A DNA stretch of 56,440 nucleotides, taken from NCBI GenBank assembly GCA_964499775.1, contig CAZCMK010000001.1, positions 22,243-78,682 on the forward strand, read 5' to 3'. Below are positions 1-56,440 of this stretch, piece after piece (position 1 is the stretch's first letter; each line of letters begins with the position of its first letter). The notes under the pieces are model-generated. The model had not been told where the DNA came from and ran no database searches. It was given only the letters and a program-made list of their open reading frames with translations. The position numbers were made by a program, and so were the translations under genes. Source of the stretch: an uncultured Dehalococcoidales bacterium (lineage in GTDB: Bacteria; Chloroflexota; Dehalococcoidia; Dehalococcoidales; UBA2162).

Positions 1-94
1 CACCGTTTGCCAGGGTAAGTACAGTATAGCGTAAGGCAATGTTCGTGTAAAATTTATATATAAGGTTCTGTTTACATCTATTTCTAGTATTGAC

Positions 95-355
95 CTCACC
101 CCCTTAATCCCCCTCTCCAGCCTGAACCTTTAAAAGGAAACGGGTATTCTTATGGCTGGAGAGGGGGAAAGAGTTGTTGAGAGGGGGCTTCGCCCCCTCT
201 CTTACTCATACTCCCCCTTTCAAGCATTCGAAGATTAGAATAGCATAAGAAGGTAGTGCGTGAGAGGGGGATTAATGCCTGCCCGCCGCACACCTGCCCG
301 CCGTCCGCCTTAGGCGGACTATGGCAGACGGGAGACTTTGGCAGGCGTGGGTGAG
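95..355. repeat. MITE-like structured palindromic element, family C copy 1, interrupted by a nested insertion
   Basis: Left terminus CTCACCCCCTTAATCCCCCTCTC (95-117) is the inverted complement of GAGAGGGGGATTAA (262-275) plus GTGGGTGAG (347-355), 22/23 matches. Internal hairpins are CTCTCCAGCC/GGCTGGAGAG and GAGAGGGGGCTTCGCCCCCTCTC. Homologous to 26918-27100. Confidence 0.75.
276..346. repeat. 71-nt palindromic element (GCCTGCC...GGCAGGC termini) nested inside the right terminal repeat of the family C element
   Basis: Removing 276-346 restores ATTAA+GTGGGTGAG, against ATTAAGGGGGTGAG in copy 2. The termini GCCTGCC/GGCAGGC are inverted. The core hairpin GTCCGCCTTAGGCGGAC (303-319) is shared with other intergenic repeats. 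Confidence 0.65.
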
Positions 356-454
356 TAAACTAACAGACCGGATTATATATAGAGTAAAATTTCAGAATGT
401 TTTTTTATGATGTGTTATTATAAGCCTGCCGCAGTATGGGTATAGCTGCATTCG

Positions 455-463
455 TGATATAAT
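455..463 (+). promoter_or_regulatory. putative extended -10 promoter (TGaTATAAT) upstream of tyrS
   Basis: TGATATAAT lies about 30 nt upstream of the tyrS ATG. The same TGnTATAAT pattern recurs upstream of other genes in the window. Confidence 0.35.
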
Positions 464-491
464 CAATCTAGTCTTAAATACAAGGGGAGTT

Positions 492-1778
492 ATGAACGCG
501 CAGTCTGTTACGAACGTATATGAAGAATACAGATGGAGAGGCATGATTTACGACAGCACGGAAGGGCTGGACGAAATACTTGCCAGAGAAAAGGTCAGCG
601 TATATATCGGCTTCGACCCTTCGGCACCTAGCCTGCATATCGGACACCTCATCCCTATTATCGGGCTTGTCCACCTGCAGCGTTACGGGCACACGCCTAT
701 TCCGGTTGTCGGCGGCGGCACCGGTCTTATCGGCGACCCCAGCGGCAAGACCGCGGAAAGACCTCTGCTGTCCAAGGAAGAGCTGAGCTTCAACCTGGAG
801 GGTATCAGAGAGCAGTTGGGTCGTTTTCTGGACTTCGAAACAAAAACCAATCCGGCGGTCATGGTGAATAATGCCGACTGGCTCTGCACCGTCAGCCTGA
901 CGGATTTCCTCCGCGATATCGGGAAGTACTTTTCCGTTAACGCCATGCTGGGAAAAGAAAGCGTGAGCGGCCGGCTGGGCAGAGACGGCATCTCGTATAC
1001 CGAGTTCTCCTACCTGCTGCTTCAGGCGTATGATTTCCTTACCCTGTACGAGCAGTACAACTGCACGGCGCAAATGGGAGCGAGCGACCAGTGGGGTAAT
1101 ATCACCGCCGGAATCGACCTTATCCGGCGTCTGCACGGCGCAAAGGCGCACGGCCTGGTCTTCCCCCTGCTGACAACTACCAGCGGCACCAAGTTCGGGA
1201 AATCGGAAGGAGAATCGGTATGGCTGGACGCCGAACAGACTTCTCCATACCAGTTTTACCAGCATTTGATAAATACCGAAGACAGCGACGTGGTAAACTA
1301 CCTGAAATTCTTAACCCTGCTTTCTCAGCCGGAAATAGAGGAACTGGCCGAGCTGGTGAAATCACGCCCCGAGAAGAGAGAAGCCCAGAAAAAACTGGCG
1401 CAGGAAGTAACCCGTCTCGTCCACGGTGAAACAGCTCTTAAGAAAGCCGAGCAGGCTACTGCGATACTCTTCGGAGAACGCATCGAGAACGTGGATTTGC
1501 AGGACCTTCTGGACATCTTCTCGGCGGCTCCTTCCATCAAGATGGACAGGTCCGGCTTCTCCGGCGAGGGAATGCCGCTGATAGACCTAGCGGTATCCGC
1601 AGAACTGGCGAAATCCAGGGGTGAAGCCAGGCGTACTATCGAGGGCGGGGGCATATACCTCCAGAATGTCCGCGAAGCCGACGTGAAACGGACAGTATCT
1701 CTGGAGGACGCAATCGAGGGCCAGGCTCTGGTCCTTCGCAAGGGACAGAGGGAATACCGGCTTATCCTGGTTTCCTGA
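492..1778 (+). CDS. tyrS: tyrosine--tRNA ligase
   Basis: 428 aa. Class I HIGH motif (LHIGHLIP), KMSKS-type motif KFGKS, and a C-terminal S4-like domain. ATG preceded by AAGGGGAG. Confidence 0.95.
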   Translation: MNAQSVTNVYEEYRWRGMIYDSTEGLDEILAREKVSVYIGFDPSAPSLHIGHLIPIIGLVHLQRYGHTPIPVVGGGTGLIGDPSGKTAERPLLSKEELSFNLEGIREQLGRFLDFETKTNPAVMVNNADWLCTVSLTDFLRDIGKYFSVNAMLGKESVSGRLGRDGISYTEFSYLLLQAYDFLTLYEQYNCTAQMGASDQWGNITAGIDLIRRLHGAKAHGLVFPLLTTTSGTKFGKSEGESVWLDAEQTSPYQFYQHLINTEDSDVVNYLKFLTLLSQPEIEELAELVKSRPEKREAQKKLAQEVTRLVHGETALKKAEQATAILFGERIENVDLQDLLDIFSAAPSIKMDRSGFSGEGMPLIDLAVSAELAKSRGEARRTIEGGGIYLQNVREADVKRTVSLEDAIEGQALVLRKGQREYRLILVS

Positions 1779-1802
1779 GACCAGCCTGATTGGAGGACGG
1801 GA

Positions 1803-2375
1803 GTGAAGGTTCTGGGTGTTTCCGGCAGTCCGAGAAGAAACGGTAACACGGATATACTGCTTGCCGAGGCCTTGCGGGGCGCCGCCGATAAAGGCGCCGA
1901 GGTCAAAACAATCGTCCTCAACAACCTGAAATTCGTTACCTGCCAGCACTGCGATGCCTGCCTCGAGAAGGGTATCTGCAGGATAAAGGACGATATGCAG
2001 GACATCTATGATGAGTTCGAGCAGGCGGATGTGATAGTGCTGGCTTCTCCAATCCAGTTCATGGGCATAACCGCCCCGATTAAGGCGATGATAGACCGGT
2101 TTCAGTCGAGATGGGCGCGGAAATACGTTCTTAAAATGCCTCCGCTGGGGGAGGCGAAAAGAAGAAAGGGCTTCTTTATATCCGTCGGAGGTACGAAGCT
2201 GAACAATCTTTTCGAACCTTCGCTGGTAATAATAAAGACCTTTTTCAGGCTCCTGGATATAGAGTATGCCGGAGATATACTGCTCCGGGGAATAGATGAA
2301 AAGGGCGCCATCAAGAACCACCCCGACGCCCTCCAGCAGGCTTATCAGGCAGGGCAAAGACTGGTTGAGGAGTAA
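1803..2375 (+). CDS. iron-sulfur flavoprotein (Isf-like, NADPH-dependent FMN reductase fold)
   Basis: 190 aa. Flavodoxin-like N-terminus GVSGSPRRNGNT plus the compact Cys motif CQHCDACLEKGIC (CX2CX2CX5C). GTG start after GGAGGA. Confidence 0.75.
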   Translation: MKVLGVSGSPRRNGNTDILLAEALRGAADKGAEVKTIVLNNLKFVTCQHCDACLEKGICRIKDDMQDIYDEFEQADVIVLASPIQFMGITAPIKAMIDRFQSRWARKYVLKMPPLGEAKRRKGFFISVGGTKLNNLFEPSLVIIKTFFRLLDIEYAGDILLRGIDEKGAIKNHPDALQQAYQAGQRLVEE

Positions 2376-2389
2376 ATACAGAGAATAAG

Positions 2390-3175
2390 GTGAAACTGTA
2401 TAACCTGTATATCCCGGCAGAGAATACAGTCCCCGTAGTGGCCAGTATCCCTCACAGCGGCACGTACGTCCCCAGTAGTGTACGTAAACAGTATAAGAGA
2501 AATCCCGAACCGATTCTGTCACCGGTTGACTGGCATCTTGATAAACTCTACGATTTCCTCTCGGAACTGGGAATTACCCTGATTCAAGCCACTCACAGCA
2601 GATACGTGGTAAATCTCAACCGCGGACCGGACGAACCCCTGTTCGGTCCCGAGAGTTCATGCGCTGTCCCCTGCGAAAACGCTTTTAAGAACCCCTTATA
2701 TGACAGAGAGCTAAGTAACAGTGAAATCAATGCCAGGATAAAGAAGTATTACACTCCCTACCACAACCGTCTGGCGGCGATATTGAATCAAATGATAAAT
2801 GAGCATGGAAAGGTCTATCTGCTCGACCTGCACGGTTACTTTGTCGGTCCTACGGAGAACGTATGCCTTGGCAACGTAAATGAGACTACCTGTTCGGAGC
2901 AACTGATAGGCAGCTTTGAAAGCTCGCTGAAAAAGCACGGTTTCAGCGTGGTGAGGAACGAGAAGTGGATAGGCGGGTACATAACCCGGCATTACGGCAG
3001 TAAGGATAATGTAGAAGCCCTGCAGATAGAGCTCAGGTTTCCCGCTTACCTGGATAGAGAATCTTTCGATGAAGAAGAAGTCAAAGAGTGGGATTCAGAT
3101 AAATTCAGAAACGCAAAAGAGAGGTTGCGTAAGGTATTCAGTGAAATAATAAAGGAGTTATGTGGTAGCTCCTAA
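2390..3175 (+). CDS. N-formylglutamate amidohydrolase family protein
   Basis: 261 aa. IPHSGTYVP and LLDLHG segments are typical of the FGase family (PF05013), as recalled. Confidence 0.6.
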   Translation: MKLYNLYIPAENTVPVVASIPHSGTYVPSSVRKQYKRNPEPILSPVDWHLDKLYDFLSELGITLIQATHSRYVVNLNRGPDEPLFGPESSCAVPCENAFKNPLYDRELSNSEINARIKKYYTPYHNRLAAILNQMINEHGKVYLLDLHGYFVGPTENVCLGNVNETTCSEQLIGSFESSLKKHGFSVVRNEKWIGGYITRHYGSKDNVEALQIELRFPAYLDRESFDEEEVKEWDSDKFRNAKERLRKVFSEIIKELCGSS

Positions 3176-3205
3176 CGGATTTATACTGAGAGAAAGGCAT
3201 ACTTA

Positions 3206-3325
3206 TGTCACCCTGAGTCCGCCTAAGGCGAGTGAAGGTTCTCAAGGATAAACAATGTCATCGTATTATCAGATTACCAATGAGATTCTTCGTCATCCGC
3301 CTTAGGCAGATTCCTCAGAATGACA
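3206..3325. repeat. nested palindromic intergenic element (family A variant)
   Basis: Left arm TGTCACCCTGAGTCCGCCTAAGGCGAG... (3206-3243) is approximately the reverse complement of the right arm GAGATTCTTCGTCATCCGCCTTAGGCAGATTCCTCAGAATGACA (3282-3325). Confidence 0.65.
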
Positions 3326-3384
3326 TATAAGCTAAGAAGGATAGATTTGAAAAAGTCTGAGATTATAAGCGAAAGCTATATTCA

Positions 3385-3460
3385 AAATCCCCCTTAGTCC
3401 CCCTTTGAAAAAGGGGGAAATTAGCTTCTCCCTTTATAAAAGGGAGATTGAGAGGGATTT
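3385..3460. repeat. G/C-run hairpin cluster (small family C variant)
   Basis: AAATCCCCCTTAGTCCCCCTTTGAAAAAGGGGGA is followed by TCTCCCTTTATAAAAGGGAGA and ...GAGGGATTT. Nearly the same 5-prime module occurs at 14573-14606. It overlaps the stop codon of the CoA-transferase gene. Confidence 0.6.
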
Positions 3461-4622
3461 AGGAACCTTTGGCCTTTTTTATCTTGTCTTCCGTGTAGCC
3501 GAGGGTGTCTTTCAGTACCTCGTCGGTGTGCTGACCGAGGGTTGGCGGGGGCTGGTGGCTGCCCTGAAGAGAGGGCATCATCATCGGGTTTCCGGCAAGC
3601 CTGATATTTCCTCCCAGCGAGTGCTCGATATCCAGTATCATATTCAGGTGTTTCACCTGCGGGTCTTCCACCGCCCGGTCGACCGTGTAAAGAGGTCCCG
3701 CTATAATATCCTCCACCTCCATCACCGCGAGCCATTCTGCGGTAGTTGCCCTCCGGAAGCATTTCTCTATCTCTTTATCGAGTTCTTGCCTGTTAGCCAG
3801 CCTGTCTTTTGTCTCGGCGAACCTGGGGTCGTCGACCAGCCAGTCTGCGCCGACGGCGTAGGCTATGCGGGGCCAGCAGGGTCCGAGGACAATCCAGGAA
3901 TCTTTTGTTTTATATGCACCGAAGGGCGCGGTAAACGGATAGCCGGAGCCAAGGGGGCCCGGCACCTCTCCCGAGCAGGTATAGTAGCTGATATGATAGC
4001 CCATAAGTGCTATTCCCGCCGCCAGCAGGGGTACGTCTATGTTCTGTCCCTCTCCAGTCGTTTCACGCTGGTAAAGAGCGCTGATAGCAGCGATAACGCC
4101 GTACAGGGCGCAGGTGATATCGCACACCGCCGGTCCGGGTCTTACCGGACGGCCGCCCGGCTCTCCGGTAACGCTCAGGAGTCCGCTCATTCCGGCGGCG
4201 ATGCTGTCCACCACCGGCAGGTCCCGTTTCGGTCCGGAAGGTCCCATCCCGGAGAGGTTGACGCTGATTATGCGGGGATTGATTTTTTTCAGCGTTTCGT
4301 GGTCGGCGCCTATCCTTCCCATCGTCCCGGGCCTGAAGTTGTTTATTACCACATCGGACACCTTTACCAGGTCGTAAAACACTTCCCTGCCGGAAGGTTT
4401 TTTCATATTCAGCACCACGCTTTTCTTGTTGCGGTTCCAGCTTAAAAAGTGGTTGGACTCGCCTTTATGGTTCGGCCCCACCGTCAGCCTGCTTTTGTCA
4501 CCCACTTCAGGCTCAATCTTGATTACTTCGGCTCCCAGGTCGCCCATTGTCATCGAGGCAACGGGACTCGCCAGGTAGTTTTCAATCGCCAGGACTCTTA
4601 CTCCGGAAAGTGGACCTTTCAT
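3459..4622 (-). CDS. family III CoA-transferase (CaiB/BaiF family)
   Basis: 387 aa. The N-terminus GVRVLAIENYLASP...LGAEVIKIEP is typical of the family. Confidence 0.85.
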   Translation of the reverse strand: MKGPLSGVRVLAIENYLASPVASMTMGDLGAEVIKIEPEVGDKSRLTVGPNHKGESNHFLSWNRNKKSVVLNMKKPSGREVFYDLVKVSDVVINNFRPGTMGRIGADHETLKKINPRIISVNLSGMGPSGPKRDLPVVDSIAAGMSGLLSVTGEPGGRPVRPGPAVCDITCALYGVIAAISALYQRETTGEGQNIDVPLLAAGIALMGYHISYYTCSGEVPGPLGSGYPFTAPFGAYKTKDSWIVLGPCWPRIAYAVGADWLVDDPRFAETKDRLANRQELDKEIEKCFRRATTAEWLAVMEVEDIIAGPLYTVDRAVEDPQVKHLNMILDIEHSLGGNIRLAGNPMMMPSLQGSHQPPPTLGQHTDEVLKDTLGYTEDKIKKAKGS

Positions 4623-4803
4623 TTTGCTGTCTCCTTAAATCAGTCTGTACCGCACAATATCGCCGGATACGGAATTTAAATCAATACTTAAACAATTTTA
4701 GCACAGTGTTGTCAATACTACCGGCTATCCGGTGGACAAATAATCAGTAAGCAGTTAAGATTATTTTACTCGAACCGTCAAACGTTCGGGAAAGGAGGGG
4801 GAA

Positions 4804-5874
4804 ATGCCTGACCTTCTATCAAACACGATTAAGATGATAAAACCGCTGGATGAAAAAGCCATTGCCGAAGCCAGGGCGAGGCAGGATATGCTGACCAAGC
4901 CGCGGGGGAGTCTGGGCAGGCTGGAAGACCTGTCCGTGCAGCTCGCCGGAATCCAGGGTAAGCCAATACCCGAACTGAAACAAAAGGCTGTTATCACCAT
5001 GGCAGCCGACCACGGAGTGGTAGCCGAAGGAGTGGGCAACTGGCCGCAGGAAGTAACCGCTCAGATGGTGGATAACTTTCTCAGGGGCGGTGCCGGAATT
5101 AACATCATGGCAGCCCAGGCAGGAGCCCGGAACATAATCGTGGATATGGGAGTCGCCGCCGTGCTTGAATCCAATCCCCGGCTTATATCAAGGAGAATAG
5201 CCCCCGGCACCGGGAATATAGCCTCCGGTCCTGCCATGACCATGAAACAGGCGGTCAAAGCTATCGAGACGGGAATAGAGATAGTGAATGACGAGGTAGC
5301 CAGAGGACTGGATATAGTCGGCACCGGCGATATGGGTATCGGCAATACCACCGCCAGCAGCGCCATCTGCGTCGTTATGACGGGAAAGCAAGCCGCCGAG
5401 GTTACCGGAAGAGGCACCGGCATAAGCGACGAACAGCTATTACACAAAATCGACGTGGTAAACAGGGCGGTGACGGTGAATACACCCGACCCCTCGAAGC
5501 CTCTGGAGGTAATAGCAAAGGTGGGAGGCTTCGAAATCGGCGGGCTTGCCGGTGTGATGCTGGGAGCCGCCGCTCAACGTATCCCGGTTGTTATCGACGG
5601 GTTTATCTCCGGTTCGGCGGCGCTGCTTGCCGTAGCTCTTTCTCCGGGACTTAAAAATTATCTTATTGCTTCTCATATTTCATCTGAGGAAGGTCACGGG
5701 GTAATACTCGAACAACTGGAACTAAAACCGCTATTGAGCCTGGGCATGCGTCTCGGTGAAGGTACCGGCGCTGCCCTGGGGATATGCCTGTGCGAGACAG
5801 CCGTTAAAATCCTCACCGGGATGTCCACCTTCGACGAAGCCGGGGTATCGGAGAAGAACGAGGAGGACAGTTGA
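4804..5874 (+). CDS. cobT: nicotinate-nucleotide--dimethylbenzimidazole phosphoribosyltransferase
   Basis: 356 aa. Contains SLGRLEDL, GDMGIGNTT and GEGTGA segments. ATG after AAGGAGGGGGA. Confidence 0.9.
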   Translation: MPDLLSNTIKMIKPLDEKAIAEARARQDMLTKPRGSLGRLEDLSVQLAGIQGKPIPELKQKAVITMAADHGVVAEGVGNWPQEVTAQMVDNFLRGGAGINIMAAQAGARNIIVDMGVAAVLESNPRLISRRIAPGTGNIASGPAMTMKQAVKAIETGIEIVNDEVARGLDIVGTGDMGIGNTTASSAICVVMTGKQAAEVTGRGTGISDEQLLHKIDVVNRAVTVNTPDPSKPLEVIAKVGGFEIGGLAGVMLGAAAQRIPVVIDGFISGSAALLAVALSPGLKNYLIASHISSEEGHGVILEQLELKPLLSLGMRLGEGTGAALGICLCETAVKILTGMSTFDEAGVSEKNEEDS

Positions 5875-6644
5875 GTTTCCCTGCCGCCCTCAGATTCCTG
5901 ACGATTATTTACGTTCCAACCTGGCGTGAAGAAAGCGCCGGCGAGGTCGGACGCTCTACCGTCTGGTTTCCCCTCGTGGGACTGATTATCGGGCTCATCC
6001 TTGTGGGTCTCGAGTGGATTTTCAATCTGTTTCTACCCAACGCAGTAACGAACGGACTGTTAATCGTTTCGCTGGTAGTAATTACCGGCGCCCTGCACCT
6101 GGACGGCTTCGTCGATACCTGCGACGGCATTGCCGGACACAAGTCGGCCGAAGAAAGGTGGAAGGTCATGCATGACAGCCGCGCCGGAGCCTTCGGTATA
6201 GTCGGCGTGGCTTTACTGCTGATAATGAAGTTCGTATTACTGAACAGCATCCCGCCGGGTCTGATACCGGTAGCGCTGGTGCTTATGCCGGTTATCGGTC
6301 GCTGGGCGATGGTCTATGCCGTTTTCACCTACCCTTATGCCCGACCGGACGGACTGGGAAAGGCATTCAAGCAGGGAACGGGCTGGCAGCGATTTACCGT
6401 AGCCACCGTAATAACTCTGGCAGCGGCTACACTGGTCTCGTGGACTTCCGATTTGAATTATTTCTACCTGGCAGGCGTGGTGGGGATGTTTGTCATCTGG
6501 ATTATTACCGTCTGCGCTTCCGGGTATTTCAAGCGTAAATTTTCAGGGCTCACCGGCGACACCTACGGCGCCGTCAACGAGCTTGCGGAGGCCGGCGTTC
6601 TGTTAATGGTCAGTATAGCGGCTTTTAATAACTGGATAGTTTGA
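5871..6644 (+). CDS. cobS: adenosylcobinamide-GDP ribazoletransferase (cobalamin synthase)
   Basis: 257-aa polytopic membrane protein with LHLDGFVDTCDG. TTG start overlaps the cobT stop by 4 nt. Confidence 0.85.
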   Translation: MSFPAALRFLTIIYVPTWREESAGEVGRSTVWFPLVGLIIGLILVGLEWIFNLFLPNAVTNGLLIVSLVVITGALHLDGFVDTCDGIAGHKSAEERWKVMHDSRAGAFGIVGVALLLIMKFVLLNSIPPGLIPVALVLMPVIGRWAMVYAVFTYPYARPDGLGKAFKQGTGWQRFTVATVITLAAATLVSWTSDLNYFYLAGVVGMFVIWIITVCASGYFKRKFSGLTGDTYGAVNELAEAGVLLMVSIAAFNNWIV

Positions 6645-7273
6645 ATAGTCAGGAGAGACTGTTGGCAAGACTGCTTCTGGTAAGACACGGAATCACCGAA
6701 CACAACAGCAACCGTCAGTTTGCCGGTAATATTGATGTGGAACTGAGCCCGGACGGCTACCGGCAGGCGGAGAAGCTGGGCGACCGCCTGGCGGGAGAGA
6801 AGATAGATGCCGTATATTCCAGCGACCTAAAAAGGGCGGTGGCTACCGCCGAAATCATCGCTTCGCGGCATGACGTTGCTATAACACAGCGTCCTGAAAT
6901 CAGGGAAATGAACTACGGCGAAGCGGAAGGTATGTCTTTCAGCGAAATCCGTCAGTGTTACCCGGAGGTAGCTGCATCGATTTTCGACTTTAACGTGGAT
7001 TTAAGCTTCCCCGGCGGGGACAGCTTCAAGGAGTTCGCAGCGCGGGCATGCGGTTTCCTTGAAACACTGGAGGATTACAGAGAAGAGCAGACTGTGCTCA
7101 TTGTTACTCATGGCGGCGTGTTGAAGGTAATGGTATGCGATTTAATGGGAATTGACCACAGTCACTTCCAGCAGATACGCTTCGATAACGCTTCTTTGAG
7201 TATCGTGTATACCTATCCCGGAAGAGTAATACTCAGCCTGCTGAACGACACTTCTCATTTAAAGGAAGGTTAG
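6641..7273 (+). CDS. cobC: alpha-ribazole phosphatase / histidine phosphatase family
   Basis: 210 aa. RHGITEHN catalytic motif and a later THGGV motif. 4-nt overlap with cobS. Confidence 0.8.
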   Translation: MNSQERLLARLLLVRHGITEHNSNRQFAGNIDVELSPDGYRQAEKLGDRLAGEKIDAVYSSDLKRAVATAEIIASRHDVAITQRPEIREMNYGEAEGMSFSEIRQCYPEVAASIFDFNVDLSFPGGDSFKEFAARACGFLETLEDYREEQTVLIVTHGGVLKVMVCDLMGIDHSHFQQIRFDNASLSIVYTYPGRVILSLLNDTSHLKEG

Positions 7274-7274
7274 C

Positions 7275-7952
7275 ATGCAGAAGGTTTTTACATCGTGGAG
7301 TGGTGGTAAGGATAGCTGCTACGCCTGCTATCAGGCTATCCAGAGCGGCCTCGACGTCCGCTACCTGGTGAATATGATGGACGAGAAAGGCGAGTGGTCG
7401 TGGGTACACAGGTTCCCTGTCGACGTACTGAAGCAGCAGTCTGAGGCAACGGGAATCCCGCTGGTACACAGTCCGTCAACCATGCCCACCTATGAAGATG
7501 ATTTCAAGAAGGTCATTCTGGAACTGAAGAAGGACGACATAGAGGGCGGCGTTTTCGGCGATATCGACCTCGATGAGCACAGGGAGTGGGTCGAGAGGAT
7601 ATGCAGCCTTTCCGGTGTGACCGCCCACCTCCCACTCTGGGGACTTTCACAGGACGAGATTTTGAGAGATTTTATCGGGCTGGGATTCGAGGCGGTAATC
7701 GTGGCGCATAACGAGAAATACTTCGGCGAGGAATGGCTGGAAAGAAAGGTGGACATGGACTTCCTCGCCCATCTTGCCGAACTGGCGAAGGAAACGGATA
7801 TCACGCCGTGCGGTGAAGCGGGGGAATACCATACGCTGGTTATCGACGGTCCCATATTCGACCGGCGGATAGAAATACTGGAAACGGAGAACAGATACAA
7901 CAACGGCTACTGGTTTCTGGAGATACAAAAAAGCAAACTCAGAGACAAGTAA
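7275..7952 (+). CDS. PP-loop ATP pyrophosphatase of the MJ0570/Dph6 (diphthine-ammonia ligase-like, ATP_bind_4) family
   Basis: 225 aa. PP-loop SWSGGKDS, PLW and GEAGEYHT motifs. ATG lies 1 nt after the cobC stop. Confidence 0.75.
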   Translation: MQKVFTSWSGGKDSCYACYQAIQSGLDVRYLVNMMDEKGEWSWVHRFPVDVLKQQSEATGIPLVHSPSTMPTYEDDFKKVILELKKDDIEGGVFGDIDLDEHREWVERICSLSGVTAHLPLWGLSQDEILRDFIGLGFEAVIVAHNEKYFGEEWLERKVDMDFLAHLAELAKETDITPCGEAGEYHTLVIDGPIFDRRIEILETENRYNNGYWFLEIQKSKLRDK

Positions 7953-7984
7953 CCACCTGACATGGTTTTATAGTATCAAGGGAG

Positions 7985-8542
7985 GTGAGGCAGATAAATA
8001 TACTGATTACCGGGGGAGCACGTAGCGGCAAGAGCCGTTTCGCCCAGGAGCTTGCCTCGAAATCCAATGAAAAGGTGCTTTTCGTAGCCACCGCCGAAGC
8101 CCTCGACGAGGAAATGCGGCTGCGTATCGAGGAGCACAAGCATACCAGACCAGCCTCGTGGATCACACTCGAAGTAAACTCCGGGACAGGCGGGGAGATT
8201 CTGGCAAAGATTGGCGACGCCCGGGTGGTGTTAATCGACTGTATAACTTTGCTAATCAACAGTATTTTCAATCGGTCAACCGAACCTGCCAGCGGCCACA
8301 TCGATGCCTCGCTTGCGGAAAAAGAGGTCGAAGAAGAGATACACGGGCTTATCGAAAGCATGAATAGTCTCGATGCCAGCTTTATTATCGTCACTAACGA
8401 GGTCGGCATGGGGCTGGTACCTGCCAATGAGACGGGAAGGCTGTACCGCGATTTGCTGGGAAAGGCTAACAGCGTCCTCGCCGGTTACGTCGACGAGGTA
8501 TATTTGATTGTCTCCGGCTTACCAGTCAAAATCAAGCCGTAA
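7985..8542 (+). CDS. cobU: bifunctional adenosylcobinamide kinase / adenosylcobinamide-phosphate guanylyltransferase
   Basis: 185 aa. P-loop ITGGARSGKS; VTNEVGMG segment. Confidence 0.85.
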   Translation: MRQINILITGGARSGKSRFAQELASKSNEKVLFVATAEALDEEMRLRIEEHKHTRPASWITLEVNSGTGGEILAKIGDARVVLIDCITLLINSIFNRSTEPASGHIDASLAEKEVEEEIHGLIESMNSLDASFIIVTNEVGMGLVPANETGRLYRDLLGKANSVLAGYVDEVYLIVSGLPVKIKP

Positions 8543-8625
8543 AAAGAGTCCTGAGACCGGTCTTTTTTGCCCCATTCTTCCCGCCGTGATAAACTTAGAA
8601 CATATTTTGTTACCTGAGGTAATGC

Positions 8626-9258
8626 GTGTCTCTTTTCATAACTTTCGAGGGAGCCGAGGGAAGCGGCAAATCTTATCAGGCAGGGCAGTTATATAAAAGG
8701 CTGTCCGGCATGGCCATTCCTACGGTTCTCACTCACGAGCCCGGCGGCACGCCGCTAGGGGAGAAAGTATCCCGCCTGGTGAAGTGGGCACAGGATGCGG
8801 ACATATCACCAATGACAGAGCTGCTGCTGTTTAACGCTTCCCGCGCCCAGCACGTGAAAGATGTCATCCGACCTGCGTTAGAAAGCGGGAAAACGGTTAT
8901 CTGCGACCGTTTCTACGATTCAACCACGGTATACCAGAGCTACGGACGTGGACTCGACCTGGAGGTGGTTAAAAACGTTAATAATACCGCCACCGGCGGG
9001 CTAAGTCCCGATTTAACGGTGCTGCTGGATATAACGCCGGATAAAGGTCTCGACCGGAAAAGAGGAAAGAACCGGGACAGGTTCGAGAGTGAGGATATGG
9101 TTTTCCACCGCAGGGTGAGGGAGGGATATCTAAGGCTGGCGGCTGAAGAGCCGGGACGCTGGCTGGTAATAGACGCCCTCCAGACCAGGGCGAAGATTAA
9201 AGATTTTATATGGCAGAGAATGAGCAGGCTGCTCTCCATTAAGGCAGCCGACTCTTAG
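8626..9258 (+). CDS. tmk: dTMP (thymidylate) kinase
   Basis: 210 aa. FEGAEGSGKS P-loop and DRF motif. Confidence 0.9.
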   Translation: MSLFITFEGAEGSGKSYQAGQLYKRLSGMAIPTVLTHEPGGTPLGEKVSRLVKWAQDADISPMTELLLFNASRAQHVKDVIRPALESGKTVICDRFYDSTTVYQSYGRGLDLEVVKNVNNTATGGLSPDLTVLLDITPDKGLDRKRGKNRDRFESEDMVFHRRVREGYLRLAAEEPGRWLVIDALQTRAKIKDFIWQRMSRLLSIKAADS

Positions 9259-9330
9259 CTGTTAATTTATGTAAAGTATATACGGTTTGCGGAAAGCATA
9301 AACAAACCAGGTAGAAAGGATATATCCCGT

Positions 9331-10806
9331 ATGGAACACTTCGAATCGTTGTTCAATCCCGAGAGCGTTGCCGTGGTCGGAGCGTCCAATGCCATGCACA
9401 AATGGGGCGCCGGCGTCTTCAGCAGTGTTTTAAGGACTTCCAAGGTGAAAAGAATATACCCGGTCAACAAAAATACCCCGGAGGTACAGGGAGTTAAGAC
9501 CTACCCTTCCGTAAGGGATTTACCCGAGCCGGTCGACTTCGTAGCGATAGTAATCCCTTATGATTCCGTGCTCGATGTGGTGCGGGACTGCGTTGCCAGA
9601 GGCGCCAAATCCGCTCTCATCATTACCGCCGGGCTGGGCGAGACGGGTCCGGAAGGAGCAAAGCTTCAGGAAGAGATTGTCCGGACGGCGCGTGAAGGCG
9701 GACTGCGACTCGTCGGACCGAACTGCATGGGACATTTCAATGCGGCGAACGACTTTTCCACCGTGCGGATGGGATTGTCCATGGACAAGGGTGAAATAGG
9801 AGTTATCTCGGAAAGCGGCGGTTTTGCCGGACATATTCTCCAGTGCGGCACCGAGATGGGCGTGGGTTTCAGCAAATTCGTCAGTACCGGCAATGAAGCC
9901 GACCTGCACTTCGAGGACTTCTTCGAGTACTACGCACAGGACGATGATACCCGTGTGATTACAGCCTATATAGAAGGTTTGAGGGAAGGTAAGCGTTTCT
10001 TCAAAATAGCTAAAGAGATAACCAGAGACAAGCCGGTGGTAGTGGTAAAGGTGGGCAAGACTGAGGCAGGTGTGAGAGCGGCAAAATCCCACACCAGCGC
10101 CATCGCCGGCTCCGACCTGGTCTACGATGCCATGTTCAAGCAGGCGGGGGTGATAAGAGTCGAGGAGGTCGAGGAGCTTTTCGACGTCGCTTCGGGACTG
10201 CTCCACATGCCGATACCGAAGAGCAACAGGGTCGGCATCCTGACCTTCGGCGGCGGCTTCGGCTGCGTTACCGCCGACGCCTGCGAAAAGCTGGGGCTGG
10301 AGGTAGCCCCGCTTTCGCCCCATACCATCGAGCGTCTGAATGAAGTCCTGCCGGAACGCTGGCCTCACGCCAACCCGGTGGATATGGTAGGTTTCGGGGA
10401 GGTCACATATCCCTGCCTCTGGCCGTTGATAGAAGATGATAATATAGACTCCGTGATTGTAATAGGCGGAATCGGCCAGATGGGAATGATGAGGCGCATG
10501 GCGAGGATGAGACAGGAATCATTCGACGAGGCGGACGCGCCTCCTCCCTTCATGGAGCAGGATGAAGAGACCATCAAAGCCAGAGAAGAGGAAGAAAGAA
10601 AGAACCTGGATAAGTTATTCGAATATATGAAAAAATACCGGAAGCCGGTTATTACATTTAACCGCCATGCCGCCGATATGAAGGACGCGCCCGTGTTTAA
10701 CGAGCTTAAACAGAATGGCGTTATGATGTACCCCACGCCGGAGAGAGCCGCCAGGGTGCTGGCCCATCTGGTGGAGTATGGCAGGTACCTTAATTCCTGG
10801 CTATAA
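9331..10806 (+). CDS. acetate/acyl-CoA ligase (ADP-forming) alpha-type subunit, CoA-binding
   Basis: 491 aa. CoA-binding N-terminus SVAVVGASN, GPNCMG, and phosphohistidine-type segment KSHTSAIAG. No ATP-grasp partner is adjacent. Confidence 0.75.
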   Translation: MEHFESLFNPESVAVVGASNAMHKWGAGVFSSVLRTSKVKRIYPVNKNTPEVQGVKTYPSVRDLPEPVDFVAIVIPYDSVLDVVRDCVARGAKSALIITAGLGETGPEGAKLQEEIVRTAREGGLRLVGPNCMGHFNAANDFSTVRMGLSMDKGEIGVISESGGFAGHILQCGTEMGVGFSKFVSTGNEADLHFEDFFEYYAQDDDTRVITAYIEGLREGKRFFKIAKEITRDKPVVVVKVGKTEAGVRAAKSHTSAIAGSDLVYDAMFKQAGVIRVEEVEELFDVASGLLHMPIPKSNRVGILTFGGGFGCVTADACEKLGLEVAPLSPHTIERLNEVLPERWPHANPVDMVGFGEVTYPCLWPLIEDDNIDSVIVIGGIGQMGMMRRMARMRQESFDEADAPPPFMEQDEETIKAREEEERKNLDKLFEYMKKYRKPVITFNRHAADMKDAPVFNELKQNGVMMYPTPERAARVLAHLVEYGRYLNSWL

Positions 10807-11663
10807 TGGAGGGAATTATGCCAGTATCAAGCGATAGTTCAATGAGAAAAGCACTGCCGGTGGAAGAACTGGAGAAAGTGGCAAAGAAGCTCCGCCGCCA
10901 CATAATCATAATGACGGGCAAGGCTGGCAGCGGTCACCCCGGAGGGTCGCTATCCGCCACGGATATAGTGACCACAATCTATTTCAACCTGCTGCGCCAT
11001 AACCCCGCCGACCCCGACTGGCCCGACAGAGACAGGTTTATCCTCAGCAAGGGTCACGCCGCTCCCGTGCTCTACGCCGCCCTGGCTGAAAGCGGCTACT
11101 TCCCTTTAGAGGAGCTGCCCACTCTGCGAAAACTTGGAAGCAGTCTTCAGGGACATGCCGACAGCAACGTAACCCCGGGAGTGGAGATGACCGCCGGCTC
11201 GCTGGGACAGGGGCTGTCCTTCTCAGTAGGCGTAGCTATCGCCGGTCGGCTCAACTCGAAGGACTACCGGGTATACGTATTGCTGGGTGACGGCGAGTGC
11301 GACGAAGGGCAGGTGTGGGAAGCGGCTATGGCCGCCGCCCATTTCAAGGTGGACAACCTGACGGCTATCGTGGACAACAACGGACTGCAAATCGACGGGT
11401 GGAATAAAGACGTAATGAGCCTCGAGCCTTTGAATGAAAAATGGAAGTCTTTCGGCTGGCACGTTATAGAAGTCGACGGTCACAATATCAATCAGCTTCT
11501 GGACGCTTTCAAAGAAGCAGAATTCGTTAAAGGTCAGCCAACCGTTATCATCGCCCACACCGTTAAAGGCAAGGGCGTCAGCTTCATGGAGAATAATGTC
11601 GATTTCCACGGCAAAGCCCCCGACGCCGAGCAGGTGGAACTGGCACTGAAGGAGCTGGAGTAA
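10806..11663 (+). CDS. transketolase, N-terminal (TPP-binding) subunit
   Basis: 285 aa. Contains GSGHPGGSLS and GDGECDEGQVWEA. An alternative ATG at 10818 has a better-placed GGAGGG. Confidence 0.9.
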   Translation: MEGIMPVSSDSSMRKALPVEELEKVAKKLRRHIIIMTGKAGSGHPGGSLSATDIVTTIYFNLLRHNPADPDWPDRDRFILSKGHAAPVLYAALAESGYFPLEELPTLRKLGSSLQGHADSNVTPGVEMTAGSLGQGLSFSVGVAIAGRLNSKDYRVYVLLGDGECDEGQVWEAAMAAAHFKVDNLTAIVDNNGLQIDGWNKDVMSLEPLNEKWKSFGWHVIEVDGHNINQLLDAFKEAEFVKGQPTVIIAHTVKGKGVSFMENNVDFHGKAPDAEQVELALKELE

Positions 11664-11664
11664 A

Positions 11665-12606
11665 ATGGCTGAAGAAGTTGCAATGAGGGAAGTTTACGGC
11701 AAGACTCTGGTTGAGCTGGGCAGAGAAAACCCGGATATCGTGGTGCTGGATGCCGACCTCTCGGCATCGACCATGACCAAGTACTTCGCCAAAGAGTTTC
11801 CGGAGCGTTTCTTCGACTGCGGCATTGCCGAGCAGAATATGGTGACTATCGCCGCCGGTCTGGCATCTGCGGGTAAAATACCTTTCGCCAGCACCTTTGC
11901 GGTTTTCGTGCCGGGTCGCTGCTTCGACCAGGTCCGCGTGTCCATAGCCCATTCCGAACTCAACGTGAAGCTGGTAGTAACCCACGGCGGTCTAAGCGTC
12001 GGTGAGGACGGCGCCACTCACCAGGCTATTGAAGACCTTTCTCTGATAACCTCGCTCCCCGGCTTTACGGTAATAGTGCCGGGTGACGGCATCGAGACAG
12101 CACAGGCAGTGAGGACGGCAGCCTCCGTCCAGGGACCCTTCTATATCCGGCTTCCCCGCCTCAAGACGCCGATAATCTATACCGACGACTACAAATTCGA
12201 GATAGGCAAAGCGGTCGAACTGAGACCGGGTAAGGACGTTACCGTAATCGCCATCGGGATTATGGTGGCTGCGGCACTTGAAGCCGCTGAAAACCTGTAT
12301 AAAGAAGGCATAGACTGTCGCGTGGTGAACATGCCAACGATTAAACCAATCGATGAAGCGGCTATCGCCAGGGCGGCGGAGGAGACCGGGGCTATAGTTA
12401 CCGCCGAGGAGCACCTGGAGCACGGCGGACTGGCGAGCGCCGTAGCCCAAGTGGCGGCTAAAAACCATCCGGCGCCCATGGAGTTCGTCGCCGTCAAGGA
12501 TACCTATGCTGAGTCCGGCACCCCCGCCGAGCTTCTGAAAAAATACGGTCTGACGGCTGATGATATAGAACAGGCTGTTAAAAAGGTGCTGAAAAGGAAA
12601 AAATAA
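11665..12606 (+). CDS. transketolase, C-terminal (pyrimidine-binding) subunit
   Basis: 313 aa. Contains DCGIAEQNMV and THGGLSVGEDGATHQ. Confidence 0.9.
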   Translation: MAEEVAMREVYGKTLVELGRENPDIVVLDADLSASTMTKYFAKEFPERFFDCGIAEQNMVTIAAGLASAGKIPFASTFAVFVPGRCFDQVRVSIAHSELNVKLVVTHGGLSVGEDGATHQAIEDLSLITSLPGFTVIVPGDGIETAQAVRTAASVQGPFYIRLPRLKTPIIYTDDYKFEIGKAVELRPGKDVTVIAIGIMVAAALEAAENLYKEGIDCRVVNMPTIKPIDEAAIARAAEETGAIVTAEEHLEHGGLASAVAQVAAKNHPAPMEFVAVKDTYAESGTPAELLKKYGLTADDIEQAVKKVLKRKK

Positions 12607-12625
12607 TAAAGCGGAGTATTGAATT

Positions 12626-13099
12626 ATGGCGTTAAAATTATCGCCTCAAGAAGCTAGAGACCTTGCCGGGAAACTGATGGCAGAGGGTAATCACTGAGGG
12701 CCGAGTGTCCTGCAAGTTATGTGGGAAGCCAACGGAAAAGGCGATGACAGTATGCTCTGGGCAGGCACCAACTTCTTCGGCGGGATAGCCGGTCATCAGG
12801 ACGGTGTGTGCGGCGCCGTATCGGCAATAGGGGTATATCTGGGACTCCGCTACCGCTGCAATTCCGAAGATAAAGAGCAGGTCGACCGGGCAATAGGAGA
12901 AGCGCGGCAGAAGACAGGCGAGGTTGTGCAGGCATTCAAAGATAAATTCGGCAGCATTATCTGCAGGGAACTCGTGGGGGTGGACTTTTCCGACCCCGAA
13001 GCGGTGAGGCATTTCTTCGAAGATAGTGAAAACAGGAATAAATGTCCCGGGTTTGTACAGTTCGCCGTGGAGAAGCTCTGCGAGCTGGATAGTGAGTGA
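12626..13099 (+). CDS. C_GCAxxG_C_C family redox protein with in-frame TGA (12695-12697) at the first conserved Cys position; candidate selenoprotein
   Basis: ATG 12626 is in frame with the track ORF 12719-13099, separated only by one TGA. Read-through gives ...AEGNH-U-GPSVLQVMWEANG (family consensus ..NCAQSVL..), followed by GVCGAVSAIG, IICRELVG and NKCPGFV. There is no SD before the ATG at 12719. Confidence 0.65.
12699..12730 (+). promoter_or_regulatory. putative bacterial SECIS hairpin
   Basis: Ten nt after the TGA there is a 7-bp stem UCCUGCA/UGUGGGA (2 G-U pairs) with apical loop AGUUA containing GU (12708-12726). A lower GGC/GCC helix sits at 12699-12701/12728-12730. Confidence 0.45.
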
Positions 13100-13109
13100 A
13101 AGTAAGTAA

Positions 13110-13130
13110 AAGTGGGACGAAGTCCCACTT
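13110..13130. terminator. perfect 9-bp hairpin AAGTGGGAC-GAA-GTCCCACTT between convergent genes
   Basis: Seen directly. No T-tract follows on the plus strand. On the minus strand it is followed by a moderately T-rich TTACTTACTTT. It resembles the hairpin at 27867. Confidence 0.35.
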
Positions 13131-13165
13131 CGAGACTTTCAGATATCACAGGAACCTATATTTTC

Positions 13166-13245
13166 CTGTCATTCCCGCCCGCCGCGGCGGGCGGGAATCC
13201 ATTAATGCCGCACGTCTGGATTCCGTGTCAAGCACGGAATGACAG
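13166..13245. repeat. nested palindromic element (family B)
   Basis: Outer inverted repeat CTGTCATTCC/GGAATGACAG. Inner hairpins ATTCCCGCCCGCCGCGGCGGGCGGGAAT and ATTCCGTG-TCAAG-CACGGAAT. Confidence 0.7.
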
Positions 13246-13293
13246 TCTTTAGATAGTATCTTTAAATAATCTCCATGCTGATTTTTCTCGGTA

Positions 13294-14262
13294 TTACAAT
13301 CTTATCTCTTTTTCCAACCAGTCGATGTGCTCGTGTTTTCTCCTCCAGAAAACGTCTTCCCAGATATAGTTGAACGCCAGTTTCTCCCACCCCTCGAATT
13401 TCCGGAAGAAGGCGAGTATTTTATCCGTATTAACCAGCTCTTCGTTGAAAACCAGCCTCGATATAATCTTCTGCTCCCACGGAGGAACCGTTTCCAGCTT
13501 ATCGTAAAAATAAAAGCCTTCGAAAAGCAGGTAATCCACCGATGCCGGCCCGATGCCGTACAGCTTGAGCATCTCGGCCCTTATTTCGTCTCTGCCCATT
13601 TTTCTCAGGTCGAACTCATCGATTTCACCGTTTACGAACTGCCCGGTGATTCTCTCGAGGAATTTTGCGCGGTATCCCAGCTTCAGGTCTCTCAGTTCCT
13701 GCTCGGAGGCTTCCGCCATCTTCTCCGGTGCCCAGAATGCCGAGAGGGTTTGTCCGTCGAACTCCAGCCTGTTACCGAACTTCTCAAACAGGTTCTCCAT
13801 CATCTGGACGGTACGCCTGACGGTAGCATTCTGGAGGACTATGTATATAATCAGTGTTTCATAAAGAGAGTCGGCAGACCGCGGCTTCATTCCTTTCCAT
13901 TTCCGGATGAAGGGGCCAAGGACTTCGTCATCGTGGTATTTTTCGTAGAACCCGGATATATCGGAATCGAAGTTGTACCTCCACCTGAGTTCCGGGACCA
14001 GGCCTTCCAGATAGTCTTTCGTTAAAGCTTCCCGGGAGTAGATGCTGATTTCTATTTCCGGTCTGTCCGTTGTCCCTCTGTCCTCGAACTTGAGTCCGAG
14101 TTCCCGCCCTCTCCAGAGCATGGTTATCCAGAATCTGCCCTCTTCCCAGTCACCATCCGAGGATGGAAAATATGACGGCTTGTGGAAATTGGCATCAAAA
14201 TTATAGGGAGCGCGGGGCTTGAGGGAGACGGTCTCTTTATGGTTCAGCTTTATTGGCGGCAT
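13294..14262 (-). CDS. HhH-GPD superfamily DNA glycosylase (AlkA-like)
   Basis: 322 aa. Helix-hairpin-helix LKLYGIGPASVDYLL, with an Asp about 16 residues after GIG as in AlkA. Confidence 0.55.
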   Translation of the reverse strand: MPPIKLNHKETVSLKPRAPYNFDANFHKPSYFPSSDGDWEEGRFWITMLWRGRELGLKFEDRGTTDRPEIEISIYSREALTKDYLEGLVPELRWRYNFDSDISGFYEKYHDDEVLGPFIRKWKGMKPRSADSLYETLIIYIVLQNATVRRTVQMMENLFEKFGNRLEFDGQTLSAFWAPEKMAEASEQELRDLKLGYRAKFLERITGQFVNGEIDEFDLRKMGRDEIRAEMLKLYGIGPASVDYLLFEGFYFYDKLETVPPWEQKIISRLVFNEELVNTDKILAFFRKFEGWEKLAFNYIWEDVFWRRKHEHIDWLEKEIRL

Positions 14263-14293
14263 TGAATCACCCGTTTAGGTTATCGGTCTGGAG

Positions 14294-14378
14294 TGGTGCC
14301 GGGGGTGGGACTCGAACCCACAAGGATTGCTCCGGCGGATTTTAAGTCCGCTGCGTCTGCCGATTCCGCCACCCCGGC
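14294..14378 (-). tRNA. tRNA-Leu (anticodon UAA)
   Basis: The reverse complement GCCGGGGTGGCGGAATCGGCAGACGCAGCGGACTTAAAATCCGCCGGAGCAATCCTTGTGGGTTCGAGTCCCACCCCCGGCACCA folds as a cloverleaf with a long variable arm, anticodon loop CTTAAAA and an encoded CCA. Confidence 0.9.
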
Positions 14379-14534
14379 CTTTTGGTTATTGTAGTGAGTG
14401 CTATTAAAGGCGTCAAGTTTGTTTTTCACTAAAATTATTAGGTTTTAACTTGATGAAGTACTAGGCCTATGCCTGCTGAAACTTTCTGTAACAGCCAAGT
14501 TTATATAGCAGTTTACTTGTATGAATAATGAATT

Positions 14535-14606
14535 CCCTCTCCCTTTACCAAAGGGAGAGGGAGAGGGATTTTAAATCCCACTTAGTCCCCCTTTTGCAAA
14601 GGGAGA
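14535..14606. repeat. G/C-run hairpin cluster (small family C variant)
   Basis: Perfect 12-bp hairpin CCCTCTCCCTTT-ACC-AAAGGGAGAGGG, palindrome GGGATTTtAAATCCC, then AAATCCCACTTAGTCCCCCTTTTGCAAAGGGAGA, which matches 3385-3418. Confidence 0.6.
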
Positions 14607-14632
14607 AAGTGAAGTGTCCTGCTCTCTCTCGT

Positions 14633-14803
14633 TCACTCCCACTTGAAAAAACGCGTTGAGAGAAGGGCGGCGAGGACGGTGATACCGGCTACGATGCCGA
14701 ATATCTCCCCTTCAGCCACATCGAAGGATATATCATCCACCGCTACCGTAGAGCCGTAGGTCTTCCTGAGGTTCTCGACTTCTATAACTTTCTTTGTCGC
14801 CAT
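14633..14803 (-). pseudogene. 56-codon remnant: ABC-transporter ATPase N-terminus joined to a hydrophobic tail (deletion scar)
   Basis: Translates to MATKKVIEVENLRKTYGSTVAVDDISFDVAEGEIFGI-VAGITVLAALLSTRFFKWE*. The first 37 aa are a canonical ABC ATPase start, but the Walker A that should follow GEIFG is missing and replaced by a membrane-like C-terminus. Confidence 0.6.
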
Positions 14804-14830
14804 TTATAACTCAATAAAGCTAAAAAGCAT

Positions 14831-14906
14831 TGGAGGCGACGGGCGGATTCGAACCGCCGAATAGAGGTTTTGCAGACCCCCGCCTTAACCACTTGGCTAC
14901 GTCGCC
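14831..14906 (-). tRNA. tRNA-Cys (anticodon GCA)
   Basis: The reverse complement GGCGACGTAGCCAAGTGGTTAAGGCGGGGGTCTGCAAAACCTCTATTCGGCGGTTCGAATCCGCCCGTCGCCTCCA has a 7-bp acceptor stem, anticodon loop CTGCAAA, T-loop TTCGAAT, discriminator U and an encoded CCA. Confidence 0.9.
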
Positions 14907-15054
14907 TCTCAGAGAAGCTTCCGGTGCCTCCGGAAAATCCAGTTTTAAAGAGCGGCACCGGTATCTGTTTTATCGAACTAATTATATCCTTTGAATAATC
15001 CGTGATGCAAGCTGGGAGCCACGCTTTCGTTTTTCTTATTTTGATAATTCTCCC

Positions 15055-15124
15055 GCCTGCCATATCCGCCTAAGGCGGATGGCGGGCAGGTCGTCCGTAT
15101 GAGGCAGGCTCAGAATGACAATAC
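15055..15124. repeat. palindromic intergenic element (CCTGCC...GGCAGG with ATCCGCCTAAGGCGGAT core, plus CTCAGAATGACAATACC tail)
   Basis: Core hairpin at 15064-15080. The tail matches 17374-17390 (CTCTCAATGACAATACC). Confidence 0.6.
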
Positions 15125-15221
15125 CAGCCAACCGATAAAACCATTATAATTATGCTATCCTTTTTTCATGGATAACGTTATAGTATTTAGTGAAGGGATG
15201 ACGGTATAAAGGAGGTCGGTT

Positions 15222-16364
15222 ATGAAAAAGGTGATTATCATAATATCTCTGCTGCTGGTAGCGGCACTGGTGGGCACCATTTCCTGCGCCCAGTCAGAGA
15301 CGGCTGAACAGGAAAAAGATATCTCACGCGATGTCATGGGAGTGAGCACAAGCTCGGCGCCGGGAGTATCAATATATGAGGAAAGTGAAGTGGTATCAGA
15401 GTCAGCGAAACCGGTGGTGGTACAGAACGTCGGGGCAGGCTCGCAACAGCTAATAGTCGACAGGATGGTGGTCCGTACAGGAGACATGGGGCTGGTGGTG
15501 GAGGACGTAACCGTAGCCATAGACCAGATAACATCGATGGCAGAGACCTTTGACGGATACGTTGTCTCTTCGAGGATGTGGAAAGAAGGAGAGAGACTCG
15601 CCGGCAGTATCAGTATTCGCGTGCTTGCAGAGTATTTCGATGACTCCATCAGGGCTCTGCGGGGCCTGGCAATCGAAGTAAACTATGAAAACGCAAGCAG
15701 TACGGACGTGACCGAAGAATATGTGGACCTGCAAGCCAGTCTCGAAAACCTGGAGGCGACCGAGCAGCAACTGCTCGTGATAATGGAGAAAGCTACAACC
15801 GTCGAGGATATCCTCGACGTCCAGAAGGAACTCACCCGTATAAGGGATGAAATCGAGCGGACGAAAGGCCGCATGCAGTATCTGGAGCAGACCTCCTCAA
15901 CCTCTCTTATACAGGTACAGTTGCAGCAGTCCAGTCTCAATATCGAGTTCAGTGCCGATAAGCGGAGAGGGCTAAGAGAAGGCGAGACAGTACGCTTTAC
16001 AGTCGGCCGTATAACCAGCGGTTTTCCTCCTTACAGCTACGAGTGGGACTTCGGTGACGGAGAAATAAGCACGGAAGAAAACCCGACTCACGCCTACAAG
16101 AACGACGGGTATTATACCGTTTCACTGACGGTAACCGATGACAGGGGTAACACGGATACTCTGGTACGGGAGGCATATATCTACGTACAACAGGGCTGGA
16201 GCGCCGGCGGTATTGCCCGGGGGGCATGGAACGGTCTGGTCACCTTCGGGCATGTGCTGGGAAACATATTTATCTGGCTGGGAATTTTCAGCCCGGTATG
16301 GATAGTAATCGGTTTGATAATATACTGGAGGATAAGAAAACGCAGGGCTAGAGTGCAGGACTAG
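15222..16364 (+). CDS. DUF4349-type secreted/membrane-anchored protein with PKD domain
   Basis: 380 aa. N-terminal signal/lipoprotein-like sequence (LVGTISCAQ), a DUF4349-like coiled-coil region, PKD motif YEWDFGDGEISTEENPTHAYKNDGYYTVSLTVTDDRGN, and a C-terminal TM helix. Confidence 0.65.
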   Translation: MKKVIIIISLLLVAALVGTISCAQSETAEQEKDISRDVMGVSTSSAPGVSIYEESEVVSESAKPVVVQNVGAGSQQLIVDRMVVRTGDMGLVVEDVTVAIDQITSMAETFDGYVVSSRMWKEGERLAGSISIRVLAEYFDDSIRALRGLAIEVNYENASSTDVTEEYVDLQASLENLEATEQQLLVIMEKATTVEDILDVQKELTRIRDEIERTKGRMQYLEQTSSTSLIQVQLQQSSLNIEFSADKRRGLREGETVRFTVGRITSGFPPYSYEWDFGDGEISTEENPTHAYKNDGYYTVSLTVTDDRGNTDTLVREAYIYVQQGWSAGGIARGAWNGLVTFGHVLGNIFIWLGIFSPVWIVIGLIIYWRIRKRRARVQD

Positions 16365-16455
16365 AGAGATAATTACCGTGCCGGAGGCGTGGGTACCGGT
16401 ACAGACATGGTAAAAGACATTACCCGCATACTCCATTAGGAGAATGAAGAAATAT

Positions 16456-16490
16456 AAAAACTCCCGGACAATGAGCCCGGGAGTTTTATT
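16456..16490. terminator. bidirectional intrinsic terminator
   Basis: AAAACTCCCGG-9 nt-CCGGGAGTTTT forms an 11-bp stem flanked by an A-run and a T-run. It lies between convergent genes ending at 16364 (+) and 16490 (-). Confidence 0.7.
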
Positions 16491-16687
16491 TATTCATACT
16501 CCTCAGTGCGGGAAAGGACGGTAGCTATGCAGGACAGCATCAGGACTATAGCAAGCGTCAGCCAGAACATAGCGGTGAAAGGTGCCGGAAGCTGGTCAAG
16601 CTCCGGGACTGTTTCCGTGGCCGTGATAATACCCATCAACGCGCTCAATCCACCGAGGCTGCCCAGAATCCAGGCTAATATAACCAT
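16490..16687 (-). CDS. small two-TM membrane protein, unknown function
   Basis: 65 aa with two hydrophobic helices. ATG is preceded by GGAGG at 6-nt spacing. Confidence 0.55.
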   Translation of the reverse strand: MVILAWILGSLGGLSALMGIITATETVPELDQLPAPFTAMFWLTLAIVLMLSCIATVLSRTEEYE

Positions 16688-16785
16688 AAAAGACCTCCAT
16701 TCAAGCTTGCTTAGCCTTTATTTTAACCCTAAAGTGCTGTATAATCAATACGCTTTACGTATTCCCGGTAACCAGCTGAGGGATT

Positions 16786-17265
16786 GTGAGTAGCATAGAG
16801 AAAGAGATAGGTGATTTACTCCGCCAGAAAGAACTGACCCTGGGTGTAGTCGAGTCGGCAACCGGAGGTCTGATTTCACATCGCATAACCAATACCGCGG
16901 GCAGCTCCGACTACTATCTCGGCTCAATTACCGCCTACAGCAACGAGATAAAGATGAAAGTGATGGGGGTAAAAGAGGAGACTCTGGAAAAACACGGCTC
17001 GGTTAGTCCCCAGACGGCGGAGGAGATGGCGAGGGGTGGTATGAAAGTGCTGGGCGTGGATATCTGCCTTGCCGATACAGGAATCGCCGGGCCGGGAGGA
17101 GCCACTCCGGGTAAGCCGGTCGGACTCTTCTATATCGGGCTGTCGCACGGGACGAAGACCTACAGCCATAAGCACATCTTCGGACGTGACCGCGAACAGA
17201 ACAAGCTGGATGCTTCCGAAACGGCTCTGGTCATATTGAAAGAGTATCTTGAGTCGTTGAAATAA
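16786..17265 (+). CDS. pncC: CinA C-terminal domain protein / nicotinamide-nucleotide amidohydrolase
   Basis: 159 aa. VVESATGGLISHRIT and ADTGIAGPGG motifs of the CinA/PncC domain. GTG start. Confidence 0.8.
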   Translation: MSSIEKEIGDLLRQKELTLGVVESATGGLISHRITNTAGSSDYYLGSITAYSNEIKMKVMGVKEETLEKHGSVSPQTAEEMARGGMKVLGVDICLADTGIAGPGGATPGKPVGLFYIGLSHGTKTYSHKHIFGRDREQNKLDASETALVILKEYLESLK

Positions 17266-17346
17266 GTTTAAACCCGGGGGCTTCAACCCTGTGATTTTCA
17301 CAAAGCTATTTGTACCTATCGACATGGTAATCTCAAAGTATCTATA

Positions 17347-17385
17347 GAGATTGCTTCGTCCGCCTCAGGCGGACTCTCAATGACA
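17347..17385. repeat. half copy of the family A palindromic element
   Basis: GAGATTGCTTCGTCCGCCTCAGGCGGACTCTCAATGACA matches the right half of 18851-18945. Confidence 0.7.
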
Positions 17386-17424
17386 ATACCAACCAACAAT
17401 CGATAGAACAACTGAAGGGTAAGG

Positions 17425-17835
17425 TTGAAAGATAATTTAGAGGAAAAACGGGTGGTTACCAGCTTTCTGGAGTCCGGCGGAAAGATACTGCTACTCCACC
17501 GCAGCGAGCGCGTCGGCAGCTATCGCGGGAAATGGGCCGGCGTCAGCGGTTATATCGAAAAAAGTCCCGATGAGCAGGCTTTGATAGAGATAGCAGAGGA
17601 GACAGGCCTGAGCGGAGAAGACATCGAACTGGTCAAAAAAGGGAAACCTCTGGAGGTAGAGGACGCAGAACTGGCTACAAGGTGGATAATCCACCCTTAT
17701 CTTTTCCATGTAAACGAACCGGGTAAAATCAGGATTGACTGGGAACATAAAGAGCTGAAGTGGATAGACCCGGAGGATATCGACGATTATCAGACCGTCC
17801 CGGCGCTGAAAGAAGTGCTTGGACGGGTTATGTGA
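17425..17835 (+). CDS. NUDIX hydrolase
   Basis: 136 aa. Nudix-box-like GVSGYIEKSPDEQALIEIAEETGL, a variant with I in place of R. TTG start. Confidence 0.7.
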   Translation: MKDNLEEKRVVTSFLESGGKILLLHRSERVGSYRGKWAGVSGYIEKSPDEQALIEIAEETGLSGEDIELVKKGKPLEVEDAELATRWIIHPYLFHVNEPGKIRIDWEHKELKWIDPEDIDDYQTVPALKEVLGRVM

Positions 17836-17848
17836 GCCGCTTCCCCCG

Positions 17849-18751
17849 CTAGACCGAGAAGAGCTTGTCCGCAGTGAGTACGCCGTTCTCCGTTACCACC
17901 GCCGTAACCAGTTCCAGGGGAGTAATATCGAAGTAAGGATTGGCAATCTTCACCTCCGGCGGCAACTGTCCCGGTTCGATTACTTCTGAAGGGTCTTTCT
18001 CTTCGAGGTCGACCCTGTCACTGTTCATGCTGAAATCCAGCTTTAGTGTTTCACACAGCACATAAAAAGGGACTTTGTTTTTCTCGCAGGCTATCGCCAG
18101 GGGATATGTGCCTGTTCCGTTTATCACCTTGCCGTCGGCGCATATCCTGTCGGCGCCGACCACTACTATACTGGCGTGAGTGATGAAAAGACCCACTGCC
18201 GTATCGTCGATAAAATTTACGAGTATGCCGTGGAGGCTTAATTCGCGGGCAGTCCTCACGCCGGCACGAGAGGGTCCCGACCGCGTAACAGCTACCTCTA
18301 TATTCTTCCCCGAATCGGCTATTTCTTTCAATGCCGCCACCACAGTCGAGCTGTAACTGTGGGTAAGTATCCTTTCACGGTCGTTAACCAGACCGGAGGT
18401 ATACTGAGCAATCAGGCTTACGGCGTTCAAGGAGTCCTGAAACAAATCCGCGGCTTTTTTTATTGTTTTCTTTCTGGTTGTTTCCAGGTCTTCCCCGCGG
18501 TCTTCCCGGATTATGTCCCTGAGCAGACGGGTGATTATATTGGGTATGGGCGCCATCGTTCGGCGGGCGGCTATCAGCCTTTTACCGACCTCTTTCTGTT
18601 CAAGCAGGAAATCCCTGGTCGATTCCGCCCGGCTGGTCTCAGCAGCGGTTTTCATCACCGTCACCGCCTGCCTCGCCAGCTCACTGGCACCGTCGGTCCT
18701 GTTATTTTTTATTCCCTCGATGAGGCTGTTTATTTCATCGCTAATATTCAT
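17849..18751 (-). CDS. eIF-2B alpha/beta/delta-like family protein (ribose-1,5-bisphosphate / methylthioribose-1-phosphate isomerase family)
   Basis: 300 aa. The segment VVVGADRICADGKVINGTGTYPLAIACEKNKVPFYVLCE is typical of the family. Confidence 0.75.
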   Translation of the reverse strand: MNISDEINSLIEGIKNNRTDGASELARQAVTVMKTAAETSRAESTRDFLLEQKEVGKRLIAARRTMAPIPNIITRLLRDIIREDRGEDLETTRKKTIKKAADLFQDSLNAVSLIAQYTSGLVNDRERILTHSYSSTVVAALKEIADSGKNIEVAVTRSGPSRAGVRTARELSLHGILVNFIDDTAVGLFITHASIVVVGADRICADGKVINGTGTYPLAIACEKNKVPFYVLCETLKLDFSMNSDRVDLEEKDPSEVIEPGQLPPEVKIANPYFDITPLELVTAVVTENGVLTADKLFSV

Positions 18752-18850
18752 AGCGGTATTCTAGCAATAAAGTGATTTGATGAGCAAATGGTATTGTTTC
18801 TACAAAAAGCCGTAATTGGTTTGGTTTTGTTTGCATTTAGTTGATTACAC

Positions 18851-18945
18851 TGTCATTGCGAGGAGTTCGCCTGAGACGAACGACGAAGCAATCTCGAAAA
18901 TTTATAGAGATTGCTTCGTCCGCCTGAGGCGGACTCGCAATGACA
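18851..18945. repeat. complete nested palindromic element, family A archetype
   Basis: Outer inverted repeat TGTCATTGCGAG (18851-18862) / CTCGCAATGACA (18934-18945). Inner inverted repeat CGAAGCAATCTC (18884-18895) / GAGATTGCTTCG (18907-18918). Arm hairpins GTTCG-CCTGAGA-CGAAC and GTCCGCC-TGA-GGCGGAC. Confidence 0.8.
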
Positions 18946-19005
18946 AAAGTAAACGAACAAGAAAGCAACCATCAGACACCGGGGTAGGCACGAGAAAAGA
19001 AAATC

Positions 19006-19014
19006 TGTTATAAT
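19006..19014 (+). promoter_or_regulatory. putative extended -10 promoter (TGtTATAAT) for the L25 gene
   Basis: TGTTATAAT lies 36 nt upstream of the ATG at 19050. Confidence 0.4.
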
Positions 19015-19049
19015 AAGCAAGTTTGTATTATGTCGGGAAGGTGGGACTA

Positions 19050-19703
19050 ATGGAAATAACGGCTGATGCCAGAGAAATCAAGGGTAAAAAGGTAAGGTTC
19101 TTACGCCGTCAGGGTATTACCCCGGCGCATATATTCGGTCACGGCATAGAGCCGGTGGCTTTACAGTGCGATACCGTCGAACTGAAAAAGGTCCTGGCAC
19201 AGGCGGGCACGACAGGAATCGTCGGCCTCAAACTGGGTAAAGCGAAGAAGCTAAGGAACGTAATGGTCCGTGAAGTCCAGAGAGAGCCGAGGAGCGGCGA
19301 ACTGCTTCACGTGGACTTTTACCAGGTGAGGATGGAGGAGAAGCTGAAGGTAGATGTACCTATTATAGTTGTTGGAGAAGCGCCGGCTCTGAAAATGAAA
19401 GAGAACTTTCTGACAAACGAGCTTACCAACCTGACCATCGAGTGCCTTCCCGACGCAATACCGAGCCGGGTAGAGGTGGACGTGAGCGTTCTCGAGGAAG
19501 CCGACCAGGGAATCCATGTGGAGGACATCAGCCTGGGTGAAGAGATTGCGGTGCTAAACAATCCGGAACAACTGGTTGTCAAGGTAAGCACCCGGTTTAT
19601 CGAGAAAGAAGAGGAAATAGAAGTAGGGGAAGTCGAAGCCGAGCTCGAGGCTGAAGGCGAAGTTCCCGAAGGACCTCAGGGAGAAAGCTCCTCCGAGGAC
19701 TAG
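19050..19703 (+). CDS. rplY: 50S ribosomal protein L25 / general stress protein Ctc
   Basis: RRQGITPAHIFGHG and LHVDFYQV motifs plus an acidic C-terminal tail. I prefer the ATG at 19050 (GGAAGGTGGG SD) over the track start at 19023. Confidence 0.85.
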   Translation: MEITADAREIKGKKVRFLRRQGITPAHIFGHGIEPVALQCDTVELKKVLAQAGTTGIVGLKLGKAKKLRNVMVREVQREPRSGELLHVDFYQVRMEEKLKVDVPIIVVGEAPALKMKENFLTNELTNLTIECLPDAIPSRVEVDVSVLEEADQGIHVEDISLGEEIAVLNNPEQLVVKVSTRFIEKEEEIEVGEVEAELEAEGEVPEGPQGESSSED

Positions 19704-19773
19704 CGGACTTTGCCTTGAAGGATTTTTACCAGTGCCGCCCTTCATCCCCCTGAGGTGGACGGAGGGCCTGTGA

Positions 19774-19815
19774 ATAGATTCTTTGTCATCCGCCCGAGGC
19801 GGACTCATAATGACA
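19774..19815. repeat. half copy of family A element
   Basis: ATAGATTCTTTGTCATCCGCCCGAGGCGGACTCATAATGACA matches the right half of 18851-18945. Confidence 0.65.
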
Positions 19816-19873
19816 TTCAGAGCAAGACCCGACTAGCGGAGCCGGTTATAATCCTGAAATAAAAACCGCTATT

Positions 19874-20800
19874 TTAATATCCGGTGAGATACCGTTGCGC
19901 ATATATTGCGGCGGTTGCACCGTCGCCGGCGGCGGTGATAGCCTGCCGGGCGGAGTCTCCCCTTATATCACCGGCGGCGAATATTCCCGGAACTTCCATC
20001 TCCATTCTTTCATTGGTGATGACATGCCCAACCGGGTCCAGAGTTACGATGCCTTTAAGGTATTCGGTATCCGGCTGAAAACCGATGGATACGAAAACTC
20101 CGCCTATCTCCAGGGTCGATTTCTCTCCCGTTTTCACGTTATTGAGCTTCAGACTCTTCACCAGGGTATCACCTTCCATCGAATCGACGGTGGTATCCCA
20201 CAGGATTTCTATTTTAGGTTCGGCGAACGCTCTCTCCTGCAGGATAGCAGTGGCTCGAAGCTGGTCGCGCCGGTGTATCACCACCACTTTCGAGGCAAAC
20301 TCAGCCAGGTGCAGGGCTTCAGTAATGGCGGCGTCGCTGCCGCCGACCACCGCTACAGGTTTGTCCGCAAAGAGCGGGGCATCGCAGGTGGCACAGTAAG
20401 ATACGCCCTTACCGGTAAACTCTTCTTCTCCGGGAACGCCCAGTGAATTACACTTCGAGCCGCCGGCTATAATCACCGCTTTAGCTTTGAAATCTCCCTC
20501 GGTGGTCTTTACAGCTTTAATATTGCCCTCAAGCTCGATACCGGTAGCCTCGGCGGTCAGCGTTTCCAGTCCGAACTTAGTCGCCTGCTGGTGGATTAGC
20601 TGCCCGAGTTCGAAGCCGTCGATGCCTTCCGTAAAACCGGGGAAGTTTTCTATAAGGTCGGTGTTGTTTATCTGCCCGCCGGGCAGCCCTTTTTACAGGA
20701 GTAAGGTGCTAAGCCTTGCCCTTGCCGTGTAAAGTCCCGCGGTGAGCCCGGCGGTGCCTCCTCCGATGATAATTACGTCGTAATCATTCCTGTCTGTCAC
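19874..20800 (-). pseudogene. trxB: thioredoxin-disulfide reductase interrupted by an in-frame TAA at codon 36
   Basis: A continuous frame runs from GTG 20800: [38 protein letters not shown](20693-20695)-KGLPGGQINNTDLIENFPGF...CATCDA... to the stop at 19874. Orthologues normally have Glu (GAA) at that position. The track shows only the 3-prime 200 codons. Confidence 0.8.
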
Positions 20801-20802
20801 TT

Positions 20803-21136
20803 TTATACCCCGGTCTCTATTTGAACCTCAATAATATCCAGTAGCTGTCGGATATCGAACTGCCCTGAAATCCTGAGCCGACCGTTCAGGAGTAATAGAG
20901 GTAACGACAGGTTTTTTACTTTTTATTTCCTCATTCCATTTCAGTACATCACTATCGGTCGTGTCTCTGGTAAGGTCGAGGTAGGTCAGTTGTATATCTC
21001 TATCGAACCTCTCGTTGATTTGCTTTCTCGCCTGGTCCAGCGCCTGCAGCGAGGACCAGTTCGTCCCGCAGGACGCGTCGCAATCCTGTCTTAACGGGTC
21101 GTTCAATATCGTGACCCGAATAGCATTATTATCCAA
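20803..21136 (-). pseudogene. ArsD/YuzD-like thioredoxin-fold small protein with a +1 frameshift in an A6 run
   Basis: Frame 0 gives ...DPLRQDCDASCGTNW...KWNEEIKSKK and then an implausible tail. The +1 frame after AAAAAA (complement of 20912-20917) gives [35 protein letters not shown], ending 2 nt before the trxB GTG. LPLLLL(D/N)G is the conserved C-terminal strand in ArsD-like folds. Confidence 0.6.
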
Positions 21137-21455
21137 TTACCGACTCCAGGGTTTTCTGAAGTTCCGCTTTAGGTCTGGCACCAACTACATTCGAAACGGG
21201 TTCTCCGTTCTTAAAGATAAGAAGGGTGGGAATACTCATTATGCCGTAGGTGGCTGCAATCTTGGGGTTCTGGTCCACATCCACCTTGAAGAAATTGACC
21301 TTGCCGTCGTATTCTTCAGCAAGCTCATCGACTATCGGGGCGACTATCAGGCACGGCTTGCACCAGATTGCCCAGAAATCCACCATTACCGGCTTATCAG
21401 CCTTAATTACCATTTCCTCGAATTTTGCTTCATCTACCGGTACGGGTTTACTCAT
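21129..21455 (-). CDS. trxA: thioredoxin (active site WCKPC)
   Basis: 108 aa. VDFWAIWCKPCLIVAP and MSIPTLLIFKNGE motifs. Confidence 0.9.
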   Translation of the reverse strand: MSKPVPVDEAKFEEMVIKADKPVMVDFWAIWCKPCLIVAPIVDELAEEYDGKVNFFKVDVDQNPKIAATYGIMSIPTLLIFKNGEPVSNVVGARPKAELQKTLESVIG

Positions 21456-22443
21456 AACTTTCCTCCTTGATTTTTTGTTCTATGCTTCTTTCTGCGGTCC
21501 GCCTGGCGAGACCGATTGCGTTCATGATTGCTTTGGCGCGGCTCCGACCGTGGGCTATTATGATATTACCGTTCACTCCCAGGAGGCAGGAACCCCCGGT
21601 CTCACTAAAGTCCAATCTTTTCGCCCACGAGTCCATACCTATACCCCGGCGCATAGCCCAGGATGGGAGGCTATACGCTTTTGAAAATGACTGCCCTGCC
21701 TGACCGAGCGAAGCCAGCCAGGTGGCACTCATACCCTCCAGGATTTTGAGTACTATATTGCCGGTAAAACCATCGGTAACGACCACGTTCGACTTTCCCG
21801 CCGTAACGTCCTGCCCTTCTACATTGCCGATGAAGTTAAGGGAGCTCTGTTTCAGCAGTTGATGCGCCTCCTGGGTAAGACGGTTCCCCTTTTTATCCTC
21901 CTCGCCGTTGTTGAGCAGACCGACAACAGGAGACTCGATATCAAAAATCCCGCTGATATAGGTCGAGCCAAGCCGACCGAACTGTAAGAGGTGATTAGGA
22001 CGGCAGTCAGCGTTGGCACCGGCATCGACAAGCAGCACAGGGGCTTCGGAGTTTATACTTATCAGGCTTCCTATTGCGGGACGTTCGATGCCTTCAATCT
22101 TACCCAGGTTTACCAGGGCTGAAAACAGCACCGCTCCCGTGTTACCCGCCGAGACGAAAGCGGAGGCTGTTCCGTCTTTTACCAGATTGGTACCTACCAC
22201 TATCGAAGACTCGGGTTTGCTGCGTATCGCCTCAATTGGGGATTCGTGAGGGTCTATAATCTGGCTGGCGTCGATTATTTTCATATTGAGTTTTGCCACG
22301 TTGCGCCCTGCCAGAATAGAGAGTATCTCCTTCCTGCCGACAAGTGCAATTTCCACTTCCCATTCGCGGGCCGCCTTTATGGCTCCCTTCACTATCTCAT
22401 GGGGAGCATATTCCCCGCCGGCAGCATCAACGGCAATTATCAT
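21448..22443 (-). CDS. plsX: phosphate acyltransferase PlsX
   Basis: 331 aa. MIIAVDAAGGEYAP start and the LLNNGEE, FIGNVEG and GFTGN motifs. Confidence 0.9.
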   Translation of the reverse strand: MIIAVDAAGGEYAPHEIVKGAIKAAREWEVEIALVGRKEILSILAGRNVAKLNMKIIDASQIIDPHESPIEAIRSKPESSIVVGTNLVKDGTASAFVSAGNTGAVLFSALVNLGKIEGIERPAIGSLISINSEAPVLLVDAGANADCRPNHLLQFGRLGSTYISGIFDIESPVVGLLNNGEEDKKGNRLTQEAHQLLKQSSLNFIGNVEGQDVTAGKSNVVVTDGFTGNIVLKILEGMSATWLASLGQAGQSFSKAYSLPSWAMRRGIGMDSWAKRLDFSETGGSCLLGVNGNIIIAHGRSRAKAIMNAIGLARRTAERSIEQKIKEESYE

Positions 22444-23411
22444 TTAGCCTCCTCGGTCAATACTCTTTCCCACAGGTCACAGCGTCCACCCCAGCGGGCA
22501 AGGACACGCCCGTTAGTCGATATCTGGGCAATCTCACACCGATTGGGGCATCTTTTACACTCGAATGTAGAGGTATGATACTCCATCTCGGTTACTCCGA
22601 AGCCGCTGAATTTGCTCTGCCTGTTATTTCCCATCTCTTCATGCACAAGCAGGGCTGCCCCGATAGCCCCCATAACCTCATGGCCGGGAGGTACGATAAC
22701 CTCGGTCTCAAGCTCTTCTTCAAACGCTTTTATAATAGCCCTGTTGAAAGCGACCCCTCCCTGGAAAACAACCGGAGTTTTCAACTCTTTACCGAGACCG
22801 ACGTTGTTCAGGTAGTTGCGCACCAGCGCCTGGCATAGCCCGTACAATATATCCTCTGTACTGTGTCCCATTTGCTGCTTATGAACCATATCCGATTCAG
22901 CAAAAACAGTGCACCGCCCGGCGATACGTACCGGATTGCGGCTATCCATCGCTCTCCGGCTGAATTCATCCATGCTCATGTTGAGTCGCAAAGCCTGGTG
23001 GTCGAGGAAACTGCCGGTGCCGGCAGCGCATACGGTATTCATTCCGAAATCGGTTACTATTCCGTCTCTAATTATAATGATTTTACTGTCCTGCCCGCCT
23101 ATCTCTATCACTGTTTGCACCTGAGGCATATAAGCTAAAGCGGCGGTGGCATGGCTGGTAATCTCGTTTTTCACGAGGTCAGCGCCGACAATAATACCGG
23201 CGAGATAACGGGCGGAGCCGGTGGTAGCCACGCCGCATATTTCAATATCTTCAGGTAACATTTCTTTAATCTCTAAAAGGCCCTGCTGCACCATCTCGAT
23301 AGGTTTGCCCCGGGTCAGTAAATAGACACGGGCGATAACCGTGTCTTCTGCGTCCAAAGCCGCCAGCTTGGTGGTTACCGAACCCACGTCAATTCCCAGA
23401 TAGGCTTCCAT
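22440..23411 (-). CDS. BcrAD/BadFG-family ATPase (2-hydroxyacyl-CoA dehydratase activator-like, archerase)
   Basis: 323 aa. GIDVGSVTTK, IGGQDSK, VCAAGTGSF and GRCTVFAESD (cluster-bridging Cys positions), plus a C-terminal Cys-rich tail ECKRCPNRC...GGRC. Confidence 0.85.
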   Translation of the reverse strand: MEAYLGIDVGSVTTKLAALDAEDTVIARVYLLTRGKPIEMVQQGLLEIKEMLPEDIEICGVATTGSARYLAGIIVGADLVKNEITSHATAALAYMPQVQTVIEIGGQDSKIIIIRDGIVTDFGMNTVCAAGTGSFLDHQALRLNMSMDEFSRRAMDSRNPVRIAGRCTVFAESDMVHKQQMGHSTEDILYGLCQALVRNYLNNVGLGKELKTPVVFQGGVAFNRAIIKAFEEELETEVIVPPGHEVMGAIGAALLVHEEMGNNRQSKFSGFGVTEMEYHTSTFECKRCPNRCEIAQISTNGRVLARWGGRCDLWERVLTEEAK

Positions 23412-23420
23412 CGATACTCC

Positions 23421-24521
23421 TTATACGGCTATTTTTAGCCGGCTTCCGTTACCTGCCCGTCTTTTATGCTTGAGCAGGTCTACAAACGCTTCCAGTCTCG
23501 TCAATACGCCCGTTTTGGTCATCTGTTCGTCACAGATAATGGTCAGTACGGGGATATTCTCCCTGGTGGTGGGCATTATATTCTGGGCGATTATCTCCGG
23601 CATGCAGGTAAACGGGGCAAGATGGACAATCCCGTCATACTCATTACTATGCAGGACCTTTTCTCCGATGGACTCCCAGCCATCGCCGCCGATATCCCGT
23701 TTGAGATACGGCAGGGCTGCCCTGTGTATCCTGTCTTTTTCATTAATGCCAAGAGGATTAAGGAACAGGCTGAACTTGGTCCATTCCGATAGAAACGTCG
23801 TCCTCCTTACCTCCACTCCCAGCTTACCCAGTTCGCTTTCAATATCGTAATTAGAAAACGGCTCCAGCACTACATAGAACTCCCCGGTAATACCGACCAC
23901 AAGCGGTCTTGCGTCCGGGTCTTTCTCAACGTTATTCAATCGCTCGATGTAGCCCGTCTGCACTTCCTTCAGGGTACGACTATCATCGGCTTTATCTATG
24001 GCGTCCAGAGCCTCTTTGAATATGCGGTTAGCCGTCCCCTTCTCAATCTCCACCGCCCGCACCTTCTGTACCAATCGCTCTATCCTGTCCATAGCGTTCA
24101 TTTTTTTCTGGCAAAAAGTGTATACCGATATAATCTTATACCAGGATGCGTTGTTTGCCAGACGTTTTATTATTTTCATCAGCCCCAGCAATTTCTGCTC
24201 GGAAACACCCATCTGAATCATTTCGATATTATACCCGAGGTCTTTAAGTATCTTATCCTGTGTTTTGGCATAGTACCCCAGGCGGCAGGTGCCGTAGCTG
24301 CCGGGCATGACAAGGGTATCGGCTCCAAGCTCGGCGATTTCGATAAAATTACCCAGTGTCAGTTTAAAGGGTATGCACAGACCTTCCGGAGAGTATTTCA
24401 CCCCGAGAGACAGGGTTCGCCGGGTATTGGGCGGCGGCGTGACGTAGTCCACATCGAGCTTTTTAAATAACGCTTTCAGAGGTATGTATAAATTTCCTAT
24501 ATGCGGTATTCCTATACGCAT
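23421..24521 (-). CDS. acyl-CoA dehydratase activase-related protein (DUF2229-type), subunit 2
   Basis: 366 aa. MRIGIPHIGN..., GLCIPFKLTLGN and LAPFTCMPE segments. Paralogous to the upstream gene. Confidence 0.65.
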   Translation of the reverse strand: MRIGIPHIGNLYIPLKALFKKLDVDYVTPPPNTRRTLSLGVKYSPEGLCIPFKLTLGNFIEIAELGADTLVMPGSYGTCRLGYYAKTQDKILKDLGYNIEMIQMGVSEQKLLGLMKIIKRLANNASWYKIISVYTFCQKKMNAMDRIERLVQKVRAVEIEKGTANRIFKEALDAIDKADDSRTLKEVQTGYIERLNNVEKDPDARPLVVGITGEFYVVLEPFSNYDIESELGKLGVEVRRTTFLSEWTKFSLFLNPLGINEKDRIHRAALPYLKRDIGGDGWESIGEKVLHSNEYDGIVHLAPFTCMPEIIAQNIMPTTRENIPVLTIICDEQMTKTGVLTRLEAFVDLLKHKRRAGNGSRLKIAV

Positions 24522-25519
24522 ACTGCCCGGTCTTTCTTTTTTCTCCTGTATATCATATCGGTAAAGGCTTCAAGCCGGGTAACAACGCCGGCTTCAGCGG
24601 TATGCTCCTCCAGCGTGAGACACATAAACGGGGTAGACCCCAGCCCTACCGAATGCCGCCGTACCATATCCATCATAAGAGAATCGGGGCCGCAACCAAA
24701 AGCCATTATACCAATAACACCATCGGCACCGCTTTGCAAATAGTGCCCCCCGGCGCCGACAACTTCTTCTTCATATGTCCAGTAAGCTCCTCCGGTTATT
24801 TCTGCTATGGCGGATTTCAGCTCGGGAGTGGCGACCATCTCCGGCGTTACTATCCTGTTACCGGACTGCTCCAGCCGGCGGATAAGACGGTGGTTTATAT
24901 ATTCATCGTAGATGAGGTAGGGGTGGCCTATAAGGGCGACGGTGCCCTTTACCCGAGCCGGTCCGGTACGCGTAACTTCCGGTTCTTTCTCCGCCGTCCC
25001 GTACATTCCGGCTAACGCTTCGGGCGGGGTAAGTTTGCTGCCAGACATCAACTCACGGTAATCCAGGTACGCCTGCCAGGCTGCCAGACCTGCCTGCCTG
25101 ACCTTAAAAGGGTTCCAGTTAATGCTCCGCCCCATTGCGTATATGCTCTGGTAAAGTCTGCTCTTTCCTTCATTGACATCGATATCAACCTCCAGCAGCG
25201 GAGGGGCTTCGGGAATGACCGCTTTTGTCATATCGGGCAATCCTAGGAACTTGGAGCAGTTATAGACCTTTTTTTCCACGCTGCGCACAGCCGGAATGAA
25301 TATACGGTCGCACTTATCCACCAGAGAGAGGACATGGCCCAGAAAAACCTTTACCGGCAGGCAGGTATCGGCGACCACGCGTGCAGAACCCTCGGCTAGC
25401 ATAGCCTGGGTGGTCGGCGGCGAGACTACTACCTCCGCCCCCAGTTCTTCAAAGAAGGTTTTCCACGCGGGGTAGTACTGGTAGTAGAGTAACGCTCTGG
25501 GAATGCCTACCCTCATCAT
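24512..25519 (-). CDS. acyl-CoA dehydratase activase-related protein (DUF2229-type), subunit 1
   Basis: 335 aa. MMRVGIPRALLYYQYYP, DTCLPVKVFLGH and IMAFGCGPDS segments. 10-nt overlap with the next gene. Confidence 0.65.
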   Translation of the reverse strand: MMRVGIPRALLYYQYYPAWKTFFEELGAEVVVSPPTTQAMLAEGSARVVADTCLPVKVFLGHVLSLVDKCDRIFIPAVRSVEKKVYNCSKFLGLPDMTKAVIPEAPPLLEVDIDVNEGKSRLYQSIYAMGRSINWNPFKVRQAGLAAWQAYLDYRELMSGSKLTPPEALAGMYGTAEKEPEVTRTGPARVKGTVALIGHPYLIYDEYINHRLIRRLEQSGNRIVTPEMVATPELKSAIAEITGGAYWTYEEEVVGAGGHYLQSGADGVIGIMAFGCGPDSLMMDMVRRHSVGLGSTPFMCLTLEEHTAEAGVVTRLEAFTDMIYRRKKKDRAVCV

Positions 25520-25523
25520 ATTC

Positions 25524-25559
25524 CTGAAAATGCCGGAACATGCTAAAGCACCGTTCCGG
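25524..25559 (-). terminator. putative intrinsic terminator after the M20 peptidase gene
   Basis: On the minus strand, CCGGAAC-13 nt-GTTCCGG is followed by CATTTTC. It lies 50 nt downstream of the stop at 25610. Confidence 0.45.
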
Positions 25560-25609
25560 TTTATTACTCCTCTCGTACACTCGTTACAGCCAGCCGTATG
25601 AATAGTCTT

Positions 25610-26782
25610 TTACTGCCGGCTGAGAAATTCTTCTTTTATCTTTTCCCGTATCCCTGAATCCGCCAGCACATCAACCACCGTCATCGCCATAGCCTTTGCG
25701 GCATCAAGCATTCCTCTAATGCCCCTCTCAGAGGCGGCAGCGGCAGCGAATTCGGGAGAATGGACCTGTACCTCTTTATCGGCTATAGCTACAAAAGCAT
25801 GAATAGCGGGTACGAGCTGACTTACATTTCCCATGTCGGTACTGGCGTATGCCTGTCCGGCGCTGTCAACCGAGATATTACGTCCCATTGACTCCATATT
25901 GGCGGCATATAAACCTGCCAGTGTCAGGTTATTGCGCATCGGCGCGTAACATACATCATCCCACTTATATTCAAGTCGGGCGCCGGTAGCAGTGGCAGCC
26001 CCGACAAAGCAGTCCAGGACCTTTTCCTTCAATACGCTCAGGTAATCCATATCGGCAGCCCTGACTATAAAATTCCCGGCAGTATAAGCCGGGACAATAT
26101 TGGCCGCTCCTCCGCCGCTGGTAATAATCCCGTGAATGCGTGCCGTGCTTTTAATGTGCTGACGCAGCGAGTTGATGGCAGCAAAGGAAAGGAGTATTGC
26201 CTCCAGGGCATTAATACCCTGTTCCGGTCCGGCGGCGGCATGTGCTGCTTTTCCGAAGAACTCGATATCGAGGGTCTGGCAGGCGAGTGCTTCGGTGGTG
26301 GCATCATCGCTCGTCCCGGGGTGTATCATCATAGCCATATCCAGACCGTCGAAGGCTCCTCTTTCCGCCATTAATATTTTACCGCCGTATAGTTCTTCTG
26401 CCGGCGTGCCGATAACGAGAATGGTGCCGCCAAGCTGGTCGACGGCACTTCTGGAAGCAATTCCGGCTCCGACGGCGCTGGTAGCTATGATATTATGCCC
26501 GCAGGCATGACCCAACTCAGGCAACGCATCATACTCGGCGAGAATAGCTATAACCGGTTTCCCTGTGCCGTAGCTTGCCTTAAAAGAAGTTTTTAGCTGG
26601 CAGATACCTTTTCCGATAGTGAAGCTGTTTTTTTCAAGGTATTCCGTCAACCAGCCGGCTGCCTTTACCTCATCGAAACCAAGCTCGGGATTGGAGTGGA
26701 TTTTCAGGCAGAGTTCGGCTAACTCATCCCGTCTTGTTTCTATTTCGTTTTGAATCGATTCTTTTAATCTTTTAATATCCAT
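25610..26782 (-). CDS. M20 family metallopeptidase / amidohydrolase (AbgB-like)
   Basis: 390 aa. GHACGHN metal-binding motif and PAEE motif, with the dimerisation-domain arrangement typical of M20D. Confidence 0.8.
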   Translation of the reverse strand: MDIKRLKESIQNEIETRRDELAELCLKIHSNPELGFDEVKAAGWLTEYLEKNSFTIGKGICQLKTSFKASYGTGKPVIAILAEYDALPELGHACGHNIIATSAVGAGIASRSAVDQLGGTILVIGTPAEELYGGKILMAERGAFDGLDMAMMIHPGTSDDATTEALACQTLDIEFFGKAAHAAAGPEQGINALEAILLSFAAINSLRQHIKSTARIHGIITSGGGAANIVPAYTAGNFIVRAADMDYLSVLKEKVLDCFVGAATATGARLEYKWDDVCYAPMRNNLTLAGLYAANMESMGRNISVDSAGQAYASTDMGNVSQLVPAIHAFVAIADKEVQVHSPEFAAAAASERGIRGMLDAAKAMAMTVVDVLADSGIREKIKEEFLSRQ

Positions 26783-26917
26783 GTTCGCCTGCGGGAAAAA
26801 ACAAAGTAACTCCTATTATAGCCCAACAGAGGTATAATTTCTAGGTTCGGGTGTAGTTAAATCGGCGGCATAAGCTGTTCATCCAGTTATAATTTTAGTT
26901 GATTGGCACTTGCTTAC

Positions 26918-27100
26918 CTCACCCCTTACCCCTCTCCAGCCAGTATCATCGAAAATAAAAGAAAATTATTCGGGCTGGAGAGAGGAGTAAAAAAGAGAGG
27001 GGGCTTCGTCCCCTCTCTAGAATTCTCTCCCCCTTTCACGCAGTCGAATATCTACTTAGGGAAATTAGGTGCTGCGTGAGAGGGGGATTAAGGGGGTGAG
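26918..27100. repeat. MITE-like structured palindromic element, family C copy 2 (intact)
   Basis: Termini CTCACCCCTTACCCCTCTC (26918-26936) and GAGAGGGGGATTAAGGGGGTGAG (27078-27100). It has the same three internal stems as 95-355, with divergent loops. Confidence 0.75.
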
Positions 27101-27192
27101 CACAAAACACAATTGAAACAGAACAATATCTCTATTGAATGGAAGCTGATACCAGAGTAGAATAATCCAACAATGAGACAAAGGAAAAACAA

Positions 27193-27780
27193 TTGGCTCA
27201 AATATTTTTATTTATAGGAACTATCCTCATAGCATTTCAGATAGTAAGTGATATTGGATACCTAGCATCAGTATCTGCTTTACCATTCGCTTACCCAGTC
27301 AGCATAACAATGAAAAAAGTAGGATTAAGAATTTGGAGGGCATCTAGAACCAATATTGGTTATCGTATTGATAACATCCCCAAAAGGTCCGTTAGAGATT
27401 GGTTTAGATTCATTATGTGGTGGGTAATATTCATAATTTCATTTAGTATATTGGCAGTCATCACATTAGTAACTCAGCCCGTAATGATTGTTTACATAGT
27501 AGTCGGTAGAACACTATTCGCTATAAATCGATTTCTCAATTATGTTTACGAATATTCGTTTGCCCCTTGGGAAATCATTTACCTAGTAATGACACAAAGG
27601 TCTATAGACTTAATGAAAATTATATCGATGAAAATATTCAAAAGAAATTTCTTAAAAAAGAGATATTCAGATAAAGCCATCAGAAGAATAAGAAAGAAAA
27701 AGGGTGAACTTCCTTTTGTTGCTTTTATCGGATTGGTATTTGTCATTGCAGGCTTTGTATTACAGGTAGTTAGTAATTAA
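27193..27780 (+). CDS. orphan polytopic membrane protein in an AT-rich island
   Basis: 195 aa with 4-5 predicted TM helices and a basic loop KRNFLKKRYSDKAIRRIRKKKG. TTG start after AAGGA. The local GC is visibly much lower than in the flanks. I recognise no family. Confidence 0.5.
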   Translation: MAQIFLFIGTILIAFQIVSDIGYLASVSALPFAYPVSITMKKVGLRIWRASRTNIGYRIDNIPKRSVRDWFRFIMWWVIFIISFSILAVITLVTQPVMIVYIVVGRTLFAINRFLNYVYEYSFAPWEIIYLVMTQRSIDLMKIISMKIFKRNFLKKRYSDKAIRRIRKKKGELPFVAFIGLVFVIAGFVLQVVSN

Positions 27781-27843
27781 CCGCTCAAAAATTCTAGCAA
27801 CGTAAAACGAACAGAACCATGCCTTGCATTTTATGGATAAGTG

Positions 27844-27852
27844 TGATATACT
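27844..27852 (+). promoter_or_regulatory. putative extended -10 element (TGaTATACT) in the nusA leader
   Basis: TGATATACT lies 80 nt upstream of the nusA ATG and 15 nt upstream of the hairpin at 27867. Confidence 0.3.
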
Positions 27853-27866
27853 AACTCTTGATATTA

Positions 27867-27890
27867 AGTGGGTCTTGTCCCCACTTTTTT
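27867..27890 (+). terminator. intrinsic terminator / possible attenuator
   Basis: AGTGGG-TCTTGTC-CCCACT followed by TTTTT. It is downstream of the orphan gene and upstream of nusA. Confidence 0.55.
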
Positions 27891-27931
27891 CATTATAGTG
27901 GAATATTTAGGAATGGAGGTCCTGAACCGAG

Positions 27932-29404
27932 ATGAAGAGCGATTTTCTGCTCGCTATAACACAAATCTCGGCTGAGAAGAACCTGCCCAGCGAAGTAGTC
28001 CTATCCACGGTTGAGGCAGCCCTGGTATCAGCCTACAGGAAGGATAATTTTTACCCCAACCAGGAGCTTTCGGTAAAGATTAATCCTACCAGCGGCAAGA
28101 TACAGGTCTGGGCGGAAAAAACCGTTGTGGAAAACCCGTCTGACTTTGTATGCGAGATATCACTGGAAGAAGCACGCAAGATAAATACGGACGTGGAGTT
28201 AGATGAGACCGTTATGGTAGAAGCTACTCCCAGTAATGCCGGGCGTATTGCCGCTCAGACAGCGAAGCAGGTTATCCTTCAGCGTCTTCATGAAGCAGAA
28301 CACAGCGCCATATTCGAGGAGTACGCCGGCAGAGAGGGTGAAATCGTCACCGGAATGGTACAGCGTATCGAGCCGAGGCAGATACTGGTGGACCTGGGCA
28401 GAACCGAGGCGATATTGCCTTCCGCCGAACAGGTACCCGGTGAAAGATACCGGATAGGGCAGAGACTCAAGGCAAGCATCCTGGAGGTAGTCCGAACCAA
28501 TAAGGGGCCCCGGGTAATACTTACGCGTTCGCATCCCGATTTACTGCGACGACTCTTCGAGATGGAAATCCCGGAGATTTTCAACGGGACCGTTGTCCTG
28601 GAATCGATTGCCCGTGAAGCCGGGTACAGGAGTAAAATCGCCGTATCGGCACGCCAGGAGGGTATCGACCCGGTAGGCTGCTGCGTGGGATTGCGGGGCA
28701 TCAGAATTCAAAACATAGTTAATGAACTGAACGGTGAAAAAATAGACGTTGTCGTCTGGCACAAAGACCTGGCGGCCTTTATCGCCAATGCTCTCAGTCC
28801 CGCCCAGACATCGAACGTTACACTCGATGAGAGGGAAGGCGTAGCCAACGTGGTCGTCCCCGACAGGCAGCTATCATTGGCTATCGGTAAAGAAGGGCAG
28901 AACGTCAGACTTGCCGCTAAACTCACCGGGTGGCGGATAGATATTAAAAGCGCTTCAGAAGCCGAGGCGGAAAAAGCGGAGATGGAGGAAGCTCAGGTTC
29001 CTGCCGAAGCTAAAGAAGAAGCCGAACCGGAACCCGAGGCAGCAGAGGAAGAAGTCGTAATAGATGAACGAATCCTGGAGGAAATCCCAGATATACTCGA
29101 GCCGGTCCTCGATGCCGAAGAGAAGGAAGAAGTAGAAGAGGAGGAAGAGGAAGGCGAGCCGATGCCGGCTCTCGATGGTGAACTGGTTGTTTCCGCTGCT
29201 TCTTTCGAACAAGCAGCGCCGGAAAAACCTTCGCTACGGTTTGCCGAAGATATCATGGTATCGGCACCGATCAAGGCAAGCACAAAGACCAAAAAGAAGA
29301 AAAAGAAAGGTTCTCAGGATAAAGACAGCGAGGAAGGCCAAGGCAGAGGCAGGAAAGCGCAGCATAAGATAGACTTAACCGATTATGAAGATGACGAGTA
29401 CTAG
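27932..29404 (+). CDS. nusA: transcription termination/antitermination factor NusA with an acidic/lysine-rich C-terminal tail
   Basis: 490 aa. NusA N-terminal domain, S1 and two KH domains ([50 protein letters not shown]), then a low-complexity E/K tail. Confidence 0.95.
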
Positions 29405-29690
29405 ACAGAATACCACCAGGCACGTACCCCAGCGTACCTGCATTGCCTGTCGGCAGGTTAAAGACAAGCAGAAGCTGGTCCGGCTGGTTCGTGCCGCGGA
29501 CGGGAGTATAGAGGTAGATACCGCCTGTAACAAGGCGGGACGGGGCGCATATTTATGCCGGAACGAGGAGTGCTGGGAAGCCGGATGCAAGGGTAATCGG
29601 CTGGAATATTCCCTACGAACCAGCCTTAATCAGGACAGCCGACAGCGACTCCTGGGCCGGCTGAGAGAAGTTATACCGGAGGACGATTAG
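29385..29690 (+). CDS. ylxR: YlxR/RnpM family (DUF448) RNA-binding protein
   Basis: 101 aa. RTCIACRQVKDKQKLVRLV and GRGAYLC motifs. Overlaps the nusA 3-prime end by 20 nt. Confidence 0.85.
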   Translation: MKMTSTRQNTTRHVPQRTCIACRQVKDKQKLVRLVRAADGSIEVDTACNKAGRGAYLCRNEECWEAGCKGNRLEYSLRTSLNQDSRQRLLGRLREVIPEDD

Positions 29691-31532
29691 TTGGCAGAGG
29701 TAAGCAAGCAGGAAAAGGTATCGAAATCATCGGCTAAAGAGGCAGGTTCTTCTTCAACGAAAGCCCGAAAGCTCGAGATACCGGACAGCTTAAGCGTAAA
29801 ACAGCTAGCCGACCTTTTAGAGGTCAGCGCCGTGGAAGTCATCAAACAACTGATGAGGAACGGCATCATGGCCAACATCAACCAGGCTGTTGATTACGAA
29901 GCTGCCTCTGCAATTGTGTCCAATTTCGGTTTCGAGGCTACCTTGAAATCCCGGCCCGGTCGGAAATCGTCCAGCGTTATCAGAGAGATAAAGAACCAGC
30001 AACTCCTGCAGGACAAGGACCACAGCGGGTTAAAACCACGCCCTGCGGTAATTACCGTCATGGGCCATGTCGACCACGGAAAGACCAGGCTGCTGGATGC
30101 CATCCGGAAGACCAACGTGATGGACTCCGAAGCCGGAGGCATTACCCAGCATATAGGCGCCTATCAGGTGGAAATCGAAGGACAAAAAATCACATTCCTG
30201 GATACTCCGGGGCATGAAGCCTTCACAGCGATGCGTGCGCGGGGAGCCCAGGTAACAGATATTACAATACTGGTGGTGGCTGCCGATGACGGAATAATGC
30301 CGCAGACCCTCGAAGCGATAGACCATGCCAGAGCGGCAGGAGTACCAATAGTCGTGGCAATCAATAAAATTGACAAAGACGAGGCAAATCCGGAGCTCGT
30401 TAAACAGCAGCTTGCCGACGCCGGACTGGTTATCGAAGAGTGGGGAGGCGACACTATCAGTGTTCTCATTTCCGCCAAGGAAAGGACGGGTATCCAGGAC
30501 CTTCTCGAGAACCTGTTGATTGTAGCTGAGATGGAGGAGCTGAAGGCAGACCCCTCCAAACCGGCGGTTGGCGTGATTATAGAGTCAGAAATGGACAAGA
30601 CAAAAGGAGCGGTTGCCACCGTGCTGGTACATGATGGAACACTGAAGGTCGGCGATACGGTAGTCGTCGGTAATACCTGGGGCAGAATAAAGGCTATGTT
30701 CAATGACGTGGGTAAACAGGTTAGAAAAGCCGGCCCTGCCGTCCCCGTGGAAATACTGGGTTTAAGCGCCGTCTCACAGGTAGGCGATACTCTGACTGCC
30801 GTCTCCAGCGAAAAACAGGCAAAAGACCAGGTTGCGAAAAACCAGGCAAAAATCCAGGAGGAGACAGTAGCGGCGATAAAATCGGTCAGCCTAAGCAATC
30901 TCTTCGACCAGGTAAGTACCGGAAAGGTGAAAGAACTTGCCGTTGTCCTCAAGACCGACGTACAGGGCAGCATCGAGCCGATAAAGAGTTCTCTAGAGCA
31001 ACTGGGAACGGATGAAGTCAAGGTCAGGGTAATACACAGCAGCAGCGGTAATGTTACCGAGAGTGACGTTATGCTGGCTATCGCATCAAAAGGAATAATC
31101 ATCGGTTTTAGTACCACCTCCGAGCCGGGCGCCCAGCGGTTAGCCGAGCTCGAGGGCGTGAATATCCGTTATTATGATGTTATCTATAACCTTCAGGAGG
31201 ATGTGAGTAAGGCTCTTACAGGTATGCTTGAACCTTCGCTGGTAGAGGTTATCTCCGGCCGGGCGGAAGTCCGGGCGGTCTTTACCAGCGGGAAGAAAGA
31301 CAGGATTGCCGGTGTTTATGTTGTAGAAGGACAGATACGCCGGGGAGATTCCGTGAGGGTGATACGGCAGGAAGAAACCATTAACGAGACCGTCGTCGCC
31401 AGTCTGAGACGCTTCAAAGACGATGTCAGGGAGGTAGCCGCCGGTTACGAATGCGGATTAGGTCTCAGAGATTTCGATGATTTTGAGGCTGGAGATAGGC
31501 TGGAGTTCTTCAGAATCGAGGAGGTGAGGTAG
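29691..31532 (+). CDS. infB: translation initiation factor IF-2
   Basis: 613 aa. G-domain [18 protein letters not shown] and NKID motifs. TTG start immediately after the ylxR stop. Confidence 0.95.
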
Positions 31533-31544
31533 GGGGTAACGACT

Positions 31545-31898
31545 GTGTCACATCGCATTGAACGGTTGAACAGCCTGATTCGTCAGGAAATAAGTGAATT
31601 ACTGCAACGCCAAGTCAAAGACCCGCGACTTGGCAGTTTTATTGCCGTAACCGAGGTCAGTACCACACCGGACCTGAGATACGCCAAGGTCTACGTTAGC
31701 CGCATTGGAGGCGAGGAAGATAAGCAGGAAGTGCTGAAGGTCCTGGCTTCCGCTTCAGGATTTTTCCGCAGAGAACTGGCAAAGAGTCTCAAACTGCGGC
31801 GTACCCCTGAGCTGAGCTTTCAGTGGGATGATTCTATTGAAAAAGGCTCACGTCTTTTACAACTCATTGATGAGGTTATCAATCAGGAAGACGAGTAA
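31545..31898 (+). CDS. rbfA: ribosome-binding factor A
   Basis: 117 aa. RIERLNSLIRQEISELL and DPRL...VTEVSTTPDLRYAKVY motifs. Confidence 0.9.
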   Translation: MSHRIERLNSLIRQEISELLQRQVKDPRLGSFIAVTEVSTTPDLRYAKVYVSRIGGEEDKQEVLKVLASASGFFRRELAKSLKLRRTPELSFQWDDSIEKGSRLLQLIDEVINQEDE

Positions 31899-31916
31899 AA
31901 AGACCGCTGATTAACG

Positions 31917-32837
31917 ATGGACGGTATTATCAATATCAATAAACCCGCAGGAATGACCTCTTTCGGAGTGGTAGCCGCGGTAAAACGGCTTTCCGGAGAG
32001 AAGCGTGTTGGGCACGCCGGCACTCTCGACCCGGCAGCTACGGGGGTTCTGCCGGTCTGCCTGGGCCAGGGGACGCGTGTCACCGAATTCCTTATGGACA
32101 GCACCAAGGCTTACCGGGCCGAGATTCAACTCGGTTCGTCCACCGATACGTATGACGCTTCAGGAAAGACAACTATGGAGGGCGACGCTTCCGGTATAGA
32201 CCTGACCCGGCTGGAATCAGCCCTTTCCTCTTTTCGCGGTGTAATACAACAGGTACCGCCGGCTTACAGCGCAGTAAAACACAGGGGCAGACCGCTCTAT
32301 AAACTTGCCAGAGCGGGGGTCACGGTGGAGAGAAAAAGCAGGCCGGTGACAATCCACAGCCTCGAAATCACGGGCTGGCAGCCGCCCGTAGTGACCGTGG
32401 AAATAGTCTGCGGTAAGGGTACATACATACGCTCTATTGCCGATGATTTAGGGCAGGTCCTCGGCTGCGGAGCCCATTTGAAGAGCCTGGTCCGTCTGCG
32501 TTGTGGACTTTTCGATATAAGAGATGCCGTCTCTTTACAGGAGCTCGAGCGTGCTTTCAGCTGCGGTTACTGGCACCATTTTGTCTATCCGATAGACAGC
32601 GTACTTCTGCACTGGGCAGCTATGGTTGTGGATGATAATGCCCGGCAGGATATACTGAACGGCAAGCCTCTGGAAATGAAGGGTGATAACAGAGAAAACA
32701 CACAGCCGGAACCCAGTGTAACAGCAGCTCCCGCCGGGACCCGCTGCCGTGTTTACGCTCTCGACGGACGCTTCCTGGGCGTGCTGCGTTTCAACGCCGA
32801 AAAAGAACACTGGCAGCCGGATAAAGTATTTCGGTAA
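31917..32837 (+). CDS. truB: tRNA pseudouridine(55) synthase
   Basis: 306 aa. GIININKPAGMTSF, GHAGTLDP and QVPPAYSAVK motifs. Confidence 0.95.
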   Translation: MDGIININKPAGMTSFGVVAAVKRLSGEKRVGHAGTLDPAATGVLPVCLGQGTRVTEFLMDSTKAYRAEIQLGSSTDTYDASGKTTMEGDASGIDLTRLESALSSFRGVIQQVPPAYSAVKHRGRPLYKLARAGVTVERKSRPVTIHSLEITGWQPPVVTVEIVCGKGTYIRSIADDLGQVLGCGAHLKSLVRLRCGLFDIRDAVSLQELERAFSCGYWHHFVYPIDSVLLHWAAMVVDDNARQDILNGKPLEMKGDNRENTQPEPSVTAAPAGTRCRVYALDGRFLGVLRFNAEKEHWQPDKVFR

Positions 32838-32976
32838 AAAATACCCTTGTTATTATTCTCCCGAGACACAATAAGGGTTGACGGGGTTCGTTTAAGAGGA
32901 ATATAGTTCAAGCGATACCAAAGTATACAGAATAAGTAAAGGCTAATCAGCGTTATACGGTTTTTTCCTTTTTTAC

Positions 32977-33005
32977 GGGACAATCAGGCAAAATAGTAGT
33001 ATAAT
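32977..33005 (+). promoter_or_regulatory. putative sigma-70-type promoter (GGGACA-17-TATAAT) with a 146-nt leader before the glycosyltransferase gene
   Basis: Hexamers read directly; the leader contains the inverted repeat CGGAGT...ACTCCG (33016-33051). Confidence 0.3.
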
Positions 33006-33151
33006 CTTTGTGGCTCCGGAGTTTCGTTTCTTACGATTGGCGGAGGACTCCGTTGACATTGAAAGCAGTGAAGAGACCGCCTCTGCTAAAAAGTACTATA
33101 AAGGATAAAGTAAAGTCCTGAATAACGCGTTTCGAGGCAAGGTTAACCGGT

Positions 33152-34288
33152 ATGAAGATAGCTTTAGTCTCCCCTTATGACTTTGCTTTTCCCGGTGGTG
33201 TGACCAGCCATATCTCATCACTGGAACTTTACCTTACCAGGATGGGTCACGAGGTTAAGGTTATTGCCCCGGCATCGAAAGAAGTACCCATCTTCGGAGA
33301 CAGGTTCATACCTATCGGCAAGCCCCGCCCTATCCCCAGCAGCGGTTCCGTTATCCGGGTCAGTATCTCACTGCACCTGGCTCCTGCCATCAAAGAAGCC
33401 CTTGCCAGGGAGAAATTCGACATAATTCACCTGCATGAGCCGTTTATGCCGATGCTCTGCAGCGCCGTGCTGCGTTTCTCAGATGCCACGAATATCGGCA
33501 CCTTTCATGCCTGGGATGGAAAGCCGGGTTATAACTGTGGTAAACCTATCAGTACCTGGATGATAAAAAGAAGGCTGCACAAGCTTCACGGCAGGATTGC
33601 CGTATCGAATATGGCGATGGCTTACGCCCGGAGATATATTCCGGGAGATTATACAATCATCCCGAACGGTATCGATGTGGAGAGGTTTTCTCCGGATGTA
33701 GAGCCTATCGAGGAGTTCTGCGACGGTAAACAGAATATACTATTTCTCGGACGACTGGAACGACGTAAGGGCGCTATATACCTGATAAAGGCTTATCACG
33801 AGGTGAAGAAACAGGTCCCGAACTCCAGGTTAATCATCGCCGGACCCGGTACCAGGCTCCGCAAGCCGTATGAAAAGTGGATCAGGAACCAGGGGCTGGA
33901 GGATGTTGTTTTCATCGGCTACGTATCCGAGGAGGATAAACCCCGGTACTTTAAGACGGCCGACGTTTACTGTTCACCGGCAACTTCACGTGAAAGTTTC
34001 GGAATAGTACTGCTCGAGGCTATGGCGGTGGGCAAACCGGTTATCGCCAGCAATATAGACGGTTACTCCAGCGTCATAACTCACGGGCAGGACGGACTGC
34101 TGGTACCTCCGAGAGATACAAGCAGTCTTACTCATACTCTGGTCTCTCTCCTGAAAGATAAAAAGCTCCAGCAGGAACTATCTAAAAAGGCGAGACTTAC
34201 CGCCGAGACTTATAGCTGGCAAAGTATTGCCCAGAGAGTCAATGATTACTATAATAAAGTGCTTGAAGAACGCGGTATAAGACTTTAG
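33152..34288 (+). CDS. GT4-family glycosyltransferase (PimA-like mannosyltransferase)
   Basis: 378 aa. GGVTSHI N-terminus and C-terminal E-x7-E region ESFGIVLLEAMAVGKPVIAS. Confidence 0.8.
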   Translation: MKIALVSPYDFAFPGGVTSHISSLELYLTRMGHEVKVIAPASKEVPIFGDRFIPIGKPRPIPSSGSVIRVSISLHLAPAIKEALAREKFDIIHLHEPFMPMLCSAVLRFSDATNIGTFHAWDGKPGYNCGKPISTWMIKRRLHKLHGRIAVSNMAMAYARRYIPGDYTIIPNGIDVERFSPDVEPIEEFCDGKQNILFLGRLERRKGAIYLIKAYHEVKKQVPNSRLIIAGPGTRLRKPYEKWIRNQGLEDVVFIGYVSEEDKPRYFKTADVYCSPATSRESFGIVLLEAMAVGKPVIASNIDGYSSVITHGQDGLLVPPRDTSSLTHTLVSLLKDKKLQQELSKKARLTAETYSWQSIAQRVNDYYNKVLEERGIRL

Positions 34289-34345
34289 CACGGCGGATTA
34301 CGGAAAGAGTAAGTTTCAGATAAGGTGATATAAAAGGATATTTGC

Positions 34346-34981
34346 GTGAGTACTGAGAAGGTCATTCCCCGAAAACAAAGGAAAGTGACTAAATTACCCG
34401 AAATTCGTAAAAATATAGCCTCCTCGCTTACAAAATCGGTAGTCAGGCTTTTTTCCAGGACATTCATAACTCCCAACATTCTAACCCTGTTCGGGTTCGC
34501 TTTGACACTGGGCGCTACGGCTCTAATAGTTACCGGAAACCTTTTTGCCTCCGGTTTCGTGGTACTGGTTGCCGGTTTCTTCGATATGCTGGACGGAGCA
34601 TTAGCCCGGATTACGGACCAGGTTACCAGGTTCGGCGCCATTCTCGACTCTACGCTCGACCGATTATCCGAGGCTGCACTAATGCTGGGCATACTGGTGG
34701 TATTCGCTCAGGAACAATCGGTCCTCGGAATTTCAATAACCGGCGCAGCCTTGATTTTTTCCTTTCTGGTGAGTTATATTAGGTCGAGGGCGGAGGCTTC
34801 TGGTCTGGAATGTGAGGTAGGCCTGTTCACCCGGCCGGAGAGAGTAATTATGCTGGCACTCGGCCTTTTACTCAGCCGGTACGATTATGCCCTGACTGCG
34901 GCTCTGGGAATTGTGGCGGTCTTCAGTCTGATAACTGCCAGCCAGAGGCTTTTTCATGTCTGGCGACAGACGAGAAAATAA
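34346..34981 (+). CDS. CDP-alcohol phosphatidyltransferase
   Basis: 211 aa. Signature DMLDGALAR-x8-G-x3-D-x3-D (FFDMLDGALARITDQVTRFGAILDSTLDR). GTG start. Confidence 0.85.
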   Translation: MSTEKVIPRKQRKVTKLPEIRKNIASSLTKSVVRLFSRTFITPNILTLFGFALTLGATALIVTGNLFASGFVVLVAGFFDMLDGALARITDQVTRFGAILDSTLDRLSEAALMLGILVVFAQEQSVLGISITGAALIFSFLVSYIRSRAEASGLECEVGLFTRPERVIMLALGLLLSRYDYALTAALGIVAVFSLITASQRLFHVWRQTRK

Positions 34982-35001
34982 CTACCTTTCGGAGGTAAAC
35001 T

Positions 35002-36285
35002 ATGCCGGTTATTGCTGTTATCGGTGCCCAGTGGGGAGACGAAGGGAAGGGGAAAGTGGTGGATATGCTCGCCGAGAAAGCGGACATAGTAGTCCGTTTC
35101 TCCGGCGGTGATAATGCCGGGCATACCATAATCAATCCTTACGGCAAGTTTGCCCTGCAACTCGTGCCTTCCGGTATTTTTTACCCCGATGCCGTCTGCA
35201 TTATAGGCAACGGAGTGGTGGTAAATCCGGAGGTATTATTCAAGGAAATAAACACACTCAACCAGCGCGGCATCTCCACGGATAACCTTGTCATCAGTGA
35301 CCGGGCAAACCTGATTATGCCGTATCACCTCGCTCTCGAAGGTCTTGAGGAGGAAGCGCGGGGTAAAGACGCCATCGGCACCACGCGCAATGGCATAGGC
35401 CCCGCCTTTGCCGATAAGACGGCAAGACGGGGCATCAGGGCAGCCGACCTCCTTGACAAAGAGGTGTTCGCCAAAAGGCTGGCTTCCATTCTCGAATATA
35501 AAAACACCATATTCACCGGGACATACGGGGTCGCCCCTCTATCGCTCGACGAAATATATAACAAATACTGCGAGTTCGGGGAGCGTATGACGCCTTATAT
35601 CCGCGAGACAACGGCAATTATCGACGAGGCTATAAAACGGGGAGAGCATATACTGCTGGAAGGCGCCCAGGGAACCCTGCTGGACCCCGATTTCGGCACC
35701 TATCCATACGCCACCTCGTCGTCGCCGCTTGCGGGAGGAGCCAGCGTGGGCGCGGGAATAGGACCCACCAGAATAGACGCCGTTCTGGGTCTATTCAAGG
35801 CTTATATCACCCGTGTCGGCGCCGGTCCGATGCCTACGAGGCTTGATGATGAAACGGGAGAGTTGCTCAGGAAACAGGGCAACGAGTACGGCACCGTAAG
35901 CGGAAGGCCGAGGGACTGCGGCTGGTTCGATTCCGTCGCCGCCCGTTACAGCACCCGAATCAACGGCTTTACCGGGGCTGCTATTACCAAGCTGGACAAC
36001 CTCGATACCCTTACTTACCTGAGAATATGCACGGCGTATGAACTCGATGGTGAGATAATCGATTATTTCCCCGCCACTATTCAGGCTCTGGAGAGAGTCA
36101 AGCCGGTATACGAAGAGATGCCGGGCTGGCAAACGTCCATAACCGATATACTGAAATTCGAGGACCTGCCCAGGCAGGCCCGTGACTACATCAACAGACT
36201 GGAGGAGCTCATAGGCTGTCCGGTCAATCTTATCTGCGTGGGGCCCGAACGGGGGCAGACTATCCAGAAATCACCTGTCCTGTAA
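35002..36285 (+). CDS. purA: adenylosuccinate synthase
   Basis: 427 aa. GAQWGDEGKGK P-loop, GTTRNGIGPAF motif. Confidence 0.95.
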   Translation: MPVIAVIGAQWGDEGKGKVVDMLAEKADIVVRFSGGDNAGHTIINPYGKFALQLVPSGIFYPDAVCIIGNGVVVNPEVLFKEINTLNQRGISTDNLVISDRANLIMPYHLALEGLEEEARGKDAIGTTRNGIGPAFADKTARRGIRAADLLDKEVFAKRLASILEYKNTIFTGTYGVAPLSLDEIYNKYCEFGERMTPYIRETTAIIDEAIKRGEHILLEGAQGTLLDPDFGTYPYATSSSPLAGGASVGAGIGPTRIDAVLGLFKAYITRVGAGPMPTRLDDETGELLRKQGNEYGTVSGRPRDCGWFDSVAARYSTRINGFTGAAITKLDNLDTLTYLRICTAYELDGEIIDYFPATIQALERVKPVYEEMPGWQTSITDILKFEDLPRQARDYINRLEELIGCPVNLICVGPERGQTIQKSPVL

Positions 36286-36312
36286 TTTCGCTTATCAGAG
36301 GTAATAGCAGGA

Positions 36313-36771
36313 ATGGCAACCGTAAGAGCAGCCACGGAAAATGATATCCCGCGCATACTGGAACTGTACGAAGAACAGCTTGTTATCGGGGTGGCGGAGG
36401 CTGAAAAGCAGCAGAGTCCTTCTGCCGATAATTACCGGCAGGTTTTCTCGATGATTGAAGCCCTGCCCGGATGCGAGCTGGTTGTTGCCGAGGAGCAGGG
36501 CGAGGTTATCGGCACGTTGATGTTCGTGATAGTGCCCAACCTTTCACACCGTGCTTTACCCTGGTCTTTAGTAGAGAACATGGTTGTTGACAGTAAACAC
36601 CGCCGTAAAGGGATTGGCAGACTGCTTATGGACTACGTCCTGACCGGGGCTAAAGAGGCGGGGTGCTATAAAGTCCAGTTGTTGAGCAATAAAAGTCGCG
36701 AAGAAGCGCATAGGTTCTACGAGTCAATCGGCTATAAAGCCTCGGCGGAAGGCTTTCGCCTCTATCTGTAA
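36313..36771 (+). CDS. GNAT family N-acetyltransferase
   Basis: 152 aa. Acetyl-CoA motif A-like HRRKGIGRLLM. Confidence 0.8.
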   Translation: MATVRAATENDIPRILELYEEQLVIGVAEAEKQQSPSADNYRQVFSMIEALPGCELVVAEEQGEVIGTLMFVIVPNLSHRALPWSLVENMVVDSKHRRKGIGRLLMDYVLTGAKEAGCYKVQLLSNKSREEAHRFYESIGYKASAEGFRLYL

Positions 36772-36853
36772 CAGTCCAGACATTGAAAGCTTCGGAATTT
36801 TTATCCCCACCCCTTAGTTTATCTATTCCCACCCGCCCCTCTTAACAACTCCA

Positions 36854-37348
36854 CTATATCTTCTTTATAAATACTATCCTGTCTATCCCCGGTCCGCCGT
36901 AGTCCCTGAATACCGGAATACCCTCCTCATCTGGTTCACCGATGAGCTCCATGCCGAGACCACGGTGAAAAGCGACCGAGACTTTATTTGACGGTGATGT
37001 GATTGCCTTTAGCTTATTGCAGCCGTGCTTTTTTGCTATCTCTATAAAATGCTCGTAAAGCCGGCGGCCGATGCCCTGTTTCTGATACGCCCGGCGTACG
37101 CCGACAAACTTAACGTAGGCAACCGTAGCCGTCTGCGAAAAGAGACCAAACAGGTAACCGATTACCTTCTCACCTTCTTTTATCACGTATGCCGTATTAC
37201 CGAACTCATAGAGATAGACCGGGTTATGAAGACTTTTTGTACGTTCATCGCCCAAGAAATCAGCGATGTCGGTGATAATCTGGTCGAAATCGGCTTTAGT
37301 ACAGAGAGTTATTTTCATGCTTCTCCACCCTTGTAATCCCGAATCCAA
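36854..37348 (-). CDS. GNAT family N-acetyltransferase
   Basis: 164 aa. RRAYQKQGIGRRLY motif. Confidence 0.8.
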   Translation of the reverse strand: MDSGLQGWRSMKITLCTKADFDQIITDIADFLGDERTKSLHNPVYLYEFGNTAYVIKEGEKVIGYLFGLFSQTATVAYVKFVGVRRAYQKQGIGRRLYEHFIEIAKKHGCNKLKAITSPSNKVSVAFHRGLGMELIGEPDEEGIPVFRDYGGPGIDRIVFIKKI

Positions 37349-37363
37349 TATAGACTATGTCCA

Positions 37364-37407
37364 TTTAAAATTTCACCCTCTTCCCGATTTTATCAGGGAG
37401 AGGGTGA
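37364..37407 (-). terminator. putative intrinsic terminator after dapA
   Basis: 12-bp stem (one bulge) TCACCCTCT(T)CCC / GGGAGAGGGTGA with a 10-nt loop. On the minus strand it is followed by AATTTTAAA. Confidence 0.45.
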
Positions 37408-37433
37408 ATAAATGGTCAAGTATGTTTAGTTAA

Positions 37434-38324
37434 TTAAACCGGCAAATCAATCTTATATTTCTTGACGACTTCCATAATCTGGGCTGCCGTTTTTTCATCC
37501 GGTTCGCAGAGGGGGAGGCGCGTATTTCCAACCCTGAATCCTACCTGGTTCAAAGCGTATTTCACCGGAATCGGGTTGGCGACGAGAAAGAGGGCGTTGA
37601 CCAGCGGCAGCAGGTGACGGTGTATATCAGCGGCTCTGTCCGTTTTGCCGTCGATGAAGCTGTAAATCATCTCGCTGATTTGTTTACCCACCAGATGAGA
37701 GGCAACGCTGATTACCCCGTACCCGCCCAGGGCAAGAATGTTCAGGGTATCGGTGTCGTTACCGCTCCAGATGCGGAAACCTTCACGCGCACGGCTGATG
37801 GTGTGTGATACCTGCTGCATATCCCCGCTGGCTTCTTTAACGCCGATAATATTATCTATCTGGCTCAGCCTGACAATCGTGTCCACCGAAAGACTCCGGA
37901 CGGTACGGGAAGGGACATTGTAGAGGATACAGGGCAGGCTGGTGCTCTCTGCAATCGTTTTGAAGTGACGGTACAAGCCTTCCTGGGTAGGGTTGTTATA
38001 GTACGGCACCACGAGCAGGCAGGCATCGACGCCGATTTTCTCCGCGCCTTTTGTAGCCTCTACAGCCTCGGCGGTACTATTGCTACCGGTACCGGCTACA
38101 ACCACTCCACGGTCGCCGACCGCCGATTTAATCTCGCTGAAGAGCTTATACTCCTCTTTACGGACAAGAGTCGGCGATTCACCGGTTGTCCCGACAACGA
38201 CTACACCTTCGCTCCCGGAATCCAGCAGGGCTGTAGCCAGCTTTTTCGCCTGTTCGTAATCGACTTCCCCCTTCTCATCAAAGGGGGTTACCATCGCTGT
38301 CAGCAGTCGTCCTATCGGTTTCAT
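37434..38324 (-). CDS. dapA: 4-hydroxy-tetrahydrodipicolinate synthase
   Basis: MKPIGRLLTAMVTPF..., GTTGE and Schiff-base Lys region GVKEASGD. ATG 38324 has GGAGG 8 nt upstream; the track start is GTG 38333. Confidence 0.9.
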   Translation of the reverse strand: MKPIGRLLTAMVTPFDEKGEVDYEQAKKLATALLDSGSEGVVVVGTTGESPTLVRKEEYKLFSEIKSAVGDRGVVVAGTGSNSTAEAVEATKGAEKIGVDACLLVVPYYNNPTQEGLYRHFKTIAESTSLPCILYNVPSRTVRSLSVDTIVRLSQIDNIIGVKEASGDMQQVSHTISRAREGFRIWSGNDTDTLNILALGGYGVISVASHLVGKQISEMIYSFIDGKTDRAADIHRHLLPLVNALFLVANPIPVKYALNQVGFRVGNTRLPLCEPDEKTAAQIMEVVKKYKIDLPV

Positions 38325-39366
38325 TTTTCTCACCTCCCGGTCGCACCCAGTTTCTTTTAATCATCTCTTCTGCAATCTGGACGGCATTCAGAGCCGCTCC
38401 TTTTCTCAGGTTATCGGACACAACCCACATAGCCAGACCGCGCGAGTGTGAAGCGTCCTGGCGGATACGCCCGACATATACTTCATCGGTGCCGGCTGCC
38501 GCCCACGGCTGCGGATAGAGACTGATAACCGGGTCGTCCAGCACTTTTATTCCCGGAGCCTGGGCGAGGATACGCCGCGCGTACTCGGGAAGCATAGGGT
38601 TGGTAAACTCGATATGCACAGCCTCGCTGTGACTGGTAAACACGGGAACACGCACGCAGGTAGCCGAGATGCTTATCTCAGGAGCGTGCATTATTTTCCT
38701 TGTTTCCTCAACCATCTTCCATTCTTCTCTGGTATAACCGTTGTCAAGGAAAACGTCTATCTCCGGCAATACATTGAAACCTATCTGGTGGGGAAAGACG
38801 TGGGGAATGGTACTCTGTCCCTCCAGCACCTGTTTTGTCTGCGTCGCCAGTTCCTCTATGGCGGCAACGCCGCCCACTCCGGATACAGCCTGGTAAGTAT
38901 CTACCACAATCCGCTTGATGGGGTTAACCTTGTACAGCGGATTAAGCGCCACCACCAGTTGTATGGTCGAGCAGTTCGGATTGGCTATTATCCCCTTATG
39001 CAGCCGGATATCTTCCGGATTGACTTCGGGTACCACCAGCGGTACCGAAGGGTCCACTCTGAAAGCGGAACTGTTATCGATTACCACAGCCCCTGACCGG
39101 GCGGCTATCGGCGAAAAGTATTTGCTGGTCTCAGCCCCTGCGGAAAACAGAGCGATTTCCATATCCTCGAACGATTCGCGCACGGTCTCCCGGACTTCGA
39201 CCTCCTGGTGGTTGACGTACATCTTCTTACCGGCGGAACGGTCCGAGGCAAAGAGACCGACCGATTCCATCGGAAAGTTACGCTGTTCCAGTATTTTTAT
39301 AAATTCCTGCCCTACCAGTCCGGTAGCGCCGACAATTGCAACTCTATACCCTTTCATTCCTTTCAC
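38278..39366 (-). CDS. asd: aspartate-semialdehyde dehydrogenase
   Basis: VAIVGATGLVGQ and NPNCSTIQ (active-site Cys) motifs. An alternative ATG lies at 39357. The 3-prime end overlaps dapA by 47 nt. Confidence 0.9.
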   Translation of the reverse strand: MKGMKGYRVAIVGATGLVGQEFIKILEQRNFPMESVGLFASDRSAGKKMYVNHQEVEVRETVRESFEDMEIALFSAGAETSKYFSPIAARSGAVVIDNSSAFRVDPSVPLVVPEVNPEDIRLHKGIIANPNCSTIQLVVALNPLYKVNPIKRIVVDTYQAVSGVGGVAAIEELATQTKQVLEGQSTIPHVFPHQIGFNVLPEIDVFLDNGYTREEWKMVEETRKIMHAPEISISATCVRVPVFTSHSEAVHIEFTNPMLPEYARRILAQAPGIKVLDDPVISLYPQPWAAAGTDEVYVGRIRQDASHSRGLAMWVVSDNLRKGAALNAVQIAEEMIKRNWVRPGGEKNETDRTTADSDGNPL

Positions 39367-40161
39367 CTATAACCCGAGCAATACATCCAGCCCGTATACG
39401 AACTCTTTACGCTTTACCACTTCCTTCACGGCGAGAAGTACGCCCGGCGTATAACATTCACGGTTGATAGTATCATGCCTTATCCTTAAAGTCTGCCCTG
39501 CCGCGCCCAGGATAACTTCCTGATGCGCCATCAGGCCGGGCAGTCTTACTGCATGGATAGACACACCTTCGACTTCCTCTCCCCGGCTTTTATAATTTTT
39601 ATCTATATCATGAGGTCTGGGAAACGATTTTTCTCTTGCTTCCGCCATCTGTCTGGCCGTCAGAAGTGCCGTCCCCGATGGTGCGTCGGCTTTCTGGTTA
39701 TGGTGCAGCTCTATAATTTCAGCCGAGTCCATGTATTTGGCGGCTATCCTGGCGAGGTGCATCATCAGTACCGCACCGAGGGCGAAGTTCGGCGCCATCA
39801 CGATGCCGATATTATTCGTCTTTACCAGTTGCTCAAGTTCGCCGCGCTCGTCAGTACTCAGACCGGTAGTCCCGATAACCAGGTTTACCCCTTTTCTGGC
39901 GGCGGCACGAGCCGCCGGCATGGTAGCTTTAGCAACGGTGAAATCCACCATGACGTCCGCAGGACACTTATCCAGAATTTCGCCGACATCCTTTGAGATG
40001 GGGACTTCTCCCGAGCCATCGGGTAAAGCGAGGGTCTTACCGGTAGCCTGCAGGTCTACAGCGCCGACCAGCAGTGTTTCCGGCTCCCGGCATACGGCAC
40101 TGACTAACTCACGCCCTACTTTTCCCAGTGCTCCATGCACTATTACCCTGATTGGTTCCAT
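39367..40161 (-). CDS. dapB: 4-hydroxy-tetrahydrodipicolinate reductase
   Basis: 264 aa. RVIVHGALGKVG, ELHHNQKADAPSGTA motifs. Confidence 0.9.
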   Translation of the reverse strand: MEPIRVIVHGALGKVGRELVSAVCREPETLLVGAVDLQATGKTLALPDGSGEVPISKDVGEILDKCPADVMVDFTVAKATMPAARAAARKGVNLVIGTTGLSTDERGELEQLVKTNNIGIVMAPNFALGAVLMMHLARIAAKYMDSAEIIELHHNQKADAPSGTALLTARQMAEAREKSFPRPHDIDKNYKSRGEEVEGVSIHAVRLPGLMAHQEVILGAAGQTLRIRHDTINRECYTPGVLLAVKEVVKRKEFVYGLDVLLGL

Positions 40162-40181
40162 GGCTCCGCTCCTTCATATTC

Positions 40182-42377
40182 CTAACGACGCTTATTCCGG
40201 AATGGCTGGGAGCGCTGAGGAGGGCGGGTTCCGCTTTGCGACCTGAAAGGGTAATCCGCGGATGGTGCATTCTCCGCATTACCCCCCGAAGTTTCGTCAG
40301 ACTTTTCCAGCACTGCTCTTCTCGACAGGTTGACCCTGCCGAGGTTATCTATTTCAATCGCTTTGACCATTACCTCATCGCCGACCGATACGACGTCCTC
40401 CACACTGCCCACCCGGTAGTCGGCAAGCTCGCTAATGTGTACCAGCCCTTCCTTGCCGGGGGCAATCTCCACCATCGCTCCGAAGTTCAGTATACGGGTA
40501 ACCTTTCCCGTATATACACTGCCGATCTCTATTTCCTTTGTCATGTTCTCGATAATCTCGATTGCCTTACGGGCCGCGGCTTCATCGGATGAACCGATAA
40601 GGACAGTGCCGGTATCGTCGATATCGACGGTTGCCTTCGTCTCTTCGATAATCGACCTTATGGTCTTTCCTCCCGGCCCGATAACAGTGCCGATTTTTTC
40701 GGTGGGAATCATTATCTTATAAACTCTCGGCGCATATAGGCTGAGCTCAGGGCGGCTTTCACTTATCGTCCTGTCCATCACTTCCAGAATGGACAGCCTG
40801 GCTTCCTTCGCCTGCTGTAAGGTCTTCTCTATGATTTCAGTCGACAGCCCGTTTATTTTGGTGTCCATCTGGAGGCCGGTTATTCCTTCGGTCGTACCGG
40901 CTACCTTGAAGTCCATATCGCCGTAATTATCTTCGCTGCCTTCGATATCGGTCAGAATGGCGTAATTGCCGTTATCGTCCGTAACCAGTCCCATGGCTAT
41001 ACCTGCCACCGCTCTCTTTACGGGTATTCCGGCATCCATGAGCGAAAGACTGCTGGCGCAAACACTCGCCATCGATGTACTGCCGCTCGAGCTGAGAACC
41101 TCGGAGACGAGACGGATTGTATAAGGAAAGTCCTCATCTCTGGGCAGTATCGCCTGAAGGGAACGTTCAGCCAGGGCGCCGTGACCGATTTCACGTCGGC
41201 TGGGCGTGCCGATGCGCCTCACCTCGCCGGTAGAGAAAGGAGGAAAGTTATAGTGGTGTATAAACCGTTTGGTCTCCTCTATTCCCAGTCCGTCGAGCTG
41301 CTGCTCTTTTCTGGTGGAGCCGAGTGTGGTAATCGTCATTACCTGGGTCTGTCCTCTGGTGAACAGGGCCGAGCCGTGAGTACGCGGCAACAGGCTGACC
41401 TCGCAGGTTATAGGTCTTATTTCAGACAGTCCGCGTCCGCTGATTCGATGGCCTTTTTCCATGATACTGCTTCTGATTTCAGCCCTGATTCTTTTATCGA
41501 GAACCGCTGAAACGTCTTCCTCCGAAATGTCCCCCGGTTTCTCTAAAAGCTCCCTGGTTATCTCTGACAGTTCTTCTTCACGTTGGGACTTATCGGCGTT
41601 GCTCAGAGCCTGAGCGAGCTTCTCATCTATTTTTCCAGCAATTGTTTCATAAACGTCCGGAGAAACTTCGCGAGGCTGGACTTCAACCTTGGGTTTACTA
41701 TAAGCCTGGTGGACCTGCTCCTGGATTTTTATGATTTCCTGGTTCGCCTCGTGACCCATGGCAATAGCCCCGAGTATAACATCCTCGGGCACCTCATCGG
41801 CTCCCGCCTCTACCATGACCACGGTGTCTTTCTTACTGGCGACAACCAGGTCGAGTTTACTTTCTTCGAGCTGGGGTAAAGTAGGGTTCAGTACCAGCTC
41901 GTCGTTAAGATAGCCGATACGCACGCTGCTCACCGGCCCGGCGAAAGGCACGCTCGACATCGATAAAACGGTCGAGCTGCCGATAACCGAAAGAATGTCG
42001 GCATCGTTTTCAAGGTCTGCCGAGAGGACGGTAATGACCAGCTGGATGTCTCTACGCCACTCTTTGGGCAGAAGGGGACGCAGCGGTCGGTCCGTCATAC
42101 GGCAGGCAAGTGTAGCCTCCTGGGTCGGGCGCCCTTCCCTGCGGATAAAACCGCCGGGAATTTTACCGGCTGCGTATAATCTTTCTTCATAGTCGACTGT
42201 CAGAGGGAGAAAGTCCACGCCTTCGCGGGATTCTTCACTGACGCAAAGGGTAACGAGGATAACGGTGTCCCCGTACCTGACAGTCACGGCGGCTTCCGCC
42301 TGTCCGGCGATTTTTCCTGTCTCTATGACGAGCTTCCTGCCGCCTATTTCACATTCTGATGTATAGGGTGTTAACAA
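40182..42377 (-). CDS. pnp: polyribonucleotide nucleotidyltransferase (PNPase)
   Basis: 731 aa with two RNase PH domains, a KH domain (GPGGKTIRSI) and an S1 domain. TTG start after GGAG. Confidence 0.95.
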   Translation of the reverse strand: MLTPYTSECEIGGRKLVIETGKIAGQAEAAVTVRYGDTVILVTLCVSEESREGVDFLPLTVDYEERLYAAGKIPGGFIRREGRPTQEATLACRMTDRPLRPLLPKEWRRDIQLVITVLSADLENDADILSVIGSSTVLSMSSVPFAGPVSSVRIGYLNDELVLNPTLPQLEESKLDLVVASKKDTVVMVEAGADEVPEDVILGAIAMGHEANQEIIKIQEQVHQAYSKPKVEVQPREVSPDVYETIAGKIDEKLAQALSNADKSQREEELSEITRELLEKPGDISEEDVSAVLDKRIRAEIRSSIMEKGHRISGRGLSEIRPITCEVSLLPRTHGSALFTRGQTQVMTITTLGSTRKEQQLDGLGIEETKRFIHHYNFPPFSTGEVRRIGTPSRREIGHGALAERSLQAILPRDEDFPYTIRLVSEVLSSSGSTSMASVCASSLSLMDAGIPVKRAVAGIAMGLVTDDNGNYAILTDIEGSEDNYGDMDFKVAGTTEGITGLQMDTKINGLSTEIIEKTLQQAKEARLSILEVMDRTISESRPELSLYAPRVYKIMIPTEKIGTVIGPGGKTIRSIIEETKATVDIDDTGTVLIGSSDEAAARKAIEIIENMTKEIEIGSVYTGKVTRILNFGAMVEIAPGKEGLVHISELADYRVGSVEDVVSVGDEVMVKAIEIDNLGRVNLSRRAVLEKSDETSGGNAENAPSADYPFRSQSGTRPPQRSQPFRNKRR

Positions 42378-42409
42378 TATTTACTCCTGTATTACTTTTA
42401 TTTTCTCTT

Positions 42410-42673
42410 TTATTTCCGCAGCCCGAGTTCCTTGATGAGGTTGCGGTATCGCTCGACATCCTCATTCATGAGGTAAGCAAGCAGCCTTCTTCTTTTACCG
42501 ACCAGCATAATCAGGCCGCGCTGGGTATGGTAATCGTGCCGGTTTGCTACCATGTGCCCGGTAAGCTGGTTGATTCTCTCCGTGAGTATCGCCACCTGCA
42601 CCTCGGTCGAGCCCGTATCACCCTTATGACGGGCGAACTTCTCTATTGTTTCTGTCTTTTTTGCTTTGTCCAA
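42410..42673 (-). CDS. rpsO: 30S ribosomal protein S15
   Basis: 87 aa. [23 protein letters not shown] and HDYHTQRGL motifs. Confidence 0.95.
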
Positions 42674-42745
42674 ATTCCACTACTCCTGTATTAATGACGT
42701 TAATCCGCCTGCTTAACCAACTATTGAGTATAACATAAATAGAGA

Positions 42746-42754
42746 ATTATAGCA
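42746..42754 (-). promoter_or_regulatory. putative extended -10 promoter (TGcTATAAT) for rpsO-pnp
   Basis: The minus strand reads TGCTATAAT. A second TGtTATACT lies 10 nt downstream on the same strand (42727-42735). Confidence 0.4.
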
Positions 42755-43041
42755 CAAACCATGAAATATTCAAAAAGAGTTTCCCCCGATTGAATATGGA
42801 AAAGGGGAGTAAAAGGAAAAGGAGCATTTTTATTTCCCCCTTTTCAAAGGAAGAAGCTATTTCCTATTCTTGAAAGAGGTTGACATAAGGGCATAATCGC
42901 CATATACCTGCCCGCTATACGATACTTCGGCAAGCGGGGGTGAGTAAGAATATTAACCAATATATAAAGTCCTCTTACAATAACCCTATTTGAGTCTGGT
43001 TGGCTAAATCAAATTGTATCTTCAGTTCTACGTTTTCAGTG

Positions 43042-43070
43042 TTGACGGGCTGTGCGGGCAGTGATAGACT
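43042..43070 (+). promoter_or_regulatory. putative promoter TTGACG-17-TAGACT upstream of the MFS gene
   Basis: Hexamers and spacing read directly. Confidence 0.3.
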
Positions 43071-43130
43071 TGCGTATCATTGCTAGTATATGAGCAGATA
43101 TAAATTTAACTAAAGGAGGATACATAGCCT

Positions 43131-44324
43131 ATGAACGGACCTTGACGCAGTCACTCATTAACCACCTTCATCCGCCTGATTTACGTATTCCAGTTCTTTT
43201 TCGATTTCATACTCGTCTATGCGGTAGACAAGCTGTTTTTACTATACAGAGGACTATCACTGTATGAAATCGCAATCATCCTCGCCGTCTGGGGCGTCCT
43301 CACCATTCTCCTGGAAGTACCGACCGGCGCGTTAGCCGACCGATGGAGCAGAAAGTACGTGCTGGTACTTTCAGGGCTGTTCTTCTTTTTATGCTATTTA
43401 ACGTGGCTCTTCAGTTATTCATTCTGGTTATTTCTTCTCGGCATTGCTTTCCGCACGCTCGGTGGGACACTTGTCTCGGGTACACTCGAAGCCTATATCT
43501 ACGATTTCCTGAAGATACACGGAAAAGAAGACGAGTTCGAGAAGATATGGGGCAGGGGTACAGCCCTCAATGCTATCGGCATAGCCATAGCCCTGGCTAT
43601 CGGCGGTATTGCCAGCCAGTATTCTTATGAGCTGGTGCTGGTGTTTTCAGCGTTATCTCCTCTGGTTATCGTGGTTGTTACATTGCTGTTGCCAGATATT
43701 AAGTCTGATGCTCCCGCAGGCGGGAAAGGCTATCTAGCTTACTTCATAGGCGGTATCAGGCGGGCTTTCTCCAGTAAAGTACTTGTAAGAATATTGATCT
43801 ATTCGGCAATCGTTTATGCCGCTCTCGGCATGCTTGATGAGTACGACCAGGTTCTGATGTCCTCCTGGCTGGGTCTGCCGAATTCATTCATAGGAATCTG
43901 GCTGGCTACATGCGTGGCGATAAGCAGTATCGGGGCTTTCTTCGCTCACAAGGTGAAAAACATGGGCTGGAAAGTGCTTAATCCCATCGCCGTAGCGACC
44001 GGAATCCTTCTGATAATCGTTACATTTTTCAGGTCTCCGTTTCTGCTGGGGATACTGGTATTGATGTATGTTTTTGCCCTTTTGATAAGCGTAATCGTCC
44101 AGGGGATGATACAGAGGGAAATAGCTACGGACGAACGGGCTACCATCACATCGGTAAATGCCGTCGTGACAGAGGCGGGAGCCACCGTACTGGGGCTTGC
44201 CTTCGGTTTTATCGCCAATCAATACGGTATTCAGGTGGGATACGGCTTTTTCGGGGTTGTTATTCTGGTTTATATGTCGGGACAGTTAATCATCGGAAGG
44301 ATTAAGAGCAGAAACGTAAAATAA
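43131..44324 (+). pseudogene. MFS transporter with an in-frame TGA at codon 5 (43143-43145)
   Basis: ATG 43131 follows AAAGGAGGA at 8-nt spacing. The frame reads MNGP-TGA-RSHSLTTFIRLIYVFQFFFDFILVYAVDKLFLLYRGLSLYEIAIILAVWGVLTILLEVPTGALADRWSRKYV..., which covers TM1-TM2 and the conserved loop motif. There is no ATG/GTG/TTG in frame between the TGA and the track start at GTG 43359. Confidence 0.65.
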
Positions 44325-44358
44325 AAACATTCAAGAAAACATTGTTAATGGCAGTTCC

Positions 44359-44387
44359 TTGACCTGATTACAGGCAGAGTGTATATT
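44359..44387 (+). promoter_or_regulatory. putative promoter TTGACC-17-TATATT upstream of the DUF503 gene
   Basis: Hexamers read directly, 17 nt upstream of the ATG at 44404. Confidence 0.45.
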
Positions 44388-44403
44388 GGAATTCAGGTAA
44401 GCC

Positions 44404-44703
44404 ATGCACGTTGGTATTTGCAGTATCAGGTTTCGTATCCCTGAGAACGGGTCTCTCAAGGATAAGCGGCGGATTTTGAAGTCCATTATCAGCCGGGTGG
44501 CAAACAAGTTCAATGTTTCGGTGGCTGAGGTCGATGATAACGACTCATGGCGACTGGCCACCCTGGGAATCTCCTGCGTGAGTAACGATAAAAGGCATGT
44601 AAATGAAGTGCTCTCCAAGGTAGCGAACTTTGTCTCCGACGCCCGTTTTGAAGTTGAGATACTCGATTATAAAATAGAGATAATTCCGGTTTTTGATATC
44701 TAA
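44404..44703 (+). CDS. DUF503 (YlxP-like) protein
   Basis: 99 aa. The segment SLKDKRRILKSIISRVANKFNVSVAEVDDNDSWRLATLGISCVSND is typical of DUF503. Confidence 0.75.
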   Translation: MHVGICSIRFRIPENGSLKDKRRILKSIISRVANKFNVSVAEVDDNDSWRLATLGISCVSNDKRHVNEVLSKVANFVSDARFEVEILDYKIEIIPVFDI

Positions 44704-44745
44704 TAAAACAAATCCTTTCCTTGAAGTCCCGAAAAGAGGACTCTA

Positions 44746-47046
44746 ATGGACACTGCGGCTTTCATTCAGTATCTGCAATCCCAGCCCACCTATAACGGAC
44801 AGATTGCCCATGTGGAGCATATTCCGTCCCGGGAGGCGGTCGGCGCCGGACTTGACGAGCCGATATCGCCCGGACTCCAGAGCTGCCTTGATAAGAAAGG
44901 GATGACGTCGCTCTATACACACCAGGCACAGGCGGTGAATAATGCGTGTCAGGGCAGGAATGTCATGGTGGCTACATCCAGCGCCAGCGGTAAAAGTCTT
45001 TGCTACAATATCGCCGTGCTGGAAACGCTCCTCAATGAAACGGACGCCCGCGCCCTTTACCTCTTTCCGACCAAGGCGCTGGCTCAGGACCAGCTGCGCG
45101 TCCTGAAAGAAACGTTTACCCCCGGTCTTTTCAGGGCTGAGGAATTCTCCACCTTCGACGGTGATACGCCCTATGGAGAACGGGCAGATATTAGAAAGAG
45201 GGCAAGAATAATACTGACCAATCCTGACATGCTCCACGTGGGTATCCTGCCCAATCACGGCGTATGGTCGAGACTGCTGCGAAACCTGAAGTACGTGGTA
45301 ATCGACGAAGCCCATTCCTACCGTGGAGTGTTCGGTTCTCACGTTTCAGGTGTGCTGCGTCGGCTGCGCCGGCTGTGTAAACATTACGGTTCGAGTCCGC
45401 AGTTCATCTGCTGCTCCGCTACCATAGCCAATCCCGGCGAACACGCCGAATCACTGACCGGACTTCCGTTTACGGTGGTAGACGATGACGGTTCGCCTCA
45501 CGGAGAGAAGGACTTCGTCTTCTGGAACCCACCGATAATCGATATGAAGAAAAGCGCCCGACGCAGCGCCAACAGCGAGGCTACCCATCTATTTACCGAG
45601 CTGGTGAACCAGAGCGTGCGGACACTCACCTTTGCCCGAAGCCGGCGGCTGACCGAGCTTATCTACACCTATTCGCGTGACAGACTTGCCGATATTAATC
45701 CGCCATTAGCGAGAAGGATTAAAGCATATCGCGCCGGGTACCTTCCCGAAGAGCGGCGGCAAATCGAGAGGGAGCTTTTCGGCGGCCAGCTTCTGGGAGC
45801 GGTGTCTACCGTCGCCCTTGAGCTTGGAGTGGATATCGGCGACCTCGAAGCTACCGTGCTTACAGGCTATCCGGGCAGTATCGCCAGCACCTGGCAGCAG
45901 GCAGGCAGGAGCGGCAGGGGTAAAGAAGGCTCGATGAGCTTTTTAGTCGGGCTCGATAACCCTCTCGACCAGTATTTTATGCACCACCCGGAAACCTTTT
46001 TTCAGAAAAGCGTCGAGAACGCGCTGGTCAATCCGGACAACCACTATATCCTGAGAGCCCACCTGCTCTGCGCCGCCTGGGAGCAGCCGATAACCGCCGG
46101 GGACGAGGAGTACTTCGGGAGTCACTGCGCCGAGGAAACGGCGGAGCTGGAAAAGCAGAGCTTACTAAGGGAACGCAGGCAGAAGTGGTACCTCTCACCG
46201 ACCATCTCATATCCGGCACAGGCAATCGGCATACGCTCCACCGGCGGGGAAGACTACGCCGTAATAGATACCTCGACTGCCGCCCTGATGGAGACCGTAG
46301 ACGCCAGCGTAGCCTTCTTCCAGATACACCCCGGGGCGATTTACCTACACCAGGGAACACCTTATTTCATAAACGACCTCGACCTAGCCGGACATACCGC
46401 CTACGCTACGGCTACCGACGCCACCTATTATACCCAGACCAAGGAAATAGAAGACCTGCGTATTAAAAAGACAATCGACAGCCGGGTCTGCGGGTCGGTG
46501 AAGGTGTATCTTGGCGAGGTCGAAGTGACCAATAACGTGGTCGGCTTCAAGAAAATGCTTCAGTACACCGAAGAGGTAATCGGTGAAGAACCGCTTTCCC
46601 TGCCGCCACTACAGTTTCCCACCGTGGCTTTCTGGTTCGACCTGCCTCCGGAGACCGTTCAGGGACTGGAGAAAGCGCAGCTCGACTTAGCGGGAGGACT
46701 GCATGCCACCGAGCACGCAGCTATCGCCATGCTCCCCCTGTTTACGCTGTGCGACCGCAACGATATCGGCGGTATTTCTACTGCGCTTCACCCCGACACC
46801 GGCAGGGCGCAGGTATTCATCTATGACGCCTATCCGGGCGGGATAGGGATTGCCGAGAAGGGGTTTACACTGGTGGAAGACCTGTGGCAGGCGACCCTGG
46901 ACGCTATTTCGGAATGTCCCTGCCAGGACGGCTGCCCTAGCTGTATACAATCGCCTAAGTGTGGTAATAATAATAAACCTCTGGATAAAAAAGCGGCGAT
47001 AGCACTCCTGAAGGGGCTGCTTTCCAACTCCGGGAAGAAAAAATGA
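44746..47046 (+). CDS. DEAD/DEAH-box helicase with C-terminal DUF1998 zinc-finger domain (YprA/MrfA-type)
   Basis: 766 aa. Motif I ATSSASGKS, motif II VIDEAHSY, QQAGRSGRG, and a C-terminal CPCQDGCPSCIQSPKCGNNN. Confidence 0.85.
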   Translation: MDTAAFIQYLQSQPTYNGQIAHVEHIPSREAVGAGLDEPISPGLQSCLDKKGMTSLYTHQAQAVNNACQGRNVMVATSSASGKSLCYNIAVLETLLNETDARALYLFPTKALAQDQLRVLKETFTPGLFRAEEFSTFDGDTPYGERADIRKRARIILTNPDMLHVGILPNHGVWSRLLRNLKYVVIDEAHSYRGVFGSHVSGVLRRLRRLCKHYGSSPQFICCSATIANPGEHAESLTGLPFTVVDDDGSPHGEKDFVFWNPPIIDMKKSARRSANSEATHLFTELVNQSVRTLTFARSRRLTELIYTYSRDRLADINPPLARRIKAYRAGYLPEERRQIERELFGGQLLGAVSTVALELGVDIGDLEATVLTGYPGSIASTWQQAGRSGRGKEGSMSFLVGLDNPLDQYFMHHPETFFQKSVENALVNPDNHYILRAHLLCAAWEQPITAGDEEYFGSHCAEETAELEKQSLLRERRQKWYLSPTISYPAQAIGIRSTGGEDYAVIDTSTAALMETVDASVAFFQIHPGAIYLHQGTPYFINDLDLAGHTAYATATDATYYTQTKEIEDLRIKKTIDSRVCGSVKVYLGEVEVTNNVVGFKKMLQYTEEVIGEEPLSLPPLQFPTVAFWFDLPPETVQGLEKAQLDLAGGLHATEHAAIAMLPLFTLCDRNDIGGISTALHPDTGRAQVFIYDAYPGGIGIAEKGFTLVEDLWQATLDAISECPCQDGCPSCIQSPKCGNNNKPLDKKAAIALLKGLLSNSGKKK

Positions 47047-48218
47047 AAAAGTTGATAACAGCTTTGATGTTGATAACAATGGTTACAGGCTGTCTTACCG
47101 GCTGTGGTGGAGAGACTGATGAGGTCGAGCCTGTTGCGTCGGAATCAAACCGCTGGCTGGAGCTCTTAAGAATCCTGCCGGAAAACGAGGTTACCCTGAA
47201 AGCAGCTTATCTCCAGACTGCGGAATTCGCGGACATTATAAGAAAGCAATTTCCTGAAGTACCCGAAGGAAGTCTTATGTCAGCGGAATTAGTCGCCCAT
47301 AATAACCTTCCCCTCTTCGCAAAAACATCCTACACCGACGAGGAATGGAAGGAAACCGTCGGTTTTACCATCATGGATGTAACAGAATCGATAGTGGCGA
47401 CCAGTGGGCCACCTTCCGATTACCAGGCGGTACGGGGGGAGTTTACCGCGGAAGATATCGAGAACGCTGCCAGGACCGGTCCTCTTAATGAGCATATGGA
47501 AGTGGTGTCTTATAAAGGTTATGAATTCTATAGCTGGGGTGAAGACCGCGCTATACACTTGGACTGGCGCAGTGGGGTACGGAATCTAGGCCGCGGGCAC
47601 CGGCTGGCTTACGTTGACGGATTCGCTCTGTGGATGCTGTGGACGGACGGTATAAAAGAGATGATTGACAGCTATGAAGGTAATATACCGTCGCTGGCGG
47701 ATAATAAAGAATATCAGCAATTAGCTACTGTGCTTGAGGATATGGGTACAGCAACCGCCTGTTTCTCTTACGATTCCGTATCTATTTCCGATTTTATGGA
47801 AATATTCAGTGAAAACTTAGAAGAAATCAGGCAGAGAGGTCGGGAACAACAGATAGAGGAATTCGAAAATGAACCGCTACTCAAAGCGTTTTCGTCCTTT
47901 GCTACCGGAGCAGGCGAGGACGAGGATGGTACCTATCTCGTAATCGTCCTGATGAACCCGGATGAGGGCGCGGCCAAAGCTAATGTCGACCTGCTGGAGC
48001 AGCGGATAAACGAATCGCAGATGTACCCGTATACTTCAAGCCCTCAGGGTCTTTCCGGGAAATGGACGGACAACGACCGCATAGAAAGCATGGAAATATA
48101 CAGTGACGGGCGATTAACCGTGGCTAAACTATACGGTCCGGTTTTCATCAACTGGGATGGTCTCAGTAGTGTCGGAACTGTCGGTGGACCGTATATTCCA
48201 CTGCTTCTGCATGAATAA
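47043..48218 (+). CDS. lipoprotein, unknown function
   Basis: 391 aa. Signal peptide MKKLITALMLITMVTGC with lipobox VTGC/LTGC. The ATG overlaps the helicase stop (ATGA). Confidence 0.6.
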   Translation: MKKLITALMLITMVTGCLTGCGGETDEVEPVASESNRWLELLRILPENEVTLKAAYLQTAEFADIIRKQFPEVPEGSLMSAELVAHNNLPLFAKTSYTDEEWKETVGFTIMDVTESIVATSGPPSDYQAVRGEFTAEDIENAARTGPLNEHMEVVSYKGYEFYSWGEDRAIHLDWRSGVRNLGRGHRLAYVDGFALWMLWTDGIKEMIDSYEGNIPSLADNKEYQQLATVLEDMGTATACFSYDSVSISDFMEIFSENLEEIRQRGREQQIEEFENEPLLKAFSSFATGAGEDEDGTYLVIVLMNPDEGAAKANVDLLEQRINESQMYPYTSSPQGLSGKWTDNDRIESMEIYSDGRLTVAKLYGPVFINWDGLSSVGTVGGPYIPLLLHE

Positions 48219-48266
48219 ACGAAAATAAACCTGCGATACAAGACAGGTGAAACAAGCCAAGGAAAA

Positions 48267-49286
48267 ATGAAAAAGCTGATAACAACTTTGATGTTGATAA
48301 CAACGGTTACAATCGGTTTTTCCGGCTGCGGTACTCCGGTGGATACCTCGCCCGACCAGATAGTGACCTTCCCCGACCCGGCCTTTGAGGAACGTATCAG
48401 GCATACTATCAATAAGCTGGAAGGCCTGATTTACATCGGCGACCTGGCAAAGATTACCCACCTTAACGCCCACCAGAGTAACATTACCGATATCAGCGGG
48501 ATAGAACACTGCTGCAACCTCAGGAAGCTGTATATCTATGATAACCAGATAAGCGATATTTCCCCGCTGGCTTCACTGACCAGCCTTGAAGTGCTTACCG
48601 CATACTCCAATATCATAACCGACATCTCGGCATTGAAAGACCTGGTTAACCTGACCCAACTCTGGCTTCACCGGAATTTTATAACCGATATTTCCGCCAT
48701 ATCTTCCCTCAGCGAACTGCGGATTCTGGACCTCCATAAAAATAGTATAACTACCCTTCCTTCGATGGAGTCACTCACCAAGCTTCACACAATATACCTG
48801 CATGAGAACCAAATAACGGATATTTCACTCATGGCTTCACTGACCAATATCAAAATACTATATCTCTCATCCAATCAGGTCTCCGATGTTTCCGCACTGG
48901 CTTCCCTGCCCAGGCTCAGTTACCTCCACCTCGAAGACAATCTGATTACGGACGTATCTCCGCTGGGGAAAATCGGGCAACTTGAACTATTAAATCTGGA
49001 GGGAAACCGGATAGAGGATATATCTGCTCTGGCGAGACTGAAAAACCTGCAAAGACTGGACCTGGAAAGGAACCGGGTAGTCGACGTATCTCCTTTACTC
49101 AGCCTGAGGCTACTGGCGGATATAGACCTCTCGGATAACCTTATAACGGATATCAAACCGCTGGTTGATAATACGAGTTATAATACATTTACGGATATTA
49201 AACTCGAAGGAAACCCGTTAAACGACGAATCACTGAATACATATATCCCCCAACTAAGAGAAAGAGGAGTGGATATCAGCTGGTGA
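48267..49286 (+). CDS. leucine-rich-repeat (internalin-like) lipoprotein
   Basis: 339 aa. Signal peptide MKKLITTLMLITTVTIGFSGC, then about 11 tandem 22-aa LRRs (LxxLxLxxNxIxDISxLxxLxx). Confidence 0.8.
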   Translation: MKKLITTLMLITTVTIGFSGCGTPVDTSPDQIVTFPDPAFEERIRHTINKLEGLIYIGDLAKITHLNAHQSNITDISGIEHCCNLRKLYIYDNQISDISPLASLTSLEVLTAYSNIITDISALKDLVNLTQLWLHRNFITDISAISSLSELRILDLHKNSITTLPSMESLTKLHTIYLHENQITDISLMASLTNIKILYLSSNQVSDVSALASLPRLSYLHLEDNLITDVSPLGKIGQLELLNLEGNRIEDISALARLKNLQRLDLERNRVVDVSPLLSLRLLADIDLSDNLITDIKPLVDNTSYNTFTDIKLEGNPLNDESLNTYIPQLRERGVDISW

Positions 49287-49678
49287 ATAACGAATACAGA
49301 AGCGTCGGTAGCCGTTACGGAGGCAAACCGGTGGCTTTCTCCTGGGACCCGTTTGCTTACAAACAGACAACCGATGCGGAGTCGAGGTTCGGGTACAGAG
49401 ATGCCAGAGACCCGGAACAGGCACCGAGGCCGGAGCGGGGGGACAAAGCCCTCTTGATCGGAGCGGTGGTAGGGATAAGCCTGGGCTGTATAACAGGGTA
49501 TATAATAGGCAGTAACCTGCTGGGTATCGGCGGCTTTTTTCTCGGACTCATCGCCGGAGCTATAATCGGTGGGTTAATCGGCCTTACGATAGGCAATTAC
49601 ATAAAAAAGCGGGTGAACACGCCACCCTCGAAAAAGGCAGATTCGGAAGAAGGGCCGTTTGTAAGTAAGCAGCGATAA
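49283..49678 (+). CDS. glycine-zipper membrane protein, paralogue 1
   Basis: 131 aa. DPFAYK...DPEQAPRPERGDK, then G-x3-G-rich TM segments LIGAVVGISLGCITGYIIGSNLLGIGGFFLGLIAGAIIGGLIGLTIGNYIKKRVN. The GTG overlaps the LRR gene stop (GTGA). Confidence 0.6.
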   Translation: MNNEYRSVGSRYGGKPVAFSWDPFAYKQTTDAESRFGYRDARDPEQAPRPERGDKALLIGAVVGISLGCITGYIIGSNLLGIGGFFLGLIAGAIIGGLIGLTIGNYIKKRVNTPPSKKADSEEGPFVSKQR

Positions 49679-49715
49679 TGTCAAGATTGTATGGGTCGCT
49701 GCCGGTAAACATATA

Positions 49716-50144
49716 ATGGTTAAGGAGAATGCGGAAATATACAGGATGGATGTAATAGTGAGTACCACGGTTACACGCTTTCCGGGCAATACCGTACTGT
49801 TCATGATTCCGCATGGCGACCCTTTCGGCTATAAACACGCAATCGAAGCCGAGGAAAGGATACGAAACAGAAGCAGCAAAGACCCCGAACAGGCGCCACG
49901 CCGGGAGCCAGGAGATAAATACGTTATACTCGGGACCGTACTGGGTATATCAATCGGCTGCCTGGTGGGTTTTATTATCGGGAGCAGCTTCTTCGGTATC
50001 GGCGGAGTATTCGTCGGGCTCATCGGAGGAGCCGTATTCGGCGGATTTATCGGCTTGACGATAGGCAGCTATATAAAAAAGCGGGTGAATTCACCACGCC
50101 GGAAAAAGGCAGAGACCGGAGAGGAGAGACCTTTTATCAGGTAA
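49716..50144 (+). CDS. glycine-zipper membrane protein, paralogue 2
   Basis: 142 aa, collinear with the previous protein (DPFGYK...DPEQAPRREPGDK...GLTIGSYIKKRVN). Confidence 0.6.
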   Translation: MVKENAEIYRMDVIVSTTVTRFPGNTVLFMIPHGDPFGYKHAIEAEERIRNRSSKDPEQAPRREPGDKYVILGTVLGISIGCLVGFIIGSSFFGIGGVFVGLIGGAVFGGFIGLTIGSYIKKRVNSPRRKKAETGEERPFIR

Positions 50145-50147
50145 CAT

Positions 50148-51002
50148 ATGATTGAGATAAGCATTAATCCGATAGCTTTCCTGGGTGTCAGGTGGTACGG
50201 GATTTTCGTTTCTCTGGGTATTGCCGCACTTGTCCTCTGGGTGGCGTGGCAGGTAAGTAAAGAAAAAAGGGCTTCCCTGGATACGGTATTTGTAGCAGCG
50301 ATTGTCGGCATCCCTTCCGGCGTGGTGGTATCGCGGGCACTTCACGTAATCGACCTCTGGGACTACTACAGCCAGTTTCCGGGGGAAATTATCGGCGGTT
50401 CGGGTATGAGCATATACGGCGCCATTCTGGGAGCTATTCTGGGTATCTGGGTTTGCAGCAAGTTCACCAGATTCCAGTTCGGCTACCTCGCAGACCTGAT
50501 AGCGCCCGGGCTGATACTTGCCCAGACTATCGGCAGGATAGGCTGCACTATAAACGGCTGCTGCTATGGTAATGAGTGTTCTCTGCCCTGGTCTGTTACA
50601 TACCTTCACCCTGCTAGCTTTGCCCCTATCGGGGTTGCCATCCATCCCACGCAGGTCTACGAGATAATATTTCTAGCGATTATTTTTGGCATTATCCTGA
50701 TGTTAAGAGGCCGTCTCAGGCCGGACGGCAGGCTGTTTTTAACCTATCTGGGGATATACTCTGTGTGGCGTTTCGGTCTCGGTTTCCTGCGTGAAGGTAC
50801 GCCGTTTCTGTTCGGTCTGCACCAGGCGCAGGTAATAGGCATAATCGTCCTAGTTATCGTTATCCCCTTACTGGTGTTCAGGACGAAATGGGGGAAGGCT
50901 GAGATAGTGAGTCCGGATGAGACGGAAGAGACGGAACATCCTGACGAAGAAACACAAAATGTCACCGAAGAACCGGTTGAAAATAATAGTGAGGTGGAGT
51001 GA
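50148..51002 (+). CDS. lgt: prolipoprotein diacylglyceryl transferase
   Basis: 284 aa. GVRWYGIFVSLGI, GRIGCTINGCCYG and HPTQVYE motifs, with an acidic C-terminal tail. Confidence 0.9.
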   Translation: MIEISINPIAFLGVRWYGIFVSLGIAALVLWVAWQVSKEKRASLDTVFVAAIVGIPSGVVVSRALHVIDLWDYYSQFPGEIIGGSGMSIYGAILGAILGIWVCSKFTRFQFGYLADLIAPGLILAQTIGRIGCTINGCCYGNECSLPWSVTYLHPASFAPIGVAIHPTQVYEIIFLAIIFGIILMLRGRLRPDGRLFLTYLGIYSVWRFGLGFLREGTPFLFGLHQAQVIGIIVLVIVIPLLVFRTKWGKAEIVSPDETEETEHPDEETQNVTEEPVENNSEVE

Positions 51003-51199
51003 TGGAAACACTGGATGTAATCATTGTTTGTTTCTGGCTGGTCGTTGCCGTCTGGGTAGGCTGTTTTATAGTGGTAGCCGTGGATTCAGCCTACCGCCGT
51101 ATCAGCCCCGTTTTCTGGCGTCTTGCCGGTCTTTTCGGCGGTCCGTTTGCCCTGCTGGCATACGGGCTTGTCCGGGAGCGGAAAGCACAGGAAAAGTAA
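51002..51199 (+). CDS. small membrane protein, PLD-nuclease N-terminal (PLDc_N)-like
   Basis: About 65 aa with two TM helices and the pattern VDSAYRR...FWRLAGLFGGPFALLAYGLVR. The ATG overlaps the lgt stop (TGATG); the track start is GTG 50999. Confidence 0.5.
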   Translation: METLDVIIVCFWLVVAVWVGCFIVVAVDSAYRRISPVFWRLAGLFGGPFALLAYGLVRERKAQEK

Positions 51200-51233
51200 T
51201 CCTACCCCCGTTAGTAGAAAATAACTCCCCCTG

Positions 51234-51956
51234 CTAGCTGTGCCTGTTAATAATCGAGAGGTTCCAGGTACGTTTGTCGTCGGCAAGCACACCGCCGATT
51301 GTGGAGGTTCTTATATCATCGCCCTGGTTGGTGGCGGCTGATATTTCATAAATAAACCCGGCAATCTCCTCCGGCGTCTCTGCCTCTAATTTCACCACCG
51401 GAAGTTTCCCTGATACATCAAAAGCAACGGGATTTTGCATATCACCGCTGTAAGTAGCAACGCCGGTCAGAGTGCCCGGTTCCGGGTTTATCCGGTAAGT
51501 TCTCGCCGGCGGACTATCCGTTACTATACTCAGAATGTATACCGGCTCGTCTTCACCGGCGTGGAAGGTTGCTACAGCGGCAATCCTCGGGGTATGCAGG
51601 CTGTCCGGTTCATAATTGGCACCGTCCATTATCGTTTTCATGTACTTCTCTTCGGGTGAGGATTCGCAATGGTAAATGAGGCGGTATGTTTCAAATACAG
51701 CCTCTGTCTGGATGCCGTTACTGACCGCGGCAAGGCCGATTTGATTATCAGTCTTAACAGCCGTATAGTGCCTCAACCAGTCGTAGGGCTCATCACCGGT
51801 CGGACCTATAATTATCCCGTGCTCGGTAGACACAGCTTTTCTTTCCCGGCTCTGCGGACTGCGTCCCGTGACCAGATAAGCCAGTGCCGGCTTTCCTTTC
51901 GCCGTCAAGCCGAGGAACAATTGCCTTCCGGGGTAAGGTCCGTTCGGATTTTTCAT
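51234..51956 (-). CDS. purO: IMP cyclohydrolase, archaeal PurO type
   Basis: 240 aa. YPGRQLFLG...AYLVTGRSPQSRER, VSNG and YEPDSLHTPRIAA match PurO signatures as recalled from the M. jannaschii enzyme. Confidence 0.7.
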   Translation of the reverse strand: MKNPNGPYPGRQLFLGLTAKGKPALAYLVTGRSPQSRERKAVSTEHGIIIGPTGDEPYDWLRHYTAVKTDNQIGLAAVSNGIQTEAVFETYRLIYHCESSPEEKYMKTIMDGANYEPDSLHTPRIAAVATFHAGEDEPVYILSIVTDSPPARTYRINPEPGTLTGVATYSGDMQNPVAFDVSGKLPVVKLEAETPEEIAGFIYEISAATNQGDDIRTSTIGGVLADDKRTWNLSIINRHS

Positions 51957-51990
51957 GATACTCCCTCCTGCTACGTGCCGGTTTTTTTCA

Positions 51991-53670
51991 TTATCCGCCC
52001 GGTTCGAAATCGAGAATGTTCAACCTGAGTTGCTCCTGTCCGCCCCAGCAATTCAATTCCAGATTATATACTATGTCGAGCGACTGAGATACCTCGTTTA
52101 GGTAGTTACCGAGTCCGAAGCCTACCGCATCCCAAACCATAGAGTCCTGTTTCAGTTTCATCCTTACGTGAGAGCCGTCACTGCCCATTGTACCGAGGCT
52201 GACGACTTCTGCGTTTCGGGTGAGGAAAGTGGGAGCAGGGTTTCCCTGCCCGAACGGCGCCATCTTCTGGAGAGTCGAGTAGGTATCTCCCCCGAGTTCC
52301 GGCAGGGTAACTTCGGCGTCGATATCTATCCTGGGGCGAAGGTCCACGCCTTCCAGCTCGGCAGCCGCCAGTTCGATGAGTTCATGCCGGAGGCGGGGCA
52401 GGTCTCTGGTATGGAGGCCGATTCCTGCCGCCCGGGAGTGCCCGCCGAAATTGGTAAGAAGATGGCTGCACCGGTTAAGAGCGTTGATAATATCGAACTC
52501 GGGAATACTTCGACAGCTCCCTCCACTGAACCGCTCGCCCGTCCTGACCACTATTACCGGGCGGTAAAATTCCTCAGACAGCCTTCCGGCTACCAGTCCC
52601 ATTATACCGGCGGGATAGCTTACATCACTGGCTATTAAGAGCGGCATATCCAGTTGAGGCATCACCTGCTCTCTGGCTTTTTCCAGGGTCCGCGCGGTCA
52701 ACCTCTGCCGTTCGGTGTTTTTTTGCTCCAGCCAGCCTGCAAGCTCCCGCGCCTCATCCTCGGAGTCCGTCATAAGCAGTCTGTAGCTGCTCATGGCGTG
52801 TTCCAGTCTGCCGGCGGCGTTCAGGCGAGGAGCTATTGTCCACGATATGTTTTCGCTGCTAATACCGTTTGACTCCAGTCCCGACCGGTTGATTATCTCT
52901 CTTATGCCCAGTCTCGGAGAAGTGCTTAATATCTCCAGGCCCTGCTTTACCAGGTACCGGTTTTCACCCAGCAGAGGCACCATATCGGCAACCGTCCCCA
53001 GGGCTACGAGGTCCGTAAGTCCGTTCAGCTCCTGTTCTTTACCTAGTCCCCAGAACAGAGCCTGGAGGAGTTTCATGGCAACGCCGACGCCGGCAAGCTC
53101 CGTAAAAGGATAGTTCGAACCGGGCAGCTTGGGATTAATTACCGCATTCGCCCGGGGTATTTCATCAAGAGGGGTATGGTGGTCGGTGATGATTACGTCA
53201 AGCCCCAGTTTTTTCGCATGTTTTACCTCGGTAAGGGCGGTAATTCCGCAATCGACGGTTACCACCAGGCTTACACCCTGTTTTTTAAGACTCTCCAGAG
53301 CGGGGGTCTTCAAGCCGTAGCCCTCGGTCAGGCGGTTGGGTATATAGGGTGTGGCTTTGCAATTCAGGAGAGAGAGTCCCTGCACCAGCAGCGCCGTAGC
53401 GGTTATGCCGTCGGCATCGAAATCGCCGTAAACGGCGATATTTTCACCGGAGAGTAAAGCCCGGTACAGCCTGGCTACCGCCTGGTGCATCCCGGGCAGC
53501 AGGTTGGGGTCGCCGCTCAGACTCTCGTCGGCAGCCAGAAAAGATTCAATGCCGGATGGGTCGATAATGCCGCGGTTATAGAGAAGCTGGGCAATCAGCC
53601 GTGTGAAACCGGTACCACCGGAGCTTTCATCGGGGACTGACGGCAGCAGATTCCACCGGCTATGGCTCAA
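51991..53670 (-). CDS. recJ: single-stranded-DNA-specific exonuclease RecJ
   Basis: 559 aa. DHH motifs GDFDADGITA, VTVDCG and ITDHH, plus the DHHA1 region GGHSRAAG. Confidence 0.9.
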   Translation of the reverse strand: MSHSRWNLLPSVPDESSGGTGFTRLIAQLLYNRGIIDPSGIESFLAADESLSGDPNLLPGMHQAVARLYRALLSGENIAVYGDFDADGITATALLVQGLSLLNCKATPYIPNRLTEGYGLKTPALESLKKQGVSLVVTVDCGITALTEVKHAKKLGLDVIITDHHTPLDEIPRANAVINPKLPGSNYPFTELAGVGVAMKLLQALFWGLGKEQELNGLTDLVALGTVADMVPLLGENRYLVKQGLEILSTSPRLGIREIINRSGLESNGISSENISWTIAPRLNAAGRLEHAMSSYRLLMTDSEDEARELAGWLEQKNTERQRLTARTLEKAREQVMPQLDMPLLIASDVSYPAGIMGLVAGRLSEEFYRPVIVVRTGERFSGGSCRSIPEFDIINALNRCSHLLTNFGGHSRAAGIGLHTRDLPRLRHELIELAAAELEGVDLRPRIDIDAEVTLPELGGDTYSTLQKMAPFGQGNPAPTFLTRNAEVVSLGTMGSDGSHVRMKLKQDSMVWDAVGFGLGNYLNEVSQSLDIVYNLELNCWGGQEQLRLNILDFEPGG

Positions 53671-53672
53671 GC

Positions 53673-54929
53673 CTATGCCTCACTATATTTTCTCAGTATC
53701 AAAACAGAGTTGTGACCGCCGAAGCCGAACGAGTTAGACAGGGTTGTAGTAACATCGGCTTTTCGTGCCGTGTTGGGTACGCAGTCCAGGTGGCATTCGG
53801 GGTCCTTATTGACAAGATTAATCGTGGGAGGAATTATCCCGTTCTGGATGACCATCGTGCATATTGCCGCTTCAATAGCACCGGCGGCGCCGATACAGTG
53901 CCCCGTCATCGATTTTGTTGAGCTTACCGGCACCTTGCGGGTGTGCTCTCCGAAAACGGCCTGTACAGCTATCGATTCTACCTTATCGTTCAACTGCGTG
54001 GAGGTGCCGTGAGCGTTAATATAATCGATATCTTCCGGTTCCAGTCCGGCTTTTCGCAGAGCCAGCCGCATCGCCCTGATGGCACCGTCGCCGTCTTCAT
54101 CCGGCGCGGTAATATGGAAAGCGTCGCCGCTTGCTCCGTAAGCGATTATTTCAGCCATTATGTTTGCTCCGCGATCCCGGGCGTGGTCGAGAGTCTCCAG
54201 GATAAGGGAACATGCACCTTCCCCGATAACGAAACCATCGCGGTCAACATCGAAGGGACGTGATGCCTGCTGGGGAGCATCGTTCCTGGTAGAGAGTGCT
54301 TTAAGAGCGCTGAAGGCAGCGATACCCAGCGGGTTGATAATCGATTCGCTTCCGCCGGCAATCACAGCCTGAGCGTCGCCCCGTCTGAGAAGCTCGCAGG
54401 CGACTCCTATAGCATCGGAACTGCTGGAGCAGGCTGACGTGGTGCAGAGGTTCACCCCTTTTATCCCGAGGGTAATCGACACCTGCGCCGCCGCCATATC
54501 CGATATCATCATCGGTACAAGAAAAGGACTTACCCTGCTCGGGCCGTTCTCTATCAGTACCTTTGTCTGGCTGTAGAGAGTACCGAGTCCGCCGATTCCA
54601 CTGCCGACTATGATGCCTATCTGGTCTTCGTTGGTGTGGTTTATTTCTATCCCCGATTGCTCCACCGCCTGCATACTGGCAGCGACCGACATCTGAGAGA
54701 AACGGTCCATGCGGCGGGCTTCTTTGCGTTCTACGTAATTACTGGGGTCGAATCCCTTCACCTCGGCGGCTATCCTGGTGTCGAGAGGCGAGGCATCGAA
54801 CTGGGTTATCAGGTCGATGCCTGACTTACCGGCGATGAGGTTTTCCCAGGTGGTCGCCATATCCAACCCGAGCGGGGATATACAACCGATACCGGTTACT
54901 ACTGCTCTATTATCAGGGCTGTTTGCCAC
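53673..54929 (-). CDS. fabF: beta-ketoacyl-ACP synthase II
   Basis: 418 aa. Active-site TTSACSSS, INAHGTST and SFGFGGHN motifs. Confidence 0.95.
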   Translation of the reverse strand: MANSPDNRAVVTGIGCISPLGLDMATTWENLIAGKSGIDLITQFDASPLDTRIAAEVKGFDPSNYVERKEARRMDRFSQMSVAASMQAVEQSGIEINHTNEDQIGIIVGSGIGGLGTLYSQTKVLIENGPSRVSPFLVPMMISDMAAAQVSITLGIKGVNLCTTSACSSSSDAIGVACELLRRGDAQAVIAGGSESIINPLGIAAFSALKALSTRNDAPQQASRPFDVDRDGFVIGEGACSLILETLDHARDRGANIMAEIIAYGASGDAFHITAPDEDGDGAIRAMRLALRKAGLEPEDIDYINAHGTSTQLNDKVESIAVQAVFGEHTRKVPVSSTKSMTGHCIGAAGAIEAAICTMVIQNGIIPPTINLVNKDPECHLDCVPNTARKADVTTTLSNSFGFGGHNSVLILRKYSEA

Positions 54930-54943
54930 TTTTACCTCCTGAT

Positions 54944-54973
54944 TTGCGACTGCAAAAGTACGACTAGTATAAT
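54944..54973 (+). promoter_or_regulatory. putative promoter TTGCGA-18-TATAAT in the fabF/mtaB divergent region
   Basis: Hexamers read directly. Confidence 0.3.
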
Positions 54974-54982
54974 GTATTTAAC

Positions 54983-54997
54983 GATTGATAGTCAATC
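54983..54997. promoter_or_regulatory. 15-bp palindrome GATTGA-TAG-TCAATC (possible operator)
   Basis: Perfect 6+3+6 inverted repeat, 10 nt downstream of the putative -10, between fabF and mtaB. Confidence 0.25.
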
Positions 54998-55077
54998 AGA
55001 CGTGAAAAAAATGCCACTACCTGTCACCCGATTGGCTGCCTGTATTCCAGCTTCGGGAAGAGTGAAAAATACGGATT

Positions 55078-56334
55078 ATGAAGATAGCTCTGGAGACCCT
55101 GGGATGTAAACTCAACCAGGCGGAGACGGAACTGCTTGCCGGGCAGTTCATCGAGTCCGGTCACAGGGTCGTTTCGTCCGCCGAGGAAGCCGACATCTAC
55201 CTGCTGAATACCTGCACGGTTACTCATGTCGCCGATGCCAAATCACGCCACTCGCTCAGGCTGGCGCACCGTAAGAATCCGGACGCCGTGCTGGTAGCTA
55301 CCGGCTGCTACGCCCAGCGGGCGCCGGAGGAGCTTGCCCGAATCGAAGGAGTCAGACTGGTTGCGGGTAACAATGAAAAGATGCATATTATTCGATTACT
55401 TGAGGAGTCAGGTTTCCTCAGCGGTTTGGAATCGACCCCGGGGTCAGGTAGTGCCGGTGATAATCCTGGGTTCAGGACCCGAGCATTCATAAAAATACAG
55501 GACGGATGTAACAGCTTTTGCTCCTACTGCATCGTGCCTCTGGTGCGGGGAATAGAGAAGAGCATATCCGCCGACCGGGTGATTGACGAAATAAAACGCC
55601 GCGTGTCCGGCGGGGTAAAAGAGGCGGTGCTTACCGGAACGGAGATTGGCTCCTACAACAGTGACGGAGTTAACCTGGAAGGACTGCTTAAAAGAGTGCT
55701 TGCTGAAACAGACGTAGTCAGGCTCCGGCTTTCATCTCTCCAGCCCGGAGAAATTACTCAGGGACTGGTAAAACTATGGAACGACCGGAGGCTGTGCCCG
55801 CACTTTCACCTGTCTCTACAGAGCGGCAGCGAAGCGGTGCTGGGCAGGATGAAGCGACGCTACAGCGCCCGTGATTACAGGGAAGCGTTATCGTTAATCC
55901 GTTCCCAGGTGCCCTATGCCGCCATCACCACCGATATCATCTCCGGATTTCCCGGAGAGACCGAAGAAGAGTTCGAGGAGAGTCTTAATTTCTGCCGCGA
56001 GATGGAATTCGCCCGTATACATGTTTTCCCTTATTCGAAACGCCGGGAAACAGCGGCTGCAGGGATGCCGGAGCAGGTGGCAGATAGCGATAAGACGCAG
56101 CGTAGTCGAAATCTGGGCGCTCTAAGCTTGGAATGCGGAAAAGTATATAGACAGGGGTTTTTGGGCAGGGCTATGGACGTATTATGGGAAAAACAGTCAA
56201 GCGGTATCTGGTCCGGCCATACCGGCAACTACATAAAGGTCTATACAAGAAGCGATGATAACCTTACCAGCAGCCTGACGCGGGTAAAACTGGTGAAGCT
56301 ATATAAGGATGGATTGTGGGGGGAGAATACATAG
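55078..56334 (+). CDS. mtaB: tRNA (N6-threonylcarbamoyladenosine37-C2)-methylthiotransferase MtaB
   Basis: 418 aa. N-terminal UPF0004 Cys triad (LGCKLNQ, NTCTVT, TGC), radical-SAM CNSFCSYC motif, and a C-terminal TRAM-like domain. Confidence 0.85.
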   Translation: MKIALETLGCKLNQAETELLAGQFIESGHRVVSSAEEADIYLLNTCTVTHVADAKSRHSLRLAHRKNPDAVLVATGCYAQRAPEELARIEGVRLVAGNNEKMHIIRLLEESGFLSGLESTPGSGSAGDNPGFRTRAFIKIQDGCNSFCSYCIVPLVRGIEKSISADRVIDEIKRRVSGGVKEAVLTGTEIGSYNSDGVNLEGLLKRVLAETDVVRLRLSSLQPGEITQGLVKLWNDRRLCPHFHLSLQSGSEAVLGRMKRRYSARDYREALSLIRSQVPYAAITTDIISGFPGETEEEFEESLNFCREMEFARIHVFPYSKRRETAAAGMPEQVADSDKTQRSRNLGALSLECGKVYRQGFLGRAMDVLWEKQSSGIWSGHTGNYIKVYTRSDDNLTSSLTRVKLVKLYKDGLWGENT

Positions 56335-56386
56335 CCTGTCATATAAACTTGCCAGTGGGTATTCCGCCAAAATATAATATAAGCAT

Positions 56387-56440
56387 ATGACAAAGGCCTA
56401 TTTGTTAATAAAACTGGTACCGGGACTGGAGTCCGAGGCT
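56387..56440 (+). CDS. 5-prime fragment of a small Lrp/AsnC ligand-binding-domain-like protein (runs off the window)
   Basis: MTKAYLLIKLVPGLESEA resembles the start of stand-alone AsnC-type domains. Only 18 codons are visible. Confidence 0.3.
   Translation, partial: MTKAYLLIKLVPGLESEA

Follow-up and report, generated by a model that had tools for sequence, protein, structure and literature searches.

Sec-containing members of the C_GCAxxG_C_C family were first reported as a "putative redox protein" of the Olavius algarvensis delta-1 symbiont, and their SECIS element was presented in Fig. 5B of that work (Zhang & Gladyshev 2007, PMC1976440). Sec forms of the family have also been listed in two reviews (PMC9312934, PMC13188914). 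The second of these describes a "form 1", a "form 2", and a HUGP/GUXX-star fusion (NF041212, 2 Sec), with the fusion credited to Haft & Tolstoy 2025, mSystems. The same knowledge is reflected in the names of the NCBIfam models: TIGR01909 is the "C-GCAxxG-C-C family (seleno)protein", and NF045501 is the "HUGP/GUXX-star fusion selenoprotein". As for the lineage considered here, Dehalococcoidia MAGs with 46-49 predicted selenoprotein genes have been described (PMC13326102).

The gene discussed below comes from an uncultured Dehalococcoidales bacterium and lies in the window, i.e., the whole stretch of 56,440 nucleotides that was analysed. The frame 12626-13099 is very probably a real selenoprotein gene, and its first 31 codons would be missing from the gene call because the selenocysteine UGA was taken for a stop. 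Its start codon, ATG 12626-12628, is placed 19 nt past the transketolase stop and 9 nt past a GGAG, at the position where the orthologs have purine-rich stretches. From this ATG, the frame is open to its end except for its sole interruption, TGA 12695-12697. The product obtained by reading through is MALKLSPQEARDLAGKLMAEGNH-U-GPSVLQVMWEANG..., and the peptide that spans the UGA is LMAEGNH-U-GPSVLQVMWEANGK. This arrangement had been proposed in the initial annotation, and its coordinates for the ATG, the GGAG, the TGA, and the frame running to 13099 all proved correct when the sequence was read again.

What do gene callers report instead? As had been pointed out from the start, the ORF track truncates the gene: it begins at ATG 12719, which is in the same frame as ATG 12626 and is codon 32 of it. 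The public gene calls for the window protein and its orthologs have the same truncation, with lengths of 115-134 aa. For instance, the public 115-aa call of the window protein starts at ATG 12752, and the selenoprotein has been missed in the GenBank records of the orthologs MBN2240405.1 and UCD08118.1, too. The features of the locus are collected in Table 1.

Table 1. Positions of the features at and around the putative selenoprotein gene, numbered along the window.
Feature	Position	Strand	Remarks
End of the split-transketolase C-subunit ORF	TAA 12604-12606		Direct sequence reading
Shine-Dalgarno-like GGAG	12613..12616	+	9 nt before the start codon; direct sequence reading
Full CDS of the predicted 157-residue stand-alone HUGP-type C_GCAxxG_C_C selenoprotein	12626..13099	+	Stop TGA 13097-13099 included
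In-frame TGA, proposed selenocysteine codon 24, His-Sec-Gly-Pro context	12695..12697	+	
Bacterial SECIS-like hairpin	12704..12730	+	-8.3 kcal/mol; comparative support
Truncated ORF of the ORF track, 126 aa	12719..13099	+	ATG is codon 32, within the SECIS loop and 3' arm
Cys62 codon TGC in G-V-C-G-A-V-S (family GCAxxG signature)	12809..12811	+	Invariant in alignments A1, A3, A5
Cys113 codon TGC in I-I-C-R-E-L, third signature Cys	12962..12964	+	Invariant in alignments A1, A3, A5
Cys140 codon TGT in N-K-C-P-G-F-V, fourth signature Cys	13043..13045	+	Invariant in alignments A1, A3, A5
Perfect 9-10 bp hairpin just past the stop, terminator-like	13109..13131		Terminator scan scores the minus strand; inverted repeat I3

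The gene belongs to a locus whose order recurs among relatives: an ADP-forming acyl-CoA synthetase-like gene, the N and C parts of a split transketolase, one or two HUGP genes, sometimes a HIT-family gene, and a tRNA-Leu(UAA). This order is found at 9331-14378 in the window and in the related loci L015, L017, L019, L022, and L023. Most relatives have two tandem HUGP paralogs; the window has one. A peculiarity concerns the second tandem paralog of L015 (9977-10040, CP070800.1) and of L016 (384-447), where a TAG replaces the Gln codon CAG in the 5' arm of the SECIS (GPTTV-stop-VMHK). The two assemblies that carry it are independent, and their upstream peptides differ by one residue. Either this TAG-bearing paralog is a pseudogene or, possibly, its expression starts only at the downstream AUG.

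On its other side, the window gene ends with ...LDSE-TGA-AAG-TAA, followed by a strong hairpin. A second Sec at the terminal TGA (13097) was considered, since the resulting "UK-star" ending would be like GUXX-star; the idea was rejected because the ortholog tails are unrelated and end with TAA or TAG, and because the hairpin scores as a terminator. Taken as a set, the terminal stops of the orthologs vary (TAA, TAG, and TGA), so that the terminal TGA of the window gene is an ordinary stop.

The hairpin at 13109-13131 separates the putative selenoprotein gene from a convergent gene, 13294-14262. The 195-nt gap that follows the gene hosts a nested cluster of inverted repeats (13145-13245), with a perfect 28-nt GC-rich palindrome at 13171-13198 (ATTCCCGCCCGCCG/CGGCGGGCGGGAAT), which occurs once in the window, and a 10-nt inverted pair whose halves, 13166-13175 and 13236-13245, are 60 nt apart. 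The convergent ORF, 322 aa long and on the minus strand, has no Pfam match at E <= 1e-10; a helix-hairpin-helix-like stretch in its sequence (LKLYGIGPASVDYLLF) may recall the HhH-GPD DNA glycosylases.

The search for other TGA-interrupted genes in the window gave no credible candidate besides 12626-13099. An interruption of another kind is present in a gene for a thioredoxin-reductase-like flavoprotein with a CATC motif (19874-20800, minus strand, GTG start at 20800). Here, an in-frame TAA (20695-20693) comes after ...ARLSTLLL, and the frame stays intact for ~270 codons beyond it. Relatives generally have a Glu at this point. Rather than a Sec codon, the TAA is the result of a recent nonsense mutation or of faulty assembly.

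The argument for the selenoprotein starts from the conservation of the TGA. A protein search gave 38 close homologs, all of 115-134 aa and covering ~75-82% of the query, along with distant full-length Cys forms of 144-166 aa. Genome contigs, metagenome contigs, and exact look-ups supplied 22 distinct genes, a collection of orthologs and paralogs with several tandem pairs, mostly from Dehalococcoidales MAGs. The initial annotation had recommended looking in relatives for TGC, TGT, or TGA at codon 12695-12697, and the answer is uniform: at 42-78% identity, TGA occupies this codon in 22 of the 22 distinct genes, always within H-TGA-G-P, and TGC or TGT in none (0/22). Could the TGA nevertheless have arisen in a Cys gene by nonsense mutation or through faulty assembly, which would make the gene a pseudogene or an artefact? 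The assembly does contain such defects, as seen in the TAA of the trxB-like gene, but an identical TGA 12695-12697 is present in three independent assemblies obtained from different samples (L005, L006, and L007), which speaks against an error of sequencing. That TGA also occurs in another 21 distinct genes, flanked on either side by sequence under purifying selection, and the probability left to this explanation is close to nil.

A second point is whether translation crosses the UGA or begins after it. If the UGA terminates, the functional protein would come from the internal ATG 12719 (or 12752) and lack the first signature residue, and the 23 codons upstream would be a leader left untranslated or a short ORF of their own. 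This is the model given by every gene caller, the truncated ORF passes the Pfam threshold with 59.2 bits, and ATG 12719 is invariant in the orthologs. The upstream codons tell another story. In the set of 22 genes, the substitution rate over the last 20 codons ahead of the TGA depends on the codon position (0.42 at the first, 0.36 at the second, and 0.59 at the third), and the rates over the 60 nt farther upstream are flat, at 0.66-0.67. When the 22 x 23 upstream codons are scanned for stops, frame 0 has none, and the two alternative frames have 43 and 13. Besides, in 21 of the 22 genes the distance from an ATG to the TGA is exactly 23 codons, with a purine-rich, Shine-Dalgarno-like stretch preceding this ATG, and the upstream peptide aligns with the N-terminus of the Cys forms. 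By this comparative signature, the 23 upstream codons evolve as coding sequence, and on that account the internal start is ruled out as the source of the main product.

The invariance of ATG 12719 has its own explanation. The AUG at 12719-12721 is constant in the Sec-form genes, and the Cys forms have Tyr, His, or Phe at this position. It consists of the last base of the SECIS loop and the first two bases of the 3' arm, and it is invariant because it is part of these elements; this same invariance is the reason why ORF callers arrive so consistently at the truncated model. No Shine-Dalgarno-like purine run precedes ATG 12719. All in all, we hold an internal start to be very improbable, and we return to the read-through protein.

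This protein fits its family over the entire length of the domain. With the TGA read as Cys, residues 23-153 align with positions 2-117 of the 118 of PF09719 (C_GCAxxG_C_C) and score 63.2 bits, whereas the truncated ORF reaches profile positions 22-117 only, with 59.2 bits (curated cutoff 27 bits). An alignment restricted to residue 32 and beyond would have pointed to a spurious N-terminal match, as the initial annotation had warned; the PF09719 match begins at residue 23. For TIGR01909, the score of 48.9 bits is above the cutoff of 47.4 bits. The best-scoring model is NCBIfam NF045501.1, with 195.6 bits and E = 8.9e-58, and residues 1-156 are colinear with positions 1-156 of the 236 in the profile. 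The truncated ORF scores 148.7 bits with this model, so that the N-terminal 31 residues add 47 bits. The NF045501 cutoff of 325 bits is not reached by the window protein because the C-terminal GUXX-star half is absent. His-Sec-Gly-Pro falls at residues 23-26, and the reading N-H-[TGA]-G-P in the window is a literal HUGP. From its sequence, the window protein is a stand-alone HUGP protein with a single predicted Sec.

Which residue of the family does the TGA replace? In eight full-length Cys forms, the TGA column corresponds to the invariant Cys of G-Y-N-C-[SA]-Q-S-V, and the suspicion that this is the first conserved Cys of the family is borne out by two alignments that agree, the one made by MAFFT with the full-length Cys forms and the one with PF09719. 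Two residues located upstream of the TGA, A14 and G21, are conserved in the Cys-form alignment, and C62, C113, and C140 are invariant throughout the alignment with the eight Cys forms. With the UGA read as Sec, all four C_GCAxxG_C_C signature positions are filled: U24, C62, C113, and C140.

As for the structure, a Cys-form member of the family is predicted with confidence to be an all-helical bundle (pLDDT 88.6). A fold search of the PDB with this Cys-form model gave no relative (best E 0.93), and a sequence search for a solved structure gave none. In small selenoproteins that are related, Sec may act in redox chemistry or as a ligand of metals (PMC13188914). Because of this statement, and because the Sec/Cys pair is conserved alongside three Cys, the most likely role of Sec24 and the three Cys would be that of a selenol/thiol redox centre or of a metal/metalloid-binding centre.

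The next element is the hairpin. A stem-loop with GU in its apical loop, ten nt past the TGA, had been noticed in the window alone; it is indeed there, at 12708-12726 (UCCUGCA-AGUUA-UGUGGGA), and it is kept in all 22 distinct genes. The stem is of 7 bp (12708-12714/12720-12726), and its universally conserved core is 12710-12714 paired with 12720-12724. In the apical loop, AGUUA 12715-12719, G12716 and U12717 are invariant; alignment A2, which is ungapped and made of 18 sequences (17 distinct), has G22, U23, and A25 as invariant loop positions. The lower part of the structure fared differently from what had been proposed: the lower GGC/GCC helix is not conserved, for column 6 of A2 is free to vary, and just 7 of 17 sequences have it paired with C35. 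An alternative lower extension, 12704-12706/12728-12730, is partly conserved, with weak pairing at 12705-12706/12728-12729.

In the core, pairing is retained in 17 of the 17 distinct sequences, through five pairs that are C-G in 13 and G-C in 4, U-G in 13 and U-A in 4, G-U in 11 and G-C in 6, C-G in 16 and U-G in 1, and A-U in 17. The swap from C-G to G-C is compensatory, and it can be followed at the level of the codons: Leu CUG becomes Val GUG, and this is matched by Trp UGG becoming His CAC. The covariation is probably, in essence, one evolutionary event, this Leu/Trp to Val/His change in the paralog-B clade. Paired cells amount to 82%, against 32-48% when the partners are slid; the covariation score of 0.213 was reached by 1 of 500 shuffles, and RNAalifold independently selects the same five core pairs.

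The hairpin lies within a conserved peptide, so synonymous sites were examined. Outside the stem, fourfold-degenerate third positions are near saturation (columns 6, 9, 36, and 42, H = 1.78-1.90 bits), whereas the two fourfold sites within it are frozen, with G in all 17 sequences at column 18 (H = 0) and C in 16 of the 17 at column 15 (H = 0.32 bits).

The published description of bSECIS elements (PMC13188914, legend to Fig. 2) asks for a loop of 3-9 nt, an upper stem of 4-16 bp, a G within the first two positions of the loop, a UGA-to-loop distance of 16-37 nt, and an MFE of -7.5 kcal/mol or lower. In the window hairpin, the loop has 5 nt and the stem 7 bp, G and U are at loop positions 2 and 3, the distance is 17 nt, and the energy is -8.3 kcal/mol. 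The SECIS check that had been called for thus came out in favour of the element, which agrees with the published model on all four counts and whose conservation is accompanied by covariation. As a control for chance, the 1614 TGAs of the window were inspected: a hairpin of at least 5 bp with an xGU loop occurs 9-14 nt after 14 of them (0.87%), and one of at least 7 bp after 4 (0.25%). The fold of the single sequence 12695-12760 is no better than that of shuffled ones (z = -0.70), so that the structural support is comparative. The Rfam scan of the window returned two tRNAs only, with no match at the hairpin.

The reading of the UGA as Sec calls for a dedicated machinery, and here the search moves beyond the gene. 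In the 56 kb window, selA, selB, selD, and tRNA-Sec were sought and none was found. Two ORFs that were candidates for SelA and SelB by size, 27932-29404 and 29691-31532, are NusA and IF-2, and the remaining large ORFs of the window are housekeeping genes. The complete 2.33 Mb Dehalococcoidales genome CP070800.1 (L015) does encode SelA and SelB, at a distance of 7-10 kb from its tandem HUGP genes. Both are in the region 1-3021 of L015, where SelB was identified by its Pfam SelB beta-barrel and winged-helix domains; no tRNA-Sec was found in the 20 kb of L015 that the search covered.

Perhaps, then, the UGA is read as a standard amino acid (Trp, Cys, or Gly), by near-cognate decoding or in an altered code. 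The 56 kb window, with no Sec machinery found in it, would suit this proposal. Other data speak against it: TGA ends 13 of the 58 long ORFs of the window, several of them overlapping the start of the next ORF, and, TGA being an ordinary stop in these, the genetic code is standard. Moreover, the conserved SECIS-type hairpin would be superfluous, the position is Cys in the homologs, as in a classical Sec/Cys pair, and a relative with the same gene encodes SelA and SelB. We rate this proposal as less probable still than the internal start, and selenocysteine is the reading kept in what follows.

Putting the pieces together, a route from gene to protein can be proposed. Translation would start at ATG 12626, and the ribosome would not terminate at UGA 12695-12697. 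The hairpin, by exposing G-U in its 5-nt apical loop 17 nt from the UGA, would recruit SelB carrying GTP and Sec-tRNA(Sec), and selenocysteine would be inserted as residue 24. For the window organism, both the binding of SelB to the hairpin and the insertion of Sec are what its sequence and that of its relatives suggest. The product would be a C_GCAxxG_C_C protein of 157 residues, probably all-helical, in which Sec24 would replace the first conserved Cys of the family and stand alongside Cys62, Cys113, and Cys140.

A further speculation goes one step beyond this scheme. The invariant AUG 12719 is specific to the Sec forms, embedded in the SECIS, and placed 7 codons after the UGA, and no Cys ortholog of the stand-alone HUGP clade was found above ~40% identity. 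It might be that this clade of Dehalococcoidales is obligately Sec-dependent, and that the gene gives the full selenoprotein when selenium is available and a truncated, Sec-less product, by termination and reinitiation, when it is not. We consider this very improbable; if true, the L015/L016 lineage, in which a UAG within the hairpin leaves no AUG to use but the one after it, would offer a natural case of truncated expression.

What does the gene add to the field? To begin with, this gene and at least 21 Dehalococcoidales relatives figure in public databases as proteins of 115-134 aa with their N-terminus cut off, and these records are without the residue that is predicted to be the one most likely catalytic. 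Once corrected, the annotation would enlarge by one the selenoproteome of a lineage whose wealth of selenoproteins is already on record, and it would offer a clean, comparatively supported example of a SECIS for Chloroflexota. It also indicates that the HUGP domain can stand alone, fixed beside the split transketolase genes, and it provides a small and tractable target for working out the role of the C_GCAxxG_C_C family. No concept of selenoprotein biology is changed by it.

Compared with known systems, the hairpin, when lined up on the UGA, is nearly a match to the apical hairpin of the E. coli fdhF SECIS, whose sequence was verified in 5419 E. coli genomes. The G-U bases of the SECIS loop contact SelB in E. 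coli and Moorella. The fdhF element is likewise located within the coding sequence, immediately 3' of the UGA, and it exposes G-U in the loop on top of an apical stem UGCA/UGCA. The register of the G-U from the UGA is +22/+23 in the window hairpin and +23/+24 in fdhF. However, the loop has 5 nt (NGUYA) in the window clade and 4 nt (GGUC) in fdhF, and the window hairpin differs further in that it has no evident bulged U and its lower stem is short and poorly conserved.

Among proteins, the Cys forms P0043 (Acetivibrio cellulolyticus) and P0050 (Gastranaerophilaceae) are of the same length class and have the four signature positions, at 25-37% identity. These Cys forms have N-C-[SA]-Q where the window clade has H-U-G-P, and the codons from which the hairpin of the window clade is made (Gln-Val-Met and Trp/His/Arg) are absent from them. 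The "form 1" and "form 2" selenoproteins are alike at the level of the PF09719/TIGR01909 family and in having an in-frame UGA followed by a bSECIS; the members described earlier are from Deltaproteobacteria and Firmicutes-type organisms, in contrast to the window clade, which belongs to Dehalococcoidales.

The closest described system is the HUGP/GUXX-star fusion (NF045501), with which the window protein shares the HUGP motif and the colinear profile positions 1-156. The fusion has, in addition, a C-terminal domain of ~80 residues with a second Sec (Gly-Sec-x-x-stop), which is absent from the window protein. Nor does this domain appear to be encoded apart: a separate GUXX-star ORF (G/C-TGA-x(1-4)-stop) was sought in the window and in all the related loci, and only out-of-frame junk was found. 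Sec forms of the family, with the same His-Sec-Gly-Pro motif, are already catalogued, and what the window gene adds to them is the stand-alone architecture with a single Sec.

Follow-up and report, generated by a model that had tools for sequence, protein, structure and literature searches.

The question raised by this locus is why an ATP-driven, low-potential electron injector should be encoded in one tight row with a gene of phospholipid synthesis and a thioredoxin system. The stretch analyzed, referred to here as the window (56,440 nucleotides), belongs to a metagenome-assembled draft genome of a salt-marsh Dehalococcoidales (118 contigs, 89% completeness). The row lies on the minus strand and is composed of D1 (DUF2229, 335 aa; 24512-25519; PF09989), its paralog D2 (second DUF2229 protein, 366 aa; 23421-24521; PF09989), an activase, that is, an HgdC/BcrAD-type ATPase bearing a Cys4 motif at its C-terminus (323 aa; 22440-23411; TIGR00241), the phosphate acyltransferase gene plsX (21448-22443; TIGR00182), trx, encoding a 108-aa thioredoxin with the active site WCKPC (21129-21455; TIGR01068), a frameshifted DUF1462/YuzD-like thioredoxin-fold gene (20803-21136; intact orthologs score around the PF07315 cut-off), and trxB, the gene of a canonical NADPH thioredoxin reductase with an in-frame TAA (19874-20800; TIGR01292). 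The coordinates, the strand and the six junctions given in an earlier sequence-only reading (a 10-nt overlap, a 9-nt gap, overlaps of 4, 8 and 8 nt, and a 2-nt gap) were reproduced by an open reading frame check, and its gene names agree with the Pfam and NCBIfam profiles.

That reading took the row for one translationally coupled transcript of seven genes bounded by a terminator. The tight packing stands and the row is probably co-transcribed, but only five of its seven genes are intact. A signal scan of the row gave promoter- or terminator-like matches no more often than expected from shuffled sequence. The proposed terminator does exist as a minus-strand hairpin by folding (25524-25559; stem of ~11 bp followed by CAUUUUC), but the terminator scan is silent there, and the element is at best a weak terminator or an attenuator. 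It sits in a 90-nt spacer between D1 and a gene for an M20-family amidohydrolase on the same strand (25610-26782; TIGR01891, E = 8e-66), which had been left outside the unit. In nearly all relatives the M20 gene is found directly 5′ of D1, and in most of them, outside this genus, the two are separated by a gap of ~10 nt or overlap, so the conserved cluster is better described as eight genes.

D1, D2 and the activase, hereafter the trio, encode a member of the superfamily of ATP-driven low-potential iron-sulfur reductases and dehydratases (BCR/HAD/DCCP). The activase is an ASKHA ATPase (TIGR00241, E = 1.6e-55) whose sequence matches in PDB are MbdQ, HgdC (1hux), HadI (4eht), and DCCP-R, with E-values from 1e-25 to 1e-37. 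Both cluster-ligand cysteine contexts recognized earlier are present (C128 and C167) and are invariant in 56 orthologs, as are C285, C288, C292 and C311. The PF09989 matches of D1 (E = 1.2e-51) and D2 (E = 6.3e-13) are both above the 29.4-bit cut-off, and D1 carries in addition a weak HGD-D tail (E = 0.0019) below the cut-off. Each of the two has three invariant cysteines in the ortholog alignments, namely C53, C88 and C276 in D1 and C49, C79 and C306 in D2.

The structural comparison to HgdAB/BcrBC suggested by the sequence-only reading supports this assignment, with the models of D1 and D2 matching BcrBC-type folds at a Foldseek probability of 1.0. The D1 model (pLDDT = 93.7) reaches this value against HadC, DCCP, BzdNO, and BcrB/C, the D2 model (pLDDT = 81.7) against DCCP and HadC, and both against 3o3n_B, 7yyl, 6eno, 8s02, and 9g87, with TM-scores of 0.5-0.59. 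The trio thus shares the catalytic-subunit fold, the activase sequence and the bridging-cluster cysteine pair with HadBC/HadI, HgdAB/HgdC, BcrABCD, BzdNOPQ, MbdONPQ, and DCCP/DCCP-R. It differs from them in that D1 and D2 belong to PF09989 and not to PF06050, in that the sequence match is confined to the last ~65 residues (a profile of D1 homologs hits DCCP, HadC, and BzdN at their C-termini, with E-values of 1.8e-6 to 0.6), and in that no CoA-ester pathway genes are found near the trio.

The sequence-only reading regarded such trios as having no assigned substrate, which overlooks characterized fused relatives: DUF2229 and activase domains are combined in PlsA/PlsR, the plasmalogen synthase of anaerobes, and in Ger, a glycerol ester reductase (PMC9702350, PMC12838417, PMC13159169). 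PF09989 also matches in two control genomes, Thermotoga maritima and Lactococcus lactis, the enzymes of which have been experimentally tested (PMC13159169, PMC12838417). Apart from the activase domain, no NCBIfam model names D1, D2 or any of the fused proteins. We propose, with a probability of about 0.55, that the trio is a split, single-ATPase relative of PlsA/PlsR and Ger, a putative ATP-driven lipid-ester reductase co-expressed with plsX.

One line of evidence for this proposal is colinearity. The trio is colinear with the ACT2(+CxxCx3C..C)-D1-D2 portion of fused proteins of 1376-1393 aa encoded by other members of Dehalococcoidales. The activase aligns best to their second ATPase domain and the CxxCx3C...C linker (39-45% identity to that domain), D1 aligns to residues ~660-1010 and D2 to residues ~1000-1385. 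On these alignments D1 corresponds to the first reduction domain of fused PlsA/Ger-like proteins and D2 to the second, the position of which is taken as that of PlsR. The fused proteins show the BBD...H architecture that defines Ger and PlsA (PMC13159169, PMC12838417), and in those of Dehalococcoidales the second ATPase domain is followed by the Cys-rich linker, an architecture as in PlsA (PMC12838417). The identity of D1 and D2 to these fused proteins, which are same-order proteins of like architecture and not the tested enzymes, is no more than 25-30%. The fused domains form a long-branch outgroup in the D1 tree, and D1-D2 fusion proteins of ~700 aa also occur. Three genomes (G008, G030, and G040) each carry a fused protein together with a split D1, and the fused and split forms may therefore differ in function.

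A closer comparison to the characterized systems shows both shared and missing parts. PlsA/PlsR (CPE1194/1195 of Clostridium perfringens, or PlsA encoded by one gene in Enterococcus faecalis and Lactococcus cremoris) consists, as here, of a BcrAD_BadFG module and two DUF2229-type modules, and C. perfringens has the second reduction module as a protein of its own, like D2. It also has BCR/HAD family membership and oxygen-sensitive [4Fe-4S] clusters in common with the trio (PMC12838417). A PlsR-like second reduction module and a small HGD-D piece are recovered in the window, with D2 aligning to the second D region. The tandem BcrAD_BadFG domains ("BB") of the BBD core, in contrast, are absent; the trio has one ATPase gene (323 aa) where the fused enzymes have two ATPase domains in tandem, and an activase homodimer could take the place of that pair. 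The trio further differs from PlsA/PlsR in being made of separate genes throughout, in the order D1-D2-ACT, in having a candidate product only, and in being embedded with plsX and the thioredoxin system. Ger (Tmari_0479 of T. maritima; Desulfatibacillum alkenivorans) shares PF01869, PF09989 and small HGD-D pieces with the trio and has the BBD core, but is a single protein, its domain order described as BBDHDDH, where the trio is three genes (PMC13159169). Published Ger screens that demand a share of query coverage may miss a split form. Chloroflexota are not among the holders listed in a Black Sea study that screened with full-length Ger or PlsA (PMC11868695), and a link of Dehalococcoidia to plasmalogens or Ger-type ether lipids was not found in the literature searched.

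The anaerobic, ATP-dependent ester-to-ether chemistry of Ger is the model for the mechanism proposed. In the subunit stoichiometry and electron path that we infer, an activase homodimer would carry a [4Fe-4S] cluster bridged by C128 and C167, accept an electron from ferredoxin or flavodoxin and, on ATP hydrolysis, inject it into a D1/D2 heterodimer with a three-cysteine [4Fe-4S] site on each subunit. The heterodimer would then reduce a glycerolipid at its acyl-ester carbonyl, giving an alkenyl or an alkyl ether; makers of the two ether types cannot be separated by sequence alone (PMC11868695). PlsX scores 319 bits with TIGR00182, for which the cut-off is 243.4, and is single copy in a profile search of the genome. 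Since the trio would be transcribed with the only plsX of the cell, ether formation would be expressed together with the first step of phospholipid synthesis.

Bacterial ether lipids and plasmalogens found in anoxic sediments serve as biomarkers although their producers are poorly known, and Dehalococcoidales, very abundant in marine and salt-marsh sediments, would become candidate producers if the split form makes ether lipids. In that case a minimal version with separable parts, a single ATPase plus two catalytic subunits, would be added to the enzyme family and would be simpler to investigate.

The best-surviving alternative, which we hold to be possible and distinctly less probable than a lipid-ester reductase, is that the trio is an ATP-driven BCR/HAD-type radical enzyme acting on a non-lipid substrate and that plsX, trx and trxB adjoin it by inherited gene order in compact genomes where housekeeping genes of unrelated function share an operon. 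The low identity to fused PlsA/Ger-like proteins is in its favor, as is the conserved M20 amidohydrolase that heads the cluster; against it, lipid ester reduction is the only function assigned to DUF2229 proteins in the literature searched. The distribution of the row bears on both readings. The order M20, D1, D2, activase, plsX, trx, (DUF1462), trxB is conserved across Dehalococcoidales; it is shared by some 25 genomes from this family and order, and among Dehalococcoidia species loci whose D1 is at least 52% identical it is kept in 27 of 34. Synteny peculiar to this genome, the outcome that the sequence-only reading had named as its own refutation, is thereby excluded. plsX directly follows the activase at 20 of 23 loci with D1 identity of at least 65% and at 7 of 11 between 52% and 65%. 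The locus search, made with a 9-sequence alignment, returned Dehalococcoidia throughout, and the relatives listed in the homolog search are all Chloroflexota.

Part of this adjacency is inherited gene order, because the row persists in reduced forms: where D1 and D2 have been lost, an intact activase remains within M20-ACT-plsX-trxB, and some other genomes have trio-trxB without plsX. A lone HGD-D protein found in genomes that lack D1/D2 does not simply replace them, as it co-occurs with the trio in one genome (G028) and is absent from another (G000). Inherited order also agrees with plsX, trx and trxB being sole canonical copies, and with the surroundings of more distant trios. A lipid neighbor is absent at 9 of 15 loci below 52% identity, trios of other lineages adjoin spoVA or spoIIID, PASTA or MFS genes with no lipid neighbor, and plsX was not found at distant split trios in the six contexts examined. 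In favor of the lipid-ester reductase is a second arrangement. In a sister Dehalococcoidia clade acpP-nusB-fabD-yceD is divergent from M20-D1-D2-ACT, and in one genome plsX-acpP-fabG takes that divergent position. The link to lipids is the stronger for it, since sister clades place the trio beside fabD-acpP or plsX-acpP-fabG, and unrelated gene order alone would rarely bring lipid genes to the trio in two ways. From this recurrent siting follows a concrete hypothesis, one that cloning could test.

The sequence-only reading had itself proposed a reductive step tied to acyl-phosphate or lipid metabolism, or else a redox-controlled PlsX, with a dedicated Trx/TrxR pair. The tie to lipids is retained as the best reading; reduction of an acyl-phosphate or another early PlsX-linked intermediate, or redox control of PlsX, we consider quite improbable. 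Such schemes draw some support from the 4-nt overlap between the activase gene and plsX, from the survival of this adjacency after loss of D1 and D2, and from several genomes in which trxB directly follows the activase gene. However, the characterized relatives use complete diacyl lipids (PMC9702350), and PlsX has a single invariant cysteine. A complex prediction of D1, D2 and PlsX, which gave a score of 0.01 against a mark of 0.32, lends no support to redox control and is neither support nor counter-evidence for association. The Trx/TrxR pair, moreover, is not an extra one. Thioredoxin (TIGR01068, 129.8 bits) is the sole canonical thioredoxin in the genome (one match at E ≤ 1e-15), and trxB is the only thioredoxin reductase above the equivalog cut-off in all five relatives checked and the sole one in two of them. 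The pair is thus housekeeping and not dedicated, being the only canonical thioredoxin system of the organism, and the idea of a dedicated thioredoxin partner is corrected. That the lipid-ester reductase proposed here acts where phospholipid synthesis begins, its substrate being acyl-phosphate, acyl-ACP, or lysophosphatidic acid made via PlsX, and not on finished phospholipids also seems unlikely; if it does, the abundant Dehalococcoidia of anoxic sediments would gain a de novo anaerobic ether-lipid pathway missed by Ger/PlsA gene screens.

A further point against a dedicated redox partner is that this genome does without a working trxB or DUF1462 gene, both being recent, real pseudogenes. The span of the DUF1462 gene (334 nt) is not a multiple of three, and its N- and C-terminal parts lie in different frames, with the break at a run of six A (20912-20917) where relatives have five, that is, an insertion of one A. 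In trxB a GAA codon has become TAA at codon 36 (20693-20695), a position that is Glu in all relatives (LLxEK). The gene otherwise scores 366 bits with TIGR01292, the one TAA included, with the CATC and HRRD motifs intact, by which it is a pseudogene of a true TrxB. Two thioredoxin reductase paralogs elsewhere presumably compensate for its loss. It is very hard to credit that the lesions stem from faulty assembly or sequencing, or that expression bypasses them and all seven genes function, despite the homopolymer and the draft state of the genome, because Logan contigs carry the same TAA in four separate salt-marsh metagenome runs and the same A6 run in three, with no gap or other letter, because a rescue would need a +1 shift on only six A, and because stop-codon reassignment is rejected with TAA serving as a normal stop, including that of trxB itself. 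The natural loss of a canonical trxB is thus documented in one population. Intact DUF1462 orthologs of 105-112 aa are found in the relatives that have the gene; the frameshifted copy in the window gives no match to PF07315, and the orthologs score 21-27 bits around the 25-bit cut-off, the best being that of locus L014 (E ~6e-6, 26.8 bits).

Two adjacent DUF2229 (PF09989) subunits, D1 (25519-24512, minus strand; E = 1.2e-51, with a weak HGD-D tail) and D2 (24521-23421, minus strand; E = 6.3e-13), are followed by an HgdC/BcrAD-type ATPase, the activase (23411-22440, minus strand; TIGR00241, E = 1.6e-55). Structure comparison pairs the models of D1 (pLDDT 93.7) and D2 (pLDDT 81.7), at a probability of 1.0, with catalytic subunits known from benzoyl-CoA reductases, 2-hydroxyisocaproyl-CoA dehydratase and double-cubane cluster protein; the activase matches HgdC, HadI, MbdQ and DCCP-R. 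Each DUF2229 subunit carries three invariant cysteines (C53, C88 and C276 in D1; C49, C79 and C306 in D2). Both bridging-cluster Cys contexts of the activase that had been noted from the sequence alone are found, at C128 and C167, together with an invariant Cys4 motif (C285, C288, C292, C311).

Single-chain PlsA/Ger-like proteins of 1376 to 1393 residues occur in the same bacterial order; in the two that were scanned with Pfam (1376 and 1387 residues), a pair of BcrAD_BadFG domains is joined to DUF2229 and an HGD-D tail. This is the BBD architecture described for glycerol ester reductase (Ger) and plasmalogen synthase (PlsA/PlsR) (PMC13159169, PMC12838417, PMC9702350). In alignments, D1 corresponds to the first D region and D2 to the second, while the activase aligns best with the second ATPase domain, including its CxxCx3C...C linker. 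On the strength of these alignments the trio is, judged by sequence, a split, permuted and single-ATPase relative of the Ger/PlsA/PlsR lipid ester reductases. The relationship is distant: D1 and D2 are only 25-30% identical to the fused proteins, whose domains lie on a long branch as outgroup to the rest of the D1 tree, and the nearest 150 representative clusters consist entirely of stand-alone proteins and D1-D2 fusions, the latter ~700 residues long. Three genomes (G008, G030, G040) have a split D1 alongside a fused protein. Our literature search found neither a DUF2229 function other than lipid ester reduction nor a characterized member of the split clade.

Downstream of the activase, the ORF listing places plsX (22443-21448; TIGR00182, 319 bits, above cut-off) and thioredoxin (21455-21129; TIGR01068), both on the minus strand, and it reproduces the junctions of the sequence-only reading. 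The seven-gene arrangement proposed there is correct, but two of the seven genes, the DUF1462/YuzD-like gene and trxB, are pseudogenes in this genome (G000). D1, D2 and the activase are unbroken, here as in close relatives. The former spans 334 nt (21136-20803) and its frame shifts at an A6 run (20912-20917), while the trxB frame (20800-19874) is interrupted by a TAA at 20693-20695. In the 20 relatives examined trxB is always intact, with Glu at the position of the TAA, and the DUF1462 gene is intact (105-112 residues) in all 14 carriers. The PF07315 match of its best orthologue (locus L014) lies barely above cut-off. Among salt-marsh metagenome runs, four have Logan contigs across the TAA and three across the A6 run; none of the covering contigs has an alternative letter or a gap at either site, so both lesions are genuine features of the population. 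Folding gives a hairpin at 25559-25524 followed by CAUUUUC, where a terminator had been proposed, but the terminator scan made no call there; inside the row, promoter and terminator matches stayed at chance level in the signal scan. Since the M20-family amidohydrolase gene (M20; 25610-26782, minus strand) abuts D1 in most relatives, it is counted as part of the conserved cluster. In the thioredoxin (21455-21129) the active site reads WCKPC, not WCGPC, with K, R, A or Q as its middle residue among relatives.

The genome is a 2.0-Mb draft in 118 contigs, 89% complete; the organisms named for its homologues point to Dehalococcoidales (Chloroflexota). It holds a single plsX, its only canonical thioredoxin is that of the row, and the broken trxB is its sole thioredoxin reductase above the equivalog cut-off, with two lower-scoring paralogues on other contigs. 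Likewise, the cluster trxB is the only one above cut-off in five of five relatives checked, and in two small genomes among these it is the only thioredoxin reductase of any kind. The row thus carries the canonical copies, and what had been taken for a dedicated Trx/TrxR pair is, by copy number, the housekeeping system. The two G000 paralogues are intact and score just below the 343-bit cut-off (C58:7332-8228, 333 bits; C21:21390-22289, 324 bits), and the relatives checked have none or one beyond the cluster trxB; the additional copy may make up for the loss of the canonical gene. This 2-Mb genome also has five matches to the acyl-phosphate:glycerol-3-phosphate acyltransferase family (PlsY, TIGR00023), an unusually high number beside a single plsX; two score above cut-off (all five in G000: C2:10779-11402; C1:17159-17716, ~5 kb before the window start; C4:55954-56493; C21:28155-28682; C9:8002-8529).

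A D1 homologue, mostly at orthologue level and in a few cases distant, is present in 33 of the 41 genomes searched, G000 counted; of the 24 other members of the family, 23 have one. All fetched loci long enough to judge have the order M20, D1, D2, activase, plsX, trx, (DUF1462), trxB, so that the synteny is not peculiar to G000. Among 80 species loci sampled across the class and binned by D1 identity to the window, plsX directly follows the activase in 20 of 23 loci at ≥65%, 5 of 7 at 58-65%, 2 of 4 at 52-58% and 0 of 15 below 52%. Some genomes have M20-D1-D2-activase-trxB without plsX. Within the order, three genomes, two complete (~1.5 Mb) and one draft (~1.1 Mb), lack any DUF2229 gene and keep M20-activase-plsX-trxB with an intact activase that retains its cluster cysteines (L130 in G031, L131 in G027, L132 in G033); in G031 and G033 this activase is the sole BcrAD-type ATPase. 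Part of the activase-plsX-trxB adjacency is clearly inherited gene order.

Unrelated housekeeping gene order alone nevertheless explains the lipid-gene adjacency poorly. Using the fabD, fabG and acpP of G000 as queries against all loci, we found a well-supported clade of 12 loci (SH-aLRT 96) of which 10 have acpP-nusB-fabD-yceD, and one has plsX-acpP-fabG, divergent from the trio operon. The order with plsX after the activase is seen in the crown clade and also in deep rows of the tree, so that genes of lipid synthesis lie next to the trio in two or more distinct arrangements. In favor of mere gene order, stand-alone trios of other lineages lie beside spoVA or spoIIID, PASTA or MFS genes, without a lipid gene. 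On balance the trio is likely tied to lipid metabolism; that part of the earlier interpretation holds, while a dedicated thioredoxin partner is unlikely and nothing points to a redox-regulated PlsX. Prediction of a D1-D2-PlsX complex gave neither support nor evidence against it.

By analogy with the characterized families, a dimer of the activase would accept one electron from ferredoxin or flavodoxin and, at the expense of ATP, drive it into the D1/D2 heterodimer, whose three-Cys clusters would reduce an ester carbonyl via a ketyl-type intermediate; a second electron, protonation and dehydration would then yield an ether, either alk-1-enyl or alkyl. A transcript shared with plsX would link ether formation to phospholipid synthesis.

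Several further features of these loci were observed. In a clade having the trio without plsX, the activase is followed by a same-strand gene for a short-chain dehydrogenase with 31-34% identity to FabG (L113:12038-12616; L116:12266-12943). In L020 (G030:C66), L076 and L078, D1 and D2 are separated by an additional D2-like paralogue (~51% identity to D2), giving a four-gene module D1-D2'-D2-activase. Contigs of two salt-marsh runs link window position 23411 to 25671, omitting D1 and D2 (2259 nt); the shorter side of the join fits by 23 nt only, and the join may be due to chance or may come from a co-occurring relative in which M20 immediately precedes the activase. The only HGD-D family protein of the genomes lacking D1 and D2 (~340 residues) is encoded elsewhere, beside gap and eno genes (L134, L135). 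CetZ is considered archaeal; two complete genomes of this bacterial order encode, next to GAPDH, a tubulin/FtsZ-family protein whose C-terminal domain is of the CetZ type (PF21011, E ~1e-16; L134:1973-3148 and L135:2032-3201, both minus strand).
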